DNA from: a virus
Reading direction: 5' to 3' (one strand)
IMG/VR virus record: IMGVR_UViG_3300032284_002843
Location: 1-64,000 of that record
Length of the DNA: 64,000 nucleotides
Part shown: one piece after another, positions 1-64,000 of the stretch
How positions within the stretch are numbered: position 1 is the first letter of the stretch
How the letters are laid out: the number at the start of each line of letters is the position of its first letter
Program-made: the position numbers and the translations under genes
Notes under the pieces: generated by a model
Seen by the model: the letters and a program-made list of their open reading frames with translations, nothing else
Told to the model about the DNA's origin: nothing
The model's database searches: none

Positions 1-351
1 GGAACCTTGATTTACAGTTACAACATTATTTGATAGGGTAACTGTTGGCAGAGCACTGATATTAACATTACCTGTGACACGCAGTGGATTACCAACATCA
101 TTTTTTACTTCAACTTCTGGAATGCTGTCTATATCAACGTGTCCATAGATTTGTTGATTATCCGGAAAGTTATTAACAGCAACTTCTGTTCCTACGTTAA
201 CACTAACATTCAAGTTACCAAGATCCGCGGCATTTATTCTGCTAGCAACACGCAGTTCAGGATAGCCACCCGGACTATATTGCATAGCATGATAGAGATT
301 TTTTAAGTTTGGGTCGTTGTCTAGACTAAGTTCATAAGGTTCGTCTGCCAT
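1..351 (-). CDS. Partial (runs off window start) hypothetical, probably late/structural protein
   Basis: ATG at 351, open frame MADEPYELSLDNDPNLKNLYHAMQY... to position 1; V/N-rich; TATAAATA late promoter upstream. Confidence 0.7.
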   Translation of the reverse strand, partial: MADEPYELSLDNDPNLKNLYHAMQYSPGGYPELRVASRINAADLGNLNVSVNVGTEVAVNNFPDNQQIYGHVDIDSIPEVEVKNDVGNPLRVTGNVNISALPTVTLSNNVVTVNQGS

Positions 352-355
352 TTAT

Positions 356-400
356 TTTTCCACCATAGCTGTATCATATATTTATAGCTATGGTGGAAAA
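356..400 (-). promoter_or_regulatory. Late promoter (TATAAATA, 379-386) in the loop of a 15-bp perfect inverted repeat covering the RBS
   Basis: ttttccaccatagct (356-370) / agctatggtggaaaa (386-400). Confidence 0.7.
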
Positions 401-586
401 ACTTATCCCTGCTTATTCGAACAAAATAGGCTCCACAGTTTTAAAAAGCGTGTCGGTCCTGTTCGAAACCTTGTTCAACGGAGGTAGATCGAAGCTTTCA
501 ACTACCGTTGTAAATGTATAAATAAGATATATGGTTCGCGGATCTGATACATCCCAACCATTCTATTACTTATAGGAGTAACAGCT

Positions 587-1315
587 ATGAAGAGTATTTA
601 TACAGAAGTCGTACCATACACTTATTTGGTAAAATGCATTCCAACAGGACAAGTTTATTATGGCTTAAGATGGAGAAATAAAGTTTCACCTGAGTTAGAT
701 TTATGGAAAAAATATTTTACAAGTAGCAAGAAAGTAAAAGCGCTGATTAAAATATATGGGAAAGATGCGTTTCATTATGAAATACGTAAGTTACATAAAA
801 ATGCGGATGATGCATTCACATGGGAAAGAAAAGTTTTAATAAGGATGAAAGTTTTAGAAAAAGATATATGGTTAAATGATAATATTTCGGGCATACGATT
901 TCGAAGAACTACAGTAAAGGATTCTACCAAACTTAAAATCTCGCAGGCAAGACGAGGAATGAAGTTTAGCGATGAACATATAAAAAATATGTCTAAATCA
1001 AAAATAGGGCAGATTCTATGGAATAAGGGGTTGAGGAATGTTCAAAATCATTCTGATAAAACAAAAAAACTTATTAGCGAAGCCTCAAAAAAACAAATAT
1101 GGTCCGAAGATAGAAAACGCAAAATAAGCTTGGCTCGAAAAGGCAAGCCTAGTCCTCTAAAAGGTACAAAAGCTAGTAAACCAAAATCTAAAGAAACAAT
1201 AGAAAAACTAAGACAAGTTAGAGTTGGATGTAAATGGTTTAATAATGGATCAAAAAATAAAATAGCCAAAGAATCGCCCGGACCAGATTGGCGAGAAGGC
1301 AGATTACGTTTGTAA
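587..1315 (+). mobile_element. Free-standing GIY-YIG homing endonuclease with NUMOD3-like repeats
   Basis: YTYLV...VYYG GIY-YIG-like N-terminus; repeated (H)S.ETK.KIS..KG motifs; TATAAATA at ~517 and GGAG RBS; inserted opposite to flanking genes. Confidence 0.8.
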
Positions 1316-1356
1316 GTCTATTTAAAACAACTAAATGTTTAGTAAAGATGTGTTGT

Positions 1357-1611
1357 TTACACCATAACTGTATTGCTATCTTGAGTCCTATTATACACTA
1401 CATCAACCAGTTCGCCAAGTGTTTTTATATCGGCTACAACGTTGATAGGGATATTACAGTCAAAACTATCCTCAAGGTCCATGAGCATGTCCATGATCTT
1501 TAAACTGTCAAGATCGGGCAACTGAGCGAAGCTGGTGTCATAGTCAACATAATGGGGATAACCACCGCTCACCACATGAGCGGTGATTTTATCAAAAATA
1601 ATTTCTCTCAT
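1357..1611 (-). CDS. acpP: Acyl carrier protein-like
   Basis: 84 aa, acidic; DLDSL phosphopantetheine motif followed by M.LEDSFD.NIP and IKTLGELV. Confidence 0.75.
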   Translation of the reverse strand: MREIIFDKITAHVVSGGYPHYVDYDTSFAQLPDLDSLKIMDMLMDLEDSFDCNIPINVVADIKTLGELVDVVYNRTQDSNTVMV

Positions 1612-1616
1612 CTTTC

Positions 1617-2060
1617 CTACACCGGTATATTGTTAGTTAGAACGTGGATCACCCTCTTAGATTTGTTCACGGGCAACCAGTAATAAATGTAGTTACTCTC
1701 GCTGTTCCTGCCAACCGTACCGTCGTCATTAAGAATAACTTGCCCAACATTTGAACCAAAATAAACAGGGGCCTGCCAAATGCCATCGCGCTTGGTAGCT
1801 AAGGTAAAATAACTATCACCTCTATGGTCAACAAGCTCAACAAAGTATTTACCAGGAAACATCCATGAAAATATACGCACGGCAAACTTGCTATTATGAG
1901 CCCATATTGTGCTACTAACTCCTAATAAGAGAAAGGTAGATAGAAACGTCCAATGAGTTGGCAAATGCAGTATTGGAGTCATAACTCCAATTCCCAGCTC
2001 AATGGCAACAAAAATGATAACTACTCTACCTGTTACGGATGTGATGAGATGTTTCAACAT
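1617..2060 (-). CDS. Hypothetical membrane protein
   Basis: Two N-terminal hydrophobic segments; overlaps upstream gene in operon. Confidence 0.6.
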   Translation of the reverse strand: MLKHLITSVTGRVVIIFVAIELGIGVMTPILHLPTHWTFLSTFLLLGVSSTIWAHNSKFAVRIFSWMFPGKYFVELVDHRGDSYFTLATKRDGIWQAPVYFGSNVGQVILNDDGTVGRNSESNYIYYWLPVNKSKRVIHVLTNNIPV

Positions 2061-2478
2061 GTTTCAATACCTTGGTCATTGCATCAACAGCTTTTTTGCC
2101 TGCAGTTTTAAATGATACATGGGCAAACTTATCAAATTCTGGTAGAGCCTTGCCGTGTTTATTGTCAAAAGTGCTGGTGCACTTCAAATCTTTAACAGGT
2201 GGCAATGTATCTACTTTTAGCAAATACAAACTGAGATCTTTATCACGTTTATATTCAAAGATGCCAAGGTGGATCAGCTTGCGCCAGTCTGCTTCTATAC
2301 CAGTTTCTTCACGCAGTTCTCTAATAGCAGCAGCAATGGCTACTTCGTTTGGCTCAATTTTACCCTTAGGGATGTCCCAGTGTTTACCACCAGTGGCGTG
2401 ACCAATGATAAACTTTTTGCCGTCATAAACAATTACGCCAGCACTGAGAGCTTTTGGCTTTTTTGCAGCTTTAACCAT
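2026..2478 (-). CDS. NUDIX hydrolase
   Basis: Nudix box PKGKIEPNEVAIAAAIRELREETG. Confidence 0.9.
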   Translation of the reverse strand: MVKAAKKPKALSAGVIVYDGKKFIIGHATGGKHWDIPKGKIEPNEVAIAAAIRELREETGIEADWRKLIHLGIFEYKRDKDLSLYLLKVDTLPPVKDLKCTSTFDNKHGKALPEFDKFAHVSFKTAGKKAVDAMTKVLKHVETSHHIRNR

Positions 2479-2644
2479 TTTTTACTATGTAATGAAGAAT
2501 ATCTTTTATTTCGTCAATAGTTGTAGCAGATTCTATGGCTTTGAGCAACCGTTCTTTTATTAAAATCTTTCTAGCCTCATAGAGTCCCAGCCCTTTTTCT
2601 CTTAAATCCTGTATTTCTTCACATGAAATGTCTAAGCTAAACAT
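2471..2644 (-). CDS. Small hypothetical protein (57 aa, not in ORF track)
   Basis: MFSLDISCEEIQDLREKGLGLYEARKILIKERLLKAIESATTIDEIKDILHYIVKNG; exactly fills the gap, overlapping both neighbours. Confidence 0.6.
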   Translation of the reverse strand: MFSLDISCEEIQDLREKGLGLYEARKILIKERLLKAIESATTIDEIKDILHYIVKNG

Positions 2645-2982
2645 TAGATAAAATATGTTCCAACCCAGCCAAATAGAAGCACAACTGCTGGAGCAAGAAA
2701 AATATGGAGAAATTTCTCACCGGTCTTTAGATCTTTAAAATTATCCCGTGTTGGAATTATGTAATTAATCATCAAACTTAAGCCAAATGCAATCGCCATT
2801 GGCATGTCTGCTACATGAAAAAATGGAGCTATATACCAATGCCACAGTGTGCTAATTACAAATGCTTTGACTAATGCCGCAACAAAGATTATTCCGGGTA
2901 GCAAAAAAATAGCCGCTATAGCAAGACCAACCCCGTACCAAACATATTTGGTATTAAGCTCTGGTGAATCTGGGAACTTCAT
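2644..2982 (-). CDS. Hypothetical membrane protein
   Basis: Three hydrophobic segments; GAGG RBS; TTGACA-type promoter at ~3023. Confidence 0.65.
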   Translation of the reverse strand: MKFPDSPELNTKYVWYGVGLAIAAIFLLPGIIFVAALVKAFVISTLWHWYIAPFFHVADMPMAIAFGLSLMINYIIPTRDNFKDLKTGEKFLHIFLAPAVVLLFGWVGTYFI

Positions 2983-3033
2983 AATGTACCTCTATATAAA
3001 AGCTACATTTATATATATGATTTGTCAATCAAA

Positions 3034-3059
3034 CAAAAAGGGCCAATTGGCCCTTTTTG
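3034..3059. terminator. Intrinsic terminator (bidirectional) after nadV
   Basis: caaaaagggcc-aatt-ggccctttttg perfect hairpin with A/T tails. Confidence 0.8.
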
Positions 3060-3070
3060 TATCATTTTTA

Positions 3071-4462
3071 TTAGCTCAATGCAGGCTTGTTGCTGGCTTC
3101 TCGCACCTGATCAAACGTCCATTCCTGCATGATCTGTCCATTGCGGAAAACAACTCGAAGAGCATCTGCCCAGTCATACCCTGTATTTGCATGGACAGTT
3201 TCCCACTTACCATTTTCACGGATAAGAACCAACCGTCCCTTCTTGCTGCGCTTGCCTGTATCAGTAACAGGATCCTTGTAAACATCGCGCCATTCACCGT
3301 TAATGTACATAGCACTGCACTTCATAGCAAACTTTTGAGTATCACGGTTGACCATCTGCAACAGTCCACCGCCCATACCAAATGCAATGTTATCCGCACT
3401 CCATCCACGATCAAGAAGGTTAGTAAGGATAATCGGAAGGCTGTCAATGGTAATACCGTCTCCCTGGATTACACGGATGCAGCTAGGGAGAACCTTATAG
3501 CCCTTCTTGTTAACAGTGTAACCAAACTTCTCACCGAGACGTTCAATTACATCAACCGGAACTGTGTGAGGGTCTCCGCTGTCAGGACGAACAACTACAG
3601 TAGCACCGCTGTCAATAACAGCCTGTCGCAGCTCTTCACCCCAAATGTTGCTAGCTGCGTTCATAATGTCATAGCTATCGCTAACTACAGCAACCAGTGC
3701 ACCCGGACGGGCAAACTGCTTGAGCATATTTGCATATGCCTTGCTTTCATTTTCACGGCCCCAGCTAGTAATAGTGCTGTGCTCTGCAGCAGGAATACTA
3801 AAACCAGCCATGCCTGCACCGTAATAACGTCGAGCAGCCATTGCACCTGCAACAGTATCAGTACCCATGAAATTTACCAGGTGAGCAGCACCACCAATAG
3901 CAGCACTTTCATTGCTGCTAACACCGCGTGCACCAAAGTCATGCAACTTAAAGGGCAGCTGACCATCAACATCTTCCGAGCTCTCCTCAAGAGCAGAGCG
4001 AATAATCTGCTTGCAATGCCAGCTAAGGCTAGATACCGTAGTTGGATACCAAATAGCACGAAGCAAGCTGGTTTCAATAAAGGTAGTAAGCCAGAAGCAC
4101 TTGGGATCAGTATTCACAATAGTACACAGAACATTGTGAGTGGGGATTACAGTTCCCTCGGCTACGGCCTTAACTTCAACAGGAAGATAACCGTTATACT
4201 TGTTGAGGATGTATTCCCAACCATCCTTGTTGAACGGCTCGCCGTGTGCAGCCCAAAATTCAGCTGCCTCGTCAATCATAGCCTGCGTAATGGGCTTGCT
4301 CAGGTATTCCTTGAGAAACATCTGCAACCCAAAGAATACGGTGCGATCAAACTTGCCCCCGCGACTCTCAATATAGCTGTAAACATACTCGGTACCAGGC
4401 GGATACTGAAAGGCATGGCTAGCCTTGTACGAGTCCGTATTTAAAAGAAAGTTATCAAACAT
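3071..4462 (-). CDS. nadV: Nicotinamide phosphoribosyltransferase (NAMPT)
   Basis: TDSYKASH, LHDFGARG, PAAEHS, VSDSYD, VRPDSGDP, IQGDG motifs. Confidence 0.95.
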   Translation of the reverse strand: MFDNFLLNTDSYKASHAFQYPPGTEYVYSYIESRGGKFDRTVFFGLQMFLKEYLSKPITQAMIDEAAEFWAAHGEPFNKDGWEYILNKYNGYLPVEVKAVAEGTVIPTHNVLCTIVNTDPKCFWLTTFIETSLLRAIWYPTTVSSLSWHCKQIIRSALEESSEDVDGQLPFKLHDFGARGVSSNESAAIGGAAHLVNFMGTDTVAGAMAARRYYGAGMAGFSIPAAEHSTITSWGRENESKAYANMLKQFARPGALVAVVSDSYDIMNAASNIWGEELRQAVIDSGATVVVRPDSGDPHTVPVDVIERLGEKFGYTVNKKGYKVLPSCIRVIQGDGITIDSLPIILTNLLDRGWSADNIAFGMGGGLLQMVNRDTQKFAMKCSAMYINGEWRDVYKDPVTDTGKRSKKGRLVLIRENGKWETVHANTGYDWADALRVVFRNGQIMQEWTFDQVREASNKPALS

Positions 4463-4486
4463 TGCAAATCTCCTTTGCGGTTAAAA

Positions 4487-4509
4487 TAGAAAGGGTCTAT
4501 CCCAATCTA
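4487..4509 (-). promoter_or_regulatory. Leader hairpin with GGGAUAGACCC core upstream of nadV
   Basis: Same 11-mer also precedes nadM (6082-6092); lies between TTGACA promoter (4549-4554) and RBS. Confidence 0.6.
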
Positions 4510-4550
4510 AAATCTTTCTGTGAACTATACTAACACTTTACAAAATAATG

Positions 4551-5003
4551 TCAAGCATAATCCTCAAGTCTAGCTCGGATTTCAAGATAAAACTGATGAT
4601 ATTTGGTCATACGCTTAATGTCCTTTTCAGTAATACCTTTCAATCGCCTAATATCACTGTTATGACGCAGGTCACACAGCTTTACTTCCATAGCATCACG
4701 ATTGGCAAATACACGCTCCTTGTATTCGTCCAAGGTTTCACCAGGAATCTTTGTGAGTGATTTGATTCCGTCAATCACTCGCTCGCTGATTTCAGCATTT
4801 TTGAGATCTTGATAGGTAACGTCAGTATCTTCAATCACATCGTGGCCCAGAGCAATGCACTGAAGCTCCTCATCTGTGGTTTTAAGATAATGCATAACCT
4901 TCAATGGATGTAGAATATAAGGATTGCCGGCCTTATCATACTGTCCGGCATGAGCATTGGTTACTAAAACCAACATCTTTCCTAGCATTTCACCACGTTT
5001 CAT
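4551..5003 (-). CDS. HD-domain (p)ppGpp/(p)ppApp hydrolase-like protein (Mesh1/SpoT-HD family)
   Basis: AH.GQ.DK.G.PYI.HP, HDVIEDT, VKL.D..HN motifs; GGAGG RBS before ATG 5003. Confidence 0.85.
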   Translation of the reverse strand: MKRGEMLGKMLVLVTNAHAGQYDKAGNPYILHPLKVMHYLKTTDEELQCIALGHDVIEDTDVTYQDLKNAEISERVIDGIKSLTKIPGETLDEYKERVFANRDAMEVKLCDLRHNSDIRRLKGITEKDIKRMTKYHQFYLEIRARLEDYA

Positions 5004-5014
5004 GTTATCCTCCA

Positions 5015-6049
5015 TCAAATCCTAGCAATCATGTTGTGAATAATAGCATAGTGATCCTCGAACATCATGTCTCTTTTAACATGATTAATCGGCACCCAAC
5101 GAGCCTTGTCAGCATCGTCCATACCCTTGATCTTAGGCAGTGTGGGTTCATCCTTGAGCTTGATCAAAAATGCATGAGTAATGGTACGTCCACGGCTGCT
5201 GCGGTTTGGATCGTCAAACACATCCTGAGCAACAATGCTTCCACGAAGCACCGGATCAGGAACCTTGATGCCAGTTTCCTCTCGCAACTCTCGAATTACA
5301 GCATCCTTAATGCGCTCCCGAGGATTCAAAAATCCACCCGGCAGTGCCCAAAGACCTTTTCCAGGAGCAGCCCGACGTCGCACCAGTGCAATATGTCCAC
5401 TCTGTACAACAATAGCATCAACAGTTACAAACGTTGGTGCATATGGTGCTGCAGCCCAGCTAGCCTTGTACTTTTCAACAAACTGATATTCCTCGAGGAT
5501 CTTAGCAAAATACGTAGTATTGACAAAATGTCTGAGAAAATGCATCGTGCTTTCTGGCAGTTGATCAGGAAAATACCAATTAGCATTATCAGAAAAGAAG
5601 CGGGTCCTAATATCAGTGCTGTTCAGCCCTTCATAGTTAGGAGCCTCAATGCTTGAATAAGCAGGAAACATATTGAGATAATAGCTAGAATTATCCTTGC
5701 TATGACCAATCAGTGCAACCTTGGCCTTACTTTCGTCGACCTGCAGTGCATCCAGTGTGCCACTGACAAGGTCTTGTACATTTTTCACCCACTGCATGTC
5801 ATTATATGCACTGTCTTCAAGAGGAGCGAAAATAAGACGGCTCGCTACGCCTTCAAAATGATTTTGAATCATATTCACACGTTCATCAAAGTAGAACGGA
5901 TTACGATGGCTACGTGCTTCGCCTGCACTACCAATCAAAACCAAAACATTTTTTGCAGATTCAAGAGCAAGTTTAATAACTTGCATGTGCCCAAGATGGG
6001 CCGGTTGGAAGCGGCCAATGAATACGGCCAAATCATACTTGTGTGCCAT
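5015..6049 (-). CDS. nadM: Bifunctional NMN adenylyltransferase / ADP-ribose NUDIX hydrolase
   Basis: FIGRFQPAHLGH nucleotidyltransferase motif, RNPF; C-terminal Nudix LPGGF...RELREETG. Confidence 0.95.
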   Translation of the reverse strand: MAHKYDLAVFIGRFQPAHLGHMQVIKLALESAKNVLVLIGSAGEARSHRNPFYFDERVNMIQNHFEGVASRLIFAPLEDSAYNDMQWVKNVQDLVSGTLDALQVDESKAKVALIGHSKDNSSYYLNMFPAYSSIEAPNYEGLNSTDIRTRFFSDNANWYFPDQLPESTMHFLRHFVNTTYFAKILEEYQFVEKYKASWAAAPYAPTFVTVDAIVVQSGHIALVRRRAAPGKGLWALPGGFLNPRERIKDAVIRELREETGIKVPDPVLRGSIVAQDVFDDPNRSSRGRTITHAFLIKLKDEPTLPKIKGMDDADKARWVPINHVKRDMMFEDHYAIIHNMIARI

Positions 6050-6069
6050 GTGTAACTCCTACTCTGGCT

Positions 6070-6101
6070 TATAACGCTTTTGGGTCTATCCCTAAGCTAT
6101 A
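6070..6101 (-). promoter_or_regulatory. Leader hairpin with GGGAUAGACCC core upstream of nadM
   Basis: gcttttgggtctatccctaagc; TTGACA at 6130-6135 upstream. Confidence 0.6.
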
Positions 6102-6143
6102 GTGTATTTATACTACTAGTTAACTCATCTGTCAACTAAAAAT

Positions 6144-9100
6144 TTAAAGGCCGTAACGATCTTTATATAAGTTATAGTTAGACAAGATATCACTGTCATT
6201 TAATGCAGTATTATATACTGTAATTTGACCGATTGTACCATTCCAATATTCAGATCCGTTAGTTTGTCTGCCTATTTGTGCTGTGTTGGTTACTGTGTTC
6301 CAAGAAACAGTGTGGCTGGCAACATTAACACCGTTTAAGTACAGTGTAGCAGTTGATCCATCAAATACGCCAGCTATCTGGAACCAAGTGCCTGCTGTGA
6401 TTGTTCCGCCCGAGACATCATCTGCATATCCGGCCCAAATCGGTGTAGTTCCATTAATGCCTAATGATCGGCTTTGATGATTGTTTGCAGTACCATAGCT
6501 CAAAATCCATCTGAAACCACCAGCGTCGTATGTCTTAGCCCAGGCTATAATGGTGCAAGGATCTGTACCATTAGGTAAATCTTTATGATAAAGATCGCAC
6601 CAAGTATCAACTCCATTGAATTCTAAAATGCCATTGTTATCAAACAAAAAGTTTATATATCCATTGAAAAATGCGGGATTACGACTGGCACTTATATCAT
6701 ATATTGTTGATCCAATCCTTGGATAGCTTTGCACATTCCCTGTATCGTATGACAATACTAGATTAGGGTTAGAAATAATTTCATAAGGACCATTCCACAT
6801 TTCAACATTCAAGTAGCTACGTTCAAGTCTAACATCTGTAATGCCATCTGCTAGAGCTTGCGGATATTTTTCTGGTCTAACACTGCTCATTCTATCAAAT
6901 ATTTCTTGATAGTTTGCAGGCAAGGTACCTGCTGTGCCATTTGGCCAACCAGTAAACCATTTTGGTGGATTTCCATACCAGAATCTGCTAGCCATATAAT
7001 GGAAGTATGTAGATGGCATAGGCATACCTGTGTGTTGTTCCCATGCGCTGCCATTCCATAACCAAAAGGTCATGGTATCTAGAACAAAAAATCCATCACC
7101 AACAAGTGGAGCACCGGTATTATCACCAACTGGTCGTATTATCCATTCACTACCTGTCCAATGCCATCCTTTTCCTGCAGGAACTGCAGATTGGTAGCTG
7201 TTTGGCCAACCAGGCAATAGTTCTGCGCTGCCTATTGTGCCAACTTGTCCACCTCTGTCTATCCATTGTGCACCGTCCCATATCCAATTATGACCAGTAT
7301 CATAGGTATAATATGCATCTGCTATATCGCCATTATAACTATTTGGCCAGCCTGGCAAATCTGTATTGGTATTGACTTGACCTTTTGGTGCTATTGGTAT
7401 TCCATTAAATTTTGTCAGATAAAACCCGTGATCTATTGCCGCTGGACCATTGAAGGTTACGTAGCTAAACTGACTACTGTCCCCTATGATGTTTGCAACT
7501 CCGCCAACAGGGGCCGATATTACAGCTTGGCCTTTAACATTATCAAACTTTACCACACTATAAGCATAACCCTGTGTACTGGTTATGCCGGGCCGACTAC
7601 TTTCATAGTTGAAAAAAGTACTTTGTACAGCGTTGTTACCTTTAATAGTCCATAAGGCAATATTAGGCGTACCGTTTGACTCATGCCATATGTCTCTGAG
7701 ATACGTTTGACTGCCACTTTGCATCTCAATCTCTGGGTAACGTTGTGGATCTACGCCGCCGGGTGCATCATGTCCTGTGCCTGCTCCATCTATTAGTACA
7801 AAACCGTCGCCGGCACTTTGCCAGTTAGAACTCACACAATAATCATCATATCCGCCTACACCGGGAACCAGATCATTTTGCAAACAGTGTACGTTGCTGG
7901 TGAATGTTTTTAGAACACCGCTACCATTATCATTTACAAGACGTGCGCCCGGTTGATCACTATTATCGACAATAACGTGTCTACCGGGGGTTAAATCTTT
8001 TCCTTGAGTAAAGCCCATCCAGTAGAACTTTACTTTACTTGGTCCGCGTAATAACCAAACTGGCCAACTTAACCCAGACCAGTTATAATAACTTTGATAT
8101 TTTGCCCAACCGCTTCTATAACCTTGTCCCTGTATAGCTATTTCTACATTAGCAGGTATTTCAATTGGATTTGTGACAACAACTTCACCGGTAGCGTATC
8201 GCATACCATATATTACAGGCCAGCTGCCAGGATTTGCCTGTGCATATGCCACCGCAACATTGATTTGATCTTGCACAGTGCCTTTATTCCATCCCGGAGC
8301 ATCTGGATAGATGTAAAATATCTGTCTTGACCTCTTTGGTATTTGAGCGGTTAGCGGTGGTAATGTATCATCTATAGTTTGATTAATTATAGTATCTAGC
8401 ACAACCTGTATAAGCCTTGGATCAAATGCCCAGACATCTTCGTAACTAACGTTGAACTTGTTATTATAAGCACTGAATGCTCCACTAATCAGTCGTGTGT
8501 CGCTGCTTACTTCGTTGGTTCTATATCCATAGTTATAGTCCTGTGGAATAAAGTAGAGTTCTTTATAGATTGGTCCACTGGCATCGGGTCGCATGCAAAA
8601 CTCATTATTTGCAAACCATATGCTTACTCTACGTGATCCGCCACCTCCACCAAACTGGCTGATCTGATTTATACAATCAGTTACCACAGGGTAGATTATT
8701 CTATTATCTGTAACACTGAGATATGCAGTATCACTTATCATAAATCTAAAACTGTTAATACTGACGTTTCTTCTAACACCGATATTTTGTCCGTGTACTC
8801 CATAGACGTCACATTCTTTACTAGCATTAAAAACACTATCATATACAGATAGCTGTCCTACACCATTGCTCCAATATTGTGTATGAGGATAAAAGTTACT
8901 GTAGCCATCTTCAAGCTGTATGCCAACACCCTTGCCGCAAGATTCAAAATAACAATTACGTATAAAGTAATCATATGCTTCAGCTGCATATGTTGTGACA
9001 CCATAATTGCTGCAGCGATAGAATCTGCAGCGTTGAATGCTTATTTCACTATCAGTACCTACACCCGGGACGTAATCAGTATTAGCAATACCACATCCCA

Positions 9101-10193
9101 TATCCATAAATGTACAATCCTGAACTCTGTTATAGCTTTGATTTAATGGTACACCAAAATCTCTTTCATATCTAAATCCAATAACATTTGTACCTTGTCC
9201 GTCGAATCCCAACCTTGCCACTATACCATCATGCATGCCTGCACTCCACATGATACTGGCTCTGTAATCATCGGGCCCAATCCATTTTATAATAGTTGTA
9301 TTAGGATCATCACCTACCACATGCAGACCCAGTGCTGTGGTTGGCGGATCCGTTCTACTATCACCAAGTCTTAGTGCATCGCTAACAAGATATGTTCCAG
9401 GCGGAAAATACACAGTGTTTGTATTAACCCAAGTAGTCCAATCGGCATTAGAACCCAGCTGATAGAACGAAGATACTGCATTAATAGCAGCTTGAATGGC
9501 AGCAGTACTATCAAATGTTCCAGTAGGATCGGCTCCAAAATGCTCCACAACATTCACAAAATCAACAAATGGACCTGCGAATTCTAAATCTGTTGGACCA
9601 TCATCTGGTTGGGGTACTGGATCATAGCTAACACGATTTCTACCTAAATTAATAGCATAAATCAAACTAATAGTTGGCTGTGCGTTTTGAACAGGACTAT
9701 AATACTGATAAGAAAAATATATTTTTTCGCCACCAGACCCTGTAGTTTGACCGGTGTCACTGTTAGGATGAAAATTATTAGTTGATAAGATATTTGGCGG
9801 TATTTGTGTGAGATAGTAGTTTTCTACGCTGTTATTGTTATACCAATAAGGATTTAATCCATTTACACTATCCATCCATACTCTGTCAGAGCCGCCTAAT
9901 GAACCCATTTTTGGATTTAGTTCCATCAAACGTTTAGCCGGCACAGCTCCCATGCTGTCTATACCTGCCAAAATCACTCCTCTAAAATCAGGAAGACGGA
10001 AGGTATTTGGTCCATTGCCTGTGCCAAATGTGAAACCTATATTAGCAAATAGTTCTGGATAATCTCTTATGGCAATTTCTTGTCCAAAGCATTCCATTTC
10101 ATTATCAGCCAGACTGGTGCTGCCAAGTATTCTCACTTCACCAACTGTATATTTGTTTGTTACTATGGCTATTTGATCACTAAGTTTTTTCAT
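6144..10193 (-). CDS. Tail fibre/spike: tail-collar domain, pectin-lyase-like beta-helix, C-terminal LamG/concanavalin domain
   Basis: YPELFANIG..FG.G.G..TF.LPD.RG collar motif; VNVVEHFGADPTG..DSTAAIQAAI and VYFPPGTYLVS; C-terminal WFQIAGVFDG..LYLNG. Confidence 0.8.
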   Translation of the reverse strand: MKKLSDQIAIVTNKYTVGEVRILGSTSLADNEMECFGQEIAIRDYPELFANIGFTFGTGNGPNTFRLPDFRGVILAGIDSMGAVPAKRLMELNPKMGSLGGSDRVWMDSVNGLNPYWYNNNSVENYYLTQIPPNILSTNNFHPNSDTGQTTGSGGEKIYFSYQYYSPVQNAQPTISLIYAINLGRNRVSYDPVPQPDDGPTDLEFAGPFVDFVNVVEHFGADPTGTFDSTAAIQAAINAVSSFYQLGSNADWTTWVNTNTVYFPPGTYLVSDALRLGDSRTDPPTTALGLHVVGDDPNTTIIKWIGPDDYRASIMWSAGMHDGIVARLGFDGQGTNVIGFRYERDFGVPLNQSYNRVQDCTFMDMGCGIANTDYVPGVGTDSEISIQRCRFYRCSNYGVTTYAAEAYDYFIRNCYFESCGKGVGIQLEDGYSNFYPHTQYWSNGVGQLSVYDSVFNASKECDVYGVHGQNIGVRRNVSINSFRFMISDTAYLSVTDNRIIYPVVTDCINQISQFGGGGGSRRVSIWFANNEFCMRPDASGPIYKELYFIPQDYNYGYRTNEVSSDTRLISGAFSAYNNKFNVSYEDVWAFDPRLIQVVLDTIINQTIDDTLPPLTAQIPKRSRQIFYIYPDAPGWNKGTVQDQINVAVAYAQANPGSWPVIYGMRYATGEVVVTNPIEIPANVEIAIQGQGYRSGWAKYQSYYNWSGLSWPVWLLRGPSKVKFYWMGFTQGKDLTPGRHVIVDNSDQPGARLVNDNGSGVLKTFTSNVHCLQNDLVPGVGGYDDYCVSSNWQSAGDGFVLIDGAGTGHDAPGGVDPQRYPEIEMQSGSQTYLRDIWHESNGTPNIALWTIKGNNAVQSTFFNYESSRPGITSTQGYAYSVVKFDNVKGQAVISAPVGGVANIIGDSSQFSYVTFNGPAAIDHGFYLTKFNGIPIAPKGQVNTNTDLPGWPNSYNGDIADAYYTYDTGHNWIWDGAQWIDRGGQVGTIGSAELLPGWPNSYQSAVPAGKGWHWTGSEWIIRPVGDNTGAPLVGDGFFVLDTMTFWLWNGSAWEQHTGMPMPSTYFHYMASRFWYGNPPKWFTGWPNGTAGTLPANYQEIFDRMSSVRPEKYPQALADGITDVRLERSYLNVEMWNGPYEIISNPNLVLSYDTGNVQSYPRIGSTIYDISASRNPAFFNGYINFLFDNNGILEFNGVDTWCDLYHKDLPNGTDPCTIIAWAKTYDAGGFRWILSYGTANNHQSRSLGINGTTPIWAGYADDVSGGTITAGTWFQIAGVFDGSTATLYLNGVNVASHTVSWNTVTNTAQIGRQTNGSEYWNGTIGQITVYNTALNDSDILSNYNLYKDRYGL

Positions 10194-10197
10194 ATGA

Positions 10198-13100
10198 TTA
10201 AACTACAAAAGTATTTCCAAAGAATGTAATATCACCACTAACCCTGTACAGTCTTGCATCAGTTATGTTATCATTTAGATTGTTTATGAAGACAACTGGC
10301 TGCACGCCGGTGAGGCGATTGGCTCTATTTTGGTAATCGATTGGTAATGTACCTCCCGTGCCGCTTGGAGCTCCATCGTACCAATATGCATTCAGTGGCG
10401 CTGCAGGCGTAGTAGATGGGAAGTATACGCCTCTGTTGGTGCTGTGTTGCCCCATATCAATGAAATAATAGTTACTTGGCATAGATACATTACCACCTAG
10501 ATCCTGCCATACACTACCAGACCATTTCCATAGTCTATGAGTGTCCTTGGTTACATAGGCATCATTGACATTACCGCTATATGAGTTTGGATAGCCAGGA
10601 AGATGTGTTGCTGTATCTATAGCACCTATCAATCCTACAACATCCTGCCATTGTGCTCCATCCCATACCCATAAATGACCAAAGTCCTGAGTATAGTATG
10701 CATCATTGGTATTGCCAGTATAGCTCGTTGGCCAACCAGACAACGCTGTTTTTGTACTAACCGAACCCAGTATGTTAATAGGTTGATTGTTATAAATGTT
10801 AAAGATATTATTATCATCAACAATGAACACGCTGCCACCTAGGCTCATAACATCCAAATGACTGCTGTCACCTTGTATGTTCATTCTGCCTCTAATATCA
10901 CTAGATGACAACACGACATTTCCACGATAATTTTGTACGGTCATCTGAGTTACATCATGTGCATAATGCCCTTGAGTATTGTAGCTATAATCATAGGATG
11001 AAACTATGCTAGAACTTTCAACACTGAACCATCCACCGTTAATACTGGTATTACCATTAAGGTTGAATACTGATATAACAGGAAGACCATAGTTTGTATA
11101 GTAAAACATATCTCGAACAAATACGGTACTGCCATCGCCAATGGTGATATTTGGAAAACCAAATCCCGGCGGATCAAATCCCACGCTTACACCTTCTAAC
11201 AGCACAAAGCTATTACCGGTAGTTGTGGTATTACTGGCAAAATAGATAGGTGGTTGATTGTTACCAGCATATGGATCGCCAAAGTTTCTATAAGTTAAAT
11301 CTGTAAACTGAATCTGTGTGTTACTGATTTGGTCAGCTCGTGGCATCAATCTACAATCGTCGTTTATAACTCTTGATCCAGATTGATCAATATTTTCAAA
11401 TACAACTCTCAAGCCGCTCTTGCCACCACGGTCATTATCGTCAACTTGATTGCTTCCATCCCAGGCAACGTTACGCATGGTAACTTTACTAGGTCCACGG
11501 AAAAGAATGTACGGAACATTTTCATATCCTGCATATGGACCACTGTAACCAAATCTCGCAGTGGCACTGGCTCCTTGAAAACTCATTTTTATGTTAGCAG
11601 GGAATATCAATGGCATAACTTGCAGGATTAGGTTTGGTGGTCCGACGTTCACATTGGCCCATGTTGGCATATAAACCACTGGTTCGCTATCTGGATTTGC
11701 CAGTGCATATGCAGCAGCGGCATCAATAGTCTGTTGTGCAGTAGACATTGTATCAATAACAAACGGTTGACGTGCAACCTGTGCAGGAAATGCCGGCCTC
11801 ATCGGAACTGTAACTGGAACATTTTGATTGATAAAAGTATTCCAAACTAATCTATTTGTATAACGTGAGTCAAATCCAAATACACCAGAATAATTGACAC
11901 TGAAACTGTTGTTCCATGCAACAAATGGCGGATTATTTAGGTCTCGATTCCATAAAACAGCCCCATCATTACCGCCCTGTGGAGTGTCATATGTGACATT
12001 ATACAAATCTAGCCATATTGGTCCAACTGCTCCGGTGCGTGATTTGACCTGATTATTAGCAAAAGTTACTCTGGACTGATTTGCATACTGTGTAACATGA
12101 TGAATACAATCTGTGTTCAGGGGATTTACGATTCTATTTCCAATAATACTTATTTGCCCACTTAGGGCCAATAGGAATCTGCCACTGTTAATGCTAAAGT
12201 TTCTACGTATACCTGTGTTAGTTCCATTAGCATAAAAAATATCAAAATAAGTGCTGGCGTTGAATATGCAATCATATACACTGAAGTCGCCTGGCTGTGG
12301 GAAACTTACTAAGTTTACATTACAATCAGCATAGTTATAACCATGATTTATCATAGTTACACCAGTTACATGTCCACCACTGATGGTTGCAGTGGCTTCT
12401 GCTGCTACGCCAGTACTACTTTGAATCCATACCCAAGGAGCAACTGTAAATCCACCGCCCTGAGCATTTGGTGTAATGGTATTGATACCCATATTAAGAT
12501 TTAGTGTGCAGTTTGTTCCGCCGCTTGGGCTCACAGTAGTTGCTACATCTGTTAAAGTCGGTAGAACACTATAGTTACCAGCATTAAGAATGTTTACGGC
12601 TGTTACTGCACCTGTACCATCAACCTGCGTGACCGTTACGGTAGTCGCTGTGCCGGTACCGCCCACTATAGTCAATACATCATTTTGGTTATATCCTGAA
12701 CCACCAGCTGCTATGCCAACTCCAACTGCGAGATAAGTCGCAGAACAACCAATATTATCATTGGCATTGTAGTCAGCAAAGTCAACTATATTGCCTATCG
12801 ACGGTGCACCTACTCCAATATAGCATCCTTCAAAGTAGCATTGTCTTATGCTCCATTCTAATGTATGATTGTATTGACCATATAAGCAAACACCGTAACT
12901 AGAACAACGATAGAATCTGCTACGATAGACACTGAAATCATTAAAGTTGCCAACGTTAGCAACTATAGTTCGTTTGATACCATAGGCTAAATCTTTGAAA
13001 ATACAGTCTTGTATTCTGCTTTCATCGCCACCATAGTTTGGTGTTGTCGAAGTATAATCAACTCTAATACCTTCACTGCCGGTAACACTTTGTCCGTCAA

Positions 13101-14043
13101 AGGTAATACGGCTGAAACTGCAGTTACTACCACTGCTAAACCAAAGCATAGGAGAATATACAGGTCCAGTCCATTTCAATGTTGTTGTAGACGGATCTTG
13201 ACCATAAAGGCTAAAGGTGTGTCTGTCTATTTGACTCAAACCTTGGCCTGGCCAATAGAGAGTTTTGCTGATTAAATATGTTCCAGATGGCACATACATA
13301 GCTGAGATTTGATACCATGTATTTTGATGAGCTTCATCTCCTAAAAACTTTCCACTATAGACATCATTAATCATATGTTGGAAAGCTGCAGAGCTGTCTA
13401 CTGTGCCTGTTGGATCTGCACCATAGTCAGAAACAACGTTGACCCAATCAAGGAATGGTCCATTGAACTCCTCATCAATCGCCTGATCACCCGGAGCAGG
13501 AGTTGGAACTGCTCCAACAACGTTTCTACCGAGGTTAATGACATAGTTCATTGTCATAGTTGGCTGAACATTTGGTACTGGTACCTGTGGTTGTGCAGTT
13601 TGATATAGTTGTGATCCACCAGTTCCTGTTGTTAGGCCGCTGTCCTGACCAATGTTTCGAAGTGACAAAAGAAACGATGGTAGATTTTCTGTTAGCAATA
13701 ATTTTCTATCAACACCGCCTGTAGCTCCTAATACATCTGCATTAATACCAGGATTGCCGGCACCGTAATCACTTAATCTCCCTGCAGGAAAACCTCCCAT
13801 GCTGTCTACGCCTGCTATTGTAACACCACGTAGATCAGGAATATTGAACGTTGTGGTACCATTACCTGCACCAAATGTTGTACCAATTTTAGCAAACAGT
13901 TCTGGATAATCTGCACGGTTAAGTTCTGCACCCCAGCATAGCATTTCAAATGGTTGAACAGCATAATTGCTTAATGCTCGAATCTTTCCAACATCTTGTT
14001 TGTTCTGACTTAATCTAATCTGTGATAATAAACTAGTTGACAT
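10198..14043 (-). CDS. Tail fibre/spike paralog: tail-collar plus pectin-lyase-like beta-helix
   Basis: RADYPELFAKIGTTFGAGNGTTTFNIPDLRG; NVVSDYGADPTG; YVPSGTYLIS; colinear with 6144-10193. Confidence 0.8.
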   Translation of the reverse strand: MSTSLLSQIRLSQNKQDVGKIRALSNYAVQPFEMLCWGAELNRADYPELFAKIGTTFGAGNGTTTFNIPDLRGVTIAGVDSMGGFPAGRLSDYGAGNPGINADVLGATGGVDRKLLLTENLPSFLLSLRNIGQDSGLTTGTGGSQLYQTAQPQVPVPNVQPTMTMNYVINLGRNVVGAVPTPAPGDQAIDEEFNGPFLDWVNVVSDYGADPTGTVDSSAAFQHMINDVYSGKFLGDEAHQNTWYQISAMYVPSGTYLISKTLYWPGQGLSQIDRHTFSLYGQDPSTTTLKWTGPVYSPMLWFSSGSNCSFSRITFDGQSVTGSEGIRVDYTSTTPNYGGDESRIQDCIFKDLAYGIKRTIVANVGNFNDFSVYRSRFYRCSSYGVCLYGQYNHTLEWSIRQCYFEGCYIGVGAPSIGNIVDFADYNANDNIGCSATYLAVGVGIAAGGSGYNQNDVLTIVGGTGTATTVTVTQVDGTGAVTAVNILNAGNYSVLPTLTDVATTVSPSGGTNCTLNLNMGINTITPNAQGGGFTVAPWVWIQSSTGVAAEATATISGGHVTGVTMINHGYNYADCNVNLVSFPQPGDFSVYDCIFNASTYFDIFYANGTNTGIRRNFSINSGRFLLALSGQISIIGNRIVNPLNTDCIHHVTQYANQSRVTFANNQVKSRTGAVGPIWLDLYNVTYDTPQGGNDGAVLWNRDLNNPPFVAWNNSFSVNYSGVFGFDSRYTNRLVWNTFINQNVPVTVPMRPAFPAQVARQPFVIDTMSTAQQTIDAAAAYALANPDSEPVVYMPTWANVNVGPPNLILQVMPLIFPANIKMSFQGASATARFGYSGPYAGYENVPYILFRGPSKVTMRNVAWDGSNQVDDNDRGGKSGLRVVFENIDQSGSRVINDDCRLMPRADQISNTQIQFTDLTYRNFGDPYAGNNQPPIYFASNTTTTGNSFVLLEGVSVGFDPPGFGFPNITIGDGSTVFVRDMFYYTNYGLPVISVFNLNGNTSINGGWFSVESSSIVSSYDYSYNTQGHYAHDVTQMTVQNYRGNVVLSSSDIRGRMNIQGDSSHLDVMSLGGSVFIVDDNNIFNIYNNQPINILGSVSTKTALSGWPTSYTGNTNDAYYTQDFGHLWVWDGAQWQDVVGLIGAIDTATHLPGYPNSYSGNVNDAYVTKDTHRLWKWSGSVWQDLGGNVSMPSNYYFIDMGQHSTNRGVYFPSTTPAAPLNAYWYDGAPSGTGGTLPIDYQNRANRLTGVQPVVFINNLNDNITDARLYRVSGDITFFGNTFVV

Positions 14044-14055
14044 GAATCTTTCCGG

Positions 14056-16143
14056 TTATCCAAATGGGAATAGTTGAGTATATTCTCTGGTTCGCCACAC
14101 ACTGCCAGTCCATGCAAAAACTATTCTAGCAGGTGTATCCAGAATCAGTCCTGTATTGCCGTCTATTGTAGTGCTGGCTGCAATTGTTACATTGTTAGTT
14201 GACCATTCGCCGACTGGGTCTGCTACTGTTACAGTGTCATAAAGTGCTGCACCGTCTGGTAATGTTAATGTGAAACTTCCACCGGTGCTGTCTGCATAAA
14301 TCTTTTGATTTGGTACTGCTGTATAATCAGCTGTTACTAGAGAATATGTATCAGCAACACTGCTACCATTAACTGTAAGTGTTCCATTTGGAGTTACTGT
14401 TAGTGCTTGACCGCCAATATAGATAGTATTGCCGCTAACATATAGATGTCGCCATTGAGAATCTGCACTGCCTAGATCAACTTCAGCATTGCTTTGTGGA
14501 AGTATGTTTCCTGGTACATACAAATTGCCAGTTGAATTAAATTCCCAACCAATAGATCCATCAAAAGTTGTAGTTGGCAACTCAATAAAAGCAACGTGCC
14601 CGCCTTGATTATTATAATTATCTGAAATATAAATGTAGCTAGACTTAGTACCATCAGTTGGATCTTCTCCATAGGTCATGCTAACCCAAGGATGAACATT
14701 ACTTGCATAAAGATCTAATGCACCTGATTTTTCAACATCTCCCAGTTGTCCCATTGGCAGATGTATTATTCCACTGTTATCAAATGCCCAAACATTACTA
14801 TTATTGCTGATGACAACATTGCCTTGACCATTTGGTGTAACTATAATATCTACATTATTAGTTACCGTTGTAATCGTTGTGTCATATGCTACAATGTTAC
14901 CAAGATTTTGTACGGCTGGTCCAGTAGGTCCTGTTGGGCCAACAACTCCTCCCGCACTATCTTGATATGTTCCATCAGGATATTTGACGCCTCCAGACGT
15001 AATTTGTACCCAACCGCCAACTGTTAATGTGCTACTCGGGGCGGTATTGTTGATTCCAACATTACCACTGGCAGTTATTCTTACAGATTCTTGTCTTTTT
15101 CCAGCTACAGGAGATTGTGTAGCAAATACTATAGTGCCACCGTTATTGTAATTGCCTGCCGGGGCCAGTGTTAGAATATCTAGACCTTGTGCAATGTCAG
15201 ATCTATTTGATAATATTAGATTTGAATTGTATCCCGGTACACTCCACACAACATTAGACTTGGTGAATATGTTACCATTAAGAGTTAAACCGGTTCTATC
15301 AATACTAGAATATAATTTAGTTAATGTAGCATCTGTAAACTTTAGCAGTGTCCCAGTATAACTTAGGCCTTCGCTGACGCTTATAGGACCAACTCCGGAA
15401 TTTACTATAACATTTGCAGTTGGTCCAGATTGATATGCAGTTTGAAAATTAGCTGTAGGGCCGGTTTGTCCTTGCAAACCTCTTGGGCCAGTTGGACCTG
15501 TGTCGCCGAGAACTCCGGTTGGACCAGTGTATGAGAATCCTTGTACTCCTCGTGGGCCAGTGACACCTCTACTGCCGGTAGGACCAGTAATTCCTCTTGG
15601 TCCTGTATATCCTGTTGAACCTCTGATTCCCTGCGGACCTTGCGGACCAGTTAATGCTGCACCAGTTGGGCCAGTTCGGCCTGTTGGTCCCGTAGGACCT
15701 GTGCGACCAGTGGCTCCAATAGGACCTGTTATGTTGCTGAGTGGTCCAGTTGGTCCTGTATAACCAACATCACCTGTGCTACCTGTAGCACCAGTTGGTC
15801 CTGTCACCATACTGTCTGCTCCTGTCGGACCTGTTATATATGGGCCGGTGGGACCAGTTGGTCCAAATGGACCTAATGCACCTTGTGGACCTATCCTACC
15901 AGTTGGACCAGTTGGACCAAAGTCTCCTGTACTACCAGTTGGACCACCTAACGGCCCAGTAGGACCCTGAGGACCGGTTAAACCGTAAAACGCAATACTT
16001 TGTAATTCAGTAATTTCATTTGCTGCCTCGTCTACTGCATTTTTAATTGCCTGAAAGTTATCTCTGAACCCTTGGCTATCATTATCAAGTCCTGCAATAG
16101 GAAAGTAAACATTTATGTTTGAGGTATATATATTACTAGTCAT
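14056..16143 (-). CDS. Collagen-repeat virion fibre protein
   Basis: Long G-P-T / G-X-Y run; phage fibre-like C-terminus. Confidence 0.75.
15455..15980 (-). repeat. Collagen-like (GPT-rich) coding repeat
   Basis: Recurring ggaccaact/ggtcctact 9-mers. Confidence 0.85.
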
Positions 16144-16166
16144 TTATGCTACCAATTTACTATTAT

Positions 16167-18737
16167 TTAGTACACAGCGTTATTGCCACTGTATGTTCGG
16201 TTGTTTACTCTTATCAGCACCGGATATAAACTAGAGCTGGTTCTGATGGGAAGAATTTGATCAAATCTGGTTGCATAAAATTCATACGTAGTTAACAATC
16301 GGTTAAAAATAGTTGAACCATAAACAAATCTGTTGTTATATGCTAGTGGATCTTGATAATCAAATTCTGTATAAGAATTATCAAAATAAGTCATTTTGTT
16401 ATCAAAAATTGTCTCGTATGCAGATTCGGTTTCTTCAAATCTAGTGTTATCCCCATCAAATGTTGTAAACTCGTCATCAAAAGACGATTTTCCATACCAT
16501 TTAATACCTTCCCAATAGAAGACAAAGTAATTTGGTGTCCAGGTATTACCATAAATTGTTAAATTTGAATTAAGAGATTCAGCAGCTAATGAGCCACTAA
16601 CAGCATTTATGTTGCCAAATCCGACTGCTGGAAACCATTCTTTTTGCCATGTAGGCAATAGTTCTGGTCCTTGTGTATTAAATGATATAGCAGTTTGATA
16701 ATTTGTACCAGTTGATACCACCTGTACCTTAGGAATTCCCCAAATTATTTCAAAGGTTGCGTTGGTGTAGGTATTTTTCTCTACAGTCCAGGTAGTCAGC
16801 GACGGCACCTGATAATAATCTCCCGGTGTGTCGATCGTCCAACTAATAATGTTGCCTGTAGGTGATACGTCTGTTACCGTTATTTGACCTGCTGAAAGGT
16901 ATCTACCTAACTGAAATTCTATTACATCGCCTATTTGCCAATTGCTACCAACATCGGTTATTTTCAAATCGACTATACCTAGCACAGCTCTTACAGCAGC
17001 ACCTTGGCCGCTACCCAAAACGTTTATAACCGGCGGACTTAGATAATTTTTACCTGTGTTAATTACCGTAACAGACTCTAATCCACCTGTTGACCAGTTA
17101 AGTACAGGAGATATAATTAAGCCATTACCTCCACCTGCAGAGACAAAATCATACAGCGAGGTCAACTCATTGCGAATATTTTCAAGACTTATAGGAGTTA
17201 CAATACCATTTGTCTGCACATTTGTATTAAAGACAGCGGATGAGTAGACCGAAACATTTGAGTTACCTTGATAATCATAGATATTTCTGTACACAAAGCT
17301 ATTGGTACCTGAGATCTCTGTGTTTGAGGCTGAACCAAATTGTAAATTTAAATTGTGTAGCCAAGGTTCAATCTGATTGTAGATTTTTTTATTATCAGCA
17401 TACCCAGTTTCTAGACCCCTTATTAGATTCAACCGCGGAGGATTTTCGTATGTTTCTAAACTATCAAAGATAGTGGTGCCAGGCTCTCTTATTCTCAATG
17501 CACTGGCATCATTTATCCATTGGGTTCTTTCGTTGCCCATTAAAGGTATATCTATTCCAAAGAAAATATCACTATAAACTTTCTCAACGGTTAGTTTAAA
17601 TTGTTTTATAACAGTTTGATATCCATCATCTGCACTTACATCAAAATTATAGGTTTTAGGTTCGGCATGATATTCACAAAAGCCTTCTATGCTACCTTGA
17701 GATTTATTGATAATAAGATTTGGTGGAAGTATACCTCCAACAAGATTATAGATTATTAAACCATTTCTTTTAGTGCTGGCTAGCAGTGGAATGCTAAGGT
17801 AGGTGCCATCTTTTACAGTTCCTAGGTTAGACTCAGTAATCCATTCCAGCGAGCTTAAACTTTCATTTGGAATTACTATAATATCAAAAGTTCTAAAACT
17901 TGTTCCTATAGAATTTGTAGCACTAGCTGTGAAAGAATACACTGTTTCCGCAGATACATTGTTTAATCTGCCATACAATAAGCCATCACTTGCTATTTCA
18001 ATAAAAGCATTATTAGGATTTGAAACTAACGCATAACTGACAGGTTGGTCATTTAAGTCTTTTGCTAGCAAATTAATTTCTAGAAAATCATCGCCGATAA
18101 ACGTTCCCAACGTTCCTGCCGGTGTTAACCATTCAGGAGCTCCCGGAATAGTAATTACCTCAATGGTACAAACGATATCAGAATACACCGAAGTGGCAGC
18201 TCTTACAACTACAGTAATAATTGTATTATTTGTTACAACACCACTAGCATCACATAATAATACTCCAGTTTGGGGATTTATACTTACACTAACAGCAGCA
18301 ACAGGAAGAACCTGAGTTGAAACTATGCTGTAGGTAATATGTTCGCCTGCAGGAACAGATGCTTTCAACAGATAACCTTGAGGTAAAACTGAATTTTGGT
18401 AACCTAAAAATGCATTTTGATTTTCCCAACTTGGAGGAATTTTCACTGTTTGCAAGGTTAAATTAAAAGTACGATCTGCAACCGTGCCGTTTAGTTCAGT
18501 AATTCTTAGAGTAAACTTTGATATAATATCGCTACTAGATGCTATACATACCCCTAATACTTTAATAACATATCCAGTTTTTTCTATTCTTAAACCTGCT
18601 GGCAAACTTCCATTGATTTCAGATATGGATGCTGTTGCACTGGCTGAATATTGTATTGTTATCGGGTTTACATCAAAGCTATAATCTTGGCTGTAGGTGC
18701 CAAGATTGCTGGGTGTTACCCATTGGGGAAAATCCAT
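16167..18737 (-). CDS. Virion structural protein with tandem Ig/cadherin-like domains (baseplate-associated)
   Basis: Repeated P.W.T..G.LG and G.LP.GL motifs; late promoter upstream. Confidence 0.65.
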   Translation of the reverse strand: MDFPQWVTPSNLGTYSQDYSFDVNPITIQYSASATASISEINGSLPAGLRIEKTGYVIKVLGVCIASSSDIISKFTLRITELNGTVADRTFNLTLQTVKIPPSWENQNAFLGYQNSVLPQGYLLKASVPAGEHITYSIVSTQVLPVAAVSVSINPQTGVLLCDASGVVTNNTIITVVVRAATSVYSDIVCTIEVITIPGAPEWLTPAGTLGTFIGDDFLEINLLAKDLNDQPVSYALVSNPNNAFIEIASDGLLYGRLNNVSAETVYSFTASATNSIGTSFRTFDIIVIPNESLSSLEWITESNLGTVKDGTYLSIPLLASTKRNGLIIYNLVGGILPPNLIINKSQGSIEGFCEYHAEPKTYNFDVSADDGYQTVIKQFKLTVEKVYSDIFFGIDIPLMGNERTQWINDASALRIREPGTTIFDSLETYENPPRLNLIRGLETGYADNKKIYNQIEPWLHNLNLQFGSASNTEISGTNSFVYRNIYDYQGNSNVSVYSSAVFNTNVQTNGIVTPISLENIRNELTSLYDFVSAGGGNGLIISPVLNWSTGGLESVTVINTGKNYLSPPVINVLGSGQGAAVRAVLGIVDLKITDVGSNWQIGDVIEFQLGRYLSAGQITVTDVSPTGNIISWTIDTPGDYYQVPSLTTWTVEKNTYTNATFEIIWGIPKVQVVSTGTNYQTAISFNTQGPELLPTWQKEWFPAVGFGNINAVSGSLAAESLNSNLTIYGNTWTPNYFVFYWEGIKWYGKSSFDDEFTTFDGDNTRFEETESAYETIFDNKMTYFDNSYTEFDYQDPLAYNNRFVYGSTIFNRLLTTYEFYATRFDQILPIRTSSSLYPVLIRVNNRTYSGNNAVY

Positions 18738-18743
18738 AACATC

Positions 18744-18774
18744 TCCATCGTAATACCATGTATTTACCGATGGA
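18744..18774 (-). promoter_or_regulatory. Late promoter TAAATA inside RBS-occluding hairpin
   Basis: tccatcg (18744-50) / cgatgga (18768-74) flanking tattta (18761-66). Confidence 0.55.
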
Positions 18775-18782
18775 TAATCATG

Positions 18783-19388
18783 TTAAAGTTCAGCTAGCAG
18801 GTGTATTGTGGTAATTTCTCTGATACGTTCGCCCCATGTAAGCTTAACAAACACTAAGTCTTCTTCGTTAGCTAGATATACTCTGGGATTATATCCATTA
18901 GATACCCACTTTATATGTCCGTTGTGCATCAATTTCGCATAATTTTCTTGCATCCAATCATCTATATCGTCAATTGGAGTATGCCAAGTGCGTCGGAAAT
19001 TTACAACGTAACGGAATTTTTTATATAACAGGTTTTTTCTAATGACAATATGATTGTTGTTTTTTAACAAATCAATGTGACTATCATCATGCGGTGCTGT
19101 AATGTTGGTTATGTATTTGCTGTATTTTTGCATACAACTGTCAAATGCTTGTCTCGTTTCAAGATAAAGATTCATAGTTACAGAAACTTGCTTGATTCGC
19201 TTTTTAACACTTATTTTAGTCTTTATTCTGTGTGCCCAGTTTTTTTGATCAATCCATTTCACACATTTTTGTGGGGTCCATCCATTGCCCCATTGTTTTT
19301 TACCATTTGAAAGAGTAGCTGTTCTTTCAAAAGTAATTTTATATGGAAAAATTTTATAATATAATTTACTAGCAAAAAATCTCTGCAT
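18783..19388 (-). CDS. Hypothetical protein
   Basis: 201 aa ORF in gene-dense run. Confidence 0.65.
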   Translation of the reverse strand: MQRFFASKLYYKIFPYKITFERTATLSNGKKQWGNGWTPQKCVKWIDQKNWAHRIKTKISVKKRIKQVSVTMNLYLETRQAFDSCMQKYSKYITNITAPHDDSHIDLLKNNNHIVIRKNLLYKKFRYVVNFRRTWHTPIDDIDDWMQENYAKLMHNGHIKWVSNGYNPRVYLANEEDLVFVKLTWGERIREITTIHLLAEL

Positions 19389-19430
19389 CTAATTAGATTA
19401 CAGAGATTCTTACAGATAGTCGATATCTTT

Positions 19431-19757
19431 TTATCCCTGCCTCAAAGCATGAAGTAGGAACCTACTTTCTAAATCATCATAGAAGCTAGGCCAAATTTCT
19501 TCAAGCTTGTCAAGTGATATTCCTTGGTATTTCTTCGTTTGTTTATCTGCAACCAGGCGTTTAATTTGCCATTTGTCATAGGAATGAGTGGTAAAGCTAA
19601 GGCTCTTACCAGTCCTTGCCCAAAAAACATGAAAAGTTGACGGCATAGCGTTAACTTTGCGTTCAGGATTATAGAAAAACCAACCCCAAACTTTGTCATG
19701 TTGATCGTATTTGCATTGACCAACCCAATGGATATCAAATCTATCACGTTTATTCAT
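19431..19757 (-). CDS. Hypothetical protein
   Basis: 108 aa; TTGACA promoter just upstream (~19787). Confidence 0.65.
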   Translation of the reverse strand: MNKRDRFDIHWVGQCKYDQHDKVWGWFFYNPERKVNAMPSTFHVFWARTGKSLSFTTHSYDKWQIKRLVADKQTKKYQGISLDKLEEIWPSFYDDLESRFLLHALRQG

Positions 19758-19796
19758 GCTATAAAATACAACAGATTCTATAACGTGTCAATGCTT

Positions 19797-20234
19797 TTAT
19801 TGACCCAGGCTGGCTTTTAAGAACCAACGCATTTTAGCATGTGCATCCAAACGCTCTGCGAGGTAATTCATAATAGCCTGATTATTTTCAGCTTCAGCTA
19901 ATACGAAAATCTTGTTTAATAGAAAAATCATGCGCTCGTGATCTTGCATGAGCTGTAGAACATAAGCTTTGCTGTCTAGTACAGGCTGGTCCGAAGAAAC
20001 AATACTCAATGACAACTGTTCTTGTGGTGTTAGTGTAACAAAAGAATCAAGTTCACGAATCTTCTCTGCGATGGTATCAACATTTTCCCAGAGATCTTCA
20101 TACTGCTGTTCGAACAGTTTGTGATATTCATAAAAGAACATACCTGTGATATTCCAATGAGCAGAATGCGTCTTTAGATATAAGACAAAATTACTAGCCA
20201 GCAATACCTTTAAACCATCTATTAAGCGATTCAT
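19797..20234 (-). CDS. dps: Dps/ferritin-like DNA protection protein
   Basis: HSAHWNITG..F..YH.LFE.QY, D.IAE.IR, H.K..WFL motifs. Confidence 0.9.
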   Translation of the reverse strand: MNRLIDGLKVLLASNFVLYLKTHSAHWNITGMFFYEYHKLFEQQYEDLWENVDTIAEKIRELDSFVTLTPQEQLSLSIVSSDQPVLDSKAYVLQLMQDHERMIFLLNKIFVLAEAENNQAIMNYLAERLDAHAKMRWFLKASLGQ

Positions 20235-20257
20235 CTACTACTCCAAATTAACTAATA

Positions 20258-20650
20258 CTATTTAGTTAACTTGGCAAATCCTCGTTCTAACAATTCTTCG
20301 GCTAGTTTTGTCTGAACCTTTAGAGTAATGGTATCTTTGATGTCATGTTGATCGCGGCTATAGGTAATTTGATCAACATTTACAATGTTATGACCTTTTA
20401 ACAATTCGCCTATACCCTGCAAAAACCCAGGATCATCTATCAGACTGCCATATTTTTTCACTGGCCATTCTCGGCTACTGTATTTTACTATTAATTCACC
20501 TAGCAAGACTTTGGCTTTTTTGGGAGTAGGTGGTCGTACACTGAACTCACCAGCAAAAATCTTTACATAAAGCTTTTTCTTGACTGTGGTATTTGGACCA
20601 TCGCCACTGGTAACCACTTTTCCAGTAGTTATACTTGTTTCAAACATCAA
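20258..20650 (-). CDS. Hypothetical protein
   Basis: 130 aa ORF in operon. Confidence 0.6.
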   Translation of the reverse strand: MMFETSITTGKVVTSGDGPNTTVKKKLYVKIFAGEFSVRPPTPKKAKVLLGELIVKYSSREWPVKKYGSLIDDPGFLQGIGELLKGHNIVNVDQITYSRDQHDIKDTITLKVQTKLAEELLERGFAKLTK

Positions 20651-20659
20651 ATAGTATGT

Positions 20660-21604
20660 TTACTTTCTTGAACTTTGTCTAGATTCGTCAAAATCCTTCA
20701 TTATAGGTAAGCTCATCATAGATTTAACATGATTAATATAGACAGATCCTAGCTCGCTGTAGCGACCAAGATGGCCAATCAATTGAAAACTATTAATGCC
20801 TTGACGTTCTTGTCGAAGTTTGGCCCTAGCTGCTCGGAAATCTTTATATGCAAAGTGTGTATTCAAATTATGAATATAGTCCGACACACTTTCCTGTGGA
20901 TTTTTATACGCACTATAACCTTTTCCTGCCGTCATACCAAAAAATGCATTAGTTTGACGAGCAATTTGGCTGCTTCCCCAACCGCTTTCTAGTGCACCTT
21001 GTGCTATTGCCATACGTTTTGGAACTATATCCATTCTTTCTAATAAGTCGGATAGATTTTTTGCACCATATGCTTCTAGCTTTGAGTCATACCATGCTCG
21101 TTCTTCAGCATCCATAGTATGCTTTGGATTTGAAATCTGAAGCAAATAACGTCTGTCAGCTAATATTTTAGCATTAGCTCTATCAACCAATGGTCCTATC
21201 GTGTCAACAAAGGCCTGCATCTTCTCATCAGCAGGTGCTTTATGTTGACCCCACAGAGCCTGTGGAAAATTATGATGTGTGTCAGCAGGCTTTTTCATCT
21301 TAGTTGCTTTTGCTAACAACTCGCCGGCGTGCTCAGGATCACGCTCTGGGCCAATTTTACGTCTAAGAAGTTCACCTGCGTGTTCAGGATCGCTGGGTTC
21401 ACGAAATTTATATGGACTTAGATCTTCCGGATCAGCAGGTTGCTCAATTGTTTTAGGTTGAGATACCATTGCTAAATCCGGTGAGATACCACTCGAACCC
21501 AAAACTCCAGCTCCAAATAATCCAGCAGCAGCAGCTTTTTTCAAAGCTTTCTTAATATCAGCTTCTAATAACTGATCTTCGGGCCAAACTTCATCTAAAC
21601 GCAT
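20660..21604 (-). CDS. Glucosaminidase (GH73, Bax/FlgJ-like) peptidoglycan hydrolase
   Basis: AIAQGALESGWG.S, N.FFG, Y..NLNTH.AY, YSE motifs; start re-placed at MRLDEV just after the release-factor stop. Confidence 0.8.
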   Translation of the reverse strand: MRLDEVWPEDQLLEADIKKALKKAAAAGLFGAGVLGSSGISPDLAMVSQPKTIEQPADPEDLSPYKFREPSDPEHAGELLRRKIGPERDPEHAGELLAKATKMKKPADTHHNFPQALWGQHKAPADEKMQAFVDTIGPLVDRANAKILADRRYLLQISNPKHTMDAEERAWYDSKLEAYGAKNLSDLLERMDIVPKRMAIAQGALESGWGSSQIARQTNAFFGMTAGKGYSAYKNPQESVSDYIHNLNTHFAYKDFRAARAKLRQERQGINSFQLIGHLGRYSELGSVYINHVKSMMSLPIMKDFDESRQSSRK

Positions 21605-21608
21605 TAAC

Positions 21609-22292
21609 TTATTTAGCGCTTGGCCATAGCTTATACATTTCGCCACGAAGATATTGTTCAGCAGTACATCTTTTATTTGTTTCATGATCTGTAGCTTGAT
21701 TATGTTGAAACTGGATGGTTCGTTTCTTATCCCCTCTTTGTCCGGAACCAACCTGTTGCCGACGTTGATCATTTAGAACACTAGAGTTCGCATGACTAAC
21801 ACGGTTTTTCAACCTAATTTTTAACTCTTCAATAGCCTGATGAAAGCTATTTTTACGCGATCTTGTCTGTGCTGTGGTGGTTATACCACTTGGACGATGA
21901 TGTACACGGCAACTGGCCTGTACTTTATTTCTATTTTGCCCACCTGGGCCGGTCCCACTAAACCAAGATATGTCACAATCGGCTTCTTTAAACTCAAAAG
22001 AAACAGCCGGATTATAATCTAAAACTGCAACAGTAACAGTGCTGGTATGTGTCCTACCACGTTTTTCCGTAGGTGGTACCCGCTGTATTCTGTGCCCACC
22101 GGCTTCATTAAGCCAGTCAGTGTATTTAGCACCTGTTACTTTTAATACTATACGACCAGGAACGTCGTGGACGCAAGAAATCAGTCAATTAAGTTTCTGC
22201 GCCATCTTAATATAAGATTTGGCTAAATCCTGTACAAATAACTTACTGTCATCACCGCCTTCTGCGGCTCTAATCTCAACGAAAATATCCAT
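21609..22292 (-). CDS. prfA: Class I peptide chain release factor, RF1-type, lacking domain 1, with in-frame UGA at codon 36
   Basis: AGGAGG RBS; MDIFVEIRAAEGGDDS...KMAQKLN*LIS...EAGGHRIQRVPPTEKRGRTHTSTVTVAV...GPGGQNRNK...GSGQRGDKKRT; all in one frame, with TGA at 22185-22187. Confidence 0.88.
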
Positions 22293-22302
22293 GTTATCCT
22301 CC

Positions 22303-22521
22303 TTATAGCTTACAATGGAATTCTAATCCTCCTTGTTTGCATGTGAACAAATAAGGATTGAACTTATTTTGATGTAGAGTCAACCTCAAACCTTGCGGCA
22401 ATTCAACTACTAGGACATCTGGCCTTTTTGAGATAATTAAAGCACGCACTATTTTCTCATTATTTGCACACAGTACATCAATGTGCTCGGGTTCTTTAAT
22501 AATTCTCAAATTTCTCGGCAT
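22303..22521 (-). CDS. Small hypothetical protein (paralog of 30080-30301)
   Basis: GAGG RBS; shares V.C...V...I.SK....VELP.G...GLEF pattern. Confidence 0.6.
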   Translation of the reverse strand: MPRNLRIIKEPEHIDVLCANNEKIVRALIISKRPDVLVVELPQGLRLTLHQNKFNPYLFTCKQGGLEFHCKL

Positions 22522-22676
22522 GATTACCTCACTAGACAATCAGTTGTTCTGCAATATAAACTAATTTTTATGATTTTTCAACTGATAAATAATGATGGTA
22601 ATTTGATTGCGCCAACAATCAAAAACTCAGCTTGGAGCACTGAGCTGTCCCACATTATTAGACAACTTGGAGTTAT

Positions 22677-23231
22677 ATGATGGAAAAAACATCAACATGT
22701 AAAAATCCTAAATGTGCAAAACTATTTATCGTAAAAAAATGGTCAAAAGGAATTTTTTGTTCAAATAGTTGTGCAGCTACATTTAATAACACAGGTAGAG
22801 TTAGGACTAAAGAAAGTAAAGCAAAAGTATCTATAAAAATTAAAAAACTTATCGCAGAAGGAAAGGCGAAGCCGCCGCCACAATTCAGCCAAAAAGGAAG
22901 ATCATGGAGAAAATCCCCAAATAGTAGTTGGTTAGAATATAAAAAATCTTGTGCCTTTTATACTCCATTATATATTTTGGAAAAAATAGAAAATTTCCAT
23001 CTAATTAATAAAATAGGATGGTATGATCCAAATACTAATCCAACTGGAGTTTCTAGAGATCATATGTTTTCTGTAATTGATGGATGGAAGAATAATATTC
23101 CGGCTGAAATAATAAGACATCCAGCTAACTGCATGCTTATGCCTATTTTAGAAAATAAAAGAAAAGGCAAGCGAAGTTCAATAACGTATGAAGAGCTACT
23201 ACAAAAAATAGAGAAATGGCGGTCTCGGTAG
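22677..23231 (+). mobile_element. HNH-type homing endonuclease
   Basis: C..C..F...FCS..C zinc motif; SRDH.FS...HPAN...N..K HNH-like core; inserted antisense next to tRNA genes. Confidence 0.7.
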
Positions 23232-23292
23232 GACTCGAACCTACATTAAGTCGGCTTAGAAGACCGATGCCCATCCTTTGGACCACGAGACC
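23217..23292 (-). tRNA. tRNA-Arg(UCU)
   Basis: GGTCTCG acceptor, anticodon arm TCGGT-CT TCT AA-GCCGA, GGTTCGAGTCC T arm, encoded CCA. Confidence 0.92.
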
Positions 23293-23382
23293 TTAATTTA
23301 AAATTTAATATAACATAGAGTCAACGTCTATGCAAGGTATAATCAAGATTTAAAATATACAGCATTTGATTATCCTAAAAAT

Positions 23383-23457
23383 TGGAGCGGGTGGCCGGCA
23401 ACGCTCCGGTCCTCTCTAGCTTGGAAGGCTAGGGCACATCTCCTATACCACACCCGC
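23383..23457 (-). tRNA. tRNA-Gly(UCC) with atypical T-loop
   Basis: GCGGGTG/CACCCGC acceptor, U73, CCA; CTAGC-CT TCC AA-GCTAG; T-loop AGCGTTG. Confidence 0.85.
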
Positions 23458-23494
23458 ATTACACAAGTATTTATATTACTTTTCCATACATTTG

Positions 23495-23623
23495 TCAACG
23501 GATAAAAATAAGAATGCCAGCCACAACAATCCAAATCCAAAGAAACAAGCCTAGAATCATACCGTTATGTTGCTGATTTTGCTTCCATTTTCCTATATCT
23601 TCTGGGCGGTTGAGACGTTCCAT
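23495..23623 (-). CDS. Small single-TM protein (42 aa, not in ORF track)
   Basis: MERLNRPEDIGKWKQNQQHNGMILGLFLWIWIVVAGILIFIR; directly follows upstream gene. Confidence 0.5.
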   Translation of the reverse strand: MERLNRPEDIGKWKQNQQHNGMILGLFLWIWIVVAGILIFIR

Positions 23624-23629
23624 CGGTTT

Positions 23630-24064
23630 TTATTTTTTCCTACCGATGTCTTTTAAATCCGTTCCTTCTGAAATGTATTGATATGCACCTTTCGAATAGG
23701 CAGGCGCGATACGTTTCTTCTTTTCTTCGGCCTGCTGCAAAGCAATAGCTTCACGTTCTGCCATTAGAGGATCGTCTTCATAATCTCTACGCCATGCGCT
23801 GTCAAACACACTACGTTTGGCAACAATAGGAGCAAAACCATCGCCAAGACGTTTAACTGATTCAGACTTGGGTTGATTGGTCTCAACCTTTGCTGTTTTA
23901 CTCTTGGTCTTTTGACGTGCTGCAATTTGCTCTGGATGCAGGCCTTGTTTACGCAGCCATTTATCATGTTCAGCCGCAGCACGGTTTTGCTTAACACTGG
24001 CTTTTTTCTTATTACGACCAGTGTTAAGCGTGGTAAGACCAGCATGTACCATGTGCATACTCAT
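23630..24064 (-). CDS. Conserved basic phage hypothetical protein
   Basis: C-terminal IAPAYSKGAYQYI motif typical of T4-like phage hypotheticals; TTGAC promoter upstream. Confidence 0.7.
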   Translation of the reverse strand: MSMHMVHAGLTTLNTGRNKKKASVKQNRAAAEHDKWLRKQGLHPEQIAARQKTKSKTAKVETNQPKSESVKRLGDGFAPIVAKRSVFDSAWRRDYEDDPLMAEREAIALQQAEEKKKRIAPAYSKGAYQYISEGTDLKDIGRKK

Positions 24065-24116
24065 AATACCCTCCGTATTTTGTCTATACTAGCATATTTG
24101 CATATGCCAGTCAATG

Positions 24117-24680
24117 TTAATAAGTTGCTTTAACTTTATCTGCCAGCTTATATTTAACAGCTTCTTTGGCACTGAGCCATACGTCCTTTTCAGGAAGTAG
24201 GATTTCTTTAATCTTTGATTCTGATAGGCCAGTACATTCTTTATACAATGCAATCATTTTTTCACTTAGCAAATCAACCTGCTTTGTTGTGGCTATTAAC
24301 TCATGTTCTTTGCCATATGTTCCCCAGCTAAACTGGTGGCTTAGAATATTTGTATTTGGTGTGAGTGTTCTATAACCCTTTGCACCACTCATAAATGTAA
24401 GCAATCCGCAGCTAGCAATCATTCCCAGTCCAACAGTATGAACTGGAATAGTGCTGCCCTTCATAACATCGATTAGGGCCAATGCACTTGGCAGCTCCCC
24501 ACCGGGGCTGTTAATAATCAAGGTTAAGTGTTTTGGTCTAACATTACTAGGTAACAGATTTTTTCTAAGAATAAAATCTATAACAGGTTTTACTGTTTCG
24601 CTGTTAAAATCTTCCATAAACAAATAGATATTATTCTCCTCAAGGCTAGCGCCATGAGACATTGCTTCTGGTTTTTTCAT
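24117..24680 (-). CDS. clpP: ClpP-like protease subunit
   Basis: INSPGG, G..ASCG (catalytic Ser), LSHQ, D.WLSAKEA..Y.L.D. Confidence 0.88.
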   Translation of the reverse strand: MKKPEAMSHGASLEENNIYLFMEDFNSETVKPVIDFILRKNLLPSNVRPKHLTLIINSPGGELPSALALIDVMKGSTIPVHTVGLGMIASCGLLTFMSGAKGYRTLTPNTNILSHQFSWGTYGKEHELIATTKQVDLLSEKMIALYKECTGLSESKIKEILLPEKDVWLSAKEAVKYKLADKVKATY

Positions 24681-24735
24681 CTAGATAATTCCTTCTGATA
24701 TAGTTGATTATGTATAGCAGAGGACGAATATGCAA

Positions 24736-25299
24736 CTACGCAAGCCAATTCTTTAAATATTTTACTGTATCTTCATGTAGCAATACTTCAGAATGATTTG
24801 CATAGATTTCATGCACTTGTCCACAGCTCCAACGAGTTTGTGAACGAACTGTAACAACTCCGTCATTTGGTTCGTATATGTATGGATTAAAACCGTGGGT
24901 TGTAACTAGATGCAAGGTAGGTTTAATTATTTTTTGTTGGTGGATCTGTCTAATAAATTTACTGTTATGTGCTATTTCACTTAGAAAATGACTTCTACTC
25001 AAATAACTTTGTATCAAATTTATATCGAGTCCGCCCAATGGTGTTGCAATGGTGACAACACGATCAACATTTGGATGATCAGCCAAGCTTAAGGCTATAA
25101 GACCGCCCATGCTGTGTCCAATAACGGTATAATTGCTACCGATTAAAGAATTTTTTGCATGAAAGATAATATCTTCAATATTTGAAATTCGATCACCATA
25201 ATCAATAAAATCCCATGAATGATCATTTAATTCCTTTTTCAAATAATTAAACATTCTAGGAGTAGAAAACGCTCCGTGTATTGCAAAAATTTGTGTCAT
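24736..25299 (-). CDS. Alpha/beta hydrolase
   Basis: IHGA oxyanion motif, GHSMGG nucleophile elbow, NDGVV, NH. Confidence 0.85.
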   Translation of the reverse strand: MTQIFAIHGAFSTPRMFNYLKKELNDHSWDFIDYGDRISNIEDIIFHAKNSLIGSNYTVIGHSMGGLIALSLADHPNVDRVVTIATPLGGLDINLIQSYLSRSHFLSEIAHNSKFIRQIHQQKIIKPTLHLVTTHGFNPYIYEPNDGVVTVRSQTRWSCGQVHEIYANHSEVLLHEDTVKYLKNWLA

Positions 25300-25300
25300 G

Positions 25301-25774
25301 TTAACCTTTTATTACTATTCCATTCCAATCACCAACAGGCGGCTTTTGCTTGAAATTTATGCAACGGCTTATCATCAAATCATAATAGGCCGAAAGCTGT
25401 CCATCCCATGCAGTACGTAAACTGCTAGCTATAACTATTGCCATTTCCCATCTGCGTTCTATATAACTAGAATAAAATTTATGATGTTGATTGGCATACA
25501 TGCTGTAGATTTTTTGCTTTTCGGGCATAGCATAAATCTCGGTGCATAAATCTACTATTTGTTCATCAATTATGACTTTATCAACTGGCAATAAGATAAA
25601 ATTATGCCGTGAATATATTTCAGCACTGTTATAAACAGTTTTCAACTTTAAATGTTTGGCAAATTTTTCAAATTTAATATTGAGAGATTTAGGTCTAAGA
25701 AATTGTAAAATCAAGATACCCGCTGCACAAATGATCGCAGCAATCACTAACCAGTCAATAATAAGTACACTCAT
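25301..25774 (-). CDS. Hypothetical protein with N-terminal TM helix
   Basis: GGGAG RBS; hydrophobic N-terminus. Confidence 0.6.
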   Translation of the reverse strand: MSVLIIDWLVIAAIICAAGILILQFLRPKSLNIKFEKFAKHLKLKTVYNSAEIYSRHNFILLPVDKVIIDEQIVDLCTEIYAMPEKQKIYSMYANQHHKFYSSYIERRWEMAIVIASSLRTAWDGQLSAYYDLMISRCINFKQKPPVGDWNGIVIKG

Positions 25775-25809
25775 AGCAGTGCTCCCAAACTAAAAGGGTT
25801 CGCCGGTAC

Positions 25810-26292
25810 TTAAAACCGGCGAAGTAACTTATTACTATTTAATTTTTCTGCAGCTTTTATCAGCTTACCATTGCATTTCAGTATGTCATCCGCATACTTG
25901 GCAATTAAAGGATTTGGAGCCGCTTCTGGTCTGACACCGAACAACAAATCCACACAGCGATCTATTTGATCTATACCGTGATGCTGCACCAGTATCGCCA
26001 ATACCATAGCCGTACTGCGGCTGATACCAGCTTCGCAATGAACTAAAAGTACTGCATCATTTGGCAAACCTGCAGCCCATTCTAAAATTTCAGCAATTTG
26101 CTCTGGTTTGGGCGCACGATCGTAGGTTGGCTCAATAACATCCTCAAAAATCCACAGCCTCCAATTCGCAGTTGGCGTTTTAGGATGTAGAAAAGGACGT
26201 TTGCCCGGATCCAGCAAGCTCAGAACATGTGTAGCTTGAACTTTACTGGTAATTTTAGCAACTTGGCTCCTTGAGCTAACATAAACTTTCAT
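25810..26292 (-). CDS. Protein tyrosine/dual-specificity phosphatase-like
   Basis: HCEAGISRS CX5R motif; RP.A.PN. Confidence 0.88.
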   Translation of the reverse strand: MKVYVSSRSQVAKITSKVQATHVLSLLDPGKRPFLHPKTPTANWRLWIFEDVIEPTYDRAPKPEQIAEILEWAAGLPNDAVLLVHCEAGISRSTAMVLAILVQHHGIDQIDRCVDLLFGVRPEAAPNPLIAKYADDILKCNGKLIKAAEKLNSNKLLRRF

Positions 26293-26330
26293 TGCTCTAT
26301 TGTAGCATAAAAATTATTAATGTCAAAAGA

Positions 26331-26357
26331 AAACTGGCAAATGACTCTGCCAGTTTC
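26331..26357 (-). terminator. Probable intrinsic terminator
   Basis: aaactggca...tgccagttt hairpin with T-run on minus strand. Confidence 0.55.
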
Positions 26358-26389
26358 AAGTCTAAGAAATAATTTTTATGTTTTTAATA

Positions 26390-26626
26390 TTAGCGCTTGA
26401 CAGGACGTGCAAGGCTGTATACAGCACGAGCAACACCATCACGACCACGACGCATTGTGGTGCGGATGTTGTATCCGTCTTCGCGTAGCTCGCTGATACG
26501 AGCACGTGGGTTTGAAATACGGAAACGTGAACGTGCCTGAGCAACAGTTAGTGTGGTACCAGTGCTGCGGCTTAGATAGCTAAGAAGACGATCCTTAGCA
26601 GTTGTAGTAGTAGTAGTCTTTGTCAT
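26390..26626 (-). CDS. Small winged-HTH DNA-binding protein
   Basis: LTVAQARSRFRISNPRARISELREDGYNI helix-turn-helix pattern; AGGAG RBS. Confidence 0.7.
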   Translation of the reverse strand: MTKTTTTTTAKDRLLSYLSRSTGTTLTVAQARSRFRISNPRARISELREDGYNIRTTMRRGRDGVARAVYSLARPVKR

Positions 26627-26776
26627 ACTTTTCTCCTTTTTTCACAGTTTGATGTATCTAACATCATTTGTTGTAAGATCAGTGTAGTGTTTACCTTTGG
26701 TACTGTCAAATGTATCTCTAGGGTTTTTTAAAATTGTTCTTTTGTGAGTAAATATTACAGAGAAAAGGAGACAGAT

Positions 26777-26977
26777 ATGATAGAGTGGTTATTAAGGAAG
26801 CTAGGATTTTTATCAGAAAAACATAAGCACATACATGTTGTGAAAGAAACAGCAGTAGAAGTACCAGTAGTTAAAGAAGATTCATTACCAGTACAACAAG
26901 AAGCACCTGTATCTGAGACCAAACCAACTGTAAAAAAACCTCGCAAGCCTCGTTCTAAGAAAAAAACTACCAAATAA
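26777..26977 (+). CDS. Small hypothetical protein with basic C-tail
   Basis: AAGGAG RBS; TAAATA late promoter upstream. Confidence 0.6.
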   Translation: MIEWLLRKLGFLSEKHKHIHVVKETAVEVPVVKEDSLPVQQEAPVSETKPTVKKPRKPRSKKKTTK

Positions 26978-26994
26978 TTTACATAAATAACTGC

Positions 26995-27366
26995 ATGAGA
27001 GCTCTGCAGTTTTTAAACGTAAAAAATCCCAGTGATCAGTTAATCAATTTTTTGCGGTTTACCTGCAATTTTTTAGAAATTGATTCATTACCAAAAATTA
27101 AACTGTTGTCTGTGCCAATAAAAAGTTCACAAGCTAACAGTTTTGCGGCTTTTCAACCAAATTCAAATACAATAATTCTGTATATCAAAAATCGACACAT
27201 TTTAGATGTAATGCGTAGCTTGGCGCACGAAATGGTTCATTATAAACAGAGCCTCAGCAATGACGATTTGGATGGTACTACAGGTAGCAAAGATGAAAAT
27301 GAAGCCAATGCAGTGGGAGGGCAAATTATGAGATTATATGGTAAACATCATCCGGAGTTATATTAA
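26995..27366 (+). CDS. Zincin-like metallopeptidase
   Basis: RSLAHEMVH (HExxH) and ENEANA motif. Confidence 0.75.
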   Translation: MRALQFLNVKNPSDQLINFLRFTCNFLEIDSLPKIKLLSVPIKSSQANSFAAFQPNSNTIILYIKNRHILDVMRSLAHEMVHYKQSLSNDDLDGTTGSKDENEANAVGGQIMRLYGKHHPELY

Positions 27367-28349
27367 TGAATATACCCGATCCATTAACAGTCAGACAGGT
27401 TAATGCAGAAAAGATACTGAGCAATCAATTAATTGTTGTTTCGGTCACCGGTGCCGGCGGAGGAGCTGAAATTAATGCCAGTAAAATTAACCTAGGTGGA
27501 TGGATTTTCCAGTCCCAAGACGACGGCGTTTACGTTACAACACCTTCTGGAATAAAGACTAAACTTGAGCTTATAGATTTTAGACAAGTTCCGGTTCCTC
27601 AAACTGTTGATTTGCTAAATTATAATCCCAGAGCAAATATTGGATATAATGAAATTCCCGGCGGACCTCAACAAACACCAGGCGGTCAAATTGGTCATGG
27701 TAGTGCTACAGGCGGTGGTGGCGCTGTAGGCAGTGGACCAAATACTCCTGGTACAGCATTCGATGCCGGTGCAGGAAAAATTACTCCCGGCGGCGATGGC
27801 GAGGGTTATAAAGCCGTTACAGATGCAGCAAAAGCAAAATTGCCACCTAGTATGAATAATCCAGAGTTTTTAGGTTGCTTAGATAATTTAGCCAAAGAAA
27901 AGAACGTTCCGGCTGATAGTTTGCTGACAGTGATGCAAATTGAAAGCGGATTTACCAGCACGGACCAACCAGGAAAAGGTGCAAGCGCTGTTAATTCATA
28001 TAGTCAAGCCAGCGGCTTAAATCAAATTATTCCAAGTACAGCTCAAAGTTTAGGATATACTTCACAACAAATACAAGGCATGACAGCATCAGAACAAATG
28101 TGTGGTCCGGTTACTGCATATTTTCGACATGTTACATTACCAGAAAAACCCAGCACAGCGGATTTGTATCTAGCCAATTTTTATCCTGCAGCAGTTGGCA
28201 AATCAGATGATTATGTAATAGGGGATGTGCCAGGGGGCGGATCGAGAGAAGCAATAGCCGCTGCTAATCCTATATTCAAAGGACAGGATGGACTTGTTTC
28301 AGTTGGATCTGTTAAAGATTGGATCAAGCAAAAGTATCCACCAAGTTAA
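27366..28349 (+). CDS. Virion protein with lytic transglycosylase (SLT-like) domain
   Basis: VMQIESG catalytic Glu, ASGLNQIIPSTA..LG, DLYLANFYP. Confidence 0.75.
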   Translation: MNIPDPLTVRQVNAEKILSNQLIVVSVTGAGGGAEINASKINLGGWIFQSQDDGVYVTTPSGIKTKLELIDFRQVPVPQTVDLLNYNPRANIGYNEIPGGPQQTPGGQIGHGSATGGGGAVGSGPNTPGTAFDAGAGKITPGGDGEGYKAVTDAAKAKLPPSMNNPEFLGCLDNLAKEKNVPADSLLTVMQIESGFTSTDQPGKGASAVNSYSQASGLNQIIPSTAQSLGYTSQQIQGMTASEQMCGPVTAYFRHVTLPEKPSTADLYLANFYPAAVGKSDDYVIGDVPGGGSREAIAAANPIFKGQDGLVSVGSVKDWIKQKYPPS

Positions 28350-28364
28350 TAAGCTAAATATATT

Positions 28365-28562
28365 ATGGTCATAGCTATTCCAAATACTGGCAGTACAATC
28401 GCCATGGGCAAAGTTTATCATGCCTATTACAATTCAACACCTGGTGCTGGTGCAAACATAAGCTTGCGAGCTACACTTGGAAGCCAAATTGGAATATCCA
28501 GTGGCAGCATTACATTATCTTCATCTTTTGGCGGTCGCACCGGACCGTATGATTACATTTAA
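28365..28562 (+). CDS. Small Gly/Ser-rich late protein
   Basis: TAAATA 4 nt before ATG. Confidence 0.6.
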   Translation: MVIAIPNTGSTIAMGKVYHAYYNSTPGAGANISLRATLGSQIGISSGSITLSSSFGGRTGPYDYI

Positions 28563-28610
28563 TTTGTTTTTGTGTTTTTTAAACAGACATAATATATAAA
28601 AGGTATTCAT

Positions 28611-29126
28611 ATGACTTCAATTGATTTTTCAAAGATTATCAATCTATTACAGACTGTAGATATGGGATATAGTCAATACGAATTTGATAATTTCCTAATT
28701 GACACATGCCCAACACCGGCAAGACAATTAATTATGGTGATGGAAAAAATACTCGATCTCCAAAACCCATTGAATCGAAGCGACAGCTTAGGTGTTGACA
28801 TGGGATCTCACGATAGAGATAAGGTACAATTAAAAAAACTTGTGGAGTGGTTTAACAAAATTCCAAATCCACAAGCAATTTTAGAAAAATTTGAACAGGA
28901 AGAACCAACTTATTGGACACATGTATTGGGTAAAACGGCTGCAGTTGAAATTTTATCAAGAGGTAAGACTACCATTGCAACTATGGAAAAAATGGGTTCA
29001 TTACCTTTTGCCGATTACGAAGAATGTGTAAGAATATGCAACAAATATGCAGAACTAATACAAACAGTCACGCAAGGGGTTGAAAAGGAAAACGCACCAT
29101 CTGCGTCTAATGTAGTCAAAACCTAA
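28611..29126 (+). CDS. Hypothetical protein
   Basis: 171 aa, coupled to downstream gene (TAATG). Confidence 0.65.
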   Translation: MTSIDFSKIINLLQTVDMGYSQYEFDNFLIDTCPTPARQLIMVMEKILDLQNPLNRSDSLGVDMGSHDRDKVQLKKLVEWFNKIPNPQAILEKFEQEEPTYWTHVLGKTAAVEILSRGKTTIATMEKMGSLPFADYEECVRICNKYAELIQTVTQGVEKENAPSASNVVKT

Positions 29127-29755
29127 TGAAATTATCTGACGTTCCTATAAAAGTAGGTATTGCTGTTCCTTGTCGTGATCAACTACATAGCATGTTTGCT
29201 TATAGTTTAGCCAACATGATTCAATACAATAGTTATAATAAAATCAAATCACAATTGTATATGTTGTCTGGCAGTTTAATAGCTGATCAAAGACACAAAC
29301 TAGCATATCAATGTCAAATAGATGATTGCAGTCATATTTTATGGCTGGATAGTGATATGATGTTTCCTCAAAATACTACCGAAAAATTACTGCAACATAA
29401 CAAGGCGATTGTAGCTTGTAACTATAGCACTCGTAGCGAACCAAGAAAATCAGTAGCATATTATAAAGTGGGCGAATGGGATAACTGGTTAAACAGTAAA
29501 ACAGCACCCGAGACTTTAACCGAAATATCAGCAATAGGTATGGGCTGCATGCTTGTTGACATAAAAGTTTTCTCAAAAATGGATGATCCATATTTTGAGG
29601 TTTCCTATAATCGTGAATTGCAAGAATGGATCGGTGAAGATTTTTATTTTTGCCAAAAAGCCGCTGCTTTGGGTTATAAAATTCTAGTAGATAACAAACT
29701 CAGCATGGAAATATCTCATTTGGGAACAACAGCATTTACATTGAATAGCTTATAA
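29126..29755 (+). CDS. GT-A fold glycosyltransferase
   Basis: HILWLDSDM (DxD), GMGCML, GEDFYFC, H.G motifs. Confidence 0.85.
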   Translation: MKLSDVPIKVGIAVPCRDQLHSMFAYSLANMIQYNSYNKIKSQLYMLSGSLIADQRHKLAYQCQIDDCSHILWLDSDMMFPQNTTEKLLQHNKAIVACNYSTRSEPRKSVAYYKVGEWDNWLNSKTAPETLTEISAIGMGCMLVDIKVFSKMDDPYFEVSYNRELQEWIGEDFYFCQKAAALGYKILVDNKLSMEISHLGTTAFTLNSL

Positions 29756-29762
29756 ATAAATT

Positions 29763-30083
29763 ATGTCTGTTAAACCAATACTGAATGAACTAAATCCCAA
29801 TGCAGCACAAGATACCCAACTATACAAGGGTAATATTGGCGAAACATCAACCGGTACAATATTTTGCATCAATCGTGCCGAAGATCTTGATCTAATAAAT
29901 GTTGCGATAGTCAGTAATGGTAATGTGCTTACAGATAATTGTTATGTATGCTACAATACTTTTGCATACTATGGACAATCAATTTATCTGCAGCAAATAT
30001 ATCTCGGCAGCGAAGATTCGATAATTGTCGAAAGTCAAAACGGCACAACGACCTTTACATATACTGGGTATCAATATCCCTAA
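29763..30083 (+). CDS. Hypothetical late protein
   Basis: TATAAATA 4 nt before ATG. Confidence 0.65.
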   Translation: MSVKPILNELNPNAAQDTQLYKGNIGETSTGTIFCINRAEDLDLINVAIVSNGNVLTDNCYVCYNTFAYYGQSIYLQQIYLGSEDSIIVESQNGTTTFTYTGYQYP

Positions 30084-30301
30084 ATTATAGGTTTTCCATC
30101 AGAAATAAATTCTAGTAACCCTGTCTGGAAAATATAATAGCCGCGCCTGTGTTTCTTTTTTAATTCCATAATAAATCCTGTGGGCAATTCAACTTTAATT
30201 TCAGTTTCGTTTTTACTGAGAATCCAGCCTTTTACTTTTCGACAGGCATCTGTGCATTCAACATATACTCTATTTTTTTGAATAGTTGCTTTACGTCCCA
30301 T
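30080..30301 (-). CDS. Small hypothetical protein (paralog of 22303-22521)
   Basis: GGAG RBS before MGRKA; shared motif pattern. Confidence 0.6.
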   Translation of the reverse strand: MGRKATIQKNRVYVECTDACRKVKGWILSKNETEIKVELPTGFIMELKKKHRRGYYIFQTGLLEFISDGKPII

Positions 30302-30388
30302 TGACAACTCCAAATAATGGTAACAGCTCAAATTCATTATATTGGTATTTTATATAAATGGTCAATTTCACAAAATATAAATAAGCAT

Positions 30389-30928
30389 ATGAAACTACAA
30401 GAAATTTCCGAATCAAAAGATCGACTTCAACTAGAAGAGCTACCTTATAAAGTGTCCGCTTTAGAACCTGAGATGGACAAAAAAACTGTTGATTATCATT
30501 ACAACACATTATCCAAGGGATATGTTGATAGGTACAATAACGGCGAAGGCGATCCAGCCTTTAACAAGGCCGGTGCACAGCTACATAATGTTTGGTGGCC
30601 ACAATTAATGGCTCCAAAAATCACTAATAAACCCACAGGTAAAAGCCTGGCATTTATCGAAAAACATTATAATAGTTTTGAAGATTTTAGAGATACATTT
30701 AATGAGACTGCTAATAAGATTCAAGGTAGCGGATGGTGCTACCTTGCTAAAAATGGCGAAATTAAAATGATTCAAAATCATAAATGGAAAAATGACATAA
30801 TCCTATTAATTGATCTATGGGAGCATGCCTTTGATCCATTTGAAACAAGAAAAGAGTATCTCAAGAAAATCTGGCGTTTAATCAACTGGTCTGTTATTAA
30901 CGATAGATTAAACGCCAGTGCAGATTAA
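30389..30928 (+). CDS. sod: Fe/Mn superoxide dismutase
   Basis: LPY..ALEP, HY, LHN.WW, QGSGW, DLWEHA; start at MKLQE after TATAAATA. Confidence 0.9.
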   Translation: MKLQEISESKDRLQLEELPYKVSALEPEMDKKTVDYHYNTLSKGYVDRYNNGEGDPAFNKAGAQLHNVWWPQLMAPKITNKPTGKSLAFIEKHYNSFEDFRDTFNETANKIQGSGWCYLAKNGEIKMIQNHKWKNDIILLIDLWEHAFDPFETRKEYLKKIWRLINWSVINDRLNASAD

Positions 30929-32379
30929 GTATCTATAATAGATTCGAAGTCTTTAAGCCTCTGCGGACTTTTAAGTCTTTGCAGAGCCTTAGCTTCGATC
31001 TGCCTAACACGCTCTCTGGTAACATTAAACTTCTTACCAATCTCTTCAAGAGTTGATTCGTCCATTGTACCAATGCCAAATCGCATTCTAATCACACGTT
31101 CTTCACGTGGATTCAAGTGTGATAGAACATTACTGATGACCTTAGTAATGTCATCTTGGTTAATCTTTTCAATGGTATCCATTGAGGCAGTGTCCTCAAT
31201 ATAATTACCAATGTTACCTTCCTCTTCGTCGCCGACAGGTGTTTCAATGGAAATTGGATCCTTTGCAACCTGCAACATCTTTTTTACCTTATCCTCGTCC
31301 ATACCACAAATTACTGCAAGCTCGGCATCGCTGGGCTCATAGCCTTTTGTGTTTACATGGTCCTTGATTGCCTTGTTAATCTTTTTAATAGCATCAATTA
31401 CATGGCTAGGAACTCGAATAATTTTATTCTGCTCGGTTGTAGCCTTGATAATGGCCTGCCTAATCCACCATGTAGCATAAGTGGAGAATCTATAGCCAAG
31501 CTGCCACTTAAACTTTTCAACAGCCTTTATCAAACCAATATTACCTTCTTGAACCAAATCAAGAATAGTTGTTGGATTGTTTTGATTGTATCTTTTAGCA
31601 ATGCTAACCACCAACCGCAAATTGCTGGTTACCATTCGTTGAATAGCCTCTTCTTTAACCTTGGCATGTCTACGTAGGTCTTTGACAACTTGGCGCAGTT
31701 CTTTTACTGTCATACCAGTTTTAGATTCAATTTCAGAAATCTTAATGTCACATTCTGCAATTTTAGCACCGTGTTTTGCCATAAGACTCTTGAACGTACT
31801 CTTTTCTTGAGCATAGAGATATGCTAGATTATCATTTTGCATATACAATGACAACCATTCTAAACGTTCAATTCCACAAGACTCGGCTAATCTTACCAAT
31901 TCACCATCTATGCTGGTCACTTGTCTGTTGTAAGCAATAACTTGATCCATTAAATGCGTGAGACTAGCGGGATTCAGCGGCAAATCGTTAAAAGCAGTAG
32001 TAAGCTGCTGTTTAATCTCAATATCACTAATATTCAAACGATATTGTTCGCAAAGAGTCTTAACTTTAATAAGTTGATCATTAAACTCCGTAGGAATAGT
32101 TTCATCGGCAGACAATTCAATATCAAATCTATCAACTGCATCCTGTGTGCTAGCCAACGCAGACTCAATCCAAGATGTCACAGTGTTAATAGTCAACGGG
32201 ATACCAAACAACCTATCAATGATAGCCTGTTTAGCCTGTTCAATGGTTTGACTAATTTCAATTTCTTGTTTATGCGTAAGCAGAGGTGCTTTGCCTACGT
32301 CTCTCAAATAAAGTTTTACTGGATCTTGATAGCCTTCTGTGTTTTTTACAGTCTTTTTCTGTTCTTTTGAACTACTCAT
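30925..32379 (-). CDS. rpoD: RpoD-type primary sigma70 factor (no region 1.1)
   Basis: DPVKLYLRDVG, NLRLVVSIAKRY, DLVQEGNIGLIKAVEKF, FSTYATWWIRQAI, TLEEIG..FNVTRERVRQIEAKAL. Confidence 0.95.
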   Translation of the reverse strand: MSSSKEQKKTVKNTEGYQDPVKLYLRDVGKAPLLTHKQEIEISQTIEQAKQAIIDRLFGIPLTINTVTSWIESALASTQDAVDRFDIELSADETIPTEFNDQLIKVKTLCEQYRLNISDIEIKQQLTTAFNDLPLNPASLTHLMDQVIAYNRQVTSIDGELVRLAESCGIERLEWLSLYMQNDNLAYLYAQEKSTFKSLMAKHGAKIAECDIKISEIESKTGMTVKELRQVVKDLRRHAKVKEEAIQRMVTSNLRLVVSIAKRYNQNNPTTILDLVQEGNIGLIKAVEKFKWQLGYRFSTYATWWIRQAIIKATTEQNKIIRVPSHVIDAIKKINKAIKDHVNTKGYEPSDAELAVICGMDEDKVKKMLQVAKDPISIETPVGDEEEGNIGNYIEDTASMDTIEKINQDDITKVISNVLSHLNPREERVIRMRFGIGTMDESTLEEIGKKFNVTRERVRQIEAKALQRLKSPQRLKDFESIIDT

Positions 32380-32388
32380 TTCATACTC

Positions 32389-32956
32389 CTATACAATGTC
32401 AGCTACAGTAGCAGATTCTGTATTGTTGTCAAGTGGATATTTGACTTGTTTATCTCGTATTCTTTTAACCAACTCATCATGCTCTATTGGCGTATAATCT
32501 ATCTGCTCAACAGATACATTGAAATATTTTCCATGTTCAATTTCCAATGCATGAATATGTCCATGTACATTAGCCAATGCCCAATGAGGTACACTGTCAA
32601 TATGAACAGGAATATGAGTCAGCCACAATTTATCAACCTTCATACTTCCATGTATGCGATTAAAGTATTTCAAATAATCATTGTGATCAAAAATATCATG
32701 ATTGCCCATGATGAGACGCTTATCGCCATTCAATCTACCAAGTGTTGATAGAAAACGTCTGTTGATAACAACATCACCAAGATGATAAACCTTATCATCT
32801 GGACGTACAACATTGTTCCAACGTTGTACCATAATTTCGTCTACCTCTGCTGCACAGCTAAATGGTCTTAGAGGACTGCCATCTGGTCTCTTAAAAACCG
32901 TGCAGCACTTATCATGACCGAAAGTGTGTATCACTAACGTAGAAAATATTTCTCAT
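32389..32956 (-). CDS. Calcineurin-like metallophosphoesterase; requires +1 frameshift near codon 12
   Basis: AGGAGG RBS, MRNIFYVSDTHF then +1 frame GH...HLGD...GNHD...HIP...HGHIH; length 3n+1. Confidence 0.8.
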
Positions 32957-33782
32957 AGTGATGCCTCCTTTCTGTTATAAACTTTACACATATATCTTGT
33001 TCTATCCATTCTTTATTATAATTAAGTATTTTATCAAACAAATCAATGATTATTTTGATCTTTTTTTCTTGAGTTAGCTTACGATCTGTATAACCTTTCT
33101 GTATATTATTCCTATTTGAAATAAATTGTAGATTTGCCGGATGACGTAAAATTTCAGGTATAACATTAAACTCGTATCCAACTAATCGTGGTACAATATG
33201 ATCTCTAACATATCCATGTCTGTTTTTAAAAGAAAAAAATCCATAGCTATTAAGGCTAGTTATTTCTTCTTCTGTAAAAAAATCAACCATTGAGCCAATC
33301 CAGTTTGATCGAGTATGATATATTTCATATTCCGATTTCTCATTTATAGGAATCCAATATCCTAAATCTTCCATCTTTTGTCTAAATTTTATTTTATATT
33401 CATCTGTCCATTTATCTTTTGATTTTTGCCCAATAATTTTCTTTAACTCATGTGAATGAGGATGAGAATAACTTTCTTTCGTTCTATTTTTATGCATTTT
33501 TTCGACAACATCTTTAGGTAGCTGTTTCCCTCTATTTGCAGACCCAGATTTGTAACGATATTCATCATTAACAGTTGCTTTGACTAGAAAACTTTGTTTA
33601 GCTTTTTGTTCATCATTCCATTTATTGGCAAAGTTAGGATTATTTGAACCTACAAAATTTATAGAATGGGCGACACCCTTACATTTCCTAGAACAATACT
33701 TTGGCGGGCTAACGCCAATTTTGTTTGACCTATAAGTTGTTTTTTCTATGCCACAGATAGAACAAATATATGTTATTTTCAT
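32934..33782 (-). mobile_element. HNH-type homing endonuclease (same family as 22677-23231)
   Basis: C..C...KYCSRKC; GSNNPNF; VRDHIVP...IPEILRHPANLQ...N..KG. Confidence 0.7.
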
Positions 33783-33789
33783 AGAGATA

Positions 33790-33813
33790 CCTCCTAGATA
33801 TTTACCTAGGAGG
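33790..33813 (-). promoter_or_regulatory. RBS-sequestering hairpin with late promoter TAAATA in loop
   Basis: cctcctag-atatttac-ctaggagg; AGGAGG is in the stem. Confidence 0.75.
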
Positions 33814-33843
33814 CATGTTCAAAATGGGTATCAGTTATAAAAA

Positions 33844-34026
33844 TTATGCAGCGTCGCCGTTTTTCTTAGCCTGTATCTCAGCTCTACGTGCCTTACTTAG
33901 CTTACCAAGTGCTCCTAGTGCCTTTCTGGCTCTGCTAGCAGCGGCCTTGACGCCTTTTTCTTCAAACTTAGCATGTTCTTCTAAATAAGCATTAAATTGA
34001 GCAACGATTTCTTCATGTGTACTCAT
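33844..34026 (-). CDS. Small basic histone-like (Hc1-type) protein
   Basis: KFEEKGVKAAASRARKAL...RAEIQ; AAGGAG RBS. Confidence 0.7.
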   Translation of the reverse strand: MSTHEEIVAQFNAYLEEHAKFEEKGVKAAASRARKALGALGKLSKARRAEIQAKKNGDAA

Positions 34027-34027
34027 A

Positions 34028-34174
34028 TTATTCTCCTTTAAATTCTTTCTTAAACTTTTCAATTATCGCTTGTGCCTCAGTTGGACTTAAATTTCCAACA
34101 TCTATGTACCAAACCTTACGTTCAGGGATAACATCAGTTGTTTGGTTATCCAAATTAATATTTTGATCAGTCAT
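34028..34174 (-). CDS. 48-aa mini-protein resembling a T4 gp20 portal segment (not in ORF track)
   Basis: MTDQNINLDNQTTDVIPERKVWYIDVGNLSPTEAQAIIEKFKKEFKGE; GGGGG RBS; TTGCAT-N17-TAGAAT promoter (34193-34221). Confidence 0.65.
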   Translation of the reverse strand: MTDQNINLDNQTTDVIPERKVWYIDVGNLSPTEAQAIIEKFKKEFKGE

Positions 34175-34223
34175 GTTTACCCCCAGTTTTATATTCTAAT
34201 AATCATTTAGAAAAAATGCAATT

Positions 34224-34715
34224 TTATTGCTGATTCTTAATTTGAGCTATTTGAGCTATTTGAGCTTGGCCTCTAGTCCAGGCCGCAATACCTAAAATAA
34301 ATCCAAATGCGATATGTATAAATCCATTTTCTTTTAATGTAATAGGATTCCAATATTGTTCTTTGGTTAAGATTTGAAGTGCCATTACTTGATCTTTTTC
34401 TGGCATTTTTCTCGCAAGCTCAATGGCTTCAACTGGTTTTACAGTGGTCTTTTCAACCCATACTGGCATAACAATGAAATCAAATATGCATATTGCCATA
34501 TAAACAAATGCCATAGCTGGACGCCAATATTGTTTCATCCAACCTTCTTCTTGTTGGTCAATACCGCTGTCTACAATCTTTTTATCTATACCTGCCTGTG
34601 CTAATCCAACTTGCGCTTGTGCTTGTGCTGCAGCAGGATTTTGTGTGGCAACTATTACCTGAGGTCCATTATTCAAATTGACCTGTGTATCTATAGGTTC
34701 GTTATTTTCTGGCAT
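34224..34715 (-). CDS. Putative holin (3TM-holin-like)
   Basis: WRPAMAFVYM.IC.FDF..P and HIAFG.ILG..AW TM segments; follows spanins. Confidence 0.6.
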   Translation of the reverse strand: MPENNEPIDTQVNLNNGPQVIVATQNPAAAQAQAQVGLAQAGIDKKIVDSGIDQQEEGWMKQYWRPAMAFVYMAICIFDFIVMPVWVEKTTVKPVEAIELARKMPEKDQVMALQILTKEQYWNPITLKENGFIHIAFGFILGIAAWTRGQAQIAQIAQIKNQQ

Positions 34716-34750
34716 GTGTCATTACCTAATATATTAGTATTTAATGACAC
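34716..34750 (-). promoter_or_regulatory. Hairpin over holin translation start with embedded late promoter
   Basis: gtgtcatta (34716-24) / taatgacac (34742-50); tattta 34738-43. Confidence 0.55.
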
Positions 34751-34772
34751 CGTGGATTTTTAAAAGTGTGTT

Positions 34773-35105
34773 TTAATTCTTGGTAATATTTTTGTAATAA
34801 ACAATAATTGCCTTTTGCTGTTCTATGTATCTCTTTAAATCAGCAAAATCAATCATTAATGCTTGATAATCCTCTGGACTAATAGCGATAATTGTAAATC
34901 GTCCATTGTTATTTTTACCTAATTCAGCAATAATTTGATTTACATTCTGTTCATTAATGATTTTCCAAGCAGGTGTAGCCATTTTTACAGGAGCAGGATC
35001 TGCTGGCTGAGACCAATTAACGTTAACAGGTTTTGTCTCTACATCTAGGGTTTCGGCACAGGCTGCAAGTAATAATAGGCTACCTAGACAAAATAATTTT
35101 TTCAT
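34773..35105 (-). CDS. Putative o-spanin (lipoprotein)
   Basis: Lipobox LLLAAC; overlaps upstream i-spanin. Confidence 0.7.
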   Translation of the reverse strand: MKKLFCLGSLLLLAACAETLDVETKPVNVNWSQPADPAPVKMATPAWKIINEQNVNQIIAELGKNNNGRFTIIAISPEDYQALMIDFADLKRYIEQQKAIIVYYKNITKN

Positions 35106-35509
35106 TTTTTTGCCTTATCTTGATCTGGTTGTGTTGCAGATTCAATACCACCAAATATAGCCTGAGTATCTTGTTGCATTTGTTGTTCTGTGGCTTGAAT
35201 ATTTTGACTGGCTTGAACAGGAATATTTGTTTTCATTATATTCCTAACCGTGTTTGTATAACTGCTATTAGATGCATTTTGTCTAAGCTGCAAGTCTAAT
35301 ATTGCAGCATTTTGCTTAACCGCTGCTTCTTGTAAGCCAGCAATGGTTTCTTTTTGTATTTTAACAGCATCTTCCAGTTTGGCATTGTTCTGTTCCAAAA
35401 CTTTTATTTGATTTTGGCTCCAATCCCAATAGAAATAGCCTGCTATACCTAATAGCGCAATTACAATACCTAAAGCTAAAATTATTTTAGATTCAATGGA
35501 TGAAAACAT
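35102..35509 (-). CDS. Putative i-spanin
   Basis: N-terminal TM followed by coiled coil. Confidence 0.7.
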   Translation of the reverse strand: MFSSIESKIILALGIVIALLGIAGYFYWDWSQNQIKVLEQNNAKLEDAVKIQKETIAGLQEAAVKQNAAILDLQLRQNASNSSYTNTVRNIMKTNIPVQASQNIQATEQQMQQDTQAIFGGIESATQPDQDKAKK

Positions 35510-35522
35510 ACACTATTTAGTA

Positions 35523-35780
35523 TTAATTATCATCATTTTTTACCAATTTTAGCATGGCCTGATAACATTCATATTGTGTAGCTACGGCTGGATTTTCTGC
35601 TCTAATCTTGGCTTCTGCTTCCATTTGTGTTTTATACTTTCTTACCCAATCAATAGCAGAGACGATATCGTTGTTAACAGTAATGTTCACCCGCGTTTTG
35701 TCGTAATCATTACTGGTGTGAATATAAAACCAATCATGCGGATACACATCTACTATTGTTCTGTTCACAAATTCAACCAT
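35523..35780 (-). CDS. Hypothetical protein
   Basis: GGAGG RBS before MVEFVN. Confidence 0.6.
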   Translation of the reverse strand: MVEFVNRTIVDVYPHDWFYIHTSNDYDKTRVNITVNNDIVSAIDWVRKYKTQMEAEAKIRAENPAVATQYECYQAMLKLVKNDDN

Positions 35781-36021
35781 TGGACCTCCATATTGATAAT
35801 TTATCTGCTTGTTCTTTTGTCTTAATACTATAAAAACTTTCGGCATAAGCAAGATTCAACAATACCATATGATCAGTATTATATATTTCGCAAATATGTC
35901 CAATAGATCCTGGTCCGTATGTCGAACGAAGAAACGGACTGTGTCTAATCTTATGCTGTTTGATAAAAATTCTTATGTCATTCAAATTTGAATGTATAAA
36001 AATTACATGTTTAGTCTTCAT
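35773..36021 (-). CDS. Hypothetical protein
   Basis: Start re-placed at MKTKH, overlapping upstream stop. Confidence 0.5.
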   Translation of the reverse strand: MKTKHVIFIHSNLNDIRIFIKQHKIRHSPFLRSTYGPGSIGHICEIYNTDHMVLLNLAYAESFYSIKTKEQADKLSIWRSNG

Positions 36022-36661
36022 CTGTCCAGTCACTTTCATCTGCCTCCTCGATATGTTCGTCACCGTCACCTATATAATCATTCTTACCAGTAAACCAGCC
36101 AATCAGGGGTTTCAAAGCTGATTTAGCCTTAGCCAACATCTGCTGTTCCTTTTCATCATACCATTTATAATAATCTTCATTGCTTTGCAATATCCTGTAT
36201 TCATTATGATACGAAAAGCTTAACAGTGCTGCATCTTCTTTAGTAAAAATATCACATATATAGAACTCTGTGCCACACCCACCTGTTATCTTTCGAATCT
36301 TGCTATAACGCATACTTTGCTGGTCCATGTACTGTTTCATAGATGCTAAGTTTCCATGAATCAACAACCTAGCATAAGGCCCTTCAGATTTTTTTAGCCG
36401 TTCCCTATCCTCCTTGGTCAACGGCCGCAGCTCTGCTTCATTGTCGTCATTGATTGTAAGCAAACAATGTTTAAATTTGATGCTACCTTTGGTGTGGGGA
36501 TTATCACTTGTTTCTTTGGTACTCCACGGAATATTGGCATCAAGATGATTAATGTAAAAAGATTTTCCATTTGCCTTAATCGTCCACATAGGAATACTCG
36601 GATCCTCTAGGTGTTTCTTGTTAAAGTGGAAAACTGCTGTATCACATGCTAATTCAACCAT
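36011..36661 (-). CDS. Hypothetical protein, first gene downstream of the putative amber attenuator
   Basis: AAGGAG RBS; 216 aa. Confidence 0.75.
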   Translation of the reverse strand: MVELACDTAVFHFNKKHLEDPSIPMWTIKANGKSFYINHLDANIPWSTKETSDNPHTKGSIKFKHCLLTINDDNEAELRPLTKEDRERLKKSEGPYARLLIHGNLASMKQYMDQQSMRYSKIRKITGGCGTEFYICDIFTKEDAALLSFSYHNEYRILQSNEDYYKWYDEKEQQMLAKAKSALKPLIGWFTGKNDYIGDGDEHIEEADESDWTDED

Positions 36662-36678
36662 TTGTTTCTCCTTTCATG

Positions 36679-36777
36679 TTAAAAATGGCCAACAAAAAAC
36701 CTGCAAGGCGAATAGCCGTGCAGGTTCATCAAAATCAAACTAAAATAAATTAAAACCTAGTGCTCTTTTAACATCAT
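36679..36777 (-). promoter_or_regulatory. Leader mini-ORF with in-frame UAG (codon 7) whose readthrough spans a terminator
   Basis: ATG ATG TTA AAA GAG CAC TAG GTT...CAT TTT TAA; TAAATA 5 nt upstream (36783-88). Confidence 0.6.
36692..36726 (-). terminator. Intrinsic terminator within the leader ORF
   Basis: AACCTGCA-cGGC-tattc-GCCt-TGCAGGTT followed by TTTTGTT. Confidence 0.8.
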
Positions 36778-36791
36778 AATCCTATTTAGTT

Positions 36792-36865
36792 TGGTGCTTC
36801 GTGTGAGATTTGAACTCACCTTCGCAGTTTTAGAGACTGCTGGTCCGCCACTGACCCAACGAAGC
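36792..36865 (-). tRNA. Amber suppressor tRNA (anticodon CUA)
   Basis: GCTTCGT/ACGAAGC acceptor, A73-CCA; D stem GGTC/GACC; GCAGT-CT CTA AA-ACTGC; GTGAG-TTCAAAT-CTCAC. Confidence 0.9.
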
Positions 36866-36879
36866 GTATTGTTAATATA

Positions 36880-38061
36880 TTAGGTATAAACCGTGGTGTC
36901 AACCTTATCTAGCAACTGTTCTTTGGTAGCAGTATAGCCACTTTTAGCCCAGATGTGTTTCAACGCTTGGATAACTTTGCCATAATGCGGGCCAGGTTTC
37001 ATGCCCAGCTTCATTAAATCAAAGCCATTAACTGGAAACACAGGGATAGGCCATTCTGCCAAGACAGCTTGATCAAAGGCATCAATATCAAAGATTTTGG
37101 CCATTTTGCATACCCAATCTCGTCTAACGCCATCTACAGCCAACAAATAATAGGGATTAAAATCGGTTTTATACTGATGAGCCTCTACAAACTCAGCCCA
37201 ATCCTGTTCCTCTTTACTGGTTTTCCATTTCTTCAGCAGCTCTCTGGTGATTACGGGTCCATACAACGTATGCAGAATCGCAATAGGATCAGGCTCGCGG
37301 CTGTGCAGTCTTTCAGCGTTATAGATCCAGTCACATTCTGAAGGCAAATCAATAAATTCTGCAACATCATACTGATGGATTTGCAAAATCATTTTTGGAC
37401 CATATGGTCCTGCTAGAATCTGCCGGATCTCACTCCATACACGCTCACGGCTGATAGATTTTAAGCCAGCGGCATTAGCCATAATATGCTTGGCGTCAGC
37501 AGGATACTCCGTTCGATCACGTTCTGGATCAATGCCATACCTAGCACGGAACCTGAACCAACGAAGGATTCGTAGATAATCCTCTTTGATACGTTGATCA
37601 GCATTGCCAACAAAACGCACGCGATAATTCAGCAAATCATTATATCCGTCAAAGGGGTCGATCAGTACACCGTCGAAGGTAAAACTCATAGCGTTGATCG
37701 TAAAGTCACGCCTTGCGAGATCTTCCAACCAATCTCTCGTATATGCCACAGTGGCTCGCCTGCCGTCCGTTGCAACATCCAAGCGCAGGCTGGTGATTTC
37801 ATATACTCCACTGTCCAGTACCACCGTTATAGTACCGTGATCAATACCGGTGGGAATATGTCGAATGTCCGCATTTTGATAGATAGAGATCTGTTCAACA
37901 GGATCAGCGTCGGTGCAGAGATCAATATCCTTAGGCTGTTTACCAGCCAAGTGATCTCGCACACAACCGCCCACAAATCTCAAATCAAAACCTTGAGTTT
38001 GAAAGAGATTACGAAGATTCTGCAAATCTTGATTAAGTAACGGATCAATATTAAAAATCAT
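36880..38061 (-). CDS. cca: tRNA nucleotidyltransferase (CCA-adding enzyme, class II)
   Basis: VGGCVRD, KDIDL, DLARRDFTINAM, EDYLRILR motifs. Confidence 0.92.
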   Translation of the reverse strand: MIFNIDPLLNQDLQNLRNLFQTQGFDLRFVGGCVRDHLAGKQPKDIDLCTDADPVEQISIYQNADIRHIPTGIDHGTITVVLDSGVYEITSLRLDVATDGRRATVAYTRDWLEDLARRDFTINAMSFTFDGVLIDPFDGYNDLLNYRVRFVGNADQRIKEDYLRILRWFRFRARYGIDPERDRTEYPADAKHIMANAAGLKSISRERVWSEIRQILAGPYGPKMILQIHQYDVAEFIDLPSECDWIYNAERLHSREPDPIAILHTLYGPVITRELLKKWKTSKEEQDWAEFVEAHQYKTDFNPYYLLAVDGVRRDWVCKMAKIFDIDAFDQAVLAEWPIPVFPVNGFDLMKLGMKPGPHYGKVIQALKHIWAKSGYTATKEQLLDKVDTTVYT

Positions 38062-38116
38062 GCCAGTAGTTTAGCATGATTTAACATGATGTCAACCATT
38101 TGGGCAAGTTATTTTA

Positions 38117-38296
38117 TTACAGGTCCTCAGTCTCAAGACCATTGTTAATAGCACAGGAGTCGTAACCATCATCAAATCCCCGTTCATATACCTCCTCGAC
38201 CAGAGCCGCAATGCGATCTGTGGTTAGCATCTGATTACGGTGTAAATCAAAAAGTCGATCAACGATCTCATTAACATATTGATGGTTCTTCATCAT
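38117..38296 (-). CDS. Small acidic hypothetical protein (59 aa)
   Basis: MMKNHQYVNEIVDRLFDLH...YERGFDDGYD; fills intergenic gap. Confidence 0.5.
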   Translation of the reverse strand: MMKNHQYVNEIVDRLFDLHRNQMLTTDRIAALVEEVYERGFDDGYDSCAINNGLETEDL

Positions 38297-38326
38297 ACCA
38301 TTATGATAGCAGATATTGGACGTTTG

Positions 38327-38816
38327 TCAACCATAATATTGTTGGACAGTCGCACAAAAATTATCCCACCCTGGACCAAAATATCGAACATTATATCTAG
38401 CATCTGGATTATGCTTGACTTCAAGTTTAATCTGTTGCTCTAGATCAAATGCACGTTTATATTCTGGATCCCATCCAATAATAAGTGGACGATCGACAAC
38501 TTCTTGTCCAACATACGCTAGTTGCTTGCCAAGTTCAAATAACGTTATCGGGCATAACGTATCCTTGGGGAACCAAAATAGAACAGCCGTGCATCTATTC
38601 AATGCATCATGCTCCCAGGCTATTTGTTCGGCGGCAATGTCTCCCCGGGTTTCAAAATGACCTTTTTCTTCTGGGATTGATAAGATCGTACCTATCTGTA
38701 TTGACCAGTGTTACTATTATATCTTGCCAGTTTGGACAGTTGCTGATGCCGCCGGCTAGAAAAATTTGCGTATTAAGTTTAGCAAGATCTAAGTTATCTG
38801 GTGATTGTATATACAT
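38327..38816 (-). CDS. Nucleoside 2-deoxyribosyltransferase-like protein; requires +1 frameshift at ~38663
   Basis: GGAG RBS; IFLAGGI.NCPNWQ...NPRR then +1 frame EQIAWEH.AL...LFWFP...PITLFELG; length 3n+1. Confidence 0.8.
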
Positions 38817-38849
38817 TACACGTCTCCATGCATATTATATACAATCTTT

Positions 38850-39662
38850 TTAGTTTCCGCACTTCTTCTTTTTAGCTGTGCTCAAAAGAATCGTGTTTAT
38901 TGTCCAAATATCATGTTTATCTGTTTTAGCATCCGGTACAGAAAACTTGATCCCTGTGACCTTTTCAACATCCTGTACAGTTACCTGATAGTTTGTTAGA
39001 TCCTTGCCTTCTTTCTTGCTGTTTTCAAATATAAAGGCTAAGGATTCTTTTTTCTTGTTATCGATAACTATTTTATAGAACGCAGTTGGTACAACAACCT
39101 TGTTTGGTCCTATATGTTTGTCATTGCCTACATCATATATTGGTCCAGCATAGACAGTAATATCTGTGTCATTATTGTATGTCCAGGCACGAACTGCTGT
39201 TTCCAATGTCTTCCATATTCCTCTGTTAAGCTCTGGGGTCTGTGGCGTCATGTTACTGAGCAGGAAACTTTCACGTTCTACAGTTTCATCCCAGCTCATA
39301 TCGGCGTCGTTGGCAATATGTCCTGTGTCATATCCACTGCCTGCGTAATCAGCCAATGTGCTGCGTTGTTCTCTAGCCAAACTTTGATCGCTGCTAAATG
39401 CATTGCTTCTAGCAACACAACCAATAGCATGATTGGATGTAAGGGTATAAACTACCCAGATTGGAATTTTAGCTTCGGGATCATACCTAACTTCATATGC
39501 TGTTCTACAAATAGTCACAGCATCTTTATTATGATCCTGAGGAGTGCCATATTTGCTAAAGCTTTCACAATGGCTAAGTGGTTTTGGTGCAGGTTGGTCC
39601 GCAGCCTGTGCACCAAATGCAATAAACGCTCCTAGTACTGGTAAAATCATTAATCTGTTCAT
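38850..39662 (-). CDS. DNA/RNA non-specific endonuclease (NucA family) with signal peptide
   Basis: N-terminal signal peptide (AQA); GYDTGH, F.LSNM.PQ..LNRG.W..LE, VPT.FYK. Confidence 0.9.
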   Translation of the reverse strand: MNRLMILPVLGAFIAFGAQAADQPAPKPLSHCESFSKYGTPQDHNKDAVTICRTAYEVRYDPEAKIPIWVVYTLTSNHAIGCVARSNAFSSDQSLAREQRSTLADYAGSGYDTGHIANDADMSWDETVERESFLLSNMTPQTPELNRGIWKTLETAVRAWTYNNDTDITVYAGPIYDVGNDKHIGPNKVVVPTAFYKIVIDNKKKESLAFIFENSKKEGKDLTNYQVTVQDVEKVTGIKFSVPDAKTDKHDIWTINTILLSTAKKKKCGN

Positions 39663-39716
39663 ATTATCACCTGTCTGTGCGTATATTTATAGCATATTTT
39701 CCATAAATATTAAACC

Positions 39717-40529
39717 ATGACTGCATTTCCTAATCCGGCGTATGATGGACAAGTTTACACCATTGGTCCAAGATCCTGGACCTACAACCTCAGCCAAAAT
39801 GCTTGGATTTTAAATAAAAACGGCCCAACTGGCCCTGCAGGACCTCTAGGACCAACTGGTCCAGCTGGTGTATTATTAACAAGTTTAATAGTTGACACAT
39901 TCACCGGCGACGGTATTACCACAAGCTTTACACTTAGTATTACCCCTGTAAGCATCTACAATATGATTGTAAATGTTGACGGTCTAGTACAAACAGCTAA
40001 TACCAACTATACATTAAGCAACAACAACATAATTTTCACAACTGCACCGATAAACAATGCTACCATTGATGTAATGCATTTTTTAACAGGATCTGCAATA
40101 ACAGGTCCTCCGGGATATCCAGGACCAACTGGTCCTGCTGGTGGTCCAACTGGTCCAACTGGTCCATCGAATGTCAGTTCTATAGCAAGTGCATTGGTAA
40201 ATGCCGGTACCTTCGTCACATTAGACAATATTAAGGCAACAGTTACCACCGGCGGCAACCGTGGATTAAGTATTGCAGCAGTAGCAACTTCATTTAACGC
40301 AATGATATTTGGTACCTATGGTTACACAGGTGGCGGTGGCGGTAATTCAGAAGTTGGAACGATTACGACAACACCATCAAGTTCACAGTTTTCTTGGAAC
40401 TTTAGTTCACAAGGTGATGGTGCCATTTTTATAATAACAGATACTACAAACAATCTAACCTATCGCATTATTATGCAGATCGGGGCAAGTTACAATAATA
40501 ACTTTATTAGCATTGAAAGATTATTGTGA
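39717..40529 (+). CDS. Virion protein with short collagen repeats
   Basis: FPNP..GQ.Y.....W.Y; GPTGP repeats; F.GDG.T..F.L domain. Confidence 0.7.
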   Translation: MTAFPNPAYDGQVYTIGPRSWTYNLSQNAWILNKNGPTGPAGPLGPTGPAGVLLTSLIVDTFTGDGITTSFTLSITPVSIYNMIVNVDGLVQTANTNYTLSNNNIIFTTAPINNATIDVMHFLTGSAITGPPGYPGPTGPAGGPTGPTGPSNVSSIASALVNAGTFVTLDNIKATVTTGGNRGLSIAAVATSFNAMIFGTYGYTGGGGGNSEVGTITTTPSSSQFSWNFSSQGDGAIFIITDTTNNLTYRIIMQIGASYNNNFISIERLL

Positions 40530-40563
40530 GACAAATACAGATTCTAAATGAAATAAATATATC

Positions 40564-41130
40564 ATGACTAACCATAGCTATATCAGCCTATCAGTTCCCA
40601 AGGACTTAGATGAAACCGAAGCCAAACTTTGGTATCAAACTGTTTTAGAAAGCGCACCAGAAGGAACCTGTGTCAGTACTGAAATACAACCAAATAACAA
40701 AGCCGTACGCTTTTATATGGAAAGCCGCGGTAGTATGAGACGCTATGTTGTGGTTTTAAGCAGAGATTTAATGGGCGAAGAAGCTAACAAAATAGCCGAA
40801 GCTCTAGATCAAAAGCTTCCAGAAGTTGATTTTGAAATAGATTGGAGCCAGCAACCAGAAACATTTGGCAGAGCTGTAGAACTACGTGAAGACACTCTTA
40901 AAGCAATGGCATTAGAAGCTAGCAAAAGAGCACATAATCGCTGGGTAAATGAAAAAATCAATGAAGGTTGGAGATATGGACAACGTGGCAACAGTGCAGG
41001 TAAAGTGAGCCCAATGTGTGTTGCCTGGGAAAATCTTTCAGAAACATATAGAAGAAACGAATATAAAAGAATGCTAGGTTTGTTAGAAGTACTCAATGAA
41101 ATGGGTATGGTCATATCTAAACAGAAATAA
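40564..41130 (+). CDS. RyR-repeat domain protein
   Basis: AHNRW..EK..EGWRYG......P.C.V.WE.L.E. Confidence 0.75.
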   Translation: MTNHSYISLSVPKDLDETEAKLWYQTVLESAPEGTCVSTEIQPNNKAVRFYMESRGSMRRYVVVLSRDLMGEEANKIAEALDQKLPEVDFEIDWSQQPETFGRAVELREDTLKAMALEASKRAHNRWVNEKINEGWRYGQRGNSAGKVSPMCVAWENLSETYRRNEYKRMLGLLEVLNEMGMVISKQK

Positions 41131-41131
41131 C

Positions 41132-41674
41132 ATGTCATATAGTCAAGCTGATTTAAAAGAAAAAGTACAAGATCTACACACACTAGCTGAGCAAACACAG
41201 CTCAGCACAGATCTGGTCAATGGCACTATTGATCCGAACATTTACAAGACACTATTGTGGCAATTATATCTCATTACAGATGCAATAGAAACTAGATATT
41301 ATTTTCAAGATACTGATATTTGTCGTAAACATTTGATACTACATGATATTGCTCTGTTGCCACCAAGTTCATTGTTTACATGTAAAGCAACTGATCGGTA
41401 TCTTGAACACTTATGGCCATTGTCATATCATTCATTCAAGGGTCACATTTACACGCACTATTTGGGTTGGTTGTATGGAGGGCAAATCATTGCTAAACGT
41501 AGCAAAATGCCCAGTCAACATTTACATTTCAATGATGTAAAGTCCAAAATACAATATCTTCGTAACAGTGTTCTAGTTAATATTTCACAAGAAGACATAA
41601 ACGAAGCACAGTTAGCATTTCAGCATACAATTGATATCTATAAGGAACTTTATGAGCTGCATAGAGTTGGTTGA
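41132..41674 (+). CDS. Heme oxygenase
   Basis: LKE....H..AE proximal His; HIYTHYLG.LYGGQ; EA..AF. Confidence 0.85.
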   Translation: MSYSQADLKEKVQDLHTLAEQTQLSTDLVNGTIDPNIYKTLLWQLYLITDAIETRYYFQDTDICRKHLILHDIALLPPSSLFTCKATDRYLEHLWPLSYHSFKGHIYTHYLGWLYGGQIIAKRSKMPSQHLHFNDVKSKIQYLRNSVLVNISQEDINEAQLAFQHTIDIYKELYELHRVG

Positions 41675-42266
41675 TGGTGTTGCTAGACGTTTACACGATA
41701 TAATAAAGCAGCAACCCAATATTACACTGTTAGAAACTGAAGACTTTGGCTGGGAAAATTATAGGTATACAAGTCCTGCCTTCAGGCTTGCACATCTAGA
41801 GATTTTTAATCAATCAAATTTTTTAGTTGTTCATTGTTGTGTATTCCCACATGTTTCAGATCCAAGCCCAATATTTGGATTTGATGTTATTGCAGGTGAA
41901 AATAAAATAACAGGTGTGTTTATGGATCTCAGTCCCGTTGCACTTGAACCACAACCTTTTATAAACATATCTGTAGAAAAAGCTCGTGATCTACCAGAAT
42001 GGGGCGACATTTTCAGTCCCTATTGGCTAGCATGTCGTCCTAATGAACAAGAAATGATAATGATAGGATACAAGGCTGGAGAAATCCTCACAAATTATCT
42101 ACAAACATTAGGACAATCTGGTAATATAGATGAAATTAGACAGAAACAGAATTATTATTGCCTACAGCAACAGAAAAATCCACACACAAAAAGAGCGTTA
42201 GTCAATCTAGTAGGTTCCGATAGAGCAGATTATTTCATGAAAGAAATATTATTTCCTTGCACATAA
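41652..42266 (+). CDS. Ferredoxin-dependent bilin reductase (PcyA/PcyX family)
   Basis: FRLAHLE, HCCVFP, PIFGFD, DLSP, R.LPEWG.IFS, Q..YC..Q..N.HT; adjacent to heme oxygenase. Confidence 0.88.
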   Translation: MSCIELVDGVARRLHDIIKQQPNITLLETEDFGWENYRYTSPAFRLAHLEIFNQSNFLVVHCCVFPHVSDPSPIFGFDVIAGENKITGVFMDLSPVALEPQPFINISVEKARDLPEWGDIFSPYWLACRPNEQEMIMIGYKAGEILTNYLQTLGQSGNIDEIRQKQNYYCLQQQKNPHTKRALVNLVGSDRADYFMKEILFPCT

Positions 42267-42316
42267 ACTATCATATTTCTTATAATTATTGATATCTATT
42301 GCGAAAGACACAGAGT

Positions 42317-42967
42317 ATGACTGAATTTTTTGATAAAACTGTTGCTGCTATTACCCCGCAACCTATAAATGTTTATGGTTTGAAGTTTTTTCCAAATTTG
42401 GAACCAAATGTAGATAATGACCAAGACACTCCTGCATTTGGATGGCCGAGCGGTCCTGAAATTTCTTTGTGTAATCAAGCTGTTGTGGTGAATGCTCTTC
42501 ATCGTCTTGGCGACACATGTAAGGCTATATTAGAAATAGGCGTAAATCGCAATGGACCAGAGAGTTTATCAAAAATTTTGATGGATAGTAAACCAAAAGA
42601 CTGTACATATATCGGAATTGACTTAAATGACAAAAGCTTTCTCAATAGCTTAGAAAATAAAATTCATACTATTCAAGCCAACAGTCACGATCAATTGAAT
42701 ATACGAAACAAAATTTCCAAGTTAGGTATTGAAAAAATTGATTTAATCATGATAGATGGTTGGCATAGTGTCAATACCTGTGTTAATGATTGGTGCTATG
42801 TAGACATGCTTAGTGATAATGGCATTGTTTTATTACATGATACAAACGCACATCCCGGCTGCTGTGCATTGTTTCATGCAGTAGATGAAAACTTATTTGA
42901 AAAACAAAGGCATTGCACATATAATACCGATATGGGCATTGCCACATTTTGGCATAAAAAGTCATAA
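42317..42967 (+). CDS. Class I SAM-dependent methyltransferase
   Basis: ILEIGV, GID, DLIMIDGWHS, GIVLLHD. Confidence 0.8.
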   Translation: MTEFFDKTVAAITPQPINVYGLKFFPNLEPNVDNDQDTPAFGWPSGPEISLCNQAVVVNALHRLGDTCKAILEIGVNRNGPESLSKILMDSKPKDCTYIGIDLNDKSFLNSLENKIHTIQANSHDQLNIRNKISKLGIEKIDLIMIDGWHSVNTCVNDWCYVDMLSDNGIVLLHDTNAHPGCCALFHAVDENLFEKQRHCTYNTDMGIATFWHKKS

Positions 42968-42969
42968 TA

Positions 42970-43605
42970 ATGAAAATAGCACTTTGTCTTAGTGGGTTAA
43001 CCCGTCTGTCCGTTACCAGCGCTGCCAGTTGGGGAAGAATAATAGGAAAATATAATCCGGATGTTTATATTCATACATGGGACGACAATAATCAGTCTTT
43101 TGAAATTTTAGAAGCATTAACCTGGACATTCAATCCTAAAAATGTACAAATTGATCCATTACCAATTATAGATACTACATTTTATCCTGACCGGCATTGG
43201 CCTTATATAGACGTTTATAGAAGTCTCTGCATGTGGCAAAGCATATCATCGGCTTATTATATGGCAATGCAGTCGTCATATGATATTATCATACGCGGGC
43301 GAATGGATTGGTATGTAGAAGATTTACAAATAGAATTGTTTGACGGTTTAACCATTCCATATGATACAGATAAAATTGTCCTGCGATTCATGTACAAAGG
43401 CATAGACATGCATGGATTTAATGATCATTTTGCCTATGGACCACAAAAATACATGGATTTTTATGTAAAAACCCTTGAAGAAATTCCTGTACTGTATTCT
43501 CAAGAAGGTGTTGATTATTGTCCTGAAAACTTTTTAGCTGCAAATCTTACCAAGCATCGTGTTCCATTAATGTTGCAAAAAATGAAACATAAATTAATTC
43601 GATAA
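42970..43605 (+). CDS. Putative glycosyltransferase-like protein
   Basis: KIALCLSG..R, DVYIHTW, YDIIIR.R.D, ND.FAYG. Confidence 0.6.
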   Translation: MKIALCLSGLTRLSVTSAASWGRIIGKYNPDVYIHTWDDNNQSFEILEALTWTFNPKNVQIDPLPIIDTTFYPDRHWPYIDVYRSLCMWQSISSAYYMAMQSSYDIIIRGRMDWYVEDLQIELFDGLTIPYDTDKIVLRFMYKGIDMHGFNDHFAYGPQKYMDFYVKTLEEIPVLYSQEGVDYCPENFLAANLTKHRVPLMLQKMKHKLIR

Positions 43606-43735
43606 TTTAATTAGCAAAAACACAAAAATTACTTTATAAATACTATTGACGGCAATAGTGCTGTCCGTAACATATAACCGCAGTAAAGACACGTAGGTGA
43701 TTACGTGCAGTGTAAGACGGTTAAGGACAAAGTAT

Positions 43736-44497
43736 ATGAATTTACCAAACCCGTTCCCTGGCCTTGCCATCAATGTCAAAGCACAGGTAGCAATTAATCC
43801 AAATCCAAGTACAACTTATAAGTTTAAACGAGCTGGCAAAAACGGCACGCTTATCACTATGATTATTGATGAGAGTGGTAGTATGCATTCAGCTTGGGAA
43901 GCTACAATAGCAGGCTTTAATGAGTTTGTGGAAGGACAAAAGTCAGCAGAAGCAAGTGCCGGCGCTGGATTTTTATCACTTATCAAGTTTGATGCACCAC
44001 AGATTAAAACAGTTTATGTTAATAGACCATTAAACGAAGTGCCAAAGCTAGACAAAAAAAGCTACTCTCCAAACGGTGGAACAAATCTACTAGACGCCAT
44101 TGGTCATGCAATTAACAGCGTTAATGCAGAGCTAGCTAAGGTTAAAAAGAAGGATCGCCCTGGTGTTATCATTACCATTATGACAGACGGACATGAAAAT
44201 TCCAGCCAAAACTTTAGCAACAGTCAAATCAAAGAGATGGTTAAGGCAGCTGAAGATGCTGATTGGACGTTCACATTCCTAGGTGCAAACATCGACAGCT
44301 TTGCTGTTGGCAGCACATTTGGCATGAACGTCAATAATAGTGTGGACTACAGCACCAACAACATGACTGCAACAATGGCCGCTGTCGGTGCTTCAACCAC
44401 TCGTATGCGTTCAGCTAAGCTTGCCGGAACTAGCACGCATGATCTTTACGCATCCAGTTTGTACACGGATGACGAAAAGAAAAATATGACAAAGTAA
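43736..44497 (+). CDS. von Willebrand factor A domain protein
   Basis: DESGSM MIDAS, T.LLDAIG, TDGHEN.S, FLGAN. Confidence 0.9.
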   Translation: MNLPNPFPGLAINVKAQVAINPNPSTTYKFKRAGKNGTLITMIIDESGSMHSAWEATIAGFNEFVEGQKSAEASAGAGFLSLIKFDAPQIKTVYVNRPLNEVPKLDKKSYSPNGGTNLLDAIGHAINSVNAELAKVKKKDRPGVIITIMTDGHENSSQNFSNSQIKEMVKAAEDADWTFTFLGANIDSFAVGSTFGMNVNNSVDYSTNNMTATMAAVGASTTRMRSAKLAGTSTHDLYASSLYTDDEKKNMTK

Positions 44498-44506
44498 GGA
44501 GGCAAC

Positions 44507-45442
44507 ATGTTAGATTCACAAAGAAAATATGAACTACGAGTGCGTCCTCTCGGTCGTAATGCAGCAGACGAATATTACCATAATGGTAGTATTTGGATTG
44601 AAGGACGTAACGGAAACTCCTATACAGTAGATATCAGCAATCACACAAATCGTCGTGCATTGTTCATCGTCAGTGTAGATGGGTTAGACGTATTAAAAGG
44701 CAAACCAGCTGGGCCAGAGAGCGAAGGCTATGTGGTAGATGCTTATTCTACCCTTAGCATTCCAGGATGGAAACTAAATGACAAAGAAGCAGCTGAGTTT
44801 TTTTTCAGCCGCAACGATGACAGTTATGTAAACAGCATAGGTGGTAGCACTGCTAACACAGGTGTTATTGGTGCTATGGTGTTTGGTGAAATGATTTATA
44901 CAAGTATCTCTAATAACTTTAGAGATTACTTAAATGTAGCCAGTACACCTGCTCCTGCCTACTGGTTGTATAACACCACAACCACTAGTACACCCTATGA
45001 TCCAATAGTAACCCATGGAGCAGGAACTAGCACTACGCTAGGTCCAATAGCAACAGGGACCGGTGCCGTAGGAGGTGTAGGTTATGGGCAATATCATGCA
45101 ACTTTGCAATCAACGTTGACTGGATCAAACACGGTTGCTAGAAGAGTTGACACCAGCTCCACTACAGGCATAACTTCGGCTGTTAACATGATATCTAGTC
45201 CTGTTACGCAAGATATTGGCACTGGTTTCGGTGACGCTACCACGTGGCAGACTACGACTACGACCTTTACTAGAGCCAATCCCACAACTCCGGATTGCAT
45301 ACTTGCTGTGTACTATAACACTGCAAGAAATCTAGAGAAAATGGGAATACAGTTAAAGAAAAGAAAAGATGTAAGCAGAACTGCTAATGCATTTCCTGCA
45401 TACGATCCTGGATGCAAACCACCACCCGGTTGGCAAAAATAA
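44507..45442 (+). CDS. Conserved hypothetical partner of vWA gene
   Basis: VSVDGLDV..G, I.GW, GVIG, GTGFG motifs; AGGAGG RBS. Confidence 0.7.
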   Translation: MLDSQRKYELRVRPLGRNAADEYYHNGSIWIEGRNGNSYTVDISNHTNRRALFIVSVDGLDVLKGKPAGPESEGYVVDAYSTLSIPGWKLNDKEAAEFFFSRNDDSYVNSIGGSTANTGVIGAMVFGEMIYTSISNNFRDYLNVASTPAPAYWLYNTTTTSTPYDPIVTHGAGTSTTLGPIATGTGAVGGVGYGQYHATLQSTLTGSNTVARRVDTSSTTGITSAVNMISSPVTQDIGTGFGDATTWQTTTTTFTRANPTTPDCILAVYYNTARNLEKMGIQLKKRKDVSRTANAFPAYDPGCKPPPGWQK

Positions 45443-45450
45443 CTGTTAAG

Positions 45451-45479
45451 AATAAAAGAGGCGCAAGCCTCTTTTATTT
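45451..45479 (+). terminator. Intrinsic terminator
   Basis: aataaaagaggc-gcaa-gcctcttttatttt. Confidence 0.85.
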
Positions 45480-45513
45480 TGAACTTATCTATTACTCAAC
45501 ATTACAATAAACA

Positions 45514-46248
45514 ATGGAAAAAATCGCGCTGTGTTTATACGGTCATTTTAGATGCTTTGACCAATGTTGGCCAAATCTATACAATAATCTAATAAAGCCA
45601 AACAATATTACAGATATCTTTGCCGTAGCTTGGATAGATTCATTTGGATGGTTTCAGTCTCCGGAACAAAGTAGTGAACACAAAAAACACCCAGGCTATG
45701 ATAGCCAAAGTCCTGTGGTCCCGCACGATTACATTTGTTCTGTAATTGCAAATTTAAAACCCTGCAGAATACAACTAGATAACTATTTTTTACATGATAG
45801 CTTATTTGAGCATATGGTTTTAAATCTCTCAGATTGGCATCATCCTAGCCAGAACCATAGACCAAAAGGTACATTAAGTCAAGTATATGGACGATGTAAT
45901 AGTCTCAAATTAGCACATCACGAAGAGCTGCACAGGAATTTTATCTACGACAGAATTGTTTGCACACGGTGGGATATAGATTATACAACGCCAATAGTTT
46001 TAGAAAATTTAAATCCAGAAGTTATTTCAATGGATGGTATGTATGGTCCTACAGTGATTAGCGATGCCTGGACATGTGGACCAAGCTCCTTAATGCAAAA
46101 ATGGAGTCGCCAATTTTCTGACATAGACAGACTTGTCGCAAATAAAACTATGAATCTTGGTCCACATGAATGGTTAGCAAGCCATTTTAACGAATTTGGC
46201 ATGGAATGGCAAAATTGTCCAGAAATTGGAATATACATAAGAAGATAA
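45514..46248 (+). CDS. Putative glycosyltransferase-like protein (paralog of 42970-43605)
   Basis: KIALCLYGHFR, YD.IV.TRWD, SD.W..G. Confidence 0.6.
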   Translation: MEKIALCLYGHFRCFDQCWPNLYNNLIKPNNITDIFAVAWIDSFGWFQSPEQSSEHKKHPGYDSQSPVVPHDYICSVIANLKPCRIQLDNYFLHDSLFEHMVLNLSDWHHPSQNHRPKGTLSQVYGRCNSLKLAHHEELHRNFIYDRIVCTRWDIDYTTPIVLENLNPEVISMDGMYGPTVISDAWTCGPSSLMQKWSRQFSDIDRLVANKTMNLGPHEWLASHFNEFGMEWQNCPEIGIYIRR

Positions 46249-46313
46249 AAGCTCTTGATTTAGTTACGTTCCTGTGTTATTATTAGCCATTATTCATATT
46301 TGCGAGGATCACT

Positions 46314-47666
46314 GTGAAAACTCCTGCCGATGTTGTTTTGGCGCTCGAAGCCAATTCTAGCCGCAACAAAAAAGAAGAAATTCTTGCCGAGGCTTGGCAA
46401 AAAGGCATTTTTGAATTTTTTGAAGGTGCACAGATGGCCTATGATGCTCTTCGCACCTTTGGTGTCAAAAAGGTTCCGCTGATTGAAAGCGATGACGATC
46501 CTAATTTTGAATCAACGTTTAATTGGAGTCGGTTTAACAAAATTACAGCCGATCTTGAAACTAGAAAACTCACCGGCAATATGGCAAGAGATACCCTGCG
46601 TAGTGCTGCAGATGTTGCTGACATTAAAGAATGGAATGAGTTTTATCGGCGTGTTCTGCTAAAGGACCTCAAGTGTGGTATTACAGAATCTACTATCAAT
46701 AAAGTACTTAAGGCTGTAAAAGATCCTGCAGCGGAAAAATATATCATTCCTGTATTCAGCTGTCAATTGGCTAAGAACGGCGAAGATCATCCTAAGAAGC
46801 TCAAAGGCGCAAAGTTGCTCGATCCCAAGCTGGACGGTGTGCGTATTATAACTATTCTGGATAAAAACAAGAATACGGTGACGCAGTATAGCCGAGATGG
46901 TCGTCTCAATGAAAACTTTCCGCAGATTAGTGCGGCACTAGCCAATCTTTTGCCACATATCACTGAAAGTATTGTACTGGACGGTGAAATGGTTAGCCGC
47001 AGTTTTCAAGCTCTTATGAAGCAGCTAAATCGCAAGGAAGACGTGGATACTAGCGACGCCAAGCTTGCGCTGTTTGACTGCCTGCCTCTTAAAGATTTTC
47101 TTGCCGGTGAATGCATGATGACACAAACAGCTCGGCATGAAGCTCTGGTACAGTTTCAGCCGCATTTTGATACAATTGCAGCTGGCAAGATCTACGTAAT
47201 TCCTAAACTTGCTGTTGATCTAGATAGCGAGGAAGGACAAACAACCTTTAAGGAATTTAATCGTGAAACTGTAGATGCTGGTTATGAAGGCATTATGGTC
47301 AAGGATCCCGATGCTACATACCGTACCAAACGCACCGATGCGTGGCTAAAGATTAAACCGTTTATTACAATTGATCTTGAAGTGGTTGCAGTGGAACCTG
47401 GAACACCTGGTACCAAATATCAGGCAACCACCGGAGCTCTATTGTGCCGTGGTGTTGATCAGGGGCGCAGCATTGAAGTGTCGGTTGGCAGTGGATTTAG
47501 CGAAGAACTGCGTGATCAAATTTGGGCTAATAAGGACAGTGTCATTAATAGAATTGTTGAAATTAAAGGTGATGTGCTAACCAAAAGTCAGGACAGTGAC
47601 GTATGGAGCCTACGTTTTCCAACATTTTTGCAATTCCGAGGCTGGAACCCTGGTGAAAAGATCTAG
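46314..47666 (+). CDS. lig: ATP-dependent DNA ligase
   Basis: KLDGVR, LDGE, EGIMVK, WLKIKP, VGSGFS, SLRFP. Confidence 0.95.
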   Translation: MKTPADVVLALEANSSRNKKEEILAEAWQKGIFEFFEGAQMAYDALRTFGVKKVPLIESDDDPNFESTFNWSRFNKITADLETRKLTGNMARDTLRSAADVADIKEWNEFYRRVLLKDLKCGITESTINKVLKAVKDPAAEKYIIPVFSCQLAKNGEDHPKKLKGAKLLDPKLDGVRIITILDKNKNTVTQYSRDGRLNENFPQISAALANLLPHITESIVLDGEMVSRSFQALMKQLNRKEDVDTSDAKLALFDCLPLKDFLAGECMMTQTARHEALVQFQPHFDTIAAGKIYVIPKLAVDLDSEEGQTTFKEFNRETVDAGYEGIMVKDPDATYRTKRTDAWLKIKPFITIDLEVVAVEPGTPGTKYQATTGALLCRGVDQGRSIEVSVGSGFSEELRDQIWANKDSVINRIVEIKGDVLTKSQDSDVWSLRFPTFLQFRGWNPGEKI

Positions 47667-47699
47667 CATTTCTGTCTTGCATGTACGTAATGTTAATAC

Positions 47700-47939
47700 A
47701 TGCAAATAAAGAAAAAAGGCAATAATTGCTGGCTATGCTATCCAAATTCAACTCCAGAGTTTACTGAATTATCTGACCTCTGCCGTAAACGTCTGGGTAG
47801 AAGTCATTGGAGTGTATTTGTTAAAACATGGTGTATACGAAAACTAACGCCAGACGAATACAACATTAGTTCATATCCAAGAGTTATTGAAATTAGAAAT
47901 AAAGACCTAGCAGTTTTAGTGATTTTGAAATGGGGATAA
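47700..47939 (+). CDS. Hypothetical protein
   Basis: 79 aa, abuts uvsE; C-terminal D...LKWG pattern shared with other small ORFs. Confidence 0.55.
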   Translation: MQIKKKGNNCWLCYPNSTPEFTELSDLCRKRLGRSHWSVFVKTWCIRKLTPDEYNISSYPRVIEIRNKDLAVLVILKWG

Positions 47940-48977
47940 ATGACAATTAAGAAGCGTATCGGGTTCTGCTGCAAATGGATGCTGACTACAGACCCTAAAC
48001 CAGACAAGAATACTAGGGAACTTGAACGTAAGTTCAACACCAGTAGCACCACTGTAGCTTGGTTGAATAGACAACTCAAGCCGGTTGCCGAGGATAAGCT
48101 TTGGTCGGTTGCTAAACATAACTTGCAGAGTGTACAAAACGTTTTGCACGAAGTAGCCAAGCTACCTCAAGAGTTACACATGATGCGTATATCCAGTGAC
48201 TTGCTTCCTGTTTATACGGAACCCACATGGAGTTACTTTTGGCAGCAACAGGATGTCAAGGACTATTGTGCTGCTGAGTTTTCTAAAATTGGCGAGCTGG
48301 CTAGACAATATGATATACGCCTTAGCTTTCATCCTGGCCCATTTTGCGTACTGGCAAGCGACAACCCAGATGTTGTGACACGCAGTATTGAAGAATTTGA
48401 ATACCATGTCGATATGGCACGTTGGATGGGCTATGGTTCAAACTGGCATGATCATGGATTTAAAATCAATGTTCATATTGCTGGCAAGCAAGGTCCTACT
48501 GGCATCGTAAATGTGCTACCAAAACTAAGCACCGAAGCTAGAAATCTTATTACCATTGAGAATGATGAGATGTCTTGGGGAATTGATGCAAGCATCGACT
48601 TGAAAGATTCAGTTGCATTGGTACTGGACATTCATCATCATCTTATTCATTCAAATGGCCTGTATCTAAGTCCAAAAGATGATAGGTGGAAGAAAATTAT
48701 AGACAGTTGGCGAGGCACTAGACCTGTTATTCATTATAGTCTAAGCCGAGAAGAAGTGTTGGCCGGGCACGATACCAATGTAAAGCCAGATGTAAATAAA
48801 ATTCTTACAGAAGGCATTAGCAATAAGAGCAAATTGCGAGCGCATAGCGATGCTGCATGGAATCGTGCTAGCAATCTATGGGCATTAGAGTTTTGGCCGG
48901 ATGCTGACATCCAATTTGAGGCTAAATTCAAAAATATTGCCAGTATGCAGCTTTATGAGGATTCTAAGACCATTTAA
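47940..48977 (+). CDS. uvsE: UV damage endonuclease
   Basis: RIGFCC, MRISSDLLP, RLSFHPG, IENDE, LDIHHH, RAHSD, EAK.K. Confidence 0.93.
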   Translation: MTIKKRIGFCCKWMLTTDPKPDKNTRELERKFNTSSTTVAWLNRQLKPVAEDKLWSVAKHNLQSVQNVLHEVAKLPQELHMMRISSDLLPVYTEPTWSYFWQQQDVKDYCAAEFSKIGELARQYDIRLSFHPGPFCVLASDNPDVVTRSIEEFEYHVDMARWMGYGSNWHDHGFKINVHIAGKQGPTGIVNVLPKLSTEARNLITIENDEMSWGIDASIDLKDSVALVLDIHHHLIHSNGLYLSPKDDRWKKIIDSWRGTRPVIHYSLSREEVLAGHDTNVKPDVNKILTEGISNKSKLRAHSDAAWNRASNLWALEFWPDADIQFEAKFKNIASMQLYEDSKTI

Positions 48978-49009
48978 TCACTAAATAGTATAAAATACTT
49001 GGTGAACAA

Positions 49010-49630
49010 ATGAATCTCAAAAGCATTGAAACTGAAGCTAATTTAGTAAATGAACCAACTGCAAGCGACCTAGACGCTGCTAGCAGGCTTGGCCCTACTA
49101 TCAACAAGCATTTGACCAGTCTAGAAGCACTATGCAAGCTTATTCCAGACTGCTCGGATGCATTAGGTAAAATAAAAGAATTAAGAAAATCATTTGCAGA
49201 TAAAATTAGCCTACAGCCTAATGTATTGGAAGCTCCTCTAACACTAGAGCAACAGGTAAAACATCACAGTCAACGAAGTGTTGGACACTTAGAAACAAAA
49301 TTAAAGGACATGGCTAAAAGTTCTGAGAATTTAGGTTACGATGCCATAGACAAAGTCATGAAAGACATATCTAACCAAGATGGCATTACTCCAGACGACC
49401 TGCACAAGTTGTTTGTATCTAGCCATGGCGGGATGACACCGGATGATTTTGCAAAAGCCGTTAGAGATAAAAGCATTAATGAAGAGATTGCTGTTTGTTA
49501 CTCAGACTGGAACGAAACTCTCGGTGAAGCAGTATGGGTAGCCATTACCAAGCACCTGTTACGACAGGGATACAATAAAGCACTGGTAGAAGATCGCATT
49601 AATCGCAGCATAATCACTATTGGTTTATAA
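49010..49630 (+). CDS. Hypothetical late protein
   Basis: TAAATA at ~48982; 206 aa. Confidence 0.6.
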   Translation: MNLKSIETEANLVNEPTASDLDAASRLGPTINKHLTSLEALCKLIPDCSDALGKIKELRKSFADKISLQPNVLEAPLTLEQQVKHHSQRSVGHLETKLKDMAKSSENLGYDAIDKVMKDISNQDGITPDDLHKLFVSSHGGMTPDDFAKAVRDKSINEEIAVCYSDWNETLGEAVWVAITKHLLRQGYNKALVEDRINRSIITIGL

Positions 49631-50314
49631 AAGAATCTTATCAAACAAATCCATAGGATGAATTTTGTTAGCATGGGAATTTGGAACCCAACTGTCATTG
49701 GATTTTGAAAACCATGTGACATAGCTTAGTACCAAATGTATGCGAGATACAGTTGGTAATCCAATTTTATAGATTCTATGCAAAATACTTTGATCAAATG
49801 CATAGACTTGCCCAACAGCAAGATTTATAGGTTTGTAATTGTCTAATTGAAACTGATATTCTGTACTGGTTTGTAACGGTACAATTACACGCAAAACCTC
49901 ATGCGGACGTTCATCTCTGTGCCATAAAAAATTTTCGTTAGCATTTCCACCGGCTACGTGTCCGTCAATTTCTGTAATCTTACATCTAACAAGCGGAAAA
50001 AATTCCAATGGATTTAACAAATCTGAATATAAAGGAGTATCAAACCTCAGCGTGTCCTGATACCATGGATTTTTATATCCTCCGCCACATACCTGCGAAG
50101 ATTTTGGTTGAATATCACATAGATCGCTGTAATGTAATCCAGTACCTTGATACCAAGGTTGGTTATGCCATGTATGTTTCTCTGCATTGCGATAAAAGGT
50201 GAGAAATTTGTCTATTATATCTTTATTTTGTAATGGCTTAGAGATAATAGGGGAGCTGTTACGTTGCATGCAACGTAACTTGTAATCTTTCTTCAATTGT
50301 TTGAAAATTGTCAC
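49625..50314 (-). CDS. 2OG-Fe(II) oxygenase (Asp/Pro hydroxylase-like); start uncertain
   Basis: WHRD (HxD), R..VPL.T, H R, RIHLV motifs. Confidence 0.7.
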   Translation of the reverse strand: MTIFKQLKKDYKLRCMQRNSSPIISKPLQNKDIIDKFLTFYRNAEKHTWHNQPWYQGTGLHYSDLCDIQPKSSQVCGGGYKNPWYQDTLRFDTPLYSDLLNPLEFFPLVRCKITEIDGHVAGGNANENFLWHRDERPHEVLRVIVPLQTSTEYQFQLDNYKPINLAVGQVYAFDQSILHRIYKIGLPTVSRIHLVLSYVTWFSKSNDSWVPNSHANKIHPMDLFDKILL

Positions 50315-50318
50315 TGGA

Positions 50319-50867
50319 TTACCAGTATTTGCCTTTGGCCTTACTGCTCGGAGCACGACAGCTCCAATATCTTGCAGTTTTTGGATCTTTGGCAGTTTTG
50401 CAGTGATGTCTTGCTGCAAAGCTCTTTCTGCGAGCAGCACTGCCTTTTCTAACTCTTAAATTACTTCCAGGTCCTTTGTGTGGACTACCAAATTCAACTT
50501 TTTTAGCCTTTACTCGACCTTGTGCATCTTTTTTACCGCTGTTAACATAGACTTTATGACGTTTGGTATCACCGCGCATTACTTTACGTAAAGGTACTGT
50601 TTTTCCTTGATATACAGCTTCTTCAATTACGTCGCTGTCTTCAATCCAACCGTATCTTAAAAAGAAATGATCTTCGTTATCATAACTTTCTTCTAAAATT
50701 TGTGAATAGTTTTCGTCTTTATAAAACCCTTCTTGCCATCCCATTATCCAATGGCTTTCAGCAAGACTATCTGGGCGATAAGGACAGTTATCTAATTCTT
50801 GTCCTTCAAAAAAGGCATTTAAACCTTCTAGCTGAATTTGTTTAAAATCGATATCTGTAAGTTTCAT
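50319..50867 (-). CDS. Protein with N-terminal ribosome modulation factor-like motif and basic C-terminal domain
   Basis: EG..AF..G....CPY.......W..GW.EG; RRKSFAARH.C...YWSC. Confidence 0.6.
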   Translation of the reverse strand: MKLTDIDFKQIQLEGLNAFFEGQELDNCPYRPDSLAESHWIMGWQEGFYKDENYSQILEESYDNEDHFFLRYGWIEDSDVIEEAVYQGKTVPLRKVMRGDTKRHKVYVNSGKKDAQGRVKAKKVEFGSPHKGPGSNLRVRKGSAARRKSFAARHHCKTAKDPKTARYWSCRAPSSKAKGKYW

Positions 50868-50918
50868 ACTGTTATTTATACTTACTGTTACTAAATAACA
50901 TAGCGAAAAGACATTAAC

Positions 50919-51263
50919 ATGCGTGCAAAAGAACTATTTGAAAGCGAACAAGCTGATTTGCCATGGGGAGCAAGAGAAACACTTCCTCCCAGCATGGTAG
51001 TTCCGGATATGGGCCCATATTATGAATTCTATAGATTTGTGATAAGCTTGGCAGGATATCCAGAAAAAGAAGATATTCCCAGTAGCAGCGTCGTACGAGA
51101 CGTTCCGTTAATAGTTCCTTACAGCCCACAAGAGCACGACAGCGTTATGAAAATCTTGAAAAAAATGAAAAAGCATCCAGTTCATCTAACTAAAAAACCA
51201 AGTATTGAGCCGGACTTTGTTCACAAGGAAAGTCCAGTTAGAAAATTTGAGGATTTGGACTAG
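50919..51263 (+). CDS. Hypothetical late protein (tandem paralog 1)
   Basis: LPP...PD...Y..YR....LA...S.EP..V...SPV..F.DLD shared with next gene. Confidence 0.7.
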   Translation: MRAKELFESEQADLPWGARETLPPSMVVPDMGPYYEFYRFVISLAGYPEKEDIPSSSVVRDVPLIVPYSPQEHDSVMKILKKMKKHPVHLTKKPSIEPDFVHKESPVRKFEDLD

Positions 51264-51631
51264 TGAGACTACGAGATTTATACGAAGGACTGCACGCTGC
51301 CCCGCTTAGGTCAGACCTCACTGATACACTGCCTCCAACTTATGTGATACCAGATTTACAAAACAACGATAGCTATGTACAATATAGGTATCTAGTAGCG
51401 TTGGCTGCTGCAGAGGCTATAGAAAAGGGCGAAGTTGGAATGGCGCAGGAAAGCACATGGAATGAAATGACCAGCGTTGTTTGCTATACTCCAGCAGAAG
51501 AAATCATAGTTAAAGATGCTAACAAGCATATGGGGGTGTTTGGCAAAAAAATAAGCAAGACGCCAAGCAAAGAACCAACCTGGGTGAATACTTCTAGTCC
51601 TGTAGCAACATTTAAGGATTTGGACAAATGA
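51263..51631 (+). CDS. Hypothetical late protein (tandem paralog 2)
   Basis: Paralog of 50919-51263; GTG start overlapping stop. Confidence 0.7.
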   Translation: MRLRDLYEGLHAAPLRSDLTDTLPPTYVIPDLQNNDSYVQYRYLVALAAAEAIEKGEVGMAQESTWNEMTSVVCYTPAEEIIVKDANKHMGVFGKKISKTPSKEPTWVNTSSPVATFKDLDK

Positions 51632-52089
51632 AATTGTTTGAAATAGAACAAGACATAGATCATCCACATGGCACCATTGCTATGCTAAAGCTTAGAGAAT
51701 CAGATCAACAGAAACTGTACGACTGGTGTGAAGAAAATAATATACCGTGTATAGATAAAGATAAGCTACATTGCACTGTGTTATTCAGTTCCACGCCGTG
51801 TGCCCATCTAACCAAACATCATAAAAAAAGCCTATATGTTCCATGCACGGTAAGAGGATGGAAGAAATTAGGCGATGCATTAACTCTGCATTTAGATGCG
51901 CCCCGCGCAGATAGAATCCACAGATACATGAGAAGTCAAGGCGGTAGCCATGACTATCCTGATTTTATTCCACATACAACTGTTAGCTACAAATGGAAAA
52001 AGGATGAACTACCCGAGGTTCATCCTAATTTTCCATTGACCTTTGACCTTTTAGAAGTAACGGCCATTGATCCTGATTTTGGTGCTTAG
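51628..52089 (+). CDS. 2H phosphoesterase, Acb1 (T4 57B)-like anti-CBASS candidate
   Basis: Two HxT motifs: LHCTVLFS and HDYPDFIPHTT. Confidence 0.8.
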   Translation: MKLFEIEQDIDHPHGTIAMLKLRESDQQKLYDWCEENNIPCIDKDKLHCTVLFSSTPCAHLTKHHKKSLYVPCTVRGWKKLGDALTLHLDAPRADRIHRYMRSQGGSHDYPDFIPHTTVSYKWKKDELPEVHPNFPLTFDLLEVTAIDPDFGA

Positions 52090-52455
52090 TTAGCCAGCGT
52101 GCCTAGTAACATAGTTTAGGCGTATATCAGTAGATCCAAAAAATTCAGTTACAGTAGCCATAACTACATCATTACTAAATGGTTTGCAGCTGAAAACATC
52201 AAGATAAGCAGTATTATCCTTATCTACAAAATGAGCACAAATATTTGAGGTTTCTATAAGCTGAACCATGCTAAATCCAGCTTTTTCTGGATCGTGAGTA
52301 GCAAAATGTTCAATTGTAGGTTCTCCATATGCCTTCATATCGATTCTTTTTACTAACTCTTTAGTAAAATTGTATATATTTTCACGACTACCTATCTTAT
52401 CATGATCGCAACCAGCGCAATCTAACATTAAATGATATCCCCAATATTTGCTCAT
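52090..52455 (-). CDS. speD: S-adenosylmethionine decarboxylase proenzyme
   Basis: G.HL.LD..GC, LIETSNI.AH pyruvoyl site, DVFSCK.F. Confidence 0.85.
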   Translation of the reverse strand: MSKYWGYHLMLDCAGCDHDKIGSRENIYNFTKELVKRIDMKAYGEPTIEHFATHDPEKAGFSMVQLIETSNICAHFVDKDNTAYLDVFSCKPFSNDVVMATVTEFFGSTDIRLNYVTRHAG

Positions 52456-52568
52456 CCCATATGTCCTCCTATGTTCAATGGTAGATTCTATTTATAGATG
52501 TTAGGTTAAAAAACATGCAATATATCATAAATATTTTACCAGAAACTTTATTTTTGATGGACTAGACA

Positions 52569-53468
52569 ATGAAACTTCTTGATGTTCTCGACAGTGACCC
52601 TATACAAGTTAGTATGACTCAACCAACTATGGAAAATTTTGAAATAGACGAAAAAACCAAGACCCCAGATAGGTCAGGACATTATTGGTCTAGCAGCGGC
52701 GCTTTGCGTCACTATATTGAACGTAATTATGGCGGTGATGTTACCTGTCAAAAAGCACAAAAGGTTAAAGGCGATGCTCACGCAAGGAAAAAAGTAAGAA
52801 ACGCTGCAAGCTTTTATCAAAATCTACACTGTGTAGGTACAAAACAAGTTAAAGAAGAAGATAATAATCAAGGCGCTGCTTTGACAATTTTTGACATAGA
52901 TGATACTCTATTCAAAACTGATGCTAAGGTGCATGTTACAAACAAAGCTGGAGAACGCAAAGCATTATCTAATAAAGAATTTAACAACTATAAACTTGCC
53001 GATGACGAAGAATTTGATTTTGGCGAATTTAAAGATGCTGAAAAATTTAATAAAACCAGTACACCCATTCAAAATATTTGGCGCACAGCTCAGAACACAT
53101 TAGAAAACATAGGCAAAAGACCAGGCAGTCGTGTGGTGATTGTTACTGCAAGAGGTGATCTAGATAACAAAGATCTATTTCTTGATACTTTTAGACAACA
53201 TGGGTTAGACATGAATAAAGTACATGTTTATAGAGCTGGTAATATCAAAAACGGTAATAGTGCTGACAAGAAGAAAATTGTAATTAGAAATTTACTTGAG
53301 AATGGTAATTTTACCGAAGTACGCTTGTTTGATGATCATGAAGAAAATCTAGCAGAGTTTCTAAAGCTTAGCCAAGAATTTCCGGGCGTGATCTTTAAGG
53401 CTTTTCCTGTTAGTCACGCAGGAAAAATTGCACAGCCAATAGTTACCGTTGGAAATATTGAATCATAA
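52569..53468 (+). CDS. HAD-superfamily phosphatase with N-terminal extension
   Basis: IFDIDDTL, VTAR, K, FDD..NL. Confidence 0.8.
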   Translation: MKLLDVLDSDPIQVSMTQPTMENFEIDEKTKTPDRSGHYWSSSGALRHYIERNYGGDVTCQKAQKVKGDAHARKKVRNAASFYQNLHCVGTKQVKEEDNNQGAALTIFDIDDTLFKTDAKVHVTNKAGERKALSNKEFNNYKLADDEEFDFGEFKDAEKFNKTSTPIQNIWRTAQNTLENIGKRPGSRVVIVTARGDLDNKDLFLDTFRQHGLDMNKVHVYRAGNIKNGNSADKKKIVIRNLLENGNFTEVRLFDDHEENLAEFLKLSQEFPGVIFKAFPVSHAGKIAQPIVTVGNIES

Positions 53469-53492
53469 TTCAATTGCTGTTAACATTTAAAT

Positions 53493-53981
53493 ATGATGTT
53501 AATAGCACACCGCGGACTATTATATGGTCCTTCTCAATATCTTGAAAATACCCCTGAACAAATTGAAAAAGCATTGCATTTAGCTTTTCATGTAGAAGTT
53601 GATATTTGGTATCACAAAAAAGGCCAATCAAATGAGAACCTATGGTACTTAGGGCACGACGGACCAGACACGCAAGTTGATATAAAATGGCTAAGAAGCT
53701 TACCATTAGATCGTGTATGGTTTCATGCTAAAAGCATTCCAACATTATGCAAGTTAAGTCAAGAAACTTGGCCAGTACATTATTTTGCACATGAAAATGA
53801 TCCAGTAGTCATTACCAATAGTGGATATTTGTGGACATATCCGGGCAAACAATTAACTGAGCAAAGTATAATGGTTTTACCAGAAATAGAAGGCATGAGC
53901 CATATTGAGATGTACGCACGCACAGTGCAAGGCATTTGCAGTGATTATGTAGTTGATATCTATAACAAATTAAAAAGATAA
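53493..53981 (+). CDS. Glycerophosphodiester phosphodiesterase-like protein
   Basis: IAHRG, EN, VE.D, LGHD, H.K, GICSD. Confidence 0.75.
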   Translation: MMLIAHRGLLYGPSQYLENTPEQIEKALHLAFHVEVDIWYHKKGQSNENLWYLGHDGPDTQVDIKWLRSLPLDRVWFHAKSIPTLCKLSQETWPVHYFAHENDPVVITNSGYLWTYPGKQLTEQSIMVLPEIEGMSHIEMYARTVQGICSDYVVDIYNKLKR

Positions 53982-54003
53982 ATATTGCAGGTAAGCTTGC
54001 AAT

Positions 54004-54978
54004 ATGACAAAAATTTGGGCAATAGGTCAACAATATAATTGGTTGGTATCGAATACTGCTGTAGCCAGCAGTATTGATGGACAAATATGGCAATCTATTG
54101 AATCTCCGTTTGATATATCCGATCGAGGAACATGCATCACTGCCAATAACAATAATGACTTGGTAGCTGCGAGTGCTGCTGGTAATATATCATTTTCATC
54201 TGACAAGCAAACATGGCAAAAAGGTACCATAGGAGTAGAAAATTTCTATGTTGCCGGAACTGTGTGTACTGATAAAATGATAGCTGTTGGTCGCCGCTAT
54301 TACACAGTTGAACAAGATAATTACCCAGTTGGATCAGAAATAGCTCAAATTTTCAACAGCCTTACAGGCGAGCCCGACACCTGGGCAATGATTTTCAGCA
54401 GCCCATACAATCCAAGTGGTCTAAACAACATAAAGTTTTTTCCAAATGCACAAATTGACACAAATACCTTATCAGACGTTGTAGTGATTGTAGGCGATAA
54501 ATTTGGCACTCCGTTCCTTTGTTATAGCACAGACTTAGGTTTAACATTTACTGAGATTTTTATTCCTGCTACATTCAATTATCCATTTTGGGATGTTGAG
54601 TATGACGAGTCTAATCATCTTTGGTATTTTGCCACAAATGGTAAAATTGCTGTTGCTAATAGTCTGCTAAATCCCCAATGGACCAATTCATCAACACTAG
54701 ATTATAATAGTCCTACCATTAAGCTAAAATTAAACCCAACGGGTCAAATGTGTGCCATTACCAAAGATTCCATTTGGTACAGTGCGAATTTAGAATCATG
54801 GCAACAATTTTCTGCAGCTGGTTATCAATGGCGCAGCATAGAATGGTTTGATAATAAATGGATAGCAGGAGCAGAAAGCACGCTTACTCAATATACATTT
54901 TTTACATCCGTTGATGGCATAAATTGGATTCCAGACAATAATGGAATTCAAATGATGAATTTTACCAAAACAAGTTAA
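54004..54978 (+). CDS. Beta-propeller (BNR-like) late protein
   Basis: Repeated S.DG..W motifs. Confidence 0.65.
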   Translation: MTKIWAIGQQYNWLVSNTAVASSIDGQIWQSIESPFDISDRGTCITANNNNDLVAASAAGNISFSSDKQTWQKGTIGVENFYVAGTVCTDKMIAVGRRYYTVEQDNYPVGSEIAQIFNSLTGEPDTWAMIFSSPYNPSGLNNIKFFPNAQIDTNTLSDVVVIVGDKFGTPFLCYSTDLGLTFTEIFIPATFNYPFWDVEYDESNHLWYFATNGKIAVANSLLNPQWTNSSTLDYNSPTIKLKLNPTGQMCAITKDSIWYSANLESWQQFSAAGYQWRSIEWFDNKWIAGAESTLTQYTFFTSVDGINWIPDNNGIQMMNFTKTS

Positions 54979-55041
54979 TTTGATTTTTTGACAAGCCAAA
55001 TACTCATAGGCATGCTTGAATTATCAGTAAGGAGATAATAC

Positions 55042-55314
55042 ATGAGCATAGGATCATTGAGTACTGCAGATAAAGCAAAACTACAACATCTAATCAACGA
55101 CGGCGTACAAGCACTTAGCGACATTGCTAATATGAAAGAAGGCTTAAAGGAAACAGTCGATGCTATAGCAGAAGAACTGGAAATTAAAAAGCCAGTACTG
55201 AACAAGGCAATTAGAATTGCTTACAAGAGAAGTCAAAACAAAGACGAGCTCAGCGCTAATAGAGAAGAGCTAGACGAAGTTGAAGAGATTCTTGCAGCAG
55301 CTGGCAAGCCATAA
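55042..55314 (+). CDS. dsDNA-binding protein (T4 DsbA/GapR-like)
   Basis: 90 aa helical; LKE....AEELEI...LNKAIR.AYK; TTGACA promoter and AAGGAG RBS. Confidence 0.6.
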   Translation: MSIGSLSTADKAKLQHLINDGVQALSDIANMKEGLKETVDAIAEELEIKKPVLNKAIRIAYKRSQNKDELSANREELDEVEEILAAAGKP

Positions 55315-55329
55315 AAAGGCGTTATAAAA

Positions 55330-56346
55330 ATGGATAATCAAGTAGAAAATCCTTGGATATTTCTAACTGGTGCATCAGGATATATAGGAAGTCATCTCAG
55401 TGCTGAACTGAAATCTCGCACTTCCTATAATCTTATGCAAATTGATCAACGAGCAAAATTATTACCACATACTACAAGATTTTGTGATATTTTTGCCGAT
55501 GAAGATTTTGCCAGCCCGCTGGTTCTAAGTTCTATTATGCAATATCGACCAGAAACTGTAATACATCTAGCAGCCAGCAGTACCATTGGACCGGGACAAA
55601 GCGATCCCTTGAAATACTGGAAGAATAACGTATCACGTACAATAAAATTAATTCATGCCTGTGTAGATGCCGGTGTGAAAAACTTTATTTTTGCCAGCAC
55701 CAGCAGTGTATATGGCAACAACGGCACTGCAGAATCTTCTGAAATTGAACCAATAACTGCCTATGCCAGAACAAAATATGCAATTGAAATGGCGTTGGCA
55801 GATTGCTGGCACAGTCATAGACTGAATAGCTTGAGTTTTCGATTTTTCAATGCTGCCGGTGCACATCATTTTCACGACCTGGGAGAGTTGTACGGATCTT
55901 CGCATTTAGTTGCCAAAATTATGGAAGCAATTATTCACCAGAATACATTAACAGTATATGGAAGAGATTACCACACTACTGATGGTACTGCTATAAGAGA
56001 TTACACACATGTACTGGATATTGTTGACGCAATTATACTTGGTATAGAATGGCTTAAATCTGGAAAAGGATATCATAAAATAAATCTTGGCAGCGGAACT
56101 GGTTATTCAGTTCAAGAGGTAATTGATCAAACCGAACATCTATTTAATCTAGCTGTTCCATATAGATACGGGGATCGTAGAGATGGAGATAGTGAACGGC
56201 GAACAGCTAATATATCTTTGGCTAAGGAAATGTTAAATTGGACGCCAACTAGAAATCTTGATGATATCTTAAGAGATTCATATAAGTGGTATTCTAGTAA
56301 CACATACAAAGACCTATATGCAAAAAAGATATGGTATGACAACTAA
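55330..56346 (+). CDS. galE: UDP-glucose 4-epimerase
   Basis: TGASGYIGSH, HLAA, YARTK (YxxxK), FRFFNAAGA, DGT.IRDY.HV.D. Confidence 0.92.
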   Translation: MDNQVENPWIFLTGASGYIGSHLSAELKSRTSYNLMQIDQRAKLLPHTTRFCDIFADEDFASPLVLSSIMQYRPETVIHLAASSTIGPGQSDPLKYWKNNVSRTIKLIHACVDAGVKNFIFASTSSVYGNNGTAESSEIEPITAYARTKYAIEMALADCWHSHRLNSLSFRFFNAAGAHHFHDLGELYGSSHLVAKIMEAIIHQNTLTVYGRDYHTTDGTAIRDYTHVLDIVDAIILGIEWLKSGKGYHKINLGSGTGYSVQEVIDQTEHLFNLAVPYRYGDRRDGDSERRTANISLAKEMLNWTPTRNLDDILRDSYKWYSSNTYKDLYAKKIWYDN

Positions 56347-56397
56347 AATTAGTGCTTGCTGCACTAATATTTTACAATAAGTTGTTAGGAGTTAAGT

Positions 56398-59115
56398 ATG
56401 TATATTGATGCGTTTTTAGAAAGAGAAAAGAACACAATTTTAGTTGTTGAAAGAGATAAGAATGGCAAAAGAGCATTCAACAACTTTTCCACAAAATATG
56501 TTGTATATTGGCCAAGTCCCAGAGGCAAATATCCAAATATCTACGGTGAACTTTGTGAAAAATTTCAAACATCAAAAATAAAAGAGTTTCAACGTGAGGT
56601 AAATGTATTACCTAAGGTAAAACTACATGAAAGTGACATAAATCCAATTTTCCGTTGTCTATATGACAACTATAAAGGACTACCTGTTCCCAATTTGCAT
56701 GTGGCGTTCTTTGATATTGAAACTGACTTTGATCCGGCACGCGGCTTTTCAACACCCGATGACGCATTTAATCCTATCACAGCCATTTCGGTATATCTGA
56801 ATTGGCTTGATAGAAATTTTACATTGGTTATTAAACCAAAAGGCATGAGTGTAGAAGACGCACAAGCAATATGTGAAAAATTTGAAGATACTGTGCTTTG
56901 CAGTGACGAAAAAGAATTATTAGATATGTTCTTACGTCTCATTGAGGATGCAGACATAATGAGCGGGTGGAATTCAGAAGGGTTCGATATACCTTATATC
57001 CATAATCGTATCGTACAAATCCTAGGTAAAGAAGAAACTAGACGTCTATGTCTTTGGGGTAAGTTCCCTAAAAAACGTGAATATGAGGCATACGGAAGAT
57101 TAACTACAACTTACGATACAGTCGGAAGAATTCATCTAGACTATTTGCAACTTTATAGAAAGAATACATACCACGAAATGCATAGTTATAGACTTGATTT
57201 CGTAGGAGAATATGAAGTTGGTGAAAAGAAGGTTCCATATGAAGGCAGTCTAGATAGATTGTACAACAACGATTTTGCTAAATTCATTGAATATAATAGA
57301 CAAGACGTTATGCTGCTTGTTAAGATTGACAGAAAGAATAAATTCATTGAACTAGCTAACAATCTAGCACATGAAAACTGTGTGTTGCTGCAAACTACCA
57401 TGGGCGCAGTGGCTCTTATTGACCAAGCGATTGTAAACGAAGCACACGATCTGGGATTTGTTGTACCAAACAGACAACGAACCGATGATAACCGCGATGA
57501 TGAAGAAAATAAACATTCAAACAGCGTTGTTGGTGCTTATGTGGCAGATCCCAAAGAAGGTGTGCATAAATGGATAGGTGGCGTTGATATTAACAGTCTA
57601 TATCCAAGTTGTATTCGTGCACTCAACATGAGTCCAGAAACAGTAGTTGGACATATTCGTCCAGAGCATACTGAAAAGCTTATAGAAAAACGCATCAAGC
57701 TTGAAAAGAAAAGCTTTGCAGATGCATGGAATGCACAGTTCGGAACACTAGAATATTCGCAGGTAATGAATCAAGACATAACTCCTGTGACTATAGATTT
57801 TGAAGATGGTTCAGTCGTTACTGTAAGTGCCAGTGATGTTTATGATCTAGTCTTTAAATCTGGCAAGCCTTACATACTAAGTGCCAACGGTACTATCTTT
57901 ACTATGGAAAGAGATGGTATTATTCCACATTTGTTGTCCAGATGGTATGCTGAACGTAAGCAACTTCAAGCCGAAATGAAGAAATACAATGAACTTGCAG
58001 AAAATGCTCAAACAGAAGATGAAAAGAAAGAATATAAAAAGCAAGCTGCATTCTATGATCAAAGGCAGTTGATTAAAAAGATTCTTCTAAACAGCTTGTA
58101 CGGCGCCGTTGGTAATCCAGGAAGCAGATTCTTTGATCCACGTATTGCACAAAGCGTAACATTAAGCGGGCGCTGCATCGTCAAGCACATGCAAAGCAAG
58201 ATTAATGAAATTATAACAGGTGATTATAATCATCTTGGATTAGCTAATATATACGGCGATACAGACTCTGGTTATTTCTCGGCATATCCAGTAATGAAAG
58301 ATCAACCAGAGTTTTCTAATTTTGAGTGGACTAAAGAGAATGTTGTAGAGCTGTATGATCAAATAGGTAACCTAACTAATCAAAGCTTTCCTGAATTTAT
58401 GAGATCTGCATTTAATTGTCCAGAAAAGAATGGAGCTATTATTAGAGCAGCCAGAGAATTATGTGCATCAAGTGGGTTATTCATCACTAAGAAAAGGTAC
58501 GGCGTTCTTATCTATGACAAGGAAGGCAAGCGCAAAGACACCAATGGTAAAGCTGGTGAAATTAAGGCTATGGGTCTTGATCTCAAGAGATCAGATACTC
58601 CTAAAGTAGTGCAGGACTTTTTGAGTGAATTGCTAGTAGACGTATTAACGGAAAAGTCTGAAGATGAAATACAAAACAAAATCAAAGCATTTCGTAAAGA
58701 GTTCAGATCATGGCCAAGTTGGATTAAAGGATCACCAAAACGTGCTAATAAAATCACACATTTTGAAGGTTTAATGTCATCCACTCCGTCTGCTACTGTC
58801 CCAGGACATGTTAGAGCTAGTATTAACTGGAATAGTCTCAAAAAGATTTATAACGATCACTATTCTATGCCTATACAAGATGGATTTAAGGTAATTGTTT
58901 GCAAACTAAGACCTAATCCAACTGGCCTAACAAGTGTTGCTTATCCAGTTGATGAGCTTAATCTTCCAACATGGTTTAAAGAATTACCCTTTGATGACGA
59001 TGCTATGGAAGAAGCACTTATAGATAAAAAGGTCGGAAATCTACTTGGTGTGCTCAAGTGGGATCTTGACAAGAACAAAGATAACAACAGTTTTGATGAT
59101 TTATTCAAATTTTAG
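56398..59115 (+). CDS. Family B DNA polymerase
   Basis: FDIETD, GWNSEGFDIPY exonuclease motifs; DINSLYPS, KILLNSLYG, YGDTDS, KKRY. Confidence 0.97.
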   Translation: MYIDAFLEREKNTILVVERDKNGKRAFNNFSTKYVVYWPSPRGKYPNIYGELCEKFQTSKIKEFQREVNVLPKVKLHESDINPIFRCLYDNYKGLPVPNLHVAFFDIETDFDPARGFSTPDDAFNPITAISVYLNWLDRNFTLVIKPKGMSVEDAQAICEKFEDTVLCSDEKELLDMFLRLIEDADIMSGWNSEGFDIPYIHNRIVQILGKEETRRLCLWGKFPKKREYEAYGRLTTTYDTVGRIHLDYLQLYRKNTYHEMHSYRLDFVGEYEVGEKKVPYEGSLDRLYNNDFAKFIEYNRQDVMLLVKIDRKNKFIELANNLAHENCVLLQTTMGAVALIDQAIVNEAHDLGFVVPNRQRTDDNRDDEENKHSNSVVGAYVADPKEGVHKWIGGVDINSLYPSCIRALNMSPETVVGHIRPEHTEKLIEKRIKLEKKSFADAWNAQFGTLEYSQVMNQDITPVTIDFEDGSVVTVSASDVYDLVFKSGKPYILSANGTIFTMERDGIIPHLLSRWYAERKQLQAEMKKYNELAENAQTEDEKKEYKKQAAFYDQRQLIKKILLNSLYGAVGNPGSRFFDPRIAQSVTLSGRCIVKHMQSKINEIITGDYNHLGLANIYGDTDSGYFSAYPVMKDQPEFSNFEWTKENVVELYDQIGNLTNQSFPEFMRSAFNCPEKNGAIIRAARELCASSGLFITKKRYGVLIYDKEGKRKDTNGKAGEIKAMGLDLKRSDTPKVVQDFLSELLVDVLTEKSEDEIQNKIKAFRKEFRSWPSWIKGSPKRANKITHFEGLMSSTPSATVPGHVRASINWNSLKKIYNDHYSMPIQDGFKVIVCKLRPNPTGLTSVAYPVDELNLPTWFKELPFDDDAMEEALIDKKVGNLLGVLKWDLDKNKDNNSFDDLFKF

Positions 59116-59126
59116 GAGGAAAAATA

Positions 59127-59327
59127 ATGGCATTAAAGACTAGCGCATATTCACCAGAAGAATTAAAGATTCTTGTTGACGCACTCAACAGTGCCCCGGC
59201 ATATTTGTCTAAGCGGTTTATTTTAAAGAATCTATGCGGTTGGAGCGATGAAATGATCGCATCAAATGTTAGGATGAAAAATGAAGAATTGAACATGATG
59301 CAACAAGGAGATAAGGTATGGCGATAA
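59127..59327 (+). CDS. 66-aa mini-protein resembling the C-terminal part of T4-like portal proteins
   Basis: AGGAGG RBS; YLSKRFILKNLCGWSDEMI...KNEE. Confidence 0.65.
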   Translation: MALKTSAYSPEELKILVDALNSAPAYLSKRFILKNLCGWSDEMIASNVRMKNEELNMMQQGDKVWR

Positions 59328-60061
59328 AAGACAATTTTAAAGACTTGACTACATATGTAGCAAGTACTGGGTTTTTTGATAAAATAAAGATTACTTCCAG
59401 CAGCAAAGAGACTCTAATAGAGTCTATGGACAAAGGCAAGGAAGTTATCCTCAAGGGGCAATTTAACAAGCCAATAGATGACTTAGAAGGAGAATTTGGT
59501 CTAAGCAACCTATCTTTGTTGCAGACCATAACAAACGACCCAGAATTTCAAGCTAAAGAAAGCACAATGACTGTTGTCTATGAAAACAAAGCCGAAGGTA
59601 AGGTTCCAACTGAACTGGCTTATGAAAATAAGAGCCACAGCCATATTAACTATAGATTTATGGCCAAACAACTGGTACCTGATCAGCCAAAGTTTAATGA
59701 ACCCAAGTGGGATGTAGTAATTGCTCCGAGTAAGAGCAATGTTCAGCAGTTTACCTGGGCAGCAAATGGTCTAGCTGCATATGAACAGTATTTTATTCCT
59801 CGCATAGTAGATGGCACTCTTAAGTTCTTTATTGGTGAAGACAGCGCTAGCACTCAACGCGGCGGTGTAGTATTTTCTACAGATAGAACAGAGAAATTTG
59901 ACGGTGATCATAAGTGGAAAATTCAATTGGTGCAATCTGTGCTAAAGATTGGAGATAGCTGTGATTGCGAAATGAGTTTTAGTTCAAAAGGTGCTATTCA
60001 AATAAAACTTGATACAGGAATAGCCACTTACAAATATATATTTCCTGCAAAATTGCGCTAA
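59318..60061 (+). CDS. Putative sliding clamp (gp45-like)
   Basis: 247 aa next to polymerase; GEFGL.NL and Y.YIFPA patterns; largely positional inference. Confidence 0.6.
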   Translation: MAIKDNFKDLTTYVASTGFFDKIKITSSSKETLIESMDKGKEVILKGQFNKPIDDLEGEFGLSNLSLLQTITNDPEFQAKESTMTVVYENKAEGKVPTELAYENKSHSHINYRFMAKQLVPDQPKFNEPKWDVVIAPSKSNVQQFTWAANGLAAYEQYFIPRIVDGTLKFFIGEDSASTQRGGVVFSTDRTEKFDGDHKWKIQLVQSVLKIGDSCDCEMSFSSKGAIQIKLDTGIATYKYIFPAKLR

Positions 60062-60067
60062 TAGAAG

Positions 60068-60098
60068 AAACCCAGCTAAACAGCTGGGTTTATCTTTT
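60068..60098 (+). terminator. Intrinsic terminator
   Basis: aaacccagct-aaac-agctgggttt-atctttt. Confidence 0.75.
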
Positions 60099-60124
60099 CC
60101 CAATCGGATTTAAATAATCGTGAG

Positions 60125-60322
60125 ATGAGAAAAGATAGAAAAATAAAATTTTACCTTGGGGTAATTAAATCAACACTTATAAATGTAGCAAGTAAAAAGA
60201 CCTTTTGGATCTTTTTAATTACTATTCTAACCAGCTGTGGCTTAAATTTAGATGACGATTCATCTAATATCTTACAAGATATTGGACAAATCATTTTCAA
60301 AATACTGTCCAAAATAATGTGA
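60125..60322 (+). CDS. Small membrane protein
   Basis: One TM segment; TAAATA upstream. Confidence 0.5.
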   Translation: MRKDRKIKFYLGVIKSTLINVASKKTFWIFLITILTSCGLNLDDDSSNILQDIGQIIFKILSKIM

Positions 60323-60410
60323 CATTTTTGTCATATGTTTAAAAAAATCACAAAATAAATTGTAGCTTCTTGTATATGCTGTTATCATCTTTACAGTGAA
60401 GGAGATAACA

Positions 60411-60839
60411 ATGCAAGGCGTAAACGACACTAAAATGATATGGGTAACCTTTCAAAAAGAAGGTATACACAAATATCCCGCTGCTAGCAGTGATCCAATG
60501 TTGGCAACAAATGATGAATATGATGTTAGCTTTTTAGGCTATCCACATAGACACATTTTTCATTTTAAAGTCTGGATTGAAGTTACGCACGACGACAGAG
60601 ATATCGAGTTTATTCAATTTAAACGTTGGTTAGAAAAGCTATATGCTGAAAAAACCCTAGCACTGGACTATAAAAGCTGCGAAATGATTGCCAATGACTT
60701 GTATGATCAGATCTCCAATAGATATCCAAATAGAGATGTATGGATCGACGTTAGTGAAGATGGTGAGAATGGTGCATTCCTTACTTGGACAAAAGATACC
60801 ACTGTTGATTTAAGCAAATTTGGAATATCAACACAGTAA
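60411..60839 (+). CDS. QueD/6-pyruvoyltetrahydropterin synthase-like (T-fold) protein
   Basis: EG.H.YP, HRH.FHF, DRDIEF, SCE.IA, VSEDGENG. Confidence 0.7.
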   Translation: MQGVNDTKMIWVTFQKEGIHKYPAASSDPMLATNDEYDVSFLGYPHRHIFHFKVWIEVTHDDRDIEFIQFKRWLEKLYAEKTLALDYKSCEMIANDLYDQISNRYPNRDVWIDVSEDGENGAFLTWTKDTTVDLSKFGISTQ

Positions 60840-60845
60840 AGTCAT

Positions 60846-61088
60846 ATGTCCTATCAAGCTAAATGCACAATCTACAAACCTATTCCGATTTTTAAAACGG
60901 AATATAGCAGAGGTCCACTTTGGACAGAACTATTAAGATTCAACCTAGATTTTAATGACACATTTAAAGAATGGATGACAAACAACCTTAAAGGTTCATG
61001 TACAATAGTAGACTATACAGATCAAATGGCTATTCTAGAGTTTGAGCTACAGGAAGATTTTGCTTTATTCAACTTAACATGGCGGTAA
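60846..61088 (+). CDS. Hypothetical protein
   Basis: C-terminal FE..EDFALFNLTW pattern. Confidence 0.55.
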   Translation: MSYQAKCTIYKPIPIFKTEYSRGPLWTELLRFNLDFNDTFKEWMTNNLKGSCTIVDYTDQMAILEFELQEDFALFNLTWR

Positions 61089-61090
61089 AA

Positions 61091-62269
61091 ATGAGAAAAT
61101 TAATTTATATGGGTTTGGAGTCATATGAATCAAGATATACACTTCAATTAACAGATTGGACTAAACGTGTACTTGATCGAAGAGGAGTTGATTATGTTAT
61201 TGTTCCAGGCGAGAATCTGGACAATTCTGGTGCAATCATAACAGGACAGGTTCTGGATGCACATGGTAGAAGTTATTTCTCTATGAGCCAGATGATGAAC
61301 TTGGTTAAAATGATGCGTCGCGGAGAAGTCACCGGCGAAGATGTTATATTATTTGAAGACATGTTTAGTCCTGGTATTGAGAGCCTTCCATATATTATCA
61401 ATCAGATTCCAACCCATTTACGTCCTAAAATTTATGTAAGATGTTTGGCACAGACGGTCGACCCTGACGACTTTGTTCATGTATGGAATATGGATAAATG
61501 GATGAGTCTTTATGAAAAAATGTGCAATGAATTTGTCACTGGCATATTGGCTACCAATGAAGAAATGGTAGCACATATGAAAATTGCTGGTTGGCAGGCT
61601 CCAATCTATAATATCAGCGGATTAAGTTTTGGCAAAAAAGAAGTACAAGAACGCATCGGCGGAGTAAAAAATATCAAGCCATTTGCTAACAGAACTATGC
61701 GTGTGGCATTTGCGGCTAGATTTGACCAAGAAAAACAACCTGAGTTTTTTATGGATTTAATCAGTAGAGTAAAATCTAAGAGATCTGATGTTATTTTTAG
61801 TGTATTCAGTGGTGGACCATTAAGAAGTAATGCACCCGAATCTCTATCTAGAGCACGAGCAATGGCAACAGATGGCAAACTTGAAATAAATGAAAACTTG
61901 TCTAAAAATCAGTATTATAATTTACTAAACGATACCAGAGTATTGTTTAATTGTGCATTGCAGGATTGGGTTAGTAATACCGTATCAGAAGCTGACAGTC
62001 TTGGTGCAAATGTATTATATCCTGCATATAGATCATTTCCTGAGACTTTTGCCAATGATGCTGATAGGCTTTATATTCCTTGGAGCTTAGATGATGCAGA
62101 ATCAAAGCTAAATGAATTGTTGAATAAACCACATGCTAAACAAGGTCAAATTAGCGATTGGAATGACAAGACAATTGATAGAATTATTGACATTGTAAGC
62201 GGAAATGGCCAACAATGGCTTAGAAACACCGTAGACTATAGACAACACACTAGAGTGAGCAAATATTAA
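61091..62269 (+). CDS. GT-B (GT4-like) glycosyltransferase
   Basis: FAARFDQEKQP, Y..LL, EA...G...YP..SFPE. Confidence 0.75.
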   Translation: MRKLIYMGLESYESRYTLQLTDWTKRVLDRRGVDYVIVPGENLDNSGAIITGQVLDAHGRSYFSMSQMMNLVKMMRRGEVTGEDVILFEDMFSPGIESLPYIINQIPTHLRPKIYVRCLAQTVDPDDFVHVWNMDKWMSLYEKMCNEFVTGILATNEEMVAHMKIAGWQAPIYNISGLSFGKKEVQERIGGVKNIKPFANRTMRVAFAARFDQEKQPEFFMDLISRVKSKRSDVIFSVFSGGPLRSNAPESLSRARAMATDGKLEINENLSKNQYYNLLNDTRVLFNCALQDWVSNTVSEADSLGANVLYPAYRSFPETFANDADRLYIPWSLDDAESKLNELLNKPHAKQGQISDWNDKTIDRIIDIVSGNGQQWLRNTVDYRQHTRVSKY

Positions 62270-63855
62270 TGAGTAAAGCAAAAAAAGAGTTTAATTTTCA
62301 AGACCTTACAGAGAGCAACAAAGATTATGCAGTGTTCTTACCTAGCATAAGCAGTATCTATGTAAGATTTGTCAGCGGAAACTTTCTTGGTAAAAGAGAA
62401 AAGTTTCCAACGGGCCTGTCTAGAAACTGGGACGATCTTGATTTCTTACAGCAAAAAACTGACCTATTTAACTACAAATGGGCATTGTATAGTGCTGGCC
62501 ATGCAGAACATGATCTGGAAAAAACAGATGTTGTAGAATCTATGGTTCAGAAAAGAGATAGGTCTAAGACATTAATCGTAGGCGACAGCGGAGGATTCCA
62601 AATTGCTACAGGTGTTTTAAAATGGCCTTGGATCGCTAAGAAAAATCAAACCAATGATGAATGGAAAGGCGACCAGGACAAAATAAGAATGAATATTCTA
62701 CGCTGGCTAGAACACACAGCCGATTGGAGTATGATATTTGATTTTCCACCCGGTGGCATAGATAGATTTGGCTATGATGAAAAAACCGGAGAAGCATTAC
62801 ACCCAGGATTAAAGTCCTATGAAGATTGTCTAAAAGGCAGTATTGAGAATGCAGAATTCTTTATGAAACATAGAAAGCCCGGGGCAACTAAATTCCTAAA
62901 CGTGTTACAGGGTAGAAACCAGCAGGAAGGTGACGAATGGTGGGACATTTGTAAAGACTGGCCATTTGAAAGCTGGGCCTTTGCAAACATACAAGGACAC
63001 AGCTTAGCCCTAAATCTACGTCGTATTATCAAAATGCGCGACAGCAAATATCTTGAACCTGGCAGAGATTGGCTGCATTATCTTGGCAATGGCAAGATTT
63101 ATACAAGCTGTAATCTAACCAACATACAGAGATGTCTGAGAAAACATGTAAATCCAAATGTAACGCTGTCATATGATGCTGCAAGTCCATTTGTGATGAC
63201 AGCAAAAGGACAAATGTACGGCACATATGAAATCAGTCCAGAAAAGCTACGCTTCAAAGGTGGCTCTATTCCAGATGCTAAGGAATTAAAAGGCAGCACA
63301 GTATTACTCAAAGACTATGTTATTGAGCTTTTAGGTAAAAAGAATATTCAATCCAAAAATGAAAACGCCTTTAGCAGCATATTTGATTATGAAGAGTCAA
63401 AAAGACCATCTATAGTCGAATCATCGATTAGCAGGAAAATTACACTGGGAGATATCTGCGTAAAAGGCTACGAAGATGTTAATGGTAAAGAGATAGAAGC
63501 AACCATCGAAGCAATTCAGCAAGAAATGGGTATAATACAATGGGATAACTTCGAAACTAAACATAAAAAATATCCAAGCTCGCTAGATGGTCTTAGCTAT
63601 TTGCTATTGATGAACCACAACGTTGAATTGCATATTAAAGCATGTCAAGAAGCTTGCTATTGGATGGACCAACCAATTAATATATCAACGCAACACCTAC
63701 CAAGTGAGATACTTGAATTTAAAGACCTATGTTCTGATATCTTTACTAGCGAAAAACCAATGGATCTAATTGATAAAAATTGGCGTCTGTTAACAAATGC
63801 TAATGGGATGGATGCTTACAATGATTTATCTATTGATATCTTTAAAAAGGATTAA
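62269..63855 (+). CDS. tRNA-guanine transglycosylase-like (DpdA-type) protein
   Basis: GDSGGFQI, FD.P, LNVLQG, H.LG, SYD.ASPF TGT-like motifs; clustered with QueD-like gene. Confidence 0.7.
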   Translation: MSKAKKEFNFQDLTESNKDYAVFLPSISSIYVRFVSGNFLGKREKFPTGLSRNWDDLDFLQQKTDLFNYKWALYSAGHAEHDLEKTDVVESMVQKRDRSKTLIVGDSGGFQIATGVLKWPWIAKKNQTNDEWKGDQDKIRMNILRWLEHTADWSMIFDFPPGGIDRFGYDEKTGEALHPGLKSYEDCLKGSIENAEFFMKHRKPGATKFLNVLQGRNQQEGDEWWDICKDWPFESWAFANIQGHSLALNLRRIIKMRDSKYLEPGRDWLHYLGNGKIYTSCNLTNIQRCLRKHVNPNVTLSYDAASPFVMTAKGQMYGTYEISPEKLRFKGGSIPDAKELKGSTVLLKDYVIELLGKKNIQSKNENAFSSIFDYEESKRPSIVESSISRKITLGDICVKGYEDVNGKEIEATIEAIQQEMGIIQWDNFETKHKKYPSSLDGLSYLLLMNHNVELHIKACQEACYWMDQPINISTQHLPSEILEFKDLCSDIFTSEKPMDLIDKNWRLLTNANGMDAYNDLSIDIFKKD

Positions 63856-63858
63856 AAG

Positions 63859-64000
63859 ATGGAAAGAGATTATAGCAGTGGAACCAAATCTGATGTCACG
63901 TTCTTTGTTGGAACTGAAATAGAGCACACCCCCGCATACGGATTAAAAACTTTGTTTGTGGTCGGTACTCCGCCTGTAGATCAAATTTTAGATCATTACT
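63859..64000 (+). CDS. Partial hypothetical protein (runs off window end)
   Basis: MERDYSSG...FFVGTEIEHTPAYGLKTLFVVG. Confidence 0.65.
   Translation, partial: MERDYSSGTKSDVTFFVGTEIEHTPAYGLKTLFVVGTPPVDQILDHY

What the first reader, a model, noticed from the sequence alone, without database searches (positions are those of the whole stretch)
21609..22292. RF1-type release factor with an in-frame UGA at a conserved Trp position
Seen: a 227-codon frame with a strong RBS and intact EIRA.GG, GGHRIQRVPPTE (PxT), HTS and GGQ motifs, interrupted only by TGA at 22185-22187 in the context AAT TGA CTG. Both shifted frames close quickly, so only readthrough gives product. Known: bacterial RF1 has Trp here (E. 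coli YAEARRW), UGA-C is a leaky context, and prfB uses an internal UGA for autoregulation by frameshifting. Inference: expression is conditional on weak RF2 activity, with Trp inserted at UGA. The protein also lacks N-terminal domain 1, so it may be RF3-independent or a rescue-type factor.
Basis: partly seen in the sequence, partly recalled or inferred. Interest (0 to 1): 0.85.

Follow-up and report, generated by a model that had tools for sequence, protein, structure and literature searches.

The report
UGA-gated short phage release factor
A large phage carries a shortened copy of the bacterial protein that ends translation at UAA/UAG, and its gene is interrupted by a UGA stop that every related phage copy examined also keeps, so the full protein can be made only when ribosomes fail to stop at UGA.

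Summary
On the minus strand (22292..21609) lies a 227-codon RF1-type release-factor gene without domain 1, with a strong Shine-Dalgarno site and intact PPT and GGQ motifs. It has one in-frame TGA at codon 36 (22187..22185), where solved and canonical RF1s have Trp.

The TGA is neither an error nor a pseudogene mark. All 84 IMG/VR loci that span the site have TGA and none has TGG. These collapse to 57 representatives below 90% identity, GC 29-62%. Both sides of the stop are under purifying selection (dN/dS 0.06 and 0.11). The +4 base is never T, and the true stop is TAA in 52 of 57.

The phage contig uses the standard code, with 30 of 166 ORFs ending in TGA. No other gene in it is gated in this way.

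Bacterial relatives carry a prfB-like +1 frameshift site (CTT TGA C, sometimes CTT TAG C) at the same place.

Best reading: programmed UGA readthrough, probably inserting Trp, ties the supply of the factor to failure of RF2-dependent termination. Conservation is shown; sensing is inferred.

This scan has noted the same gate in at least eight other genomes. I found no description in the papers I searched.

The parts
22297..22304 (-). Shine-Dalgarno AAGGAGGA, four bases before the ATG. It overlaps the TAA (22305-22303) of the upstream 78-codon ORF.
   Evidence: read directly
22188..22292 (-). Codons 1-35. In the model these form strand 2-11 and helix 13-33 of the codon-reading superdomain, and they hold the invariant E6, E11, G12, G13, D15.
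   Evidence: dN/dS 0.060 across relatives
22185..22187 (-). In-frame TGA, codon 36, at the Trp column of RF1. The +4 base is C (22184).
21612..22184 (-). Codons 37-227: rest of domain 2, the GGQ domain and domain 4. PPT is at 22076-22068 and GGQ at 21944-21936. No start codon in frame before 21812.
   Evidence: dN/dS 0.112
21609..21611 (-). Terminal TAA. This is the codon used by 52 of 57 representative relatives.
22303..22539 (-). Upstream 78-codon ORF of unknown function. It abuts the release-factor gene, so the two are probably one transcription unit.
   Evidence: no family match
20660..21604 (-). Downstream gene starting 4 bases after the TAA. It has a glucosaminidase (PF01832) domain and looks like a lysis or cell-wall enzyme.

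Best explanation
The gene encodes a phage-borne class-I release factor of RF1 type. It consists of domains 2-4 only and has a codon-reading head of the UAA/UAG kind.

Its mRNA carries a programmed in-frame UGA at the Trp-36 codon. Ribosomes that terminate there, through host RF2, make a 35-residue peptide. Ribosomes that read the UGA through in frame make the active 227-residue factor. The most likely reader is tRNA-Trp pairing near-cognately, which would restore the ancestral Trp.

The amount of factor therefore rises when RF2-dependent termination at a weak UGA-C site is slow and falls when it is efficient. This is a translational gate of the prfB kind, worked by readthrough instead of a +1 shift, and set by another factor (RF2) rather than by the product itself.

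A plausible purpose is to add UAA/UAG termination capacity when the host's termination capacity runs short during infection. That would free RF2 for UGA stops.

Shown: the anatomy, the RF1-type fold, the strict conservation of the stop, selection on both halves, and the standard code of the phage.

Inferred: Trp insertion, dependence on RF2, and the purpose.
For: 1. Conservation. TGA in 84 of 84 IMG/VR loci spanning the column (81 distinct contigs), 0 TGG. After clustering, 57 representatives below 90% identity remain, with pairwise identity down to 41% and locus GC 29-62%; all have TGA.
2. Both halves are coding in one frame. dN/dS is 0.060 before the stop and 0.112 after it. No start codon follows for 124 codons.
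3. Leaky design. The +4 base is A 39, C 10, G 8, T 0. +4U is reported to lower readthrough (abstract of PMC5289835 in the listing). TGA followed by C is described as a weak stop (passage of PMC12421855).
4. The true stop is TAA in 52 of 57, against 274 of 506 neighbouring ORFs. The real end is thus read by both RFs, while the internal stop is RF2-only.
5. Not another code. Table-11 ORFs cover 88-93% of the contig, 30 of 166 ORFs end in TGA, and 181 of 506 neighbour ORFs in relatives end in TGA. This is the only ORF in 136 kb with a start-less open stretch behind an in-frame stop.
6. RF1 type.
   - NCBIfam: prfA 178.7 bits, prfB 84.3, prfH 42.6.
   - PDB by sequence: RF1 122 bits, RF2 65.
   - AF2 model: pLDDT 87.9.
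   - Fold search: ribosome-bound RF1 at TMq 0.79-0.83; PrfH 0.57.
   - Residues Q70, P73, P74, T75, H82, T83 and G117-G118-Q119 are invariant or nearly so in 41 sequences.
7. The same family elsewhere uses other stop-codon gates.
   - 39 of 80 bacterial-genome loci have a +1 site at the same place: CTT TGA C 26, CTT TAG C 7, CTT TGA G 4, CTT TAG G 1, CTT TAA C 1. Of these, 29 of 39 have an SD-like tetramer in the 12 bases before CTT.
   - Public huge-phage records have TGA at codon 44, at codon 52, or at 39 and 52.
8. No opal-suppressor tRNA near the gene. None lies within 6 kb in any of 89 viral loci. None was found among the tRNAs I read in three complete relatives of 279-364 kb; one further complete relative has two. 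A phage-borne UCA tRNA is therefore not the general key.
Against: - No expression data of any kind. No RNA run holds the stretch. Readthrough level, inserted residue and dependence on RF2 are all untested.
- An RF1-type factor cannot itself terminate at UGA, so making it when RF2 fails does not directly cure the failure.
- In the frameshifting relatives the gate codon switches between TGA, TAG and TAA, even among near-identical proteins (L121, L129, L142). This speaks for sensing termination capacity in general, or for plain attenuation, rather than RF2 specifically.
- In the readthrough clade, TGA may be forced simply because it is the only stop that a Trp tRNA can misread.
- The contig is a fragment (CheckV completeness 32%), so the phage may carry tRNAs I could not see.
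- Two short relatives (L092, L093) have TAC and no gate.
Confidence: 0.6

Rival explanations
1. Fixed attenuator. The UGA only sets a constant, very low yield (the basal readthrough fraction) of a factor that is harmful in excess. It sits in a strongly translated operon, and nothing is sensed.
For: - RF overproduction lowers fitness in B. subtilis (passage of PMC12421855).
- The SD is strong and the gene is packed between neighbours, so translation initiation may be hard to tune otherwise.
- Gate codons vary (TGA, TAG, TAA) among frameshifting relatives.
Against: - A weak start site would give the same result, and TGA to TGG is one transition. Yet 0 of 84 loci have TGG, across 29-62% GC.
- The frameshifting relatives use the SD plus CTT-stop architecture. 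In prfB this architecture is described as responding to RF concentration (passage of PMC12421855).
- The bias to a TAA terminal stop fits a design that separates RF2-only from RF1/RF2 signals.
Confidence: 0.2
2. Timed switch opened by a phage or phage-modified tRNA. An opal suppressor, or a tRNA-Trp altered so that it reads UGA well, is made at a set time of infection and turns the factor on. This would parallel the way stop-recoded phages are proposed to turn on late genes.
For: - One complete relative (G003) has two UCA-anticodon tRNAs.
- All four complete relatives encode their own tRNA-Trp(CCA).
- In 4 of 9 distinct phage tRNA-Trp genes, ARAGORN's fold has a mismatch at an end of the anticodon stem.
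- A 4-bp anticodon stem is reported to let tRNA-Trp read UGA (abstract of PMC13092985 in the listing).
- 62 of 89 viral loci have tRNA genes within 6 kb of the gene.
- The window's contig is only about a third of the phage.
Against: - No UCA tRNA and no tRNA-Trp in the 136-kb contig.
- No UCA tRNA among the tRNAs read in G002 (46 read against 46 Rfam matches), G004 (45 against 49) or G005 (39 against 41).
- 5 of 9 phage tRNA-Trp genes have ordinary 5-bp stems.
- A general opal suppressor would also read through the many TGA stops of the phage's own genes.
Confidence: 0.12
3. TGA is an ordinary Trp codon because the phage or its host uses genetic code 4.
For: Gene callers gave full-length 222-233-residue proteins with W at this place on contigs of about 1 kb. 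This is what a code-4 model would produce.
Against: - Standard-code ORFs cover 88-93% of the contig, and 30 of 166 end in TGA.
- 181 of 506 neighbour ORFs in relatives end in TGA.
- On long contigs the same gene is called as a 35-residue piece plus a piece of about 166-188 residues.
- No other gene in 136 kb needs TGA read through.
Confidence: 0.02
4. Sequencing error, recent pseudogene or selenocysteine codon.
For: A single internal stop is the usual mark of a pseudogene, and UGA can encode selenocysteine.
Against: - 84 of 84 relatives keep the stop, and dN/dS is well below 1 on both sides.
- The possible source run agrees at word depth about 20, and an independent run shows no change at the site.
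- RNAalifold finds 0 conserved pairs in 30 sequences from -30 to +92. The window's own 63 bases from the TGA fold no better than shuffles, z +0.14. Homologues have Trp here. So there is no SECIS-like element.
Confidence: 0.01

Closest known systems
prfB (RF2) autoregulatory +1 programmed frameshift (SD-like element, CUU UGA C)
   Same: - A class-I release-factor gene is interrupted early by a weak UGA, so synthesis depends on failure to terminate there.
- Bacterial members of the window's own family carry the same CTT-stop-C site, with an SD-like element 0-4 bases upstream in 29 of 39.
   Different: - In the window the reading frame does not change. There is no CTT T slippery codon and no internal SD, so the event must be in-frame readthrough.
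- The product is RF1-type. The stop is therefore read by another factor (cross-regulation), not by the product.
- The site lies in domain 2 at a Trp codon, not in domain 1.
- For prfA, the passages I read of PMC12421855 report no evidence of programmed frameshifting.
Mimivirus/Megavirus class-I release factor gene (Jeudy et al. 2012, PMC3521657; abstract read)
   Same: A virus-encoded release factor whose translation passes internal stop codons by recoding (a readthrough and a frameshift). The authors interpret this as a bacterial-like autoregulatory device.
   Different: That protein is of the eukaryotic/archaeal eRF1 type, in a virus of amoebae. Here the factor is a bacterial RF1-type protein without domain 1, in a phage, with a single readthrough.
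PrfH (RF-H), the domain-1-less release-factor homologue coupled to RtcB
   Same: It lacks domain 1 and keeps a codon-reading-like domain and GGQ (passages of PMC1586002 and PMC6514570).
   Different: - The window's protein scores 42.6 bits against the prfH model (cut-off 166.65) but 178.7 against prfA.
- The fold match to PrfH on a damaged ribosome (9mor) is TMq 0.57, against 0.79-0.83 for RF1.
- No RtcB neighbour was seen.
- No recoding came up for prfH in the passages that my word searches of those papers returned.
RF1 genes of stop-codon-recoded phages (code-change module of TGA-recoded Jade phages; Borges et al. preprint, passages read)
   Same: A phage-encoded RF1 lying near tRNA genes and a lysis-type gene. 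It is proposed to support UAA/UAG termination while UGA is being read through.
   Different: Those modules are described as written in standard code without internal stops, and the phages recode many late genes. Here the phage is standard-code throughout the contig, and the only in-frame TGA is in the RF1-type gene itself.

Membership tests
Bacterial class-I release factor, RF1 type (prfA) | PCRF and RF-1 domains with the GGQ motif | tested here: met
   Pfam PCRF 76.9 bits and RF-1 57.5 bits, both over cut-off. GGQ at residues 117-119.
Bacterial class-I release factor, RF1 type (prfA) | RF1-type codon-reading residues (PxT tripeptide, with the Gln before it and the His-Thr after it). The roles of these residues are recalled, not tested. 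| tested here: met
   QRVPPTE...HTS. These residues are invariant or nearly invariant in 41 sequences. PPT is present in 83 readthrough-type loci.
Bacterial class-I release factor, RF1 type (prfA) | N-terminal domain 1 (about 105 residues) | tested here: not met
   The protein starts at profile position 105 of 347 (NF001859) and at residue 89 of Thermotoga RF1. Only 10 open codons lie upstream of the match.
Bacterial class-I release factor, RF1 type (prfA) | Score over the NCBIfam equivalog cut-off | tested here: not met
   178.7 bits against a cut-off of 400; 171.3 against 423.25.
Bacterial class-I release factor, RF1 type (prfA) | Peptide release at UAA and UAG on the ribosome | not testable with these tools
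   Needs an in vitro release assay.
prfB-type autoregulatory recoding | Conserved early in-frame stop in a release-factor gene | tested here: met
   84 of 84 loci; 57 of 57 representatives.
prfB-type autoregulatory recoding | +1 shift on CUU U with an upstream SD-like element | tested here: not met
   The window continues in frame 0 and both other frames close. The feature is met in 39 bacterial relatives.
prfB-type autoregulatory recoding | The gate codon is read by the encoded factor itself | tested here: inconclusive
   By the tripeptide rule (recalled), a PxT head reads UAA/UAG and not UGA. Specificity was not measured.
PrfH (RF-H) | Score over the TIGR03072 cut-off, and an RtcB partner gene | tested here: not met
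   42.6 bits against 166.65. Pfam on the window's neighbours, and on 10 of the commonest neighbour families in 57 relatives, gave no RtcB.
Stop-codon-recoded phage (code 4) | Many genes with in-frame TGA, poor coding density under table 11, a UCA-anticodon tRNA | tested here: not met
   Caveat: the contig is about 32% of the genome.
Selenoprotein gene | SECIS hairpin just after the UGA; Cys or Sec in homologues | tested here: not met
   0 conserved pairs; z +0.14 in the window; Trp in homologues.

The most novel reading that the evidence does not exclude
The short factor reads its own gate. Under this reading the PPT-type, domain-1-less factors are bacterial-type release factors of relaxed specificity (UGA as well as UAG and UAA), and every gate in the family would then be true negative autoregulation, as in prfB.

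Three observations hint at this:
- Near-identical frameshifting relatives swap TGA, TAG and TAA in the gate (L121, L129, L142). In contrast, prfB is reported never to use TAG (passage of PMC12421855).
- The family has a tripeptide of its own (PPT or PPN), distinct from canonical P[AQVTI]T.
- Stop-codon gates arose at several positions: codons 36, 39, 44 and 52, plus +1 sites.
Probability: 0.12. Interest if true: 0.9.

Novelty: new variant of a known kind. Interest (0 to 1): 0.72.

Why it matters
Regulation of a release factor by a stop codon inside its own gene is a textbook case known for RF2. The passages I read say that it has not been shown for RF1 (PMC12421855).

Here a large family of phage RF1-type genes shows the same principle, worked by readthrough. 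Their bacterial relatives show it worked by a prfB-like frameshift, including amber versions.

If the gate senses termination capacity, these phages carry a feedback device on a core step of host translation. The gate sequences would then be natural reporters of RF2 and RF1 activity.

There is also a practical consequence. Standard gene callers split this gene into two pieces, or silently switch to code 4 on short contigs. The family is therefore mis-annotated in public protein sets.

Tried and rejected
- Nucleotide search of the locus against 50,697 phage records: no match.
- Other genetic codes for the contig: rejected.
- Other stop-gated genes in the 136-kb contig, in particular TAG-gated ones that the CUA-anticodon tRNA might serve: none by two screens. 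The runs of in-frame TAG on the minus strand at 69-77 kb are antisense shadows of plus-strand genes. Gates within the first few codons of a gene would escape these screens.
- Conserved RNA structure after the stop: none. A subset of relatives folds better than shuffles (11 of 57 with z below -2, mononucleotide shuffles). I did not follow this up.
- Rfam on the whole window: only two tRNAs reach threshold.
- Promoter and terminator scans: no more sites than in shuffles.
- Conserved partners of the frameshifting bacterial genes: none beyond synteny within one genus.
- Common origin of the suppressor-type tRNAs of the window and relatives: 56-77% pairwise identity, which is uninformative.
- RNA evidence: no RNA holder listed. 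All four runs laid are contigs.
- Literature. Five full-text searches. Passages read in PMC12421855, PMC1586002, PMC6514570, PMC7824862, PMC7162821, PMC7918605 and the Borges preprint. Abstract of PMC3521657. None describes an in-frame UGA or a frameshift in a phage or short RF1-type gene.

Full report
**What is there.** The finding's coordinates hold a gene on the minus strand.
- The ATG is at 22292-22290, preceded by AAGGAGGA at 22304-22297.
- There are 35 sense codons, then TGA at 22187-22185 in the context AAT TGA CTG, then 191 further sense codons and TAA at 21611-21609.
- The +1 frame closes after one codon and the -1 frame is closed just upstream.
- After the TGA, the first ATG, GTG or TTG in frame is the TTG at 21812, which is codon 161. 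The part that holds PPT (residues 73-75) and GGQ (117-119) can therefore be made only by reading the TGA through in frame.
- The gene is tightly packed. The stop of an upstream 78-codon ORF overlaps its Shine-Dalgarno site, and a glucosaminidase-domain gene starts four bases after its TAA.

**What the protein is.**
- Pfam finds the C-terminal half of PCRF (residues 2-88 on profile positions 101-194 of 194) and the RF-1 domain.
- NCBIfam ranks prfA (178.7 bits) far above prfB (84.3) and prfH (42.6). All three are under their cut-offs, because about 105 N-terminal residues (domain 1) are missing.
- Against solved structures, RF1 chains score 122 bits and RF2 chains 65. Residues 4-217 align to 89-311 of Thermotoga RF1, with residue 36 opposite a Trp.
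- An AlphaFold model built on 41 sequences has mean pLDDT 87.9. It superposes on ribosome-bound RF1 at TM 0.79-0.83, on free RF1 at 0.56 and on PrfH at 0.57.
- In the model, residues 2-33 form the first strand and helix of the codon-reading superdomain. The 35 codons before the stop are thus part of the fold and not a leader.

**The stop is a kept feature.**
- A first scan of IMG/VR gave four relatives at 45-52% identity, from loci of 32-63% GC. All have TGA in the same column and diverged flanks.
- A second scan with their alignment found 315 relatives, of which the best 80 were kept.
- Of the 89 viral loci held, 84 span the column (81 distinct contigs, since three contigs came back twice). 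All 84 have TGA and none TGG. The other five are matches to the GGQ domain alone.
- Clustered below 90% identity, this gives 57 representatives including the window, with pairwise identity down to 41%.
- Among pairs 75-95% alike, dN/dS is 0.060 for the 35 codons before the stop and 0.112 after it. Synonymous sites are near saturation, so only the order of magnitude counts.
- The base after the stop is A 39, C 10, G 8 and never T.
- The terminal stop is TAA in 52 of 57. Among neighbouring ORFs of 100 codons or more in the same loci, it is TAA in 274 of 506 (binomial p about 1e-9, not corrected for relatedness).
- The possible source run agrees at the site at word depth about 20. A freshwater metagenome of another study holds a 582-base contig about 93% alike across the site, with no change listed there.

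**Not another genetic code.**
- The window is part of one 136,279-base virus record of 37% GC. IMG/VR classes it as linear, and CheckV puts it at 32% complete.
- Table-11 ORFs cover 88-93% of it. Of 166 non-overlapping ORFs, 113 end in TAA, 30 in TGA and 23 in TAG.
- In relatives, 181 of 506 neighbour ORFs end in TGA.
- Two screens of the whole record for an in-frame stop followed by a long start-less open stretch, not shadowed by another ORF, return this gene alone.
- Public protein sets show the consequence. On contigs of about 1 kb the gene appears as a full-length protein of 222-233 residues with W, most likely because the caller chose a code-4 model. On long contigs it appears as a 35-residue piece named release factor plus a piece of 166-188 residues.

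**The wider family.** A scan of one genome per prokaryote species gave 80 loci:
- 20 canonical prfA genes with domain 1. TGG is in the column in 18 of them.
- 14 matches to the GGQ domain alone.
- 5 short genes with in-frame TGA. Three have it in the Trp column (a Pararhizobium, a Rhodovibrio and a Rhodospirillales genome). These fall inside the phage clade.
- 2 short genes without any gate (TAC in the column).
- 39 short genes, mostly of Myxococcota, in which residues 1 to about 35 are in one frame and the rest in the +1 frame. The junction is:
  - CTT TGA C in 26;
  - CTT TAG C in 7;
  - CTT TGA G in 4;
  - CTT TAG G in 1;
  - CTT TAA C in 1.

  It lies at the query-equivalent codon 37 in 36 of the 39, and at codon 47 or 52 in three. 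In 29 of the 39 an SD-like tetramer lies in the 12 bases before CTT, most often three bases away.

That junction is the architecture of the prfB site. A FastTree tree rooted on the canonical RF1s puts all short factors in one clade (support 100). Within it:
- the readthrough type is one group of 60 rows (57 phage, 3 from bacterial genomes; support 99);
- most frameshift types are another group of 33 rows;
- the window's nearest relative is L010, at 62% identity.

This is a quick tree with several long branches, so I use it only for these coarse groupings.

More distant short factors in four public huge-phage records have TGA at codon 44, at codon 52, or at codons 39 and 52. One has none. The three gated ones end in TAA.

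Stop-codon gates have thus been placed in this family at several positions and by two mechanisms.

**How the UGA could be read.**
- No tRNA with a UCA anticodon lies in the contig or within 6 kb of the gene in any of the 89 viral loci, although 62 of the 89 have tRNA genes there.
- I read the tRNA clusters of five large relatives (279-364 kb; four complete by CheckV). One has two UCA tRNAs. Three have a CUA tRNA. The four complete ones each have a tRNA-Trp(CCA).
- Near-cognate reading by tRNA-Trp, host or phage, is therefore the only route open to all members, and it would restore the residue that RF1 has at this place. That Trp is the residue inserted at UGA in enterobacteria is stated in a passage of PMC7918605.
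- No conserved RNA structure follows the stop.

**Mechanism and its limits.**
- Programmed in-frame readthrough: I take this to be well supported.
- Yield tracks RF2 activity: this is inferred from the RF2-only nature of UGA, the weak context, the TAA terminal stop and the prfB-like sites in relatives.
- Two facts weigh against a strictly RF2-specific sensor. The frameshifting relatives accept TAG and TAA in the gate, even among near-identical proteins. And an RF1-type factor cannot terminate at UGA.
- A reading that covers both facts is that the gates report shortage of termination capacity. Extra UAA/UAG capacity would then free RF2 for UGA.
- The fixed-attenuator and phage-tRNA-switch readings remain open.
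- The bolder reading, that the factor reads its own gate, is not excluded by sequence alone.

**Novelty.**
- Earlier notes of this scan describe the same UGA-gated short phage release factor in at least eight other genomes. I treated them as leads and re-derived the counts here.
- In the papers I could search, phage RF1 and RF2 genes are reported without mention of internal stops. Programmed frameshifting is said not to be evident for prfA. A survey of release-factor evolution contains none of the words phage, frameshift or readthrough.
- The nearest published parallels are prfB itself and the recoded eRF1-type gene of Mimivirus.
- I class the finding as a new variant of a known kind.

Noticed in passing
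window 36792-36865 (-), next to 36880-38061 (-): A tRNA with a CUA anticodon (amber-suppressor type; Rfam tRNA 59.2 bits) lies directly downstream of a CCA-adding enzyme gene. CUA tRNAs also occur in L064 and in three of the five large relatives that carry the gated factor. They are no more alike than unrelated tRNAs (56-77%). No TAG-gated gene was found in the 136-kb contig. The base rate in other jumbo phages is unknown.
   Followed up: partly
L100-L155 (39 loci of bacterial genomes, e.g. L150:6001-6679): Short RF1-type genes of Myxococcota and a few other bacteria need a prfB-like +1 shift at CTT TGA C, CTT TAG C or CTT TAA C at the place of the phage TGA. An SD-like element lies upstream in 29 of 39. 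They have no conserved neighbours.
   Followed up: partly
L211, L030, L214, L088 (tRNA-Trp genes of relatives): In 4 of 9 distinct phage tRNA-Trp(CCA) genes found in phages that carry the gated factor, ARAGORN's fold shows a mismatch at one or both ends of the anticodon stem (3-4 pairs instead of 5). A recent abstract links 4-bp stems to UGA reading.
   Followed up: partly
57 representative viral loci, within 4 kb of the factor gene: Recurrent same-strand neighbours in relatives:
- a DSP-like phosphatase family, in 31 loci (under the Pfam cut-off);
- a metallophosphoesterase, in 15;
- an HD_4 hydrolase, in 8;
- an AAA_33 kinase, in 6.
Together with the tRNA genes this looks like an RNA-repair or translation-maintenance neighbourhood. 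None of these families is next to the gene in the window.
   Followed up: partly
whole record G000; window 56398-59115 (+): The record is a linear fragment, 32% complete by CheckV. Its family-B DNA polymerase is 46-48% identical to those of the jumbo phages Sinorhizobium phage Phosso and Agrobacterium phage Atu_ph07. The phage is therefore probably several hundred kb long.
   Followed up: partly
proteins P0005, P0007, P0009, P0054, P0092, P0094 and cluster members P0129-P0142: Public protein sets hold this gene in two forms. One is full-length with W, from contigs of about 1 kb. The other is a 35-residue piece plus a C-terminal piece, from long contigs. This is an annotation artefact of callers that may switch to code 4.
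   Followed up: partly
L092:6001-6666, L093:319-996: Two short factors from one Myxococcales MAG have TAC in the Trp column and no stop or frameshift. They are the only ungated short members among the loci held.
   Followed up: no
window 3071-4462 (-), 19797-20234 (-), 24117-24680 (-), 30925-32379 (-): Auxiliary genes of the phage: nicotinamide phosphoribosyltransferase, a ferritin/Dps-like protein, a ClpP-like protease and a sigma-factor-like protein.
   Followed up: no
window 22677-23231 (+): A lone plus-strand ORF (phrog_23051, no Pfam match) sits between the release-factor operon and the tRNA-Arg and tRNA-Gly genes. NUMOD3 homing endonucleases occupy similar places in 7 relatives.
   Followed up: no

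Follow-up and report, generated by a model that had tools for sequence, protein, structure and literature searches.

Few surfaces of tailed phages are as conserved and as exposed as the portal clip, at which the packaging motor and the neck dock and which is known to trigger bacterial immunity. In T4 gp20, as set out in PMC4493910, the clip domain comprises residues 279-358 and is exposed on the exterior of the capsid, where the terminase gp17, and later the neck, attaches to it. Four residues at the clip tip (N291, M292, R295 and K296) are proposed there as gp17 contacts whose mutation abolishes packaging; the double change R295A-K296A abolishes T4 packaging, and a 24-residue peptide covering gp20 288-311 is cited as binding gp17 and blocking DNA packaging (cited in PMC4493910).

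Bacterial defence proteins read the portal as well. According to PMC12847820, SpbK, a TIR NADase of Bacillus, is activated by docking on the portal's clip domains. An escape mutation in the clip helix and the need of SpbK to cluster on the 12 clips of the portal ring are described in that article and in a preprint (bioRxiv 10.1101/2025.11.14.688446), as is the sensing of portal monomers by the STAND protein Avs4; the footprint of EcAvs4 is given as stem, clip and wing (PMC12847820). A published description of a stand-alone portal-clip gene was not found in the literature searched. Such a clip-only natural gene would serve as a probe for how the clip is read by terminase and neck and for how clip-sensing defence is evaded.

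Here we describe a 48-codon ORF (mini-ORF) at positions 34028-34174, minus strand, of a window of 64,000 nt, by which we mean the whole stretch of DNA analysed. The window is part of a 136,279-base virus fragment that is estimated to be about 32% complete. On alignment evidence the product of the mini-ORF, referred to as the mini-protein, is a stand-alone copy of the portal clip segment, with strand, tip and helix. The source is an uncultured jumbo phage of the T4 superfamily from a lake. Its DNA polymerase is 79% identical to that of G001 (complete record of 452,799 bases), the nearest complete relative; the identities are 46-48% with the enzymes from the jumbo phages Atu_ph07 and Phosso and ~43% with those from the RaK2/GAP32 group. 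Near-identical DNA was absent from the phage collection.

Likeness to the portal clip

The Pfam family Portal_T4 (PF07230) matched the mini-protein with E 1.3e-6 and 27.9 bits, above the curated cut-off of 22.9, the match covering residues 17-46 and, of the 433 profile positions, 204-233. The resemblance to portals goes well past what chance would produce. In a six-frame search of the record the same profile gave the mini-ORF 23.6 bits, and PHROG 213 ('portal protein') matched with E 3.8e-6. With tblastn, 326 of the 50,697 phage records searched were matched, and each of the best 40 of these 326 matches lay on one and the same motif, most of the genes concerned carrying a portal annotation. 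In a phmmer search against PDB sequences, residues 16-34 were aligned without gaps to T4 gp20 279-297 (6uzc_E), with E-values of 0.08-0.12 that are weak because the match is very short. Since this alignment begins at gp20 279, the first clip residue, the copied segment is the start of the clip domain; extending it makes residues 25-48 the positional counterpart of gp20 288-311. Residues 1-16 are without portal similarity. A preliminary description of this DNA, which had spoken of a mimic of a portal segment and had given a string of T4 gp20, is thus supported by profile and BLAST searches and by the placement on gp20.

The gp17 contacts are not kept as a set. The mini-protein has N and L at the positions of N291 and M292 and T-E in place of R295-K296, that is, two of the four contacts with a charge reversal at the last one. 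A lysine occupies the second position of the R295-K296 pair in 38 of 64 portal segments, and the portal of G001 has P-R at the equivalent positions. The synthetic gp20 288-311 peptide has its positional counterpart in the C-terminal 24 residues of the mini-protein, with N and L kept; unlike the peptide, the mini-protein is a natural gene product, and it carries T-E where the peptide has R295-K296.

In comparison with the gp20 clip (PF07230; PDB 3JA7, 6UZC), the order strand-tip-helix is the same, but the second and third clip strands are missing, and wing, stem and crown are absent. The full portal architecture (wing, stem, clip, crown) is therefore not present in these 48 residues, which cover positions 204-233 only. 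With ~30 of 433 profile positions and none of the remaining domains the mini-protein cannot be a portal, and by sequence comparison it is best described as a fragment-sized portal homolog. A full portal is expected to have about 500-870 residues, and the open frames that hold the portals of the relatives measure 574 and 596 aa. The gene position differs too, the mini-ORF standing beside lysis genes and a histone-like gene, outside any head module.

On the 136-kb fragment (~32% of the genome) we found no portal besides the match to the mini-ORF, and no large terminase of the Terminase_6N family. G001 encodes one full T4-type portal (a 596-aa frame, its sole PF07230 match) and a Terminase_6N terminase. 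The clip of the G001 portal, PERRVFYIDTGSLSGPRAQAVVERMKNE, is similar to the mini-protein across the helix as well as the strand, and an origin of the mini-protein from the portal of this phage lineage is compatible with this likeness. A shared C-terminal tag was absent among the 181 ORFs of the record.

Gene, neighbourhood and strain variation

The mini-ORF runs from an ATG at 34174-34172 to a TAA at 34030-34028 and encodes the peptide quoted in the preliminary description, which had given its position; it lies on the minus strand. The 49-nt leader between the stop of the upstream holin-like gene and the start of the mini-ORF (34175-34223, minus strand) contains a GGGGG (34184-34180) 5 nt 5' of the ATG, likely the ribosome-binding site that the preliminary description had announced. 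On the other side, a single nucleotide separates the TAA from the ATG (34026) of a histone H1-like (Hc1-like) gene, whose ribosome-binding site, AAAGGAG, lies within the final codons of the mini-ORF. The codon-usage log2-odds of the mini-ORF amount to +24.5 in its own frame and to between -13.8 and -92.3 in the five remaining frames; 48-codon windows of real genes have a median of 15.2 and a 95th percentile of 24.0. Its removal would leave a gap of 195 nt in a genome with a coding density of 93% (table 11). Because of the codon usage confined to its own frame, the ribosome-binding site, the tight packing and the existence of a 48-aa homolog (P0003, see below), the mini-ORF is a real gene, and we infer that it is translated. 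An alternative genetic code was ruled out, coding being 93% under table 11 and the mini-ORF ending in TAA; the stops of 165 ORFs comprise 113 TAA, 29 TGA and 23 TAG.

The Hc1-like gene (33844-34026, minus strand, 60 aa) was recognised by PF07432 (E 9.1e-11), whose first profile position falls on residue 13 of the TTG-started ORF, corresponding to the ATG at 34026. Upstream of the mini-ORF lies a gene for a holin-like membrane protein of 163 aa (34224-34715, minus strand), which matches PHROG 3427 (holin, E 0.043) and scores 24.5 bits with PF11351 (GTA_holin_3TM), narrowly under the cut-off of 24.8. It is preceded by a spanin pair (34773-35509, minus strand), in which the ORFs for an o-spanin-like lipoprotein of 110 aa (34773-35105; PHROG 812, Rz-like spanin, E 2.1e-15) and for an i-spanin-like protein of 135 aa (35102-35509; weak spanin PHROG matches) overlap by 4 nt. 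Two genes downstream of the mini-ORF we found an ORF of 282 aa (32934-33782, minus strand) that matches PHROG 23051 (unknown function, E 5.7e-8) and has no Pfam family at E<=1. By eye it contains an HNH-like motif, without profile support, and possibly encodes a homing endonuclease. A metallophosphoesterase-like ORF and a 484-aa sigma-70-like ORF follow further downstream.

G001 keeps the gene order Hc1-like, metallophosphoesterase, sigma factor; at the syntenic site it has no mini-ORF, and a different gene precedes the Hc1-like gene. Atu_ph07 has a spanin pair followed by DnaJ and Clp genes, and no mini-ORF is annotated there.

As to expression, the preliminary description had proposed a sigma70-like promoter in the leader. 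The letters are indeed present, TTGCAT (34221-34216) being separated by 17 nt from TAGAAT (34198-34193), but their reading as a promoter is not supported: they agree with the consensus at 8 of 12 positions, were not listed by the promoter scanner, and promoter-like sites between 32800 and 36800 number 15, against 17.8 +/- 4.1 in shuffles. Early expression, proposed along with it, is not supported either, since the promoter is no better than chance and the gene lies in a lysis- or late-looking block. A candidate late promoter, the box TTAAATAC, is found at 34737-34744 (minus strand), 21 nt before the ATG of the holin-like gene. Of 166 ORFs, 42, tail-fibre genes among them, have the TAAATA box NTAAATAN in the 100 nt upstream, mostly 15-25 nt before the start, and the regions upstream of ORFs are 20-fold enriched in 8-mers such as ATAAATAT. 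We take this type of box to be akin to the T4 late promoter TATAAATA. The leader of the mini-ORF has no exact TAAATA box, only CTAAATGA and ATATAAAA, and no terminator is predicted between the holin-like gene and the mini-ORF. The transcript on which the mini-ORF lies probably begins with the holin-like gene. In view of the box before the holin-like gene, its absence from the leader and the lack of a predicted terminator, we infer that the holin-like gene, the mini-ORF and the Hc1-like gene are transcribed together and late, which appears likelier than transcription from a sigma70 promoter.

Strain variation was assessed with contigs of four runs (X2-X5) of a second study, compared over 33700-34900. 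In one related lineage a segment of 195 nt (34019-34213), comprising the mini-ORF and leader, is replaced by 53 other letters. This joint (34018 to 34214, with 195 skipped and 53 between) was seen in contigs of X2 (3205 nt), X3 (318 nt) and X5 (2183 nt). Compared with our sequence, the flanks of the lineage without the mini-ORF have 19 differences over 144 nt of the Hc1-like gene; over 645 nt of the holin-like gene there are 52-54, and 11 gap letters in addition. A more distant lineage (contigs of X2, X4 and X5, ~84-86% identity, within 33870-34442) keeps the region, its contigs covering 33870-34109, 33996-34120, 34084-34366 and 34153-34442. Among the 40 best-supported differences listed, none lies inside 34028-34174. 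With one lineage having 53 nt in place of 195 and another keeping the region, the mini-ORF is an accessory, strain-variable insert.

Clip-only proteins in other phages

A word-based search among proteins of 26-84 aa returned only the mini-protein itself, on two contigs (the longer one of 303,307 bases). In an exhaustive phmmer search of 1.84 billion representatives we obtained six proteins at E<=1e-3, four of which are credible small homologs: P0003 (48 aa), P0007 (66 aa), P0006 (103 aa, two modules) and P0005 (201 aa, two modules). The other two, P0002 (2529 aa) and P0004 (797 aa), are low-complexity repeat proteins and were set aside. P0003 has the same length as the mini-protein and 73% identity, with residues 16-25 (IPERKVWYID) unchanged; the ORF, for which the preliminary description had named lack of conservation as a ground for refutation, is therefore conserved in one other sequence. 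PF07230 recognises three of the four small homologs above its cut-off, at the same profile positions, and P0003 below it, at 17.0 bits. All five clusters looked up were singletons.

A profile built from the mini-protein and these four homologs matched 34 proteins of 26-352 aa. Many of the 34 are on contigs shorter than 3 kb and could be cut portal genes; some clip-only proteins are located on contigs of 48-464 kb. Among the 17 matches that were inspected we distinguish three groups, namely truncated true portals, type A and type B. Type A consists of strand, tip and helix only (P0003, P0007 and P0018) and includes tandem doubles (P0005, P0009 and P0012); in each of the 11 type-A modules listed, no other part is kept as well as the strand (F/W)Y(I/V)DVG. 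Type B proteins, 76-115 aa long, have two further clip strands, and the long portal loop is removed. This type is represented by P0008, P0011, P0013, P0014, P0016, P0017, P0021 and P0025, by a small frame on a viral contig (L116) and by an ORF of the phage genome LR756511.1. In the type-B alignment VFYIDVGQLPP, a K and an A are invariant in 11 of 11 rows, the identity to the first row being 39-56%. P0019, P0027 and probably P0035 are truncated real portals and not clip mini-genes. P0015 is not a firm member either: its residues 1-48 align to portals in 806 records, and it may be a decayed piece of a portal and not a purpose-built mini-gene.

These clip-only proteins share with the mini-protein the same module (PF07230 positions 199-236), their small size and their location on phage contigs, but apart from P0003 none is a close relative. 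Type B differs by its two additional clip strands, and some proteins (P0005 and L200) have two copies or basic tails. When viral contigs were searched with the type-B profile, 79 of 80 loci proved to be portal-sized frames and one, L116, was small; the L116 record (a ~10% fragment) contains no portal. The type-A profile yielded 51 loci in the metagenome: 47 portals, one cut 54-aa frame, two weak matches and the 206-aa frame L200, in which a type-A module is joined to a Lys/Pro-rich tail. A pattern search for the mini-protein in viral contigs gave 93 pattern matches, none of them confirmed, and a search of viral contigs for the holin-like neighbour returned nothing. For synteny, 80 loci were collected via the Hc1-like gene. 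A search of 85 loci with the mini-protein gave 8 matching loci at E<1e-3, all in open frames of 439-580 aa that lie ~4.6-5.7 kb from the Hc1-like gene, and none with a mini-ORF before that gene.

The genome LR756511.1 (a 595-kb uncultured phage) harbours three clip-like segments, including that of the portal itself. An ORF of 247 aa contains a type-B domain whose tip, DVGQLPPYKAEAF, agrees with the portal of that same phage at 13 of 13 residues, with flanks that differ; this own-portal identity of the tip stems from this one genome. A second ORF, of 86 aa, has a type-A module at its end. By eye, both small ORFs start with an RR-hydrophobic segment that resembles an export signal. Such N-termini fit neither of the two main hypotheses considered below. 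Clip-only genes have repeatedly arisen, their tip being invariant, and the same clip-only design recurs in other large phages.

An AF2 model of the mini-protein from a 5-row alignment (pLDDT 68) has a helix at residues 31-46, an extended stretch at 21-30 that finds no internal pairing partner, and low confidence for residues 1-20. For the type-B protein P0017, AF2 predicted a strand, two helices and two strands in compact packing (pLDDT 77.5), a beta-alpha-beta-beta arrangement. Fold searches with this type-B model listed no portal, neither with Foldseek (best E 0.037, generic thioredoxin-like folds) nor with VIA-align over 48,161 chains (best Z 5.0, thioredoxin-like folds), a result that is uninformative for so small a domain; the ESM Atlas gave no usable match.

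Function of the mini-protein

The mini-protein is probably a functional mimic of the clip for some partner. As to who this partner is, our first choice, a tentative one, is an immune sensor of the host, for which the mini-protein would act as a decoy. According to this proposal, the phage makes the soluble first part of a clip (one beta-strand, the exposed tip and the helix) late in infection. In the absence of the rest of the portal, the mini-protein could not form a three-stranded clip sheet of its own, so that it would work as a competitor and engage a protein by which the exposed portal clip is normally recognised. The likeliest partner would be a host defence protein that senses the portal via its clip in the manner of SpbK or Avs4. 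A monovalent decoy might bind such a sensor without offering the scaffold, or the full surface, needed for firing, and the loss of the basic R295-K296 pair would spare the phage's own packaging motor. SpbK and Avs4 are host proteins and thus possible targets, not relatives, of the mini-protein; what they recognise is the copied part of the portal, or a surface including that part.

The decoy is placed first because the clip is a documented sensor target and the gene has the accessory distribution of an arms race, and further because of the own-portal tip mimicry in LR756511.1 and the loss of the basic pair. That portals trigger defence sensors, as the preliminary description had stated, agrees with the literature cited above, in which the clip is the docking site of SpbK and part of the EcAvs4 footprint. 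The TAAATA box upstream adds to this, as the mini-protein is then likely made when the portal is made, and so does the recurrence of clip-only small proteins. On the other hand, EcAvs4 reads a larger surface, to which a piece of 30 residues may bind poorly; the family is very sparse, with singleton clusters and small genes at just 1 of 80 viral-contig loci and 1-2 of 51 metagenome loci; and the signal-peptide-like starts in LR756511.1 do not suit a cytoplasmic decoy. A precedent for a portal-fragment decoy was not found in the literature searched. If the decoy reading were true, clip mini-genes would be the first natural decoys derived from a fragment of a virion structural protein, and a new anti-defence principle would emerge in which a phage uses a piece of its own structural protein as competitor. 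A little more speculative still is the general form of this proposal, that large T4-type phages repeatedly evolve soluble, monovalent clip copies, produced together with the portal, that blind immunity of the SpbK/Avs4 type, the 48-aa gene being a minimal, motor-sparing example.

A close second, and likewise no more than possible, is that the partner belongs to the phage's own assembly line, the mini-protein binding the large terminase or a neck protein and either holding back the motor of the phage itself until proheads stand ready or blocking that of a co-infecting T4-type phage. We rank it this high because it alone has experimental precedent: residues 25-48 are the counterpart of the gp20 288-311 peptide, a reported gp17 binder and packaging inhibitor. 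N and L in the N291/M292 positions and the invariance of VFYIDVGQLPP, K and A in all 11 type-B rows point in the same direction, G001 does encode a Terminase_6N terminase, and late timing would fit. The T-E in place of R295-K296 is hard to reconcile with such binding, given that R295A-K296A kills T4 packaging; the G001 portal, in contrast, has P-R there. A monovalent mimic would moreover face a 12-fold clip ring, inhibiting the own motor would be costly, and presence or absence among close relatives is unusual for an assembly regulator. Should a terminase binder nevertheless be at hand, it would constitute a natural packaging inhibitor with a possible use against T4-type phages in mixed infections.

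Only slightly less likely is that the mini-ORF has no function and is a neutral leftover, i.e. a piece of a portal gene that was copied in by illegitimate recombination or homing and is open by chance. The segment is an indel between close relatives, the ORF with the HNH-like motif (by eye) is two genes away, and the one close homolog, P0003, stays below the Pfam cut-off with its 17.0 bits. Inteins are inserted directly before RAPERR in five portals (L101, L103, L104, L122 and L123) and after the clip helix in two others (L137 and L166), so that mobile elements cut portals at the very borders of the segment. Intein insertion may explain how clip fragments originate, but not why they are retained. 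A leftover would hardly show codon usage equal to that of the phage's best real genes and in one frame only, nor a start and a ribosome-binding site of its own together with an exact fit to the Hc1-like gene. The length of 48 aa and a portal-like core have been kept in P0003 at 73% identity, the region persists in the ~84-86% identical lineage, and clip-only genes with an invariant tip have arisen more than once, all of which speaks against a leftover.

We consider it improbable that the lone strand of the mini-protein complements a portal subunit before assembly by pairing with the beta-hairpin left free there, thereby capping the subunit of a competitor (a poison of ring assembly) or shielding this surface until assembly. 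The idea derives from the predicted structures: the mini-protein has the first clip strand and no hairpin, its residues 21-30 stay unpaired in AF2, the three-strand type-B proteins fold on themselves in the model, and the strand (F/W)Y(I/V)DVG is what the 11 type-A modules keep best. It is, however, a purely structural deduction from a model with a pLDDT of 68, for which the literature searched contained no precedent, and the phage's own portal would be hindered as much as a foreign one.

Finally, a role as a small cytoplasmic regulator of the adjoining holin, with the portal likeness being irrelevant, is suggested by the position 49 nt behind the holin-like gene, after the spanin pair and probably on one transcript, and we regard it as very improbable, since no similarity to lysis regulators appears in Pfam or PHROGs at E<=1, the 48 residues contain no hydrophobic segment, the clip-only genes of L116 and LR756511.1 are not beside holins, and the related lineage that dispenses with the mini-ORF retains both the holin-like and the Hc1-like gene.

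The Hc1 gene and clip-like proteins in other phages

The gene adjoining the 48-aa mini-ORF, the copy of the start of the portal clip domain, encodes a chlamydial histone H1-like protein (Hc1; 33844-34026, minus strand). Hc1 genes are common across phage contigs, including loci L008-L087, and IMG/VR yielded 276 confirmed relatives. Elsewhere, two clip proteins of type A, the strand-tip-helix form, terminate in Lys/Pro/Ala-rich H1-like tails (P0005 and the one at locus L200). Since the mini-ORF adjoins Hc1 and these two proteins carry such tails, there may be a recurring pairing in which a clip module lies next to, or is fused to, a DNA-binding tail.

The 595-kb uncultured phage LR756511.1 encodes two clip-like proteins of 247 and 86 aa (L090, 5848-6591; L093, 1495-1755, minus strand), whose N-termini, judged by eye, are twin-arginine or signal-like hydrophobic segments. 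If this is true, these portal-clip copies would be located outside the cytoplasm. At locus L116, the gene preceding the type B gene (type B having two further clip strands) appears capsid-like by eye (3819-4724), and an ORF of 239 aa situated 0.8 kb past the type B gene (6123-6842, plus strand) has a C-terminal end resembling a second, degenerate clip-like segment.

Further features around the mini-ORF

At 34240-34250, within the holin-like gene, a 9-nt unit occurs in three tandem copies, which specify AQI residues repeated at the C-terminal end of the protein; in related contigs this repeat is shorter by one copy. On the other side, a 282-aa ORF (32934-33782, minus strand) is a possible free-standing homing endonuclease, with a Cys-rich N-terminal segment and, by eye, an HNH-like motif towards the C-terminus. 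It gave no Pfam match at E<=1, its sole match being PHROG 23051, a family whose function is not known, and G001, the nearest complete relative, lacks it at the syntenic position.

Candidate promoters and a suppressor tRNA

A NTAAATAN box is present at 34737-34744, with further sites over the whole record. Such boxes precede many start codons by 15-25 nt and lie within 100 nt upstream of 42 of 166 ORFs. With both strands counted, the 136-kb record has just 97 sites in all. These figures point to a class of promoters that is T4-late-like.

The tRNA at 36792-36865 (minus strand), named tRNA-Pyl by ARAGORN, is an amber suppressor with the anticodon CTA. TAG otherwise serves as a stop in this genome (23 of 165 ORF stops).

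Inteins in portal genes and a split DNA polymerase

Portal genes of seven loci contain inteins. In L101, L103, L104, L122 and L123 the open frames comprise 1113-1278 aa, with HN and then T/S immediately preceding RAPERR, the motif at the start of the clip segment. The frames of L137 and L166 (1008 and 954 aa) carry an insert that starts with Cys and is located past the clip helix or loop. Five loci of the metagenome set (L176, L194, L195, L225 and L226) resemble intein-bearing portals in appearance.

The DNA polymerase gene of the window (56398-59115) is unbroken, whereas that of G001 is split (C1, 294231-298566), its residues 1-624 and 620-905 being encoded by two different frames with about 1.5 kb between them; the polymerase of G005 is split likewise.

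What the first reader, a model, noticed from the sequence alone, without database searches (positions are those of the whole stretch)
36679..36790. Putative amber-readthrough transcription attenuator immediately downstream of the suppressor tRNA
Seen: 14 nt after the tRNA-CUA, a TAAATA promoter plus 5 nt leads to ATG ATG TTA AAA GAG CAC TAG. The frame stays open for 25 more codons, across a strong hairpin plus U-tract (36692-36726), and stops at 36679, just before the RBS of 36011-36661. The UAG is about 30 nt before the hairpin. Inference: termination at UAG lets the terminator fold, whereas suppression sends the ribosome through it and allows transcription of the downstream minus-strand genes, which run on toward the spanin/holin cassette. 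This resembles pyrBI-style coupling attenuation but would be keyed to stop-codon decoding.
Basis: partly seen in the sequence, partly recalled or inferred. Interest (0 to 1): 0.88.

Follow-up and report, generated by a model that had tools for sequence, protein, structure and literature searches.

The report
Stop-codon-sensing transcription switch in phage
A giant lake phage places a tiny gene interrupted by a UAG stop codon in front of a transcription stop signal, so the next gene is probably switched on only when the phage's own UAG-reading tRNA is working.

Summary
The tRNA-CUA (36865-36792, minus strand) is followed by TAAATA, ATG ATG TTA AAA GAG CAC TAG, 25 open codons across a hairpin plus U-tract (36726-36692), TAA, an SD, and a 216-aa gene, here called X.

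- Of 159 unique related loci, 149 have X itself starting SD-ATG-NNN-TAG. This amber is always followed by a purine, and a tRNA-CUA usually lies just upstream.
- Of the 10 loci whose X lacks that amber (the window among them), 8 carry a mini-ORF with TAG whose frame stays open across a strong intrinsic terminator just before X.
- One more (L286) has the same device ahead of a two-gene operon that ends in X. The last (L082) has a weak version.
- The hairpin sequences differ between lineages. In three loci the upstream gene is divergent, so the terminator stands between a promoter and X.

Control: 13 of 14 strong terminators before X have such a TAG leader, against 2 of 197 elsewhere, and one of those two is the L286 operon leader.

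Best reading: a leader-peptide attenuator keyed to amber suppression. There is no RNA or experimental evidence, and the function of X is unknown. My paper searches found only an engineered analogue. This scan has noted related amber-gated devices before, on other phage DNA.

The parts
36874..36902 (-). Sigma-70-type promoter TTGACA-17-TATATT immediately upstream of the tRNA. Its -35 hexamer lies inside the 3' end of the cca gene.
   Evidence: 11 of 12 matches. L250 has the same TTGACA-17-TATATT before its tRNA-CUA.
36792..36865 (-). tRNA with anticodon CUA (amber suppressor), CCA encoded. The amino acid it carries is unknown.
   Evidence: ARAGORN; Rfam RF00005, 59.2 bits. A tRNA-CUA lies upstream of X on the same strand in at least 72 of 80 IMG/VR loci.
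36783..36788 (-). TAAATA, a -10-like promoter element, 5 nt before the leader ATG. It would give a leaderless or nearly leaderless leader mRNA.
   Evidence: TAAATA occurs 97 times in the 136-kb record, 40 of them in the 6.6% that is intergenic. Many real genes start as TAAATA-N4-7-ATG without an SD. Relatives have TAAATA, or a full TTGACA-17-TATAAT/TATAAA promoter, 4-8 nt before the leader ATG.
36757..36777 (-). Leader mini-ORF ATG ATG TTA AAA GAG CAC TAG. UAG is codon 7 (codon 6 from the second ATG) and is followed by G.
   Evidence: Equivalent mini-ORFs of 1-9 codons ending in TAG plus a purine occur in 13 of 14 strong terminators before X.
36679..36756 (-). Read-through part of the leader frame: 25 sense codons crossing the terminator, then TAA (36681-36679), 20 nt before the X start.
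   Evidence: (open across the hairpin, second stop at -20).
36692..36726 (-). Intrinsic terminator: hairpin AACCUGCA-c-GGC-uauuc-GCC-u-UGCAGGUU, then a U-tract.
   Evidence: present in the MFE, z about -4; dG -16.8 kcal/mol.
36668..36674 (-). Shine-Dalgarno AAAGGAG of gene X, 6 nt before its ATG. It is not part of the hairpin.
36011..36661 (-). Gene X (216 aa), the regulated gene. It has a very conserved N-terminal beta domain, a ferredoxin-like (ACT/RRM-type) domain and an acidic tail. Function unknown. This copy starts with ATG where 149 of 159 unique relatives have an in-frame TAG.
   Evidence: no family; amber in relatives; alignments; models and fold searches.
36880..38061 (-). CCA-adding tRNA nucleotidyltransferase gene upstream of the tRNA (context).
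   Evidence: Pfam PolyA_pol E 3e-30 and phrog_2244 E 7e-54. Up to about 42% identity to jumbo phages of Caulobacter, Brevundimonas and Agrobacterium.

Best explanation
This is a leader-peptide transcription attenuator whose input is the decoding of a UAG codon.

Proposed steps (all inferred):
1. Transcripts that start at the TAAATA element, or run on from the tRNA promoter, carry a 6-7-codon leader that ends in UAG.
2. If RF1 ends translation at that UAG, no ribosome follows RNA polymerase. The hairpin 30 nt downstream folds, and transcription stops at the U-tract before gene X.
3. If the phage's tRNA-CUA inserts an amino acid, the ribosome runs on into the 5' arm of the hairpin and keeps it from folding. 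Polymerase reads through, and X is transcribed and translated from its own SD. The read-through ribosome stops 20 nt before the X start, so it may also help X to initiate.

The output is the same as in most relatives, where X carries the UAG as its own third codon: X is made only when amber suppression works.

Shown here: the sequence layout, its recurrence and its specificity.
Inferred: the transcription start, translation of the leader, termination, suppression and ribosome-polymerase coupling.
For: 1. The layout is in the window.

2. X needs amber suppression in most relatives. 149 of 159 unique loci have SD-ATG-(mostly one codon)-TAG at the codon aligned with the window's ATG. In the 114 TAG loci of the first 123 that one search scored, the next base is A in 103 and G in 11, never a pyrimidine. 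True TAG stops are followed by T or C in 11 of 19 (own record) and 24 of 56 (related loci).

3. A tRNA-CUA lies upstream in at least 72 of 80 IMG/VR loci.

4. The genomes use the standard code. The own record has 133 ORFs with stops TAA 92, TGA 21 and TAG 20. Reading TAG as sense gives no gain in coding density beyond the TGA control.

5. All 10 unique amber-less X loci keep a TAG mini-ORF upstream.
- In 8 its frame is open across a strong terminator 23-89 nt before X: WIN, L077, L085, L090, L091, L103, L122, L250.
- L250 came from a later scan and behaved as predicted.
- L286 has the device before a Pth2-like gene that is followed by X.
- L082 has only a weak hairpin.

6. Control. Of 14 terminators with dG <= -14 lying up to 110 nt before X, 13 have the TAG leader. 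Of 197 others, 2 do. One of those is the L286 operon leader. TAA leaders occur at 12 and TGA leaders at 7 of the 197.

7. Hairpin sequences differ between lineages. On the X tree the amber-less loci are one side of a 93/93 branch with long end branches, L077 lies elsewhere, and the loci with both amber and leader sit in three places.

8. In L090, L091 and L103 the upstream gene is divergent.

9. Promoter-to-ATG spacing fits leaderless starts: L077 TTGACA-17-TATAAT+7, L122 TTGACT-17-TATAAA+7. TAAATA-N4-7-ATG is a common gene start in this genome.

10. The MFE fold shows no alternative antiterminator. That fits ribosome occlusion.
Against: - There is no RNA or protein evidence of any kind.
- The leader ATG has no SD, so it needs leaderless initiation. 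On tRNA-promoter transcripts, only a weak AGGA lies 5 nt before the second ATG.
- L250 has no -10-like element directly before its leader ATG.
- Terminator efficiency is unknown. So is whether a ribosome can stay close enough to polymerase over a leader this short.
- The hairpin may also end the tRNA transcript in this window.
- X has a strong SD of its own, so any read-through for other reasons would express it.
- L310 has a strong terminator before X without a leader. L082's hairpin folds no better than shuffles (z = -0.15).
- The host, the amino acid inserted and the function of X are unknown.
- Many loci are related, so the counts are not fully independent. I count about eight hairpin lineages.
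Confidence: 0.7

Rival explanations
1. The leader acts on translation, not transcription. Ribosomes that read through the UAG travel across the hairpin and stop at or next to the X start. They hand over to X by termination-reinitiation, or they make an N-terminally extended X. The hairpin slows or blocks everything else.
For: The read-through frame ends between -30 and +10 of the X start in 9 of the 11 leaders, and in L250 at +1. In L077 and L091 it is in frame with X.
Against: X has its own strong SD, which the hairpin does not sequester. Every hairpin is followed by a U-tract (at least 5 T in 7), the mark of an intrinsic terminator, and translation control would not need one. The two modes are not exclusive.
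Confidence: 0.15
2. It is an ordinary terminator of the tRNA (or cca-tRNA) transcript. The UAG mini-ORF is a leftover of the ancestral X start (ATG-NNN-TAG-GTT), displaced by an insertion that brought a terminator and a new SD-ATG. It has no regulatory role.
For: The leader resembles the canonical X start: TAG GTT TTA here against TAG GTA GAA TTA in relatives. The tRNA has its own promoter and needs a terminator.
Against: A relic would not keep 19-34 codons open across the hairpin in about eight lineages with unrelated hairpins. The background open rate is 16 of 70. Three loci have no co-directional gene or tRNA upstream. TAG leaders occur at 13 of 14 terminators before X against 2 of 197 elsewhere.
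Confidence: 0.08
3. The device reports release-factor-1 activity rather than the suppressor tRNA. For example, it could sense depletion or inhibition of host RF1, or production of the phage's own RF1-like protein, with slow termination at UAG as the signal.
For: The same record encodes an RF1-type factor (PPT and GGQ motifs) with one in-frame TGA at about 21609-22300. UAG decoding is always a competition between RF1 and tRNA.
Against: A ribosome stalled at the UAG sits 20-65 nt before the hairpin and would not cover it. The open frame beyond the UAG would then be unnecessary, yet it is kept. The close linkage with tRNA-CUA points to suppression.
Confidence: 0.07

Closest known systems
pyrBI / pyrE leader-peptide attenuators of E. 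coli (ribosome-occlusion type; recalled, no paper read here)
   Same: A promoter, a short translated leader whose frame runs through an intrinsic terminator, and no antiterminator hairpin. A ribosome close behind the polymerase prevents the terminator from folding.
   Different: There the signal is UTP-dependent pausing of the polymerase. Here it is whether a UAG early in the leader is read by a tRNA or by a release factor. The leader is only 1-9 codons up to the decision point and appears to be leaderless.
Engineered 'Uaa transcriptional switch': a TAG placed in a leader peptide so that an orthogonal tRNA-CUA controls downstream transcription (review PMC6412442, section 6 and the Figure 8 legend, read as passages)
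   Same: The same logic: translation of a leader beyond an inserted UAG is required for transcription of the downstream gene.
   Different: It is synthetic, built on trp/tna leaders, and acts by unmasking a rut site (Rho-dependent). The phage device is natural, uses an intrinsic terminator and relies on the phage's own tRNA.
Stop-codon recoding in phages with suppressor tRNAs, and the 'code change module' upstream of lysis genes (Borges et al. preprint 10.1101/2021.08.26.457843, passages read)
   Same: A phage-encoded tRNA-CUA and translation genes sit next to late and lysis genes. The idea is the same: in-frame stops delay expression until the suppressor is present.
   Different: Those phages carry many in-frame stops in many genes. 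Here the genome uses the standard code, and the UAG is a single, positionally conserved regulatory codon. The passages I read describe no leader or terminator device.
prfB (RF2) autoregulation and tnaC (recalled)
   Same: An early in-frame stop codon serves as a sensor of how that stop is decoded.
   Different: prfB uses a +1 frameshift at UGA and senses RF2. tnaC stalls at its stop and blocks Rho. Neither depends on a suppressor tRNA or on an intrinsic terminator inside the leader frame.

Membership tests
Leader-peptide transcription attenuator, ribosome-occlusion (pyrBI-like) type | A promoter followed by a short ORF with a usable start, upstream of the regulated gene | tested here: met
   At sequence level only. 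TAAATA +5 nt precedes the ATG, and TAAATA-N4-7-ATG is a common gene start in this record. Relatives have full sigma-70 promoters 7 nt before the leader ATG. Translation has not been shown.
Leader-peptide transcription attenuator, ribosome-occlusion (pyrBI-like) type | An intrinsic terminator (GC hairpin plus U-tract) inside the leader reading frame, between the promoter and the structural gene | tested here: met
   for the window. The frame is open across the hairpin in 13 of 14 strong terminators before X. The upstream gene is divergent in L090, L091 and L103.
Leader-peptide transcription attenuator, ribosome-occlusion (pyrBI-like) type | Read-through depends on a ribosome following the polymerase closely | not testable with these tools
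   No RNA run holds the stretch. This needs reporter or in-vitro assays.
Leader-peptide transcription attenuator, ribosome-occlusion (pyrBI-like) type | The signal is nucleotide-dependent polymerase pausing | tested here: not met
   The conserved feature is a UAG followed by a purine, not a U-rich pause region. The stretch between the UAG and the hairpin is U-rich in the window but not in the other lineages (sequences).
trp/his-type attenuator | A run of regulatory sense codons in the leader | tested here: not met
   The leaders have 1-9 codons before the UAG and share no codon.
trp/his-type attenuator | Mutually exclusive antiterminator and terminator hairpins | tested here: inconclusive
   The MFE and centroid folds of the 87-nt leader keep the terminator and show no competing pairing with its 5' arm. 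Suboptimal folds and the relatives were not examined.
Stop-codon-recoded (TAG=sense) phage | Many genes with in-frame TAG, and coding density restored by reading TAG as sense | tested here: not met
   In the own record, coding density is 0.884 under code 11, 0.902 with TAG as sense and 0.923 with TGA as sense (the control), and 20 of 133 ORFs end in TAG. The related loci behave likewise. No excess of TAG-interrupted genes was found. The record is only about 32% of the genome.
Stop-codon-recoded (TAG=sense) phage | A phage-encoded tRNA with anticodon CUA | tested here: met

The most novel reading that the evidence does not exclude
In standard-code giant phages, the suppressor tRNA may not be a step towards a new genetic code. 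It may be a trans-acting regulatory RNA with a small regulon of its own.
- One gene family (X) is gated by it in two interchangeable ways: a UAG as codon 3 (translation), or a UAG leader over an intrinsic terminator (transcription).
- Some lineages stack both. L028, L058, L140, L157 and L218 have the leader plus the amber. L122 has the leader plus an internal amber at codon 88.
- L286 puts a Pth2-like gene and X under one such leader.

That would make UAG decoding a natural checkpoint signal, and this leader a natural attenuator keyed to stop-codon suppression.
Probability: 0.6. Interest if true: 0.88.

Novelty: new variant of a known kind. Interest (0 to 1): 0.85.

Why it matters
- Many standard-code phages carry suppressor tRNAs with no visible use. 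This device gives such a tRNA a job: it is the key to a lock placed in front of one conserved gene.
- The lock is built either into the gene or into a transcription attenuator. That evolutionary switch between translational and transcriptional gating can be read directly in the sequences.
- If it works as proposed, leader-peptide attenuation gains a new kind of input: stop-codon decoding, rather than the supply of an amino acid or a nucleotide.
- It would be the natural counterpart of a switch that synthetic biologists built by design.
- It is small (about 100 nt plus one tRNA) and testable in ordinary laboratory strains.
- It also marks the unknown, extremely conserved protein X (at least 1626 clusters in public data) as something the phage wants made only when suppression works.

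Tried and rejected
- **Close relatives among sequenced phages.** Megablast of 35900-38100 found none.
- **Exact tRNA pattern in IMG/VR.** No match.
- **Function of X.** No Pfam or PHROG family and no PDB sequence match below E 0.2. The ESM Atlas gave no usable hit. Foldseek against PDB gave nothing at E <= 1e-3 for the whole model or for the N-domain. VIA-align gave only a generic ferredoxin-like (ACT/RRM) arrangement for residues 94-175 (best Z 7.5) and Z 4.0 (OB-like) for the N-domain. BFVD returned only an uncharacterized homologue. The search for longer, fused forms found only X-sized proteins without names.
- **Ideas about X that I dropped.** An SmpB-like partner of the tmRNA that follows X in 16 of the 80 IMG/VR loci, an RF1 inhibitor, and a RelA-C-terminal-like ribosome binder. 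Nothing tested supports any of them.
- **Identity of the inserted amino acid.** Database proteins read M-x-Q-I-E, but P0026 equals the TAG-to-Q translation of L104 letter for letter. The Q is therefore a gene-caller convention, not evidence.
- **Other amber-gated genes in the own record.** Mini-ORF plus stop plus long ORF gives TAG 7, TAA 13, TGA 12, so no excess. No PTH2 match.
- **RNA evidence.** No RNA holder is listed; the only holder is one DNA run that may be the source.
- **Literature.** Six searches found no natural amber-dependent attenuator. I read passages of PMC13037316, of 10.1101/2021.08.26.457843 and of PMC6412442. Supplements are closed and may hold locus lists that I could not see.
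- **L085 tRNA-CUA.** Neither ARAGORN nor Rfam calls it. I rely on an MFE cloverleaf with CUA in the anticodon loop.
- **Rows dropped before counts.** L163 and L164 (distant partial matches) and L130 and L148 (X cut by the contig end). Duplicates were removed by identical flanks.

Full report
**What is there**

The window is the first 64 kb of a 136,279-base IMG/VR virus record, judged about 32% complete, so it is a fragment of a very large phage. It has no close relative among 50,697 phage records.

On the minus strand, reading from higher to lower coordinates:
- a CCA-adding enzyme gene (38061-36880);
- a sigma-70-type promoter, TTGACA-17-TATATT (36902-36874);
- a 74-nt tRNA with anticodon CUA and encoded CCA (36865-36792);
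- AAC, then TAAATA (36788-36783), then GGATT;
- the mini-ORF ATG ATG TTA AAA GAG CAC TAG (36777-36757);
- 25 further sense codons and TAA (36681-36679);
- the SD AAAGGAG;
- a 216-aa gene with no known family, which I call X (36661-36011).

The read-through frame crosses a hairpin, AACCUGCA...UGCAGGUU, that runs into six U (36726-36694). This hairpin is present in the minimum-free-energy fold of the leader (z about -4).

**The genome uses the standard code**

133 ORFs of at least 100 aa cover 88% of the record and end in TAA 92, TGA 21 and TAG 20. Reading TAG as sense raises coding density no more than reading TGA as sense does. The related loci behave the same way. I found no excess of genes interrupted by TAG in the record. 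So the tRNA-CUA is not serving a recoded genome, at least in the third of it that is available.

**TAAATA is a real signal in this phage**

It occurs 97 times in the record, and 40 of those lie in the 6.6% that is intergenic. Forty-seven lie within 150 nt upstream of a same-strand ORF start. Many genes begin TAAATA-N4-7-ATG with no Shine-Dalgarno sequence, for example at 29763, 40564, 26995 and 35509. It resembles the T4 late promoter TATAAATA, which I recall from memory and did not test. The leader's TAAATA-GGATT-ATG fits this gene-start pattern exactly.

**Gene X in relatives**

- Scans with X found 243 relatives in IMG/VR and 554 in metagenome contigs; the best 80 of each were kept.
- Two further IMG/VR scans, with the X of L090 and of L103, added 36 unique loci.
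- After removing duplicates and four unusable rows, there are 159 unique loci.
- In 149 of them X begins SD, ATG, one codon (93 of the 113 scored in the first 123 unique loci), then TAG. This TAG sits exactly at the codon aligned with the window's ATG, and ATT/GTA-GAA-TAT-GCT-TGT follows.
- In the 114 TAG loci scored, the base after this TAG is A in 103 and G in 11. After true TAG stops it is a pyrimidine in 11 of 19 (own record) and 24 of 56 (related loci).
- A tRNA-CUA lies upstream on the same strand in 64 of the first 80 loci by ARAGORN. Rfam plus reading of the anticodon loop adds 8 more. Five of the rest have under 210 nt of upstream sequence.
- The tRNA-to-gene spacer is only 15-40 nt in 13 loci.

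X is thus a gene that almost always needs amber suppression and almost always sits behind the suppressor. Public gene calls already read this TAG as Q: P0026 equals the TAG-to-Q translation of L104.

**The test of the finding**

Ten unique loci have an X without that amber. The window is one of them.

Eight of the ten have a mini-ORF ending in TAG plus a purine, 23-89 nt before X. Its frame stays open across a strong hairpin (dG -16 to -25 kcal/mol) and a U-tract:
- the window;
- L077: TTGACA-17-TATAAT, 7 nt, ATG AAA CAG TTA TAG, in frame with X;
- L085: ATG CTA GAA TTG TAG;
- L090: TATAAATA-AAAT-ATG ATC AAT ACA TAG;
- L091: ATG AAC AGC TAG, in frame with X;
- L103: ATG ATC TAG;
- L122: ATG AGC TAG;
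- L250: ATG ACA TAG.

L250 came from a later scan and behaved as predicted.

L286 has CTAAATA-CATA-ATG CAA TAG, a terminator and an SD. Then comes a Pth2-like gene that itself starts ATG AAA TAG (PF01981 E 0.0011, below the family cut-off), and X follows directly.

L082 has ATG GCG TAT TCG TAG and only a weak hairpin with UUUUCUU, ahead of a 104-aa ORF that precedes X. Its fold is no better than shuffles.

Five loci keep both the leader and the amber in X: L028, L058, L140, L157 and L218. L122 adds an internal amber at codon 88, in the context ACA TAG ATT GAA.

**Controls**

I scanned both strands of all unique loci and of the own record for hairpins with dG <= -14 followed by at least 5 T in 7.
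- 14 such sites lie within 110 nt upstream of X, and 13 have the TAG leader. L310 does not; there, a promoter-like TATAAT follows the terminator.
- 197 sites lie elsewhere, and 2 have a TAG leader. One is the L286 operon leader. The other (L244, opposite strand) has the TAG abutting the hairpin.
- TAA leaders occur at 12 of the 197 and TGA leaders at 7.
- Among the background mini-ORFs, 16 of 70 stay open across the hairpin, and none of the 15 that end in TAG does.

**Independence**

The hairpin sequences of the window, L077, L085, L090, L091, L103, L122 and the L028 group are unrelated. On a maximum-likelihood tree of 50 X proteins, seven amber-less loci form one side of a 93/93 branch with end branches of 0.24-0.69. 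L077 sits elsewhere, next to an amber-type X. The loci with both amber and leader sit in three places. So the layout has either arisen more than once or has been kept while everything around it changed.

**Not merely a tRNA terminator**

In L090, L091 and L103 the gene upstream of the leader is on the other strand. There the hairpin stands between a promoter and X, with nothing upstream for it to terminate. In the window it may also end the tRNA transcript; the two roles are compatible.

**Mechanism**

The 87-nt leader shows no competing antiterminator. The UAG lies 20-65 nt before the hairpin in the 11 leaders, so a ribosome sitting at the UAG would not cover it. The frame must stay open for 19-34 codons to pass the U-tract.

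This fits ribosome occlusion. A release factor at the UAG removes the ribosome, the hairpin folds and transcription ends. The suppressor tRNA keeps the ribosome behind the polymerase, and the hairpin cannot fold.

The read-through frames end between -30 and +10 of the X start, or run into X in frame. Translational coupling may therefore add to the effect; I treat it as the main rival or a companion mechanism. All of this is inference from sequence.

**What X is**

X is unknown.
- The family is large: at least 1626 clusters at 90% identity, all 166-211 aa, without names.
- Its first 93 residues are 73% identical on average across 48 diverse members.
- AlphaFold models are confident (pLDDT 86.5 for the whole protein, 92.6 for the N-domain).
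- The N-domain matches no solved fold convincingly (best Z 4.0).
- Residues 94-175 have a generic ferredoxin-like, ACT/RRM-type arrangement (best Z 7.5).
- The tail is acidic.
- Its neighbours are translation-related: the tRNA-CUA, a tmRNA gene directly downstream in 16 of the first 80 loci, a CCA-adding enzyme here, and a Pth2-like gene in L286.

**Comparison with what is known**

The nearest natural kin are the pyrBI/pyrE attenuators (recalled). They share the architecture but have a different signal.

The nearest in logic is an engineered switch, in which a TAG inserted into a leader peptide lets an orthogonal tRNA-CUA control downstream transcription (review PMC6412442, section 6 and the Figure 8 legend).

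Work on recoded phages describes suppressor tRNAs and a code-change module next to lysis genes. The passages I read describe no leader or terminator device (10.1101/2021.08.26.457843; PMC13037316).

Six full-text searches found no natural example.

**Earlier notes of this scan**

On other genomes, the scan had already reported the amber-gated X beside the tRNA-CUA, and UAG leaders over terminators before Pth2-like operons. I reached the X amber independently, before that look-up.

This report adds three things: the two forms replace each other within one gene family, the quantitative control, and the L286 operon that links X with the Pth2-like gene.

**Verdict**

It is a new variant of leader-peptide attenuation, with stop-codon suppression as its input.

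Noticed in passing
L002-L316 (relatives); aligned with window 36659-36661: In 149 of 159 unique related loci, gene X begins SD-ATG-NNN-TAG-(A/G). A tRNA-CUA usually lies 15-400 nt upstream on the same strand. This is a one-codon translational lock with its key next door.
   Followed up: yes
L122 / L128, codon 88 of X: An X copy without the N-terminal amber carries an in-frame TAG between its two domains, in the same context (ACA TAG ATT GAA), in addition to the UAG leader.
   Followed up: partly
L286:1040-2073: One UAG leader plus terminator precedes a Pth2-like gene that itself starts ATG AAA TAG (PF01981 E 0.0011, below the cut-off). An amber-less X follows directly, so X and the Pth2-like gene share one amber-gated operon.
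   Followed up: partly
window 21609-22320 (-): A phage-encoded class I release factor of RF1 type (RVPPTE.. and GPGGQ motifs; PF00472 59 bits, PF03462 76 bits). It lacks most of the N-terminal region and has one in-frame TGA. It could compete with the suppressor tRNA at UAG.
   Followed up: partly
L029, L036-L044, L047, L050, L053, L054, L059, L076 (just downstream of X): A tmRNA gene starts about 30-120 nt after the end of X in 16 of the first 80 loci. In L081 it lies upstream instead. Rfam classes the L029 copy as beta-proteobacterial or permuted tmRNA. None was found in the window.
   Followed up: no
whole record G000; e.g. window 29752-29765, 40553-40566, 35507-35519: TAAATA is strongly enriched between genes (40 of 97 copies lie in 6.6% of the DNA). 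It often sits 4-7 nt before an ATG that has no Shine-Dalgarno sequence, which suggests many leaderless late mRNAs.
   Followed up: partly
L167 (Rhizobium phage RHph_I1_18, MN988519.1) 1478-1814: A cultured phage has an unannotated ORF, ATG AGT GAG TTC ATG TAG AAC GAA.., encoding only the N-domain of X (76 codons after the TAG). Its annotated tRNA-Pyl(cta) follows 12 nt later. This is a possible experimental handle.
   Followed up: partly
L004, L005, L010 and L011, L015, L016, L020 (spacer between the tRNA and X): Some spacers hold a small Cys-rich ORF (..LRGKK..L.C.CC..) or a lipoprotein-like ORF (MRYILMVFALIAAGCSNK..). In L005 the small ORF reads in frame into the ATG-TCA-TAG of X.
   Followed up: no
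L019:2714-2794 and L026:3479-3559 (opposite strand, upstream of the tRNA-CUA): Rfam 'freshwater-2 RNA' motif (RF02980; 78 and 70 bits) close to the tRNA-CUA/X module.
   Followed up: no
window 52533-52571 (+): A TAAATA element is followed by ATG GAC TAG ACA ATG AAA, in frame with the 299-aa gene at 52569. It resembles the X-type ATG-NNN-TAG-A start but has an ATG two codons later, so it may be chance.
   Followed up: no
L085:1284-1358; also L019, L026, L029, L031, L033, L051, L070, L074, L127: Many of the tRNA-CUA genes have unusual D-arms and are missed by ARAGORN. One (L085) is missed by the Rfam tRNA model too. Surveys will therefore under-count suppressor tRNAs in these phages.
   Followed up: partly

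Follow-up and report, generated by a model that had tools for sequence, protein, structure and literature searches.

A predicted stand-alone portal crown gene between the DNA polymerase and sliding-clamp genes of uncultured jumbo phages

Portal proteins are treated as single, indivisible components of the phage head, and the role of their crown is poorly defined even in T4, where gene 40, encoding a portal-assembly chaperone, lies among the replication genes. The crown, the innermost part of T4 gp20, is described as residues 451-524, folded into three helices (alpha10-12) with short turns, and as extending the portal channel inward, in the account given by PMC4493910. Packaged DNA pushes on the crown, which in full heads touches the tunnel loops (PMC12929629). 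In P22 and HCMV the region of the crown is ringed by scaffold proteins, as portrayed in PMC12005531, and the models presented in PMC12847820 place all four portal subdomains, crown included, in inter-subunit contacts. T4 packaging is itself coupled to replication and late transcription, via the terminase gp17, the late sigma factor gp55 and the clamp gp45, according to the description in PMC9026906. No published description of a stand-alone crown domain was found in the literature searched.

Here we describe a 66-aa gene, the mini-gene, in a window of 64,000 nucleotides (positions 1 to 64,000 of the virus record IMGVR_UViG_3300032284_002843). It encodes a known domain on its own, which is a new form, in genomic surroundings that are new as well. 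The mini-protein is homologous to the T4-type portal crown (gp20 451-524; the C-terminal end of PF07230), pairing with Pfam model positions 386-433, and resembles it in having three predicted helices with short turns and an acidic core. It differs in its location, a polymerase-clamp operon instead of the head module, and in an invariant Cys before G-W and its own N-terminal Y-x-P start. Clip, stem and wing are lacking and crown positions alone align, so that a protein of 66 aa cannot form a portal channel and a functional dodecameric portal was ruled out.

The mini-gene and its operon

The features of the locus, in window coordinates, are:

56398..59115, + strand: family-B DNA polymerase, first gene of the unit (Pfam DNA_pol_B 8.8e-36, DNA_pol_B_exo1 5.4e-21)
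59114..59119, + strand: AGGAGG ribosome-binding site of the mini-gene, read from the sequence, 7 nt 5' of the ATG
59127..59327, + strand: mini-gene, predicted free-standing paralogue of the portal crown domain, 66 aa, ATG start, TAA stop
about 59148-59291, + strand: crown core of the mini-gene, approximately residues 8-55
59307..59327, + strand: dual-use 3' end of the mini-gene, with the clamp GGAG ribosome site at 59307-59310 and the clamp start ATGGCG at 59318
59318..60061, + strand: PCNA-fold sliding clamp, 247 aa, phrog_12062 (no function named by PHROGs; PHROG match 7.8e-45)
60068..60091, both strands: two-way terminator-like hairpin, perfect 10 bp with 5 G-C pairs, just 3' of the clamp stop

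A preliminary description of this DNA had placed a 66-aa frame with an AGGAGG ribosome-binding site between a DNA polymerase and a clamp, and the frame, the residues quoted from it and the site were all found as described, with the polymerase confirmed by Pfam and the clamp by a fold search. The AGGAGG shares bases with the polymerase stop codon (TAG at 59113-59115). The clamp gave no Pfam match and no PDB match by sequence; its AlphaFold model (pLDDT 88.8, pTM 0.87) matched yeast and human PCNA in Foldseek (E 4.5e-11, probability 1.00, TMq 0.69), and on this fold match the clamp label is correct. The clamp homologue of phage PA5oct (gp170, L034 4004-4750, 33% identity) is annotated 'structural protein, ESI-MS/MS', that is, its record reports detection in virion proteomics.

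The mini-gene stop and the clamp start overlap by 10 nt in the window (ATGGCGATAA), and a 10-nt overlap of the form ATGGCGNTAA or GTGGCGNTAA was present in 18 of 26 related loci besides. The clamp GGAG site sits in the mini-gene codons for G61 and the next residue, and the presence of clamp signals within the last codons explains the invariance of G61 and the full or near invariance of W65 and R66. Across the 26 loci the mini-gene either overlapped the clamp gene or was separated from it by 0-78 nt, never more, whereas its distance from the polymerase gene varied from about 10 nt to about 2 kb. Since basal members have separate genes 0-78 nt apart, the coupling to the clamp has tightened within the clade, and in most of its members the mini-gene would be translationally coupled to the clamp.

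The hairpin at 60068-60091 is the likely end of a polymerase/mini-gene/clamp transcription unit; together with the gene linkage, its position after the clamp stop makes it probable that the three genes form one such unit. Other terminator-like sites on the + strand within the unit (57816, 57880 and 58939) were all inside the polymerase gene. Downstream of the hairpin lies a 65-aa frame (60125-60322) with a hydrophobic middle segment. From the position of the mini-gene in this operon we infer pre-late expression. Matches to the T4-type late promoter TATAAATA were uninformative on this point, with 11 seen against 8.0 expected in the window and none from 52496 to its end.

The polymerase gene varied among the loci, being matched in 2-4 separated pieces in L007, L009, L010, L014, L016-L020, L022-L024, L028-L031 and L034 (PA5oct). 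The split matches suggest inserted elements; in L034 a Hef-like homing endonuclease gene is annotated between two polymerase halves. In the window the polymerase C-terminus (59092-59112) reads ..SFDDLFKF, a tail which we take to resemble the C-terminal clamp-binding peptide of T4-type polymerases, and the polymerase of locus L059 ends ..SFDSLFSF.

A search of a 5.8-billion-protein collection gave 72 candidates, among them 71 small homologues of the mini-protein (61-93 aa, 54-100% identity). The family alignment A1, made from 32 of these, has 21 invariant columns centred on Y-L-S-K-R-F ... L-C-G-W. Over 23 coding sequences of the mini-gene, mean pN was 0.31 against a pS of 0.78, and median dN/dS was 0.23 (33 of 253 pairs, those unsaturated at synonymous sites), with 0.12 for the neighbouring clamp gene (12 of 231 pairs). 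These values point to strong purifying selection, similar to that on the clamp, and the 66-aa frame is a real and constrained gene. The preliminary description had likewise taken it for an independent gene and not debris, and the conservation and dN/dS check bore this out. A reading as non-functional debris or a chance frame could appeal to the small size of the frame and to nothing else, and was refuted by the 71 homologues, by pN lying far below pS, by the AGGAGG site and by a position kept in 49 of 51 loci; we give it virtually no credence.

Three family members (P0014, P0037 and P0046) are named sigma-24 family or ITPase family protein by one source. These names look wrong and appear to stem from chance-level matches: when the 32 members were scanned against Pfam, Sigma70_r4_2 appeared in one (E 0.18) and Ham1p_like in nine (best E 0.071). 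About 70 unnamed or misnamed small proteins can be labelled portal crown-like on the basis of this family.

Homology to the portal crown

The likeness of the mini-protein to portals was seen with several methods of differing power. In tblastn of the single mini-protein against 50,697 phage records, only weak matches were returned (E 0.1-9), yet in 15 of the 17 matched records they lay within the portal gene and at corresponding C-terminal sites. The portals in question were those of Atu_ph07, the PA5oct group, SCTP-2 and RsoM2USA; the other two records were Pectobacterium phages at E 9. Scanned one by one against Pfam, the 32 aligned members matched Portal_T4 (PF07230) more often than any other family (11/32, best E 0.0027). 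A family HMM scored 22-27 bits on five of five portals, always at the C-terminal crown, and hhalign of the family against an alignment of these five portals gave a probability of 96.9% (E 1.8e-10), pairing mini-protein residues 19-56 with residues 479-518 of the portal of the complete relative G001. The portal likeness that had been proposed from the letters of one sequence is thus significant at profile level, and the T4 gp20 C-terminal stretch cited in its support is found letter for letter where a relative's portal is aligned to PDB 3ja7.

The least biased test of homology came from searching whole genomes in six frames with the family profile. Run on the four largest related records, it found exactly two places in each, the second being a full Portal_T4 protein in all four:

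G001, 452.8 kb, complete: second match in a 596-aa frame (listed portal ORF 590 aa), E 5.5e-7
G006, 518.6 kb, with terminal repeats: second match in a 611-aa frame, E 4.6e-9
G007, 309.8 kb: second match in a 595-aa frame, E 3.3e-10
G008, 328.6 kb: second match in a 595-aa frame, E 3.5e-10

The same search of the smaller fragments G009 and G010 found the mini-gene and no second match. Full-length portals (590-611 aa) with their own crown thus coexist with the mini-gene in G001, G006, G007 and G008, which rejects a split portal and agrees with the earlier claim of an independent gene. Among 60 candidates none was a fused or longer version of the mini-protein, which is weak evidence. Further Portal_T4 matches in G006-G010 scored 11-12 bits and were treated as chance; one of them lies in a gene judged by inspection to be GTP cyclohydrolase I (FolE)-like and the other in an unrelated 131-aa frame. 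The portals of cultured relatives adjoin prohead protease genes. The window's own record (136 kb, 32% complete) contains no full portal, and only two isolated pieces of it match the G001 portal, namely the mini-gene and a 48-aa frame at 34028-34174.

Of 21 proteins found at E <= 0.001 in a search of 1.84 billion representative proteins, 16 were small family members, four were C-terminal portal pieces of 99-135 aa (E 2.4e-4 to 1e-3) and one, the repetitive 1388-aa protein P0084, was a false positive. In a language-model atlas the mini-protein adjoins clusters of 64-70-aa proteins tagged SPP1_portal or Portal_T4 (scores 0.95-0.96). A PDB sequence search with the family profile returned chance rows only (E 0.62 and 1.1). 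A joint alignment of portals with the mini-gene family, about 50 columns long, has the common pattern Y-[LIM]-S-K-R-F ... L-x-G-W-[ST]-[DE] ... N ... E-E. The core of the mini-protein has a net charge of +0 to -5 (-1 to -3 in 12 of 15 mini-protein rows), and portal crowns one of -2 to -5. The portals of the clade itself scored 28-38 bits against the family profile, and outgroup portals 22-27 bits. Taken together, these comparisons show true homology between the mini-protein and the portal C-terminus; the mini-gene is a complete crown domain and nothing else. The conserved residues common to the mini-protein and portal crowns could reflect fold stability alone. The clade's portals (L032 1279-3051, - strand, and the C-terminus of the G001 portal) carry, after the crown, an acidic low-complexity tail with much Gly, Pro and Ala, about 70 residues long; T4 gp20 lacks such a tail.

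An AlphaFold model of the mini-protein (pLDDT 71, moderate confidence) has helices at residues 10-22, 29-35 and 41-65. When this model was aligned without a prefilter to 48,161 solved chains, the best match was T4 gp20 residues 454-515, at a Z of only 4.8 and an rmsd of 3.9 over 60 residues; seven of the top 50 entries were portals, five of them aligned contiguously in the C-terminal region. Foldseek returned nothing at E <= 0.001 from the PDB, where T4 portal chains had TMq 0.52-0.57, or from BFVD, where the low-rmsd rows were again portals. Low Z values are as expected for a helical protein of 66 residues and, with no Foldseek match at E <= 0.001, the structural comparison supports the sequence evidence and does not carry it. 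The top Foldseek row, SigD region 4 (3vfz_B), had an E of only 2.4 and a TMq of 0.31; a sigma-70 region 4 (helix-turn-helix) domain was rejected, the mini-protein resembling it in its small three-helix shape and having an acidic core. The net acidic core, like that of portal crowns, also makes a basic DNA-binding protein unlikely and favours the retention of crown-type protein contacts.

Distribution and origin

In each of the 26 loci that a search with the mini-gene had turned up, the polymerase comes first, then the mini-gene, then the clamp. As these loci had been picked via the mini-gene itself, its presence was counted only on a set found by scanning for the clamp first, where 49 of 51 loci, or 49 of the 50 informative ones, had the mini-gene immediately before the clamp (L085 is without upstream DNA and so uninformative). 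The remaining locus, L059 (2442-2501), has the polymerase stop followed 58 nt on by the clamp start, with no mini-gene. In the clamp tree L059 is nested inside the gene-carrying clade with branch support of 98/97, which makes the absence there a secondary loss. The L059 clamp has a branch of 0.55 against a median of 0.098, and branches just as long lead to three clamps whose loci retain the mini-gene.

The mini-gene was absent from four cultured relatives with the polymerase-then-clamp order (PA5oct, Vibrio phage 2.275.O, Atu_ph07 and Phosso); in Phosso, an unrelated 93-aa frame occupies its position. These absences and the loss in L059 indicate that the mini-gene is not indispensable. It arose once, in the ancestor of a clade of uncultured jumbo phages, and is most simply explained by a single partial duplication in which a copy of the 3' end of the portal gene of this clade was inserted before the clamp gene. 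As judged from the loci and alignments above, the gene is near-universal, syntenic and slowly evolving across this family-level clade of giant phages.

Possible roles of a free crown domain

We suggest that a partial duplication of the 3' end of the portal gene in the clade ancestor gave rise to a stand-alone crown gene, and that the duplicate came to lie between the DNA polymerase gene and the clamp gene, where it was kept and co-transcribed with both. With the same polar/hydrophobic motif and net acidic charge as portal crowns, the paralogue has most likely kept crown-type protein contacts, and it may act as a crown mimic on the usual partners of the crown: neighbouring portal subunits, the portal wing/tunnel loop, or scaffold/core proteins. 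As a product of the replication operon it would be present ahead of the late portal or together with it, and would affect the onset or the timing of packaging or of portal and prohead assembly. A stand-alone crown paralogue acting as a crown mimic in head assembly or packaging is, as a whole, the explanation that we favour, with moderate confidence; the mimicry mechanism taken by itself is tentative, and we would sooner expect it to fail than to hold. If the proposal is right in outline, a family-level clade of giant phages keeps a separate soluble crown domain under selection and wired to the replication operon, and the mini-protein would offer a natural way into the question of which partners the crown binds. 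What it might bring to light is a regulator of portal/prohead initiation, a connection of replication with packaging, or a mimic directed at host sensors.

That the mini-gene belongs to a replication operon and is tied to the clamp while its polymerase distance varies points at the clamp, not the portal, and the main rival to the crown mimic is a clamp partner, in which the duplicated three-helix module was recruited to the PCNA-like clamp, in replication or clamp-dependent late transcription, and has no portal role; it might be an adaptor or regulator in the peptide pocket of the clamp. This would fit a gene lying directly upstream of the clamp, with the clamp's ribosome-binding site and start embedded in its last codons (18/26 loci and the window), although start/stop overlaps are common between unrelated neighbouring genes of phages. 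The most conserved segment of the family, R-F-[IV]-L-[KR], also fits APIM, a motif for PCNA/beta-clamp binding given as [KR][FWY][LIVA][LIVA][KR] in the description of PMC7261172. Like the APIM peptides of ALKBH2 and ZRANB3, the segment fits the consensus in 64 of 71 close members; just 0.9% of shuffled family sequences fit it, and frames of the window have one match in 20,113 residues. Strict APIM is kept, however, in only 3 of 16 divergent family representatives and not in the other 13, and unlike those peptides the segment sits in a folded helix common to portals: its R-F-x-[LM] core occurs in portal crowns too, where clamp binding is unexpected, and its hydrophobic residues are probably in the core of the helix bundle. 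The mini-protein also lacks a PIP-like C-terminal tail such as that of the polymerase, and the four cultured relatives run the same clamp without it, as L059 does after its loss. We consider a clamp partner a serious but doubtful possibility. In a combined form, the free crown domain would be a stoichiometric clamp partner that also recognises the portal or prohead, so that clamp-loaded replicating DNA is handed to, or gates, head assembly or packaging. T4 gp17-gp55-gp45 is a precedent for a physical link between packaging and clamp, made there through terminase and gp55, not a portal fragment; here a portal-derived domain would be co-translated with the clamp, and no homology of the mini-protein to gp55 or gp33 was found. 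Such a portal-derived adaptor would, if real, couple replication to packaging in giant phages, but we think it very unlikely.

The mini-protein might instead be a virion component, with free crown copies stacked on the portal crown inside the head so that the channel becomes longer, in the way of the P22 barrel or of the additional internal density in T4. Contacts of the crown-crown type would be possible, and PMC4493910 describes, above the T4 crown, an internal extension that it leaves unassigned; the location in the replication operon and not beside the portal, and the cultured relatives lacking the gene, make this a far-fetched reading. The preliminary description had proposed that the mini-gene and a second portal piece are independent genes forming a deliberate set of structural-protein decoys. 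The second piece is:

34028..34174, - strand: 48-aa portal-like frame, at the portal stem/clip boundary by T4 numbering (Pfam Portal_T4 positions 204-234, 23.6 bits)

Both pieces do match the portal, the second with 53% identity to residues 286-315 of the G001 portal, but the 48-aa frame, searched against 5.8 billion proteins, matched no small protein except itself, and in the complete genome G001 it matched the portal only, with no stand-alone copy. As an orphan it is not co-conserved with 59127-59327, so the two do not make up a conserved set, and a deliberate set of decoys is not supported. A decoy role for the mini-gene, in which a portal fragment produced early titrates or blinds a host immune sensor for the portal, can call on the existence of portal-sensing immunity (EcAvs4 and SpbK, as presented in PMC12847820, and RAZR, as presented in PMC13017515), on an operon expected to be expressed before the late genes and on the second portal-like frame, at the stem/clip boundary, in the same genome. 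The portal sensors with a known binding site that are described in PMC12847820 bind at the clip, stem or wing and not at the crown, and the literature searched yielded no paper that connects a sensor with the crown. With 49 of 50 informative loci, a fixed position and strong purifying selection, the mini-gene also behaves as a core gene, unlike accessory counter-defence genes, and its supposed companion is an orphan. The evidence leans against a decoy function, which we regard as unlikely. As a separate observation, the stem/clip boundary to which the 48-aa frame corresponds is the part of the portal bound by EcAvs4 and SpbK in the account of PMC12847820.
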